Shown piece by piece: positions 1 through 19,366 of a stretch of DNA of 19,366 bases. A program made the position numbers and the translations under genes. Below the pieces are notes generated by a model. That model saw only the letters and a program-made list of their open reading frames with translations, was not told where the DNA came from and ran no database searches. Origin of the DNA: Ginkgo biloba (lineage: Eukaryota > Plantae > Ginkgophyta); NCBI GenBank assembly GCA_024626585.2, contig JANKJI020000004.1, forward strand, positions 154,707,954-154,727,319, in the 5' to 3' direction. Positions within the stretch are counted from its first letter, which is position 1. Each line of letters opens with the position of its first letter.

Positions 1-143
1 GCCCAAGGATAATGGTATCACAAAAATGACAATAAGAAGGAAGGTAAACTTCCTTTTCTATGAAGAGGTGATTCCATTATTATAAGAAATATGAGATATA
101 TACTTAGTGTGATGGTATTGCACACACATATATATGTGCAAAC

Positions 144-1200
144 AATGTAATTTCTAATTGTGTTAAATGTTCTCGCATCTAAGTATTTCTAGTAAATATT
201 CACAATATTAACCCTACTTTCCATTGATAAAGATCACTCATGTCACTTTTTTAATTATACTCAAATAAATTCAACCTAATTGAAACTTTATTTTAAGAAT
301 AAGATTGTCCATTTGATCGAAAGAGATTGCAATACAACTAGTAAGGGTTGAAAATAATTAAAAACTAATTGGTATTGATTAATTTTTAGTTATTTATCTT
401 TTACGAGTTGGTTGTTCTTAAAGGTGTTACAACTTTGTTTGAATTTCTCCTTTCCTAGTTGTTGGTGTGTATGTTGGTACCTATTTGAGATGATCACTTA
501 ATAAATAAATAAGTAATATTGGAGTTCAAATTTTAGGAATATTTGAGGGGTAGAGGCTAAGTTTGATATTTGAAAAACTCAAATACTGAAAGCTAAAATG
601 AAGAGTAAGTTGTCGAGTCCATGGACCTAAAAAAATTATGAGCAAATGTTAATTTAATGGGAGCAATCATCTTCCCAAAGTTTCCCATTTGAGCATTAAA
701 TATTTCCACTTAAATTAACTCATGTTATTTTTGGCATGCACTTGCACTTGCTTTGGGTGTAGATCATACTACAACATAATTCCAATAAAATATATTTTCA
801 CCAACCCCAAATCATTTTCGAATAGATCCTAACTATGTCAAAAATAGTTCCAGACATGTTCATTTTCATCCCAATAAAAAATTCCTTTGAAAACCAAACT
901 TTTCTTGTCTTGTGATGATGATGGTGAAGAACATGAATGATTTCTTATCTAAAAGGATTCATGGAGCAACTAATTAGATGAATTTTTATATATAATAAAA
1001 TAATGTAATTTGTAATTTTGTCAAATGTTCTCCCATCCAAGTATTTCTAGTATAATATTCATAATATTAAGCCTACCTTTTATTTTCATTGAGAAATATT
1101 GGTCAATTCACTTTTTCAATAATACTCAAATAGATTCTACCTAATTGAAAATATATTTTAAGAATAAGATTGCTCATTTGATCAAAAGAGATTCCAATAC
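144..1200 (+). repeat. Pair of diverged ~195-bp direct repeats (144-335 and 1002-1200)
   Basis: Colinear match by eye: aatgtaatttctaattgtgttaaatgttctcgcatctaagtatttctagt...ttttaagaataagattgtccatttgatcgaaagagattgcaatac vs aatgtaatttgtaattttgtcaaatgttctcccatccaagtatttctagt...ttttaagaataagattgctcatttgatcaaaagagattccaatac. Confidence 0.9.
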
Positions 1201-1810
1201 ACTATGTATATGTTCTACTTAAAATTTGATATGTGAACATGAAAATAGAGAACCTTAAACAAAGAACTTAGAAACATGCCATTCAAAATAATAGTAATTA
1301 TTTTTTATACATACCTTATCAACTAATTTCAAACAAGCTTGTATTAATTTGTGTAAATATGAAAACTTATACAAGGAATATCTATTGGATATTTTATTGT
1401 CTATATAATGGTATTGATATTAGTATTGGACATTAGGACTATGCCTTAATTACTAGTTAATAAAATATAGAAGTATAAAAAGGTAGATGAATGGATCACT
1501 AAAATATTTGGGAATCAAAAGTAGCTTCAATGGTATAAGTATAATTCCATTTGTTGTTAATATTTTTGGTCTCCTTCTCCACCCTTAAAATATCTTGGGT
1601 GTTTTAAATTTTCACTTTATTTCACATTCCATATTATACATATTTACAGAAGACAAGATAATGTTGCTTGATGAAATCAATATGATAGTTATTACATGCA
1701 ATTGCAAGTGAATAAGGAATGGGTTCAAGAGGGATTCCCAAATGGTTAGGTATTTTATTTCTATTATTGTCTTTTATTTTATATCATCCTTATTTCATTT
1801 TATATTTTCC

Positions 1811-1840
1811 CCTCTCTCTCTTTCACACACATACACACAC
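1811..1840. repeat. Compound (CT)n(CA)n microsatellite
   Basis: cctctctctctttcacacacatacacacac seen directly. Confidence 0.8.
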
Positions 1841-3075
1841 AAATAATATTATTAAATATATAAAAACAAACATATGTAAAATCACATAACTAAATATTAT
1901 CTATAGTAATACCATGGAAAAAAATTACTATAAAATACTATCTTCAATAAGATATATTTTAAAAAATATTTTGATCAAATAATTTTTAGGACTAAGATAA
2001 ACTATTATTATATCTTAATATAAACATATAATTAAGTATGCGTTTGTATAATCAATTACTTATTTATGCATTTAATAGGTATAACAATTTTTATATAGTA
2101 ATACTTTTAAACCATTACATAAAGGGAGAATGATTAATGAATCATTTTATTGGTTCTTTACTGTTGTTACATATTATAGGTACATATGCAAATATTATGG
2201 GATTAGTATATTTTGAATCCAAGAGGATAGATAAACATTTTGACTTTCCTATTAAGCCTTAGAGTTGTAATTAGTAACCTTATTATTGATTTGAACATGA
2301 AAAAAATATATAAAAGAATCATAGGGCCTCTTTATTTTAATTATAGATTTAGATAGAAGATTATGTACATATAACTCACTCTAAATTGGTAGTAACTACA
2401 TTTATTAATGAAGTTAAGGGATATTGAATGGATTGTATAATTTAAAAGGTTCTTGTGTAGGATTTATGCTAGTAGTATCATAATAATAATGATAACCACA
2501 AGGTTTATAGAGATTATTTAGTTATAGAGTTTATCACTTTGTTGTAACTATTGATATGCATCTTTATCCCAAAGCCTTGTATCACTCTTTAAGTAAACTA
2601 TGATATTTAATGGGTAATATTAGTTACACATTATAGTCATAACATAGTGATTATTTCATAAGCACCATGATATCCTACACTTGTAATATTAGGCAATGCA
2701 TTTTTTACCTATAATAACTTCTTGAGTACCATCATGAACTTTGTCGATAACATCCATGCATGTAAGATAAATATTGGACTAAAGATTTTGAATCATAAAT
2801 TAATAGTTGATTATTAGAAGTAATTATGAATGGGTGTATAGGTACCTGGTTATGCATTGTTGTAAGCAAAGACTAGGATTACTAATTACACATCTCCCAA
2901 CAGTGTTGGTTAGAAATAATCAAGAGATCACACAAATTGCTCGCATGAAAACAACTCGGTGCTTTATAATCGCTTGAAACAACATTTTCTTCAAATTCAA
3001 GTGTGATAGAAGGCTCAAAGATTTTGACACACCTAAGACAAAACAAGAGTTTTGAAAGCAACAACATTCAAGCTG

Positions 3076-3268
3076 TAAAAATTGAGTAAGTTTTTAGAGA
3101 ACCATAGACCCAAAGTCCAAAAAGCATGAAAGAAATTATTATGCTTCCATTCATCTCCAAGCAAAAGAAATGGAACTTAAATAAAAATTGAGTGAACTTT
3201 TCAGAGCACCCTAGACCAAAAGCAAAAACATCACAAAAGAAGTTATCAAAGCTTCCATTCATCTACAA
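3076..3268 (+). repeat. Diverged tandem duplication, period ~106 bp
   Basis: taaaaattgagt...agagaaccatagacccaaag...gcttccattcatctccaa (3076-3160) recurs as taaaaattgagt...agagcaccctagaccaaaag...gcttccattcatctacaa (3182-3268). Confidence 0.85.
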
Positions 3269-4188
3269 AAAACATGTCAAAAGTGCCTTTTTAACTGTTA
3301 AGAAGAAGAATCATCCTCAAGTGCTTACTATTGGGAAGCAGAAAAAGGTGGTTAACCAAGTACATTAACTAATTAATAACTATAGAGTAAGTAACAAACA
3401 GATGCTGCCAAGCTTTATTACCTTAATAAAATTTCCCCTATAGGCATGGGCTGAAAACATGNNNNNNNNNNNNNNNNNNNNNNNNNNNNNNNNNNNNNNN
3501 NNNNNNNNNNNNNNNNNNNNNNNNNNNNNNNNNNNNNNNNNNNNNNNNNNNNNNNNNNNNNNNNNNNNNNNNNNNNNNNNNNNNNNNNNNNNNNNNNNNN
3601 NNNNNNNNNNNNNNNNNNNNNNNNNNNNNNNNNNNNNNNNNNNNNNNNNNNNNNNNNNNNNNNNNNNNNNNNNNNNNNNNNNNNNNNNNNNNNNNNNNNN
3701 NNNNNNNNNNNNNNNNNNNNNNNNNNNNNNNNNNNNNNNNNNNNNNNNNNNNNNNNNNNNNNNNNNNNNNNNNNNNNNNNNNNNNNNNNNNNNNNNNNNN
3801 NNNNNNNNNNNNNNNNNNNNNNNNNNNNNNNNNNNNNNNNNNNNNNNNNNNNNNNNNNNNNNNNNNNNNNNNNNNNNNNNNNNNNNNNNNNNNNNNNNNN
3901 NNNNNNNNNNNNNNNNNNNNNNNNNNNNNNNNNNNNNNNNNNNNNNNNNNNNNNNNNNNNNNNNNNNNNNNNNNNNNNNNNNNNNNNNNNNNNNNNNNNN
4001 NNNNNNNNNNNNNNNNNNNNNNNNNNNNNNNNNNNNNNNNNNNNNNNNNNNNNNNNNNNNNNNNNNNNNNNNNNNNNNNNNNNNNNNNNNNNNNNNNNNN
4101 NNNNNNNNNNNNNNNNNNNNNNNNNNNNNNNNNNNNNNNNNNNNNNNNNNNNNNNNNNNNNNNNNNNNNNNNNNNNNNNNNNNNNNNN

Positions 4189-4660
4189 GTGCTTGGGTTG
4201 GTGGTGAACAGGTGACTGGGTTGGTAGCAAACGGCTCATTGGGTGGCAACGAACAGTGTACACAATTAGGCGAACAACTAACTGGGTGACAGCGAACGGC
4301 TAACTGGAGGGCGACGAACGACCAACTAGATAGTGGCAAACGATTAACCGGATGGCGGCGAACGACTCACTTGGTGGTAGCGAACAGTTGACTGGAGCAG
4401 CGAACGATTGACTCAATGTAATGAACGGTTGATTGGGTGCAATGAACAATGTGCACAGTTGGGGCGAACGATTGTTAAGGGCAGCGAATAGTGTGCACAG
4501 TTGGGGTGAACAGATATTAGGGGCAACGAACGATGCACATAGTTGGGGTGAACGGATGTCTAGGGCAGTGAACGGTGTACACAATCCCGTGAATGAACAG
4601 ATCGACAACAAACGGTCTATGTTATTCGACGAACGGTAGGTTGGCCAGCAATGAACAGTG
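4189..4660. repeat. GC-rich minisatellite, ~20-22 bp units with a GAAC core; 42-bp higher-order repeat in the right half
   Basis: GAAC-like cores (GAAC/AAAC/GAAT) at 4206, 4229, 4251, 4272, 4294, 4316, 4338, 4360, 4382, 4402, 4423, 4444, 4466, 4486, 4508, 4528, 4550, 4570. From 4444 the spacing alternates 22/20. Confidence 0.85.
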
Positions 4661-5703
4661 TACAACAGATGGTCTGTTTCCTCATTTGAAAAAGGGATCA
4701 TTACACAAAAACAGTTGATGCTCCAGAGTACCAAACTTTAAAAACGGAGACAAACCTAATAAGGTACTACAATAGAAATANNNNNNNNNNNNNNNNNNNN
4801 NNNNNNNNNNNNNNNNNNNNNNNNNNNNNNNNNNNNNNNNNNNNNNNNNNACACGGAACCAAACTCAATATGTCACAATAAAAAAAAAAAAAAAAAAAAA
4901 ATGCAATAAGAAAAAGTGAAAAACCTTAACTAACACTTTCTTGCTTACTCTTTAAAGGACGGTTTCAAATAAAGACATATGGCAGAAATCGTGTGCATTA
5001 AATATTCCAAAAGGATGGTCTGATGGAAGAAAACTCCATAACCAAAATTTCAGGAAAGCGAAGGCAACCTGATTATAAAGAGGGGCATCTGATTGTAAGA
5101 AGCGGATAAAAACAGGAATCAGCATATGCTCAGTGTATGACTTTCTTTCTAACTCTTGCCCAAACCCTTAGAACTAAAAACAATCAACAAACCATACAAC
5201 TGTCTTTATTACAATTAAAGGCTCTTCATGGCATCTGGACTCGGATGTATCATGGACCTTTTAGCCTGTAAATCTTTTGTTTCTCTAAGTTATCTATAGT
5301 CTGTCCTTGGCTACCTATCAAAGGCCCTCTCTGTTAGATGCCTGTTACCATCATCAACATTGAATCATAATGAGCAACGTTCTGTGGGGTCACCTTAAAT
5401 GGCAACACAAGAATATTATCTAGGAAAAGTGGCCTGCATTTTCTTTATTGAATCAATTAAGAAAGCAGAATTGAAATGTTTCTCTCACATTGCATATGTT
5501 TGACAAATTTTGCAGTGAGTGTAAATTTTTAGACATTACACAAACCACGAACTTTAGTAAGATAAATGGCCTCTAAATTGCATTCCAATATCAAAGTTTG
5601 ACCACCAGCTACATCTAAACTATCCACAGAAACTTGTGTTAAAGGAGCTCCAACCATGGGATGGAAAAGAACCAAGAACATCACACCCTAAATTTAGCCT
5701 TTA

Positions 5704-6124
5704 CAGCATGCCTAAAGAGGTAAATATCCCGAATCCCTACAATTTCGTCCAGGTGCCCTAGAGGTGTGTGCACCCAGTATGTCCCTGGCACCCAGTACTT
5801 AAGTACGGGATCGGGTGTGCTTGGATGCATGCATGCTGGTGCACCTCGGGTGTGCCTGTGGAGTTAATTTTTTAAAAAATTTGTTTCATGATGTATCTAG
5901 TGTGGAAAAAAGATGAAAAGAAAAGAAAAATTATATACATTTGCTGCACCCCTGAACTGTGCACTCGAATATCAAAAATACCGCATNNNNNNNNNNNNNN
6001 NNNNNNNNNNNNNNNNNNNNNNNNNNNNNNNNNNNNNNNNNNNNNNNNNNNNNNNNNNNNNNNNNNNNNNNNNNNNNNNNNNNNNNCATTCCCACGCCCG
6101 CACTCACAAGCCCTGGTAACCTTG
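5704..6124. mobile_element. Possible non-autonomous DNA transposon (hAT/MITE-like) remnant, split by a gap
   Basis: Clustered GCACCC/GGGTGTGC-type short motifs in both orientations at 5750-5990 and 6090-6110. Ends in ccctggtaaccttg (rc CAAGGTTACCAGGG), which resembles a hAT-style TIR. No convincing left TIR or 8-bp TSD found. Confidence 0.35.
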
Positions 6125-6142
6125 TTAAGTCCCTTATCTTAA

Positions 6143-6328
6143 AGTAAACACAACGAGGGTTTGATCCAATAATTAGCTGCTGGCATTTGCCAAACAGGGT
6201 TCATGGTTCATCTCGCGGGGTCATGGGATAAGCCCCTGCGCCGATGGTAGACTGAACCCAACTTCTGGGACCGAACCCGTGTCTGGAATAGTGATCTCAA
6301 TCGCCTACAGAGGCCAGCTCACCGTGAC
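6143..6328 (-). mobile_element. Possible tRNA-derived SINE-like element with internal hairpin
   Basis: Minus strand has an A-box-like TGGCCTCTGTAGG (6316-6304) and a B-box-like GGTTCGGTCCC (6277-6267) about 40 nt apart. Hairpin at 6197-6259. Imperfect flanking direct repeats tcccttatcttaa (6130-6142) and tcccttaacctag (6329-6341). No poly(A) tail. Confidence 0.3.
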
Positions 6329-8429
6329 TCCCTTAACCTAGTATTCCATTAACGGTCCTCTCTTAGACGCCTGCCTTAAGATATCATCTATGGAATGGCG
6401 GCCTGTCAATCCAACTCTGCAAAACCCAATCCGGTCAGAGTCCTACCATCAGGACAACTTCTTCATCTTCTATTCCCTTGCAGCCTGCAAAGCCAAAGCC
6501 AAGATATTGCTTGTCATAATACAAGCAAGTGTGATCCAGATATTTTTCCCTGCGACAATCATCAACCAATGCTAAGTATTTCACCCCCATGGAGTCGAGC
6601 CACTACCATACACAGCATTAAATAGACCCCAAGTCCATGGTCGGATGTACCAGACTTGAGAACAGTTTAGCTGTTCTAGGAGGTAGTCGCCAACCATTGG
6701 TATCTATAGTTCTCTTCCAGCAAAGACATATCTTTTCCCCACACAGAAGGCAGGTACACCCGGTTTGAGAACGGAGGGCTGACCACCTAGGGAGCTTGTT
6801 TTACCTTGATTCTCCTTCATTTTTTACATAAGATGTCTCCTCAAGAGGACTTATCCGCTGAAAACACCAAGCATTGTTCTCTAAAACAACGAGATCTACA
6901 ATACCCCAAATCCCTTAGAATAGCATTCTCCCTCCGACCCATGTTCAATAACAGAATATTCATCTTGTGAATCCAAGCTAATACCACCGGTTAACAATTT
7001 TCAGCTCCGAAAAGCCTTGAAAATCTTAAAAAACAAAGACAGAGAAAGGAGTCAAGACAGAAACTCTTACCTTGTTATTGCATAACAATCATCAAGCGCC
7101 CACAACAATTCCTCCCAGAAAAGATATATGGTGTAATTCTGGCGCCTGGAGTACTTACTCTCTCCAACGGAGGCTCGGAAACATATATGCAAACTAATCT
7201 GAATGAGAAGGAGGAGGAAGATGGTAGATGAGATGAGAAGAAATAAGAGCTTCTGGATATTGAGGTAGAAGTCTTCTAGCGATTAAGCAAATGATCTTCT
7301 CTTGTCGTATCTACAGTTCCAGTTAATTTTTGTTATGTTTTCGTTAAGTTACTTAGAGGTTGGAGCCAAACCAAGACAAGAAACGATTTTTTTCACACAT
7401 GTGGCTAACATTGTAGGTTATTTCCTCCACGTCTCTCCAAGTGAACCGCATGAAGTAGACCTCGCCTTCACCCGCTTTTCAAAGGGGAATTTTCACCTCT
7501 ACCACGGTTAATAAAAATGTATGTATTGTGAATAAAGTTAATGTAATAAATATAAAAATTACACTTTATTGTCCTTTGTAGAGAGGAACGTGGGATTCAA
7601 GGATTTCATGTATGTAAAAAAGTTTACCATTACTCTTTTAACCCCCTTAGTAACTATAAGCGAATTGTGAAGAGCCTAGCATGAAAATTGGGTAGTTGTG
7701 TCCTCTGAATTGTGGTTTGTAGAAGCATCTTGAGTGGTAGATCAGGGCCAAGTCCTCTGGAAGGGGACGCTTGAGAGGGTGAGAGCCCCATCAGGTCTGG
7801 ACCCTNNNNNNNNNNNNNNNNNNNNNNNNNNNNNNNNNNNNNNNNNNNNNNNNNNNNNNNNNNNNNNNNNNNNNNNNNNNNNNNNNNNNNNNNNNNNNNN
7901 NNNNNTGATGTGATAGATATTAGATTCTAAATCACCTTTAATGTATAGAATAACAAAAAGATTCTTTATAGGTTGATTGGATGGCTTCACAAAGCAGGTA
8001 CATATCGACCTCAAGGTTATGCAGTCAACACGTAAGTGGAATTTTTTAGTTTTTTGGTTTTTGGCTTGCATAATAAATATCGTATAAGTGCGTCACACTT
8101 GCATGGTATTGTGTAGGTGTGTTCCCTAAGAGTGCACACTGTCACGATGAAGAGAAAACCACACATATAAATATTGTATAGGTATTTTGTTGAACTCGAA
8201 GGCTGTATGGGCAGTACAAGATGGCAAGAGAGACTATTTTTTAAGATGAAGAATATAGAAGAAGAAGAAAGAGTATTACCCCATTTGATTGATCAAAATT
8301 ATTTTCATTGCATGTTGACAACGAATGCTCCCGCACCAAGTGGATTCATCACACCATTACCTCTTTTTTAAGGATGAAATTAACCTTCCTTTTAAAATCA
8401 AGGTTGTGGTCCTCGTATTTTCTCTTTAA

Positions 8430-8913
8430 CATTTATAGTAACTAAAATTATTTGTCTACCTTACTGATGGGAAAATAATTCATCTTTTGAGAAATAACTA
8501 GATGCATACCACTCTTGAATTTGATGATAAGGTCTTCTTTTGGATTTTCATGGGAATCTTGATCTATAAATTATGAAATTCTATCAAATATGATTGGGCA
8601 CTTTTCCCATACCCTTGCCACAACTGGGACCATTTCATTTTAAGATCTTGCTTATAGACATGAGGGTAAAATGAATATTTAATGACTTATTTAAGATCAT
8701 ACCATGTATTAATGGGATTTTTCTTTGGATCCTAATCAGTAATATAATTACAAGTCTAATAAACTTGACTTATATAAGAGCCACATTGTCTTCTTCTGAT
8801 GTCTTAGTATACTCGAACAAATTCTCCATTTCTCTAATACAAGTAGGAATTTTTTCATAATATCATAAGCCATAAAATGACTTAACATTGATCTTCATAT
8901 CCACCTTCAAACC
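8430..8913 (-). pseudogene. gag: Degenerate Ty3/gypsy gag (Retrotrans_gag-like)
   Basis: Manual translation with stops: GLKVDMKINVKSFYGL*YYEKIPTCIREMENLF...INTWYDLK*VIKYSFYPHVYKQDLKMKWSQLWQGYGKSAQSYLIEFHNL, then after a frameshift EDLIIKFKSGMH. This fits the TW..K....FYP..Y......W..L.QG...SV..Y..EF...KF..GL pattern of plant gypsy gag. Confidence 0.75.
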
Positions 8914-9287
8914 TTTATAAGGTGTTTGAAATTGAGAAGTAGAAAATCCAAGAGAAGTAAGAGTTGTTGCCAACTACTATTGTTGANNNNNNNNNNNNNN
9001 NNNNNNNNNNNNNNNNNNNNNNNNNNNNNNNNNNNNNNNNNNNNNNNNNNNNNNNNNNNNNNNNNNNNNNNNNNNNNNNNNNNNNNATTCTGTATGAACT
9101 ATGTGAACTTATCCATTTATGTTTGGCCCATATATTAGGCACCAAACTCTAGATTTCGTCTTGTATTGGGTTCCACTGAGCTGGTTTACCTCCTAGTTGA
9201 AAAGAATAAACTTGAATGATAGAAAAATAATGAACACAATATGAGAAGAAAAAGAAAAGTTTGGAGTTTTATACCTTACAAGCACTA

Positions 9288-9300
9288 GGATCTGATACTA
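9288..9300 (-). promoter_or_regulatory. Degenerate tRNA-iMet primer binding site
   Basis: Minus strand reads ...ATCA-AT-TAGTATCAGATCC, against the canonical CA-NN-TGGTATCAGAGCC (2 mismatches). It lies upstream of gag on the same strand. Confidence 0.7.
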
Positions 9301-9302
9301 AT

Positions 9303-9726
9303 TGATATAAAATCCTTGGTGTTGTAGAAAAATTATTTTAGATATGGCTATCAAGACATTTTAATGAAGCTATAATGAAAAAAATATTAAAACGGTGTAA
9401 TTTTTAGACTTGGACAACATATAGAAATTTTTTATATGTTGTCAATAAAATGACCCTAACTTTCTCATACAAACTCTATTTGCCTTAAAATTTATGTTTC
9501 CATAAAGATAATAGAAAAAAATATGTATTGAAATAAGTTTGAGCTCAAATGGAAACTATTTTTGTGAGATATTATAGTTTCAATTAGACTATACAAAATT
9601 GTCATAAATCCACTAAAATGCCAAAAAATTAAAACTTAGATGCTTTTATACTTGCATATAAAGTTTGGAATGAATACAAGCCTTATTAAGAATGTTAGAT
9701 TATAATTGAACCCTTATGTCGTATCA
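9303..9726 (-). mobile_element. Putative 5' LTR (~424 bp) of the gypsy element
   Basis: TGATA (9303) ... TATCA (9726) inverted termini, 2 nt from the PBS. The right boundary is inferred from the terminal motif only. Confidence 0.5.
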
Positions 9727-9805
9727 AATGTGTGTTTCTACCTTGACCCTCTATAGGAGAATTTCCACTTAAAAATTGAGACAACACTTTTGTTAAGTCA
9801 TTCCT

Positions 9806-10016
9806 AATGAAACATAAATTAAAAATAAAATAACTATGTTTACAAAGAAACTAAGGGAACGCACTTTAGTAATCTTAATTTAATAAAATTTTATATTTTT
9901 ATTAGAAAAGGTAAAAGCACATTACATATGCAAGAAAATAATCAATTTGCTTTAATAAGAAAGGTGCTTAAATGAAACATAAATTAAAAATAAAATAATT
10001 ATGTTTACAAAGAAAC
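9806..10016 (+). repeat. 46-bp direct repeat pair (9806-9851, 9971-10016), 1 mismatch
   Basis: aatgaaacataaattaaaaataaaataa(c/t)tatgtttacaaagaaac occurs twice, 165 bp apart. Confidence 0.9.
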
Positions 10017-10017
10017 C

Positions 10018-10329
10018 TTTTTTTTTTAAAAGGTAAGTGCATTTATATTGCAAAAATTAGGATTACAAAAAATCTCATTGTCCATCTGGGTCAGAAAGGG
10101 AACCAGACAGGGTAAGGTGAGATAAGAAGTTTTGCATTACAAAGTAGCATCTCGCTATAAAATTGCATCACCAAAAAATTCCTCGTAGGGAAGCTTCACA
10201 ATAACAAAATTACAAAGAGCCAATGGTCCTGCCTACTATATAACTATCAACATCATAGAGAAATCATAGAACACAGAGAGCCTTCTTTCAGAGGTTTAAC
10301 GGAGCAAATAAAGCAACTTCTGACCATTA
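10018..10329 (-). mobile_element. Retroposed 3' end: poly(A) tail, poly(A) signal and U-rich 3' UTR (probably of the minus-strand LINE)
   Basis: T10 at 10018-10027 on +. Minus-strand AATATAAA at 10049-10042, several TGTAA motifs, and a stem-loop at 10082-10110. Confidence 0.65.
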
Positions 10330-10773
10330 TCATTGATCCTCTTAGTCGTCTGAGGAGCCTTCTGATCCTTCCATCCATTATGTATCCATGGAACTTTCAT
10401 CCTCAGTGGATTTTTAAGCCTTCTTCATTTCATTAAGCTCCTACTTTATTTTGTCCACTTTGATTTTTATTGTTCTTAGTCTTCTATTCAGTACATACTT
10501 GCGTCTTCTGAAGAGATCCTTCAAATTGGTAAGTTTCATTGATAATTCCTTGATTTGAGTAACCAAAGATAGAATATCCCTATCTTGCTTGGCCACTTGA
10601 GACTTTAATTCTTCTATGTATTTTTCCAATTGTTTGATCTTCTGAGCATCATCCATGCTTGCTGAGGAAGATGCCATAAAAGTAAAGAGATCCGAAGGCA
10701 AGGGAATTGCATCAACAATGTGAGACTGAACTACTGCATGGGTAAAAAAGGTATTAAGGGATAGCCACTGCAT
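10330..10773 (-). pseudogene. Coiled-coil small protein ORF with basic patch and acidic tail, in the LINE 3' region (candidate extra ORF)
   Basis: 110-aa ORF 10773-10441, likely start MASSSAS at 10677. Heptad-like IKQLEKYIEELKSQVAKQDRDILSLVTQIKELSMKLTNLKDL, then RRRKYVLNRRLR. The frame continues through TAG/TAA codons as *ELNEMKKA*KSTEDESSMDT*WMEGSEGSSDD*EDQ** to 10330. Confidence 0.55.
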
Positions 10774-11340
10774 GGTGAAAATAAAGCAATGCCAGTTGTC
10801 TAAGCCTATGCAGAGTAGGATAATGTACCAAGGACATCGATCACTTCAGGGAGGATAGCTCCNNNNNNNNNNNNNNNNNNNNNNNNNNNNNNNNNNNNNN
10901 NNNNNNNNNNNNNNNNNNNNNNNNNNNNNNNNNNNNNNNNNNNNNNNNNNNNNNNNNNNNNNNNNNNNNNNNNNNNNNNNNNNNNNNNNNNNNNNNNNNN
11001 NNNNNNNNNNNNNNNNNNNNNNNNNNNNNNNNNNNNNNNNNNNNNNNNNNNNNNNNNNNNNNNNNNNNNNNNNNNNNNNNNNNNNNNNNNNNNNNNNNNN
11101 NNNNNNNNNNNNNNNNNNNNNNNNNNNNNNNNNNNNNNNNNNNNNNNNNNNNNNNNNNNNNNNNNNNNNNNNNNNNNNNNNNNNNNNNNNNNNNNNNNNN
11201 NNNNNNNNNNNNNNNNNNNNNNNNNNNNNNNNNNNNNNNNNNNNNNNNNNNNNNNNNNNNNNNNNNNNNNNNNNNNNNNNNNNNNNNNNGGGAGGGGGGG
11301 GGGGGGGGGGGGGGGGGGGAGGGGGGGGGGGGGGGGGGGG

Positions 11341-13409
11341 CGCTTCAGAGAGTAAGGAGATTCAAAAGGCAGGGTCCCATATGGGCTTCAGGGATAACGA
11401 TTCCTATATACTTTTGAAAATTTTAGAAACAAGTGATTGAGAAGAGCAGGGAAATTCTCTAAAAATTAAGGAGTTTTGGGCCAGCTAAATTGACCAACAA
11501 GTGAAGGGGAGCAATAGAAGAAGAGCCTATTTCAAGAGACGTTTGTTATTGAGGGATTTTGGATAAGGTTTGGGCCACTGAGATAAGGTAGAGTGGATCT
11601 TATCAGAAAGGGAGAGAGGGTTTTTTAAGGATCTAGAGATGAGCAACCACACCTCATAAGAAAAACAACATAACGAGAATATGTGAGAGACAAATTCTTT
11701 CTAGGCTTTGTAAAGGGAGCATCTATTGGGAAGAGAGAGTCCTTTATTGTTTAGGTTGTCGAGGGTAAGAATTTTATTGTGGACTACAAACAAGAAAAAT
11801 ATAGCTACTTTTGGCCAGAGCTTAGAATTCTAGCCTAACTTCTAGTAACTTCTTTTTAGGGGAAGGACCTCTATCTATTGATGAGTAAGGATATCATACC
11901 CAATGGAGACTAGGTAGGAAGTATGATTTTTCTTTTCCATACATACAATTCTATCCTTCTGATCGGATGGAAAGTATCTTAATTCCCAAATACTATCCAT
12001 CAGTAGGGAGTAATCTTCAAGTGGGAGGTTTGGATCCCTCCAGTCTTGAGAGAAATTCGAATCCTATATCTGTAAGTTTGCATTGCCTTTGGAGGGGTAA
12101 TCCTTTTTGTTGAATTCCTTCAACTTTGTAATGAATTTTCTCTCAAAGAAATCCATGATACCAACAAGTTGGGGATTGTTACTGAGAGGGGGATTTCCAT
12201 TCGAAGAGTCTCTCTAGAAGTTTATAAGATTACCACTGCCTGCTTCCCATGAGACAAAATTTTGAATAAGTTTACTGTCATTAACAATGTTGTTCCACAA
12301 GGATCATCCTTTAGGAAAGGTTTGAGATCAAAAGGCATTTAATTGGGACCATCCTCCCATACATTTCCCCAAAAGTATCCTTTTCCAGAGGTTAAGATTT
12401 CTAGTGATCAATCTCTATAATTTCTTAGCTCCCAAAGCTTTATAGAAAAATGAGAGTTTCTTTATACCTTCTCTACCTCTATCCTTTAGAAGACATATCG
12501 TGCTCTAGTTCAAGAGATGAAGACCTTTCTCCTTCTTCCCTCCTTTCCAAATATTTTTTTAGAAATTCTTTTCTATTTTTATCAGGGTCGACTAAGGGGG
12601 TGTTAGAATGGAACAAGCAAAAATAGGGAGATCAAAGAGAGTGCTTTTGAGGAGAGTCAACTTCCCTGCTAAATTTAGCCACTTTGAAGACCAAGAAGAG
12701 ATTATTTTCCTAATATTTTCTAAAATCCAAGTCCAATATTTCCTATAGCTTACTTTAGAGTGGATAGGGACCCCTAGATAAGGAAAGCCTTTTACTAGAT
12801 CCCCTAAAGGAAAATTGAGGACCTTACATAGGTTTCCTTTTTAGGGTGAAAGGAAAGTTATAGCAGAAGATGGATAATTTTTTTTTATTTATAAGGACTC
12901 CTGATGATGACATGAATTTATTCAAATTTTCTTTCAAAATCTTGGCCTCTGGGACATTAGCTTTATTCAGCAGGATTATATCATCCATGAATTGGGAATG
13001 GGAGACTCTTAGAGCCAAGGGAAATTTTTTTGCAACTGAGATTCTTTTTGTGCTAACTTATAAGGAGAGAATCCTACCCATGGATTATACCAGAAGGATA
13101 TAAAGGAATAGAGAGAGAGGACACCCTTACCTTAGACCTCTTGAGGCTTTAAAGAAATCTGTTGGGGAGCCATTTATCAAAATAGAGAAGGAGGGATTTG
13201 TTATACAAACTTTGATACAATTAAGAAGAGATGTACTAAACCCAAAATTCTTCAAGACATTAAGCAAAAATATCCAGTTGACTCTATCAAAGGATTTATC
13301 CATATCCAACTTTATGACCATTACTTTTTTATTAGAGGAGAGGGAAGAATGGATTAGTTCTTGAATAAGGACCACACTATCTAAGATTTTCTTTCTAGGA
13401 ATAAACCCC
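11341..13409 (-). mobile_element. L1-type LINE ORF2 remnant (reverse transcriptase + zf-RVT), decayed
   Basis: GFIPRKKILDSVVLIQELIHS...KLDMDKSFDRVNW...INGSPTDFFKASRGLR*GCPLS; SHSQFMDD (YADD-type motif); YLGVP. A zf-RVT-like WPKVAIF...NKILTLDNLNNKGLSLPNRC...HIFSLC..SYEVW lies near 11650-11820. Many stops and frameshifts. Confidence 0.93.
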
Positions 13410-14034
13410 NNNNNNNNNNNNNNNNNNNNNNNNNNNNNNNNNNNNNNNNNNNNNNNNNNNNNNNNNNNNNNNNNNNNNNNNNNNNNNNNNNNNNNNNNNN
13501 NNNNNNNNNGAACTTTAGAAGTTAGATAAAGATAAGTGGAAAAATTTTGAGAGATAGCATGAGCAAGGGCTCAAATATATTGTGTATCAAGCGAGGATGA
13601 TACAAGAGCATCATCACATTATGGGAATTTAGACAATTTTGATTAACCGACATTATTAGGGGAGGACTCAATGATAGGGTAAATTGATAATATTGATAAA
13701 AGGGAGTCTAAGACTGAAAACCAATAAGATGAGGTGGTTATCGATGGATAACACATCATTAAGGATAATAAACCCTTTACGCTAGAGCTAATAGATGAGT
13801 AAGAGCCAGTGGATTAGGCCGTAAATAGTATATACCTGATAGGTACTTTTTATATCTTGATGGCATCAAACACCATGGATAAAATTCCACAGAAGCCTTG
13901 GAGAAATATTTTTAAAAAATAGTTAAAGAAAGATTAAAATTTGGTGTAGTCAGCGGGTTTCACCAAGACACATTTTGAAGACTTGAATACCCACCTTGCG
14001 AGTTTTGTTGAGCCACGGGAGCAAAACACATTTT

Positions 14035-14571
14035 AAAGCCCAAATCAAACCCCTTCAAAGCTGACGGATTTTCTAGAGAGGAGGGCATGGTACTTGTCAA
14101 AATATTGGTACTTACAAGATCGCTCAAATTTATAAGGAGAGAGAGCCTGGCTGAAATATTTCCACTCAAATAGTTATACGTCAGAGCTGAAGTATGTAAA
14201 TTGCGGCATCCAGTGAGAGTACTCAGAATGTGGCCTTCCAGTTCATTCTTCTCCATCGCGATAACCCTCAACTGCGAAAGGCGTCCCAACTGTGGAGGAA
14301 TGAGGCTGCCTAAATGATTATTGCTCAGTGAGAGAACTTGCAGTCAAAAAAGTCGGTTCAATTCTTGTGGAACATTACCATGGAAAGAGTTATTAGAGAG
14401 ATCGAGGAACTGAAGAAAGGACATATTGCCAATAAGAGTAGAAATGGAGCCCTCTAAATCCATGGAAAATACATTGAGTGAAACAACTCTTTGTCTCCTA
14501 TTGCTGCATTTAACACCACTCCAACTACAAAAGCTGATGTTGGGCATCCAATTTTGTAACAAATTATGCGG
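14035..14571 (-). pseudogene. LRR receptor-like kinase N-terminal fragment (LRRNT_2 cap + ~5 plant-type LRRs), LRR-XII-like
   Basis: PHNLLQNWMPNISFCSWSGVKCSNRRQRVVSLNV...LEGSISTLIGNMSFLQFLDLSNNSFHGNVPQELNRLF*LQVLSLSNNHLGSLIPPQLGRLSQLRVIAMEKNELEGHI... ORFs 14344-14577 and 13960-14289 are one frame broken by a single TGA at 14346-14344. No signal peptide; LRR similarity ends near 14035. Confidence 0.92.
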
Positions 14572-14666
14572 CAACACAAGTGGACTGCATTTCAGATGGA
14601 TGTGAAATCAACCTTCCTCAATGGCTATATAGATGAGGAAGTCTATGTGGAACAACCAACAGGTTA
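14572..14666 (+). mobile_element. Ty1/copia reverse transcriptase fragment (RVT_2)
   Basis: QHKWTAFQMDVKSTFLNGYIDEEVYVEQPTG matches the copia QMDVKSAFLNG..EEEVYVEQP.G motif. Runs into a gap. Confidence 0.92.
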
Positions 14667-14766
14667 NNNNNNNNNNNNNNNNNNNNNNNNNNNNNNNNNN
14701 NNNNNNNNNNNNNNNNNNNNNNNNNNNNNNNNNNNNNNNNNNNNNNNNNNNNNNNNNNNNNNNNNN

Positions 14767-16294
14767 GACAAGGGGCCTGGTGATTCTTTAGAAGAATAAT
14801 ATTTTCGTGGGTTCTAAAGAGGACCATAGTAGATTTTGGATTACAACGTGAATGCATATCCTGATAGAGGATAGGGATTTCTAGATATATAATGTTTATG
14901 GGCCATTCATAAATAGAAAGAAAATCTTGGTTTAGATCCTTTTGGAAAAGAGCAAAAGATCTTAGTGTAGTCAACTAGATTGTGGGTGGTGATCTAAACT
15001 TGACTTTTTCTAGAGAAGAGAAGATAGGAAGCTTATGGAAAGAAGCACCATCATTAGAGTCTTGTATCGCTGGGATGCAAGACTTTAGGTTGGTGGATGT
15101 TAAATTGAGATTTGGTTCCTTCACATGGTTGAACAAGAGATTAGGGGTTTCTTATGTGTCAGAGCACCTTGATAGATTCTTGGTGAGTGATAGTTGTATC
15201 TCTAGTTTTTTAGGCTTGGAATCCAAATTTTGCTATAGTAGAGCTTTTAACCATAGACCAATAAGTTTGGAACTTTTTTCATACCCAAGCCAACCAAGGT
15301 TCCCTAGAAGTTTAATCCCTTGTTGATTCAAGAGAATGTTTTTTTGGAGAATATTTGGAGATGGTGGAGAGAGGGAGCTCCCTCTTTCGGTATGAAAATG
15401 TACAAGTTTGTCATAAGCTAGCCTTTGTCAAATCAAAGATAAATGACTAGGACCACTATATCTCAGAGAAAAAGAAAGAGGCAAAGAGGTTGGCAGACTG
15501 AAGTTTAGCCTTAATACAAGAGGAAATTGATAGAGAGGGTCTATCCTGCACCTGGCAGGAAAAGAAGGAGCAGTAGTCAAGGATTTAGATATGTTGTAGG
15601 AGGAGGAAGAAAAATGGAGGCTAGAGTCCAGGATGAATTGGTTGTCGTTCAAAGACAAGAATACTTATTTTTTCCACAAAGCAACAACTCAACAGAGTTT
15701 AGCAAATTACATCGGTAAAATCAAGAAAGGCAATGGGGTCTGGTTGAGTTCACAAGAGGAGGTGAGAGAGAAGGTTGTTAGATATTTCTCATCTCTCTTG
15801 TTAGAGGAGTAGACAGATAGGTATGTTGCTTAAAATGATATTCTACAAGTGATTCCTAAGTTAGTGTCAGAAGAAGAGAATGTTCTCCTAATCAAGCCAA
15901 TCTTTATGAAGGAATTGGAGAATGTGTTTTTTAGCATGAAGATGACAAATCTCCAAGACTAGATGGATTCCAAGCCAACTTTTTCAAATCTAGTTGGAAA
16001 GTGATTAAGAAGGATCTNNNNNNNNNNNNNNNNNNNNNNNNNNNNNNNNNNNNNNNNNNNNNNNNNNNNNNNNNNNNNNNNNNNNNNNNNNNNNNNNNNN
16101 NNNNNNNNNNNNNNNNNNNNNNNNNNNNNNNNNNNNNNNNNNNNNNNNNNNNNNNNNNNNNNNNNNNNNNNNNNNNNNNNNNNNNNNNNNNNNNNNNNNN
16201 NNNNNNNNNNNNNNNNNNNNNNNNNNNNNNNNNNNNNNNNNNNNNNNNNNNNNNNNNNNNNAATGTGGTTCTATCTCAAGAGGTCCTTCACTAA
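14767..16294 (+). mobile_element. Second L1-type LINE ORF2 remnant (endonuclease C-term, linker, start of RT)
   Basis: IVGGDLN...FTWLNKR...EHLDRFLVS...NHRPI (endonuclease); EEEEKWRLESRMNWLSFKDKNTYFFH; DGFQANFFKSSWKVIKKD; NVVLSQEVLH after the 244-N gap. Confidence 0.92.
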
Positions 16295-16349
16295 AAAAAA
16301 GTAAGGAAAGACAAAATTATACAAGTTCATAAAAGGCAATTGATGATGC

Positions 16350-16800
16350 ATGTCTCAAGAGCAAATAGAAAAGGAAAATGTTGTAGAGCATTACACTGAG
16401 ATAAGGTTAATAATGGATATGAATTTAACATCTAGAGATGAGTATTTACAGAAGATGGTTGATGTGGATAACCAAGCAAGTAGTTCTAATCAACACTCTA
16501 ATAAGCCAACTTAACAAGTACCAAGCCAAAATCCAAATCCTTAGAGCAACTAAAAGAAACAATATCACTGATAAGTAATGAACGATTGGAAATGATGCAA
16601 AGAGGCCTAAAAAAATATATGTAGAACTGAAATGATGCTAAGAACATTCAAGGTATATATAACCAATCTAGCACATTCTTCAACAATAGAGTAATGGTTT
16701 AACACATTGATGTCTTCCCTTAAGATTCCTCATAGCTTTATATATAATCATAAGATTTAAGAGACAACTAGAGTGAATTTTCTACCATGGTTGAGAAGAA
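16350..16800 (+). mobile_element. Possible heavily degraded LTR-retrotransposon gag-like remnant
   Basis: A-rich, Q/N/S-rich decayed frames (..QASSSNQHSNKPT*QVPSQNPNP.., FFNNRVMV*HIDVFP). Resemblance only. Confidence 0.25.
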
Positions 16801-17082
16801 AAGAAGTCACTCCCCAAAATACAATAAAATTATGCGAAAAGCGAGAAGCAAAAAGCAAGACGGTCTTAAGGAATGAAGGAATGGTAGAATCCTAGAGAAC
16901 AATAGCAAGTATGATTCTGTAGTCTACCCATATTCACCATGGTGGAAATGAAGGTTAATGTCTGGATCCAAAGGTCACAAGCTCTCTTTCACAAAGCGCA
17001 CAAGGATGCGCGATATAAATAACATTCAATTCTTCAAAATTGTCACACTACCAACTGATCAATTATTTTATTAGCACTGCTA

Positions 17083-17201
17083 CAGCTAATTTCTGCACGA
17101 AATAATTCTACAGCGTAGAAGAAGTGTCAGACGCCATTGCAGCTAATTTCTGCACGAATTAATTCTACAGCGTAGACGAGGTGTCAGACGACGCTGCAGC
17201 T
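17083..17201. repeat. 57-bp tandem duplication covering the kinase stop codon
   Basis: cagctaatttctgcacgaa(a/t)taattctacagcgtaga(a/c)ga(a/g)gtgtcagacg starts at 17083 and 17140. A third cagct is at 17197. Confidence 0.92.
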
Positions 17202-18198
17202 TTCCTCCTAATTATCTCACATGTACTGCGTAGCAAAGCCATGGGTATGGTTGGCTGCCAATCTATAAGAAGCGCCTGCACTACCTACAAATGATGCTCT
17301 CAAACTCTCCAACATCTCTCATAGTCGGTCTTTCTTGAGGTGACTCTCTTGTGCACAACAAACCAACGTGTAGTAATGAAATGACAAAGTTTTGGTGAAC
17401 ATCGTTAATTCAGTCCATTATTTCTCCTCCCACATCCCTTATTAGCAGGCTGGGATTGACAACATCCACCACTGTATTAGGAAAAACTGAACTCACCCAC
17501 TTGTGCAGGTTCAGGTCTCCCGCAAACATCTCATGGGTTGGCCGCTTTCTTGTAAGCATCTCTAAAATCATAACGCCATAGCTGTACACGTCTCCTTTCG
17601 TAGAAACCGTTCCACTCAATCCATATTCTACATTCAAGTCGAATGATCAGGAATATCAAATTTTGCATATGCAAACCAAAATTGTAAATTAGAAAGGAGG
17701 CAATTTTGCATACCTGGGGGAATGTAACCAATGGATCCTTTTACTGTAATTGTTGACGTGTACAAATCCATGGAATTTGCACAAGTTATTCGTGCGATAC
17801 CAAAATCCGATACACGTGCAGTCATATTTTCGTCCAGAAGCACATTGCCAGGCTTTAAATCACAATGCACAACTTGAAAAGGAGAGTAGTGATGCAAATA
17901 TTCCATAGCATGGGCAATGTCTATCGCTATGTTTACTCGTTCCCTTAACTTGAGTTCACAAACAATATCACTATACAAATGCTTTTCCAAACTTCCGCTT
18001 GGCATGTACTCAAGAACAAGGGCTTTGAATTGGAGGTTTGAACAAGATGTTACGATTTTCACAAGATTTCTGTGCCGAACTCTGCCCAATGCTTTGCATT
18101 CCATGCTAAAACTCTTGTGAGCTTCTTCATTCTGCAAATTGAGAACCTTGACGGCAGCAATTGTTCCATCGCTCAAAATGGCTTTATAGACCGCTCCG
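17165..18198 (-). pseudogene. LRR-XII-type non-RD receptor kinase domain (EFR/Xa21/FLS2 family), disrupted; 5' part lost in a gap
   Basis: GAVYKA..AVKVL..ECKALGRVRHRNLVKI..VVHCDLKPGNVLLD..VSDFGIAR..KGSIGYIPP|EYG..GDVYSYGVMILEMLTRKRPT. In-frame TGA at 17412-17410, after which homology continues (VISLLHVGLLCTRESPQERPTMRDV). A frameshift precedes LESLRASFVGS; probable original end SDTSSTL* at 17167-17165. Confidence 0.93.
17628..17713 (-). other. 86-bp GT-AG intron in the kinase domain
   Basis: CCA G|gtatgc...aatgtag|AA TAT GGA restores GYIPPEYG, the conserved LRR-XII intron position. Confidence 0.92.
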
Positions 18199-18967
18199 NN
18201 NNNNNNNNNNNNNNNNNNNNNNNNNNNNNNNNNNNNNNNNNNNNNNNNNNNNNNNNNNNNNNNNNNNNNNNNNNNNNNNNNNNNNNNNNNNNNNNNNNGT
18301 AAGTTATGGATTGGTGTATTAGGTTTTGTGTAAGGAAACATCGTTCTAGAAGTTCTATATTCATTTTTGGGCTCCTATAGAGAGTACCATATTTGTGCAT
18401 ATAGTATCGTATTCGTGTTCTCTCCTAAAGAACACATTGACATTGTATAACCTAAAAAGGTGCACAAATACACAATATCTGACTGTAAATGTGTGTTTCC
18501 ACAATACTCGAGGAATTGACTGTACAAAAAGTAGAAAGAGGCCATACAAGTTGACAAAAATATAATTTCCAGAGCATCAGAGAGTGCAGGGAAGATACGC
18601 TTTCACATACCTTTGAAATCCTCCAATTATCAAGTAAGTACATCAAGGATACATTGTAGAATCTAGAGTCTAGATAAAAAGGGATAAAATCCTCTTTTGA
18701 TAGAAATCCCCTAGTGAGGTTGTCTTGATGTAGAACAAGGCTAAGGAGGATCTAGGCAAGCACTTCAAGTTCTAGTGCTTATGGATAGGNNNNNNNNNNN
18801 NNNNNNNNNNNNNNNNNNNNNNNNNAAAAATATTTTTTTTTGGACATCATTCTTTCCTATTTTTTATATTTTGATTTTGCATATAAATCTTTTTTTATAT
18901 TACTTTATGTTTCTTATTTAAGTATTTTTTTAGATTACATTGAAAGATCTTATATTGTTCATATGTT

Positions 18968-18994
18968 TCTCTCTCTCTCTCTCTCACTCACTCA
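18968..18994. repeat. (CT)n / (CTCA)n microsatellite
   Basis: tctctctctctctctctcactcactca seen directly. Confidence 0.8.
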
Positions 18995-19366
18995 TGGTGA
19001 GCTTTTGGATCTTTCTTTATACATTCGACGACAAAATTCCATTAAGTAGGTGATGCTCATATTGTACCACTTAATTCTATCCTTCACTCTCTTTTTTACT
19101 AACATCTTCACTAACAACATTTCAATCACCTTTTTCATTTAACATAAAGAATTTGTCAAATTAACCTTTTGAGAGCATTAAATCTTACTTAACATCACAC
19201 TTTTATCATATCGATAATGACAAAGAGAATCTTCTTTTGGATGACCTACTTTTAGCACCTATAGGATTTGAGTTCTATGTTATACTATAAATATATTTCT
19301 TTCAAATCCATCGCTTAATGGATTAAGCATGGCTCTTCCTCGACCTAGAGATATGGGATCGACGAT

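Follow-up and report, generated by a model that had tools for sequence, protein, structure and literature searches.

Plant retrotransposons of the L1 type have been described as carrying two genes, ORF1 and ORF2, and in most of them ORF2 combines a reverse transcriptase (RVT_1) with an RNase H domain (RVT_3), the known extra domain of these elements; an extra ORF, the antisense ORF0, is known from primates (PMC5203782). The open-access literature that we searched describes no sense ORF located 3' of ORF2 in plant L1 elements or LINEs. LINEs are generally taken to require ORF1 and ORF2 alone. Here we describe a window of 19,366 nucleotides from Ginkgo biloba, the whole stretch of DNA analysed, in which the minus strand carries a decayed L1-type ORF2 remnant and, past an assembly gap, a short ORF in the same sense with the pattern of a leucine zipper. 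It is plausible that this zipper ORF is a gene of the LINE, and we assign a probability of roughly 0.45 to its being a 3' module borne by the element, either as a third ORF (ORF3) or as an extension at the C-terminus of ORF2. An earlier note, made from the letters of this DNA, had listed on the minus strand the ORF2 domains, the gap, a stop at 10808-10806, the ORF, the in-frame stops that follow it, the hexamer AATATAAA and a run of ten A, and each of these was found in its place.

The ORF2 remnant and its neighbourhood

The LINE remnant occupies positions 11342-13409 of the minus strand and extends from the reverse transcriptase to the tail that follows the zinc finger; it is truncated at its 5' end and broken by in-frame stops. 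RVT_1 is recognised by Pfam at 13130-13408 with 33.1 bits (cut-off 29.6), and two weaker RVT_1 pieces lie near it. The zinc-binding domain of ORF2, zf-RVT (PF13966), follows at 11704-11829, as a fragment of 42 aa that covers profile positions 26-65 of 85 with E=9.6e-6 and, at 26.6 bits, stays slightly below the cut-off of 27.5. Two features of plant L1 ORF2s are present, in their usual order, RVT_1 then zf-RVT. Beyond zf-RVT the frame continues, interrupted by stops, as far as 11342, and the final 319 codons of this tail contain 10 in-frame stops. The observed-to-expected ratio of CpG in the remnant is 0.13. When the reverse transcriptase piece was used as a query, the sole matches were three short fragments, all at 52% identity or less, and the flank upstream of the LINE contained no match of at least 9 nt that could represent a target-site duplication. 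Under the LINE-borne reading, to which as a whole the above probability applies, the minus strand would hold the 3' terminal part of a plant L1 LINE of the RNase H type, an old copy truncated at its 5' end, in a gymnosperm-like genome.

Several other fragments surround the remnant. On the minus strand lie pieces of Xa21/FLS2-like LRR receptor kinases, comprising an LRR exon (13963-14607) and a separate kinase exon (17410-18341); the LRR exon is N-terminal (LRRNT_2, LRR_1) and breaks off close to where the LINE begins at its 5' end, and the kinase exon is interrupted by a gap. The plus strand, opposite in direction to the reverse transcriptase, has a 115-codon open stretch at 14979-15323 that by eye is like a LINE endonuclease in its C-terminal portion and has no match in Pfam; if real, it may be a second LINE fragment. 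At 14566-14666 (plus strand) a short piece that resembles, again by eye, a motif of copia-type reverse transcriptase (RVT_2) runs into a 100-N gap. A stop-free stretch of 145 codons at 4303-4737 (minus strand), the second longest in the window, consists of internally repeated units rich in Cys, Pro and Gln and has no match in Pfam. Just past it, a run of 22 A (4880-4901) adjoins a gap and may be the tail of another retroelement. Outside the window, a contig of JGI metagenome 3300072920 encodes at 7951-8352, beside a Ty3/gypsy element, a plant LRR receptor kinase whose N-terminus is close to window positions 14344-14607; since this contig resembles the LRR exon of the window, the metagenome holds DNA of a related plant.

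A zipper-coding frame and its 3' end

On the far side of the gap the minus strand is free of stops over 134 codons (10845-10444), a run length that the earlier note had missed, and the frame closes at a TAG (10443-10441), so that the whole feature covers 10441-10845. It contains an ORF of 110 aa starting at Met 10773 (10773-10441) and an inner Met at 10677, from which the product would have 78 aa and begin with MASSSAS; upstream of this second Met, 56 codons are free of stops. The run is the third longest of its kind in the window, where only known relics of coding sequence exceed it, and the kinase exon, the LRR exon, the endonuclease-like piece and the reverse transcriptase are among the other longest ones. 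Run length alone is nevertheless weak evidence of coding, because base composition leads us to expect about 0.1 stop-free runs of at least 134 codons per window by chance.

The residue pattern within the frame is more informative. Residues 11-52 of the 78-aa product (10522-10647, minus strand) form a six-heptad leucine zipper with I, I, V, I, I and L at the a positions and L, L, Q, L, L and L at the d positions. Its heptad score is 11.7, compared with 3.9 +/- 1.5 in shuffles of the same residues (z of about 5), and none of 2000 shuffles reached this value; the Fourier power of hydropathy at a period of 3.5 residues is 92, against 12 in shuffles. Tandem Repeats Finder detected no tandem repeat in the DNA under the zipper, and the heptad pattern is therefore not the product of a DNA repeat. 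AlphaFold2, run with no alignment, predicts for the 134-codon stretch a single long and confident helix that spans residues 66-133 at pLDDT of 85-95; the 56 residues that precede the helix have low pLDDT. The same predicted helix includes a basic patch, RRRKYVLNRRLR, at residues 57-68 of the 78-aa product (10474-10509, minus strand), which may serve to bind nucleic acid or to target the protein to the nucleus. As a homodimer, the 78-aa product is modelled as parallel and in register, with an ipSAE of 0.50, compared with 0.00 for the best of three controls. The closest contacts of the model are made by a and d residues (14, 17, 21, 24, 28, 31, 35, 38, 42, 45 and 49), contact agreement among runs is at least 89% and the pLDDT of the partner at least 82. 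Among proteins of solved structure, 21 of 30 that form pairs of one chain attained the mark applied to such dimer models, compared with 0 of 23 that are single chains. The model thus supports self-pairing of the zipper, as a predicted pairing.

Could such a frame have arisen by chance in the AT-rich 3' untranslated region of a LINE and never have been coding? The expected frequency of open runs would allow it, AT-rich DNA yields peptides rich in K, E, I and L, and neither the protein representatives nor the word search (see below) produced a relative. Against a chance frame stands a heptad register kept over 42 residues, for which shuffling of the very same residues gives a z of about 5 and which has no DNA repeat behind it; real coding relics are also found among the longer open runs of the window. 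We regard this explanation as extremely improbable. Since the heptad statistics, the helix model and the modelled dimer agree, we conclude that the zipper ORF is the relic of a real coding sequence.

The earlier note had combined the coiled coil and the basic patch with an acidic tail, obtained by reading through the TAG at 10441 and the stops that follow to a protein of about 115 aa. The coil is borne out by the shuffles and by the AlphaFold2 helix, on which the patch also lies; the tail is not supported. In the proposed read-through segment (10327-10440, minus strand), three further TAA stops lie in frame (10416-10414, 10380-10378 and 10344-10342), followed by TGA TAA at 10332-10327. Of the codons that a single transition would turn into a stop, 0 of 11 were hit in the open 134 codons and 4 of 5 in the following 36 (p=0.0027 by Fisher's test, or 0.048 when the count starts at Met 10677). 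With 4 stops in 36 codons, stop density past 10441 equals or exceeds the background of the window, 0.062 per codon, and an alternative frame is more open than the ORF frame across the segment. That a single C>T change separates each stop from a Gln codon carries no weight as an argument, because this is true of every TAA or TAG. In favour of the longer product, the amphipathic pattern persists for about nine codons beyond the first stop, and the tail reads as a coherent, acidic and disordered segment. Given the clustering of the stops, we consider it very unlikely that a full protein of about 115 aa with an acidic, Ser-rich tail existed and was later broken by four stops; this is a sub-claim about the length of the product and not a separate outcome. 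All searches used the separate pieces of the frame, one at a time.

In the simplest reading, TAG 10441 closes the coding frame, and all that follows, the read-through segment included, is 3' untranslated; because the amphipathic pattern runs on, the true end could lie about nine codons later. The non-coding 3' part measures about 415 nt. Its remaining portion (10018-10326, minus strand) has stops in all frames and contains a sequence resembling a poly(A) signal, AATATAAA (10049-10042), and then A10 (10027-10018), one of just two A/T runs of at least 10 in the window. Neither a plus-strand gene beneath the untranslated region nor any RNA family or tRNA was found. Two direct repeats of 46 nt, 98% identical and 165 nt apart (9806-9851 and 9971-10016), start one base past A10. 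We rejected these as a target-site duplication of the LINE; they possibly represent a local partial duplication.

The gap and the origin of the zipper ORF

The junction between LINE and ORF falls inside the interval 10863-11341, which consists of a sized assembly gap of 427 N (10863-11289) and an adjoining homopolymer run (11290-11341). On the minus strand this run amounts to about 50 C, and on the plus strand it appears as 26 and 20 G with single interruptions; it is probably an artefact of sequencing or assembly at a contig end. An artefact-like run that abuts the gap lowers our trust in the scaffold join, and the fact that the gap is sized implies paired-read support. The overlap between the two flanks of the gap was not significant. 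Met 10677 lies about 960 nt beyond the end of zf-RVT, and from this distance and the architecture of plant L1 elements (PMC5203782) we infer that the RNase H domain would lie within the gap. A motif search of the window gave no match to RNase H, and the 56 codons with which the open stretch begins after the gap gave no RNase H signal or other match in Pfam, the PDB or ESM Atlas. Next to the gap, in a different frame, is an open piece of 18 codons (10806-10862, minus strand), GAILPEVIDVLGTLSYSA, which terminates at the TAG at 10808-10806; it is a possible end of ORF2, of just 18 aa. The 56 codons that are open before Met 10677 mean that the zipper could instead be an in-frame C-terminal extension of ORF2 and not a separate ORF3. 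As a lead only, the codons directly before this Met may be loosely like the C-terminal motif of RNase H, and if they are that motif, the zipper would be such an extension.

Four observations favour membership in the LINE. The ORF has the same orientation as the ORF2 remnant; the spacing from zf-RVT to Met 10677 leaves room for RNase H and a short tail; the unit closes with a signal-like hexamer and A10; and the CpG ratio of the ORF (0.15) equals in its depletion that of the LINE and is unlike that of the kinase exon (0.67). Against membership, the junction falls in the gap beside the artefact-like run, no target-site duplication was found to bracket the unit, and neither flank of the gap gave an RNase H signal. 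Stop-prone codons, moreover, were hit in 0 of 11 cases in the open stretch but in 10 of 28 in the ORF2 tail (p=0.037). The open stretch is thus less decayed than the tail and may therefore be a younger, separate insertion. Of the accessory sense ORF that the earlier note had placed downstream of ORF2, what stands is a coiled-coil coding relic in sense orientation, with the remnant of ORF2 on one side and an end resembling poly(A) on the other.

We searched for relatives of the ORF in several collections. The 110-aa ORF had no phmmer match at E<=1e-3 among 1.84 billion representative proteins, and for the 78-aa product both the word search and the look-up of the exact product were blank. Pfam returned only generic coiled-coil families below threshold, with no match to bZIP, Transposase_22 (PF02994) or RRM. 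A known host gene or transposon ORF, a match to which the earlier note had asked about, thus did not appear in the protein collection, the word search or Pfam. In ESM Atlas the nearest named clusters were bZIP, with scores of 0.85-0.87 that serve as leads only, and the others were unnamed bacterial helices. Neither a back-translated scan nor an exact 21-nt scan revealed a second copy of the ORF in JGI metagenomes, and viral contigs scanned with the ORF, the reverse transcriptase piece and a reverse transcriptase alignment yielded nothing. Five JGI contigs (75 kb, around the receptor-kinase homologues) contained no LINE, and gypsy and copia elements instead. As a calibration of the protein collection, the kinase exon of the window matched proteins of Ginkgo (67%), Taxus chinensis (65%) and Cryptomeria, which marks the DNA as gymnosperm-like. 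With these proteomes included, a conserved host parent gene should have appeared, although a fast-evolving small coiled-coil protein might not.

These searches bear on the possibility that the ORF is a retrocopy of a polyadenylated RNA other than that of the LINE, derived from a small host leucine-zipper gene or the transcript of another element, and acquired through separate insertion, template switching or 3' transduction. The layout is indeed that of a small mRNA, with a leader, a Met-Ala-Ser-rich start typical of plants, a short ORF, an untranslated region, a hexamer and A10. The ORF has also decayed less than the LINE, and nothing ties it to ORF2, because its 5' end is hidden in the gap. 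Yet no parent gene or orthologue emerged from the 1.84 billion representatives or the word search, even with gymnosperm proteomes included (the proteome of the species itself is perhaps absent, the best kinase match being 67%). The depletion of CpG is moreover the same as in the LINE, the orientation is shared with ORF2 and the spacing is that expected for the end of ORF2. On balance we consider a retrocopy, the main rival of the LINE-borne reading, rather unlikely.

Alternatively, the two sides of the gap may be unrelated, in which case the piece past the gap would derive from some other element (it might be the N-terminal coiled coil of a LINE ORF1-type protein, or part of another transposon protein) and A10 would be incidental. 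The poly-C run at a contig end suggests a weak scaffold join, and fragments of LINE, copia-like and receptor-kinase sequence are intermixed in the window. Several points argue against this explanation: no Pfam family of ORF1 proteins (Transposase_22, RRM or zinc knuckle) was matched, no RRM-like sequence follows the coil, and the sized gap speaks for a supported join. In addition, LINE fragments usually retain their 3' ends rather than their 5' ends. We hold it to be quite unlikely that the sides are unrelated.

If the zipper ORF is borne by the LINE, the end of ORF2 would come after the gap, with a short coding module immediately downstream in the same orientation. This module would comprise 78 aa from Met 10677 (or 110 aa from Met 10773), possibly in frame with upstream sequence over 134 codons, and would encode a parallel, dimeric leucine zipper running into a basic amphipathic helix. 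Its frame would close at TAG 10441 or a few codons later, before a 3' untranslated region, the hexamer and a remnant of poly(A). Within the ribonucleoprotein of the element, we infer, the module would contribute dimerisation and nucleic-acid binding, as do the coiled-coil ORF1 proteins of other LINEs. A broader proposal, that a gymnosperm L1 lineage regularly bears past RNase H a sense gene or ORF2 extension for a dimeric protein of leucine zipper and basic helix, is at present doubtful.

Should a third coding module prove recurrent at the 3' end of plant L1 elements, their annotation would change, and 3' regions recorded as untranslated would need to be scanned for genes. It would be a further case of modular gain, following the acquisition of RNase H. 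The module could take over oligomerisation from ORF1p or add to what ORF1p does there, or could tether the ribonucleoprotein to nucleic acid or chromatin, and would offer a small testable protein, a dimer with a basic helix, for studying the assembly of plant LINE ribonucleoproteins. The finding is an ordinary one if the ORF proves to be an isolated retrocopy or an artefact of scaffolding.

Comparison with known systems

Among bZIP and other small leucine-zipper proteins, about six heptads, Leu at the d positions and a basic helix recur as they do here. We rejected the assignment of the zipper ORF to bZIP: its basic patch (57-68) is C-terminal to the zipper (11-52), the reverse of the bZIP arrangement, and Pfam shows no bZIP match. 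Products of L1 3' transduction and chimeric retrocopies resemble the locus in having foreign sequence between the LINE end and the poly(A) tail; such transductions and retrocopies are single events.

Precedents for accessory ORFs on retroelements exist elsewhere. Primate L1 ORF0 is a lineage-restricted accessory ORF, although it is antisense, lies at the 5' end and has no sequence similarity to the zipper ORF. Captured extra ORFs are also found in bdelloid elements (PMC5408684), which are of the LTR type and again show no sequence similarity.

A nearer likeness is to the coiled coil of LINE ORF1 proteins (Type II, Transposase_22; PMC5940361, PMC5203782), in which a heptad coil lies beside a positive segment and self-association is predicted, and it is plausible, by analogy, that this coil is a functional counterpart of the zipper module in ribonucleoprotein assembly. 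ORF1p differs in being encoded upstream of ORF2, in forming trimers and in having an RRM and a CTD, whereas the zipper ORF is 3' of ORF2 and has neither RRM nor CTD nor any Pfam match; with I and L at its a and d positions, a dimer is favoured over a trimer. The candidate that the ORF is itself a Type II ORF1p (Transposase_22) was rejected, since it has the coil alone, no PF02994 or RRM match and a position 3' of ORF2. The locus as a whole compares most closely with plant L1 elements that carry RVT_3 (PMC5203782), with which it shares the order RVT_1 then zf-RVT, room for RNase H, an A-rich tail and 5' truncation. It is unlike them in that the site of RNase H is here a gap, and in the putative sense coding module past that site, for which the papers searched give no counterpart in the described elements, with their ORF1 and ORF2 only.
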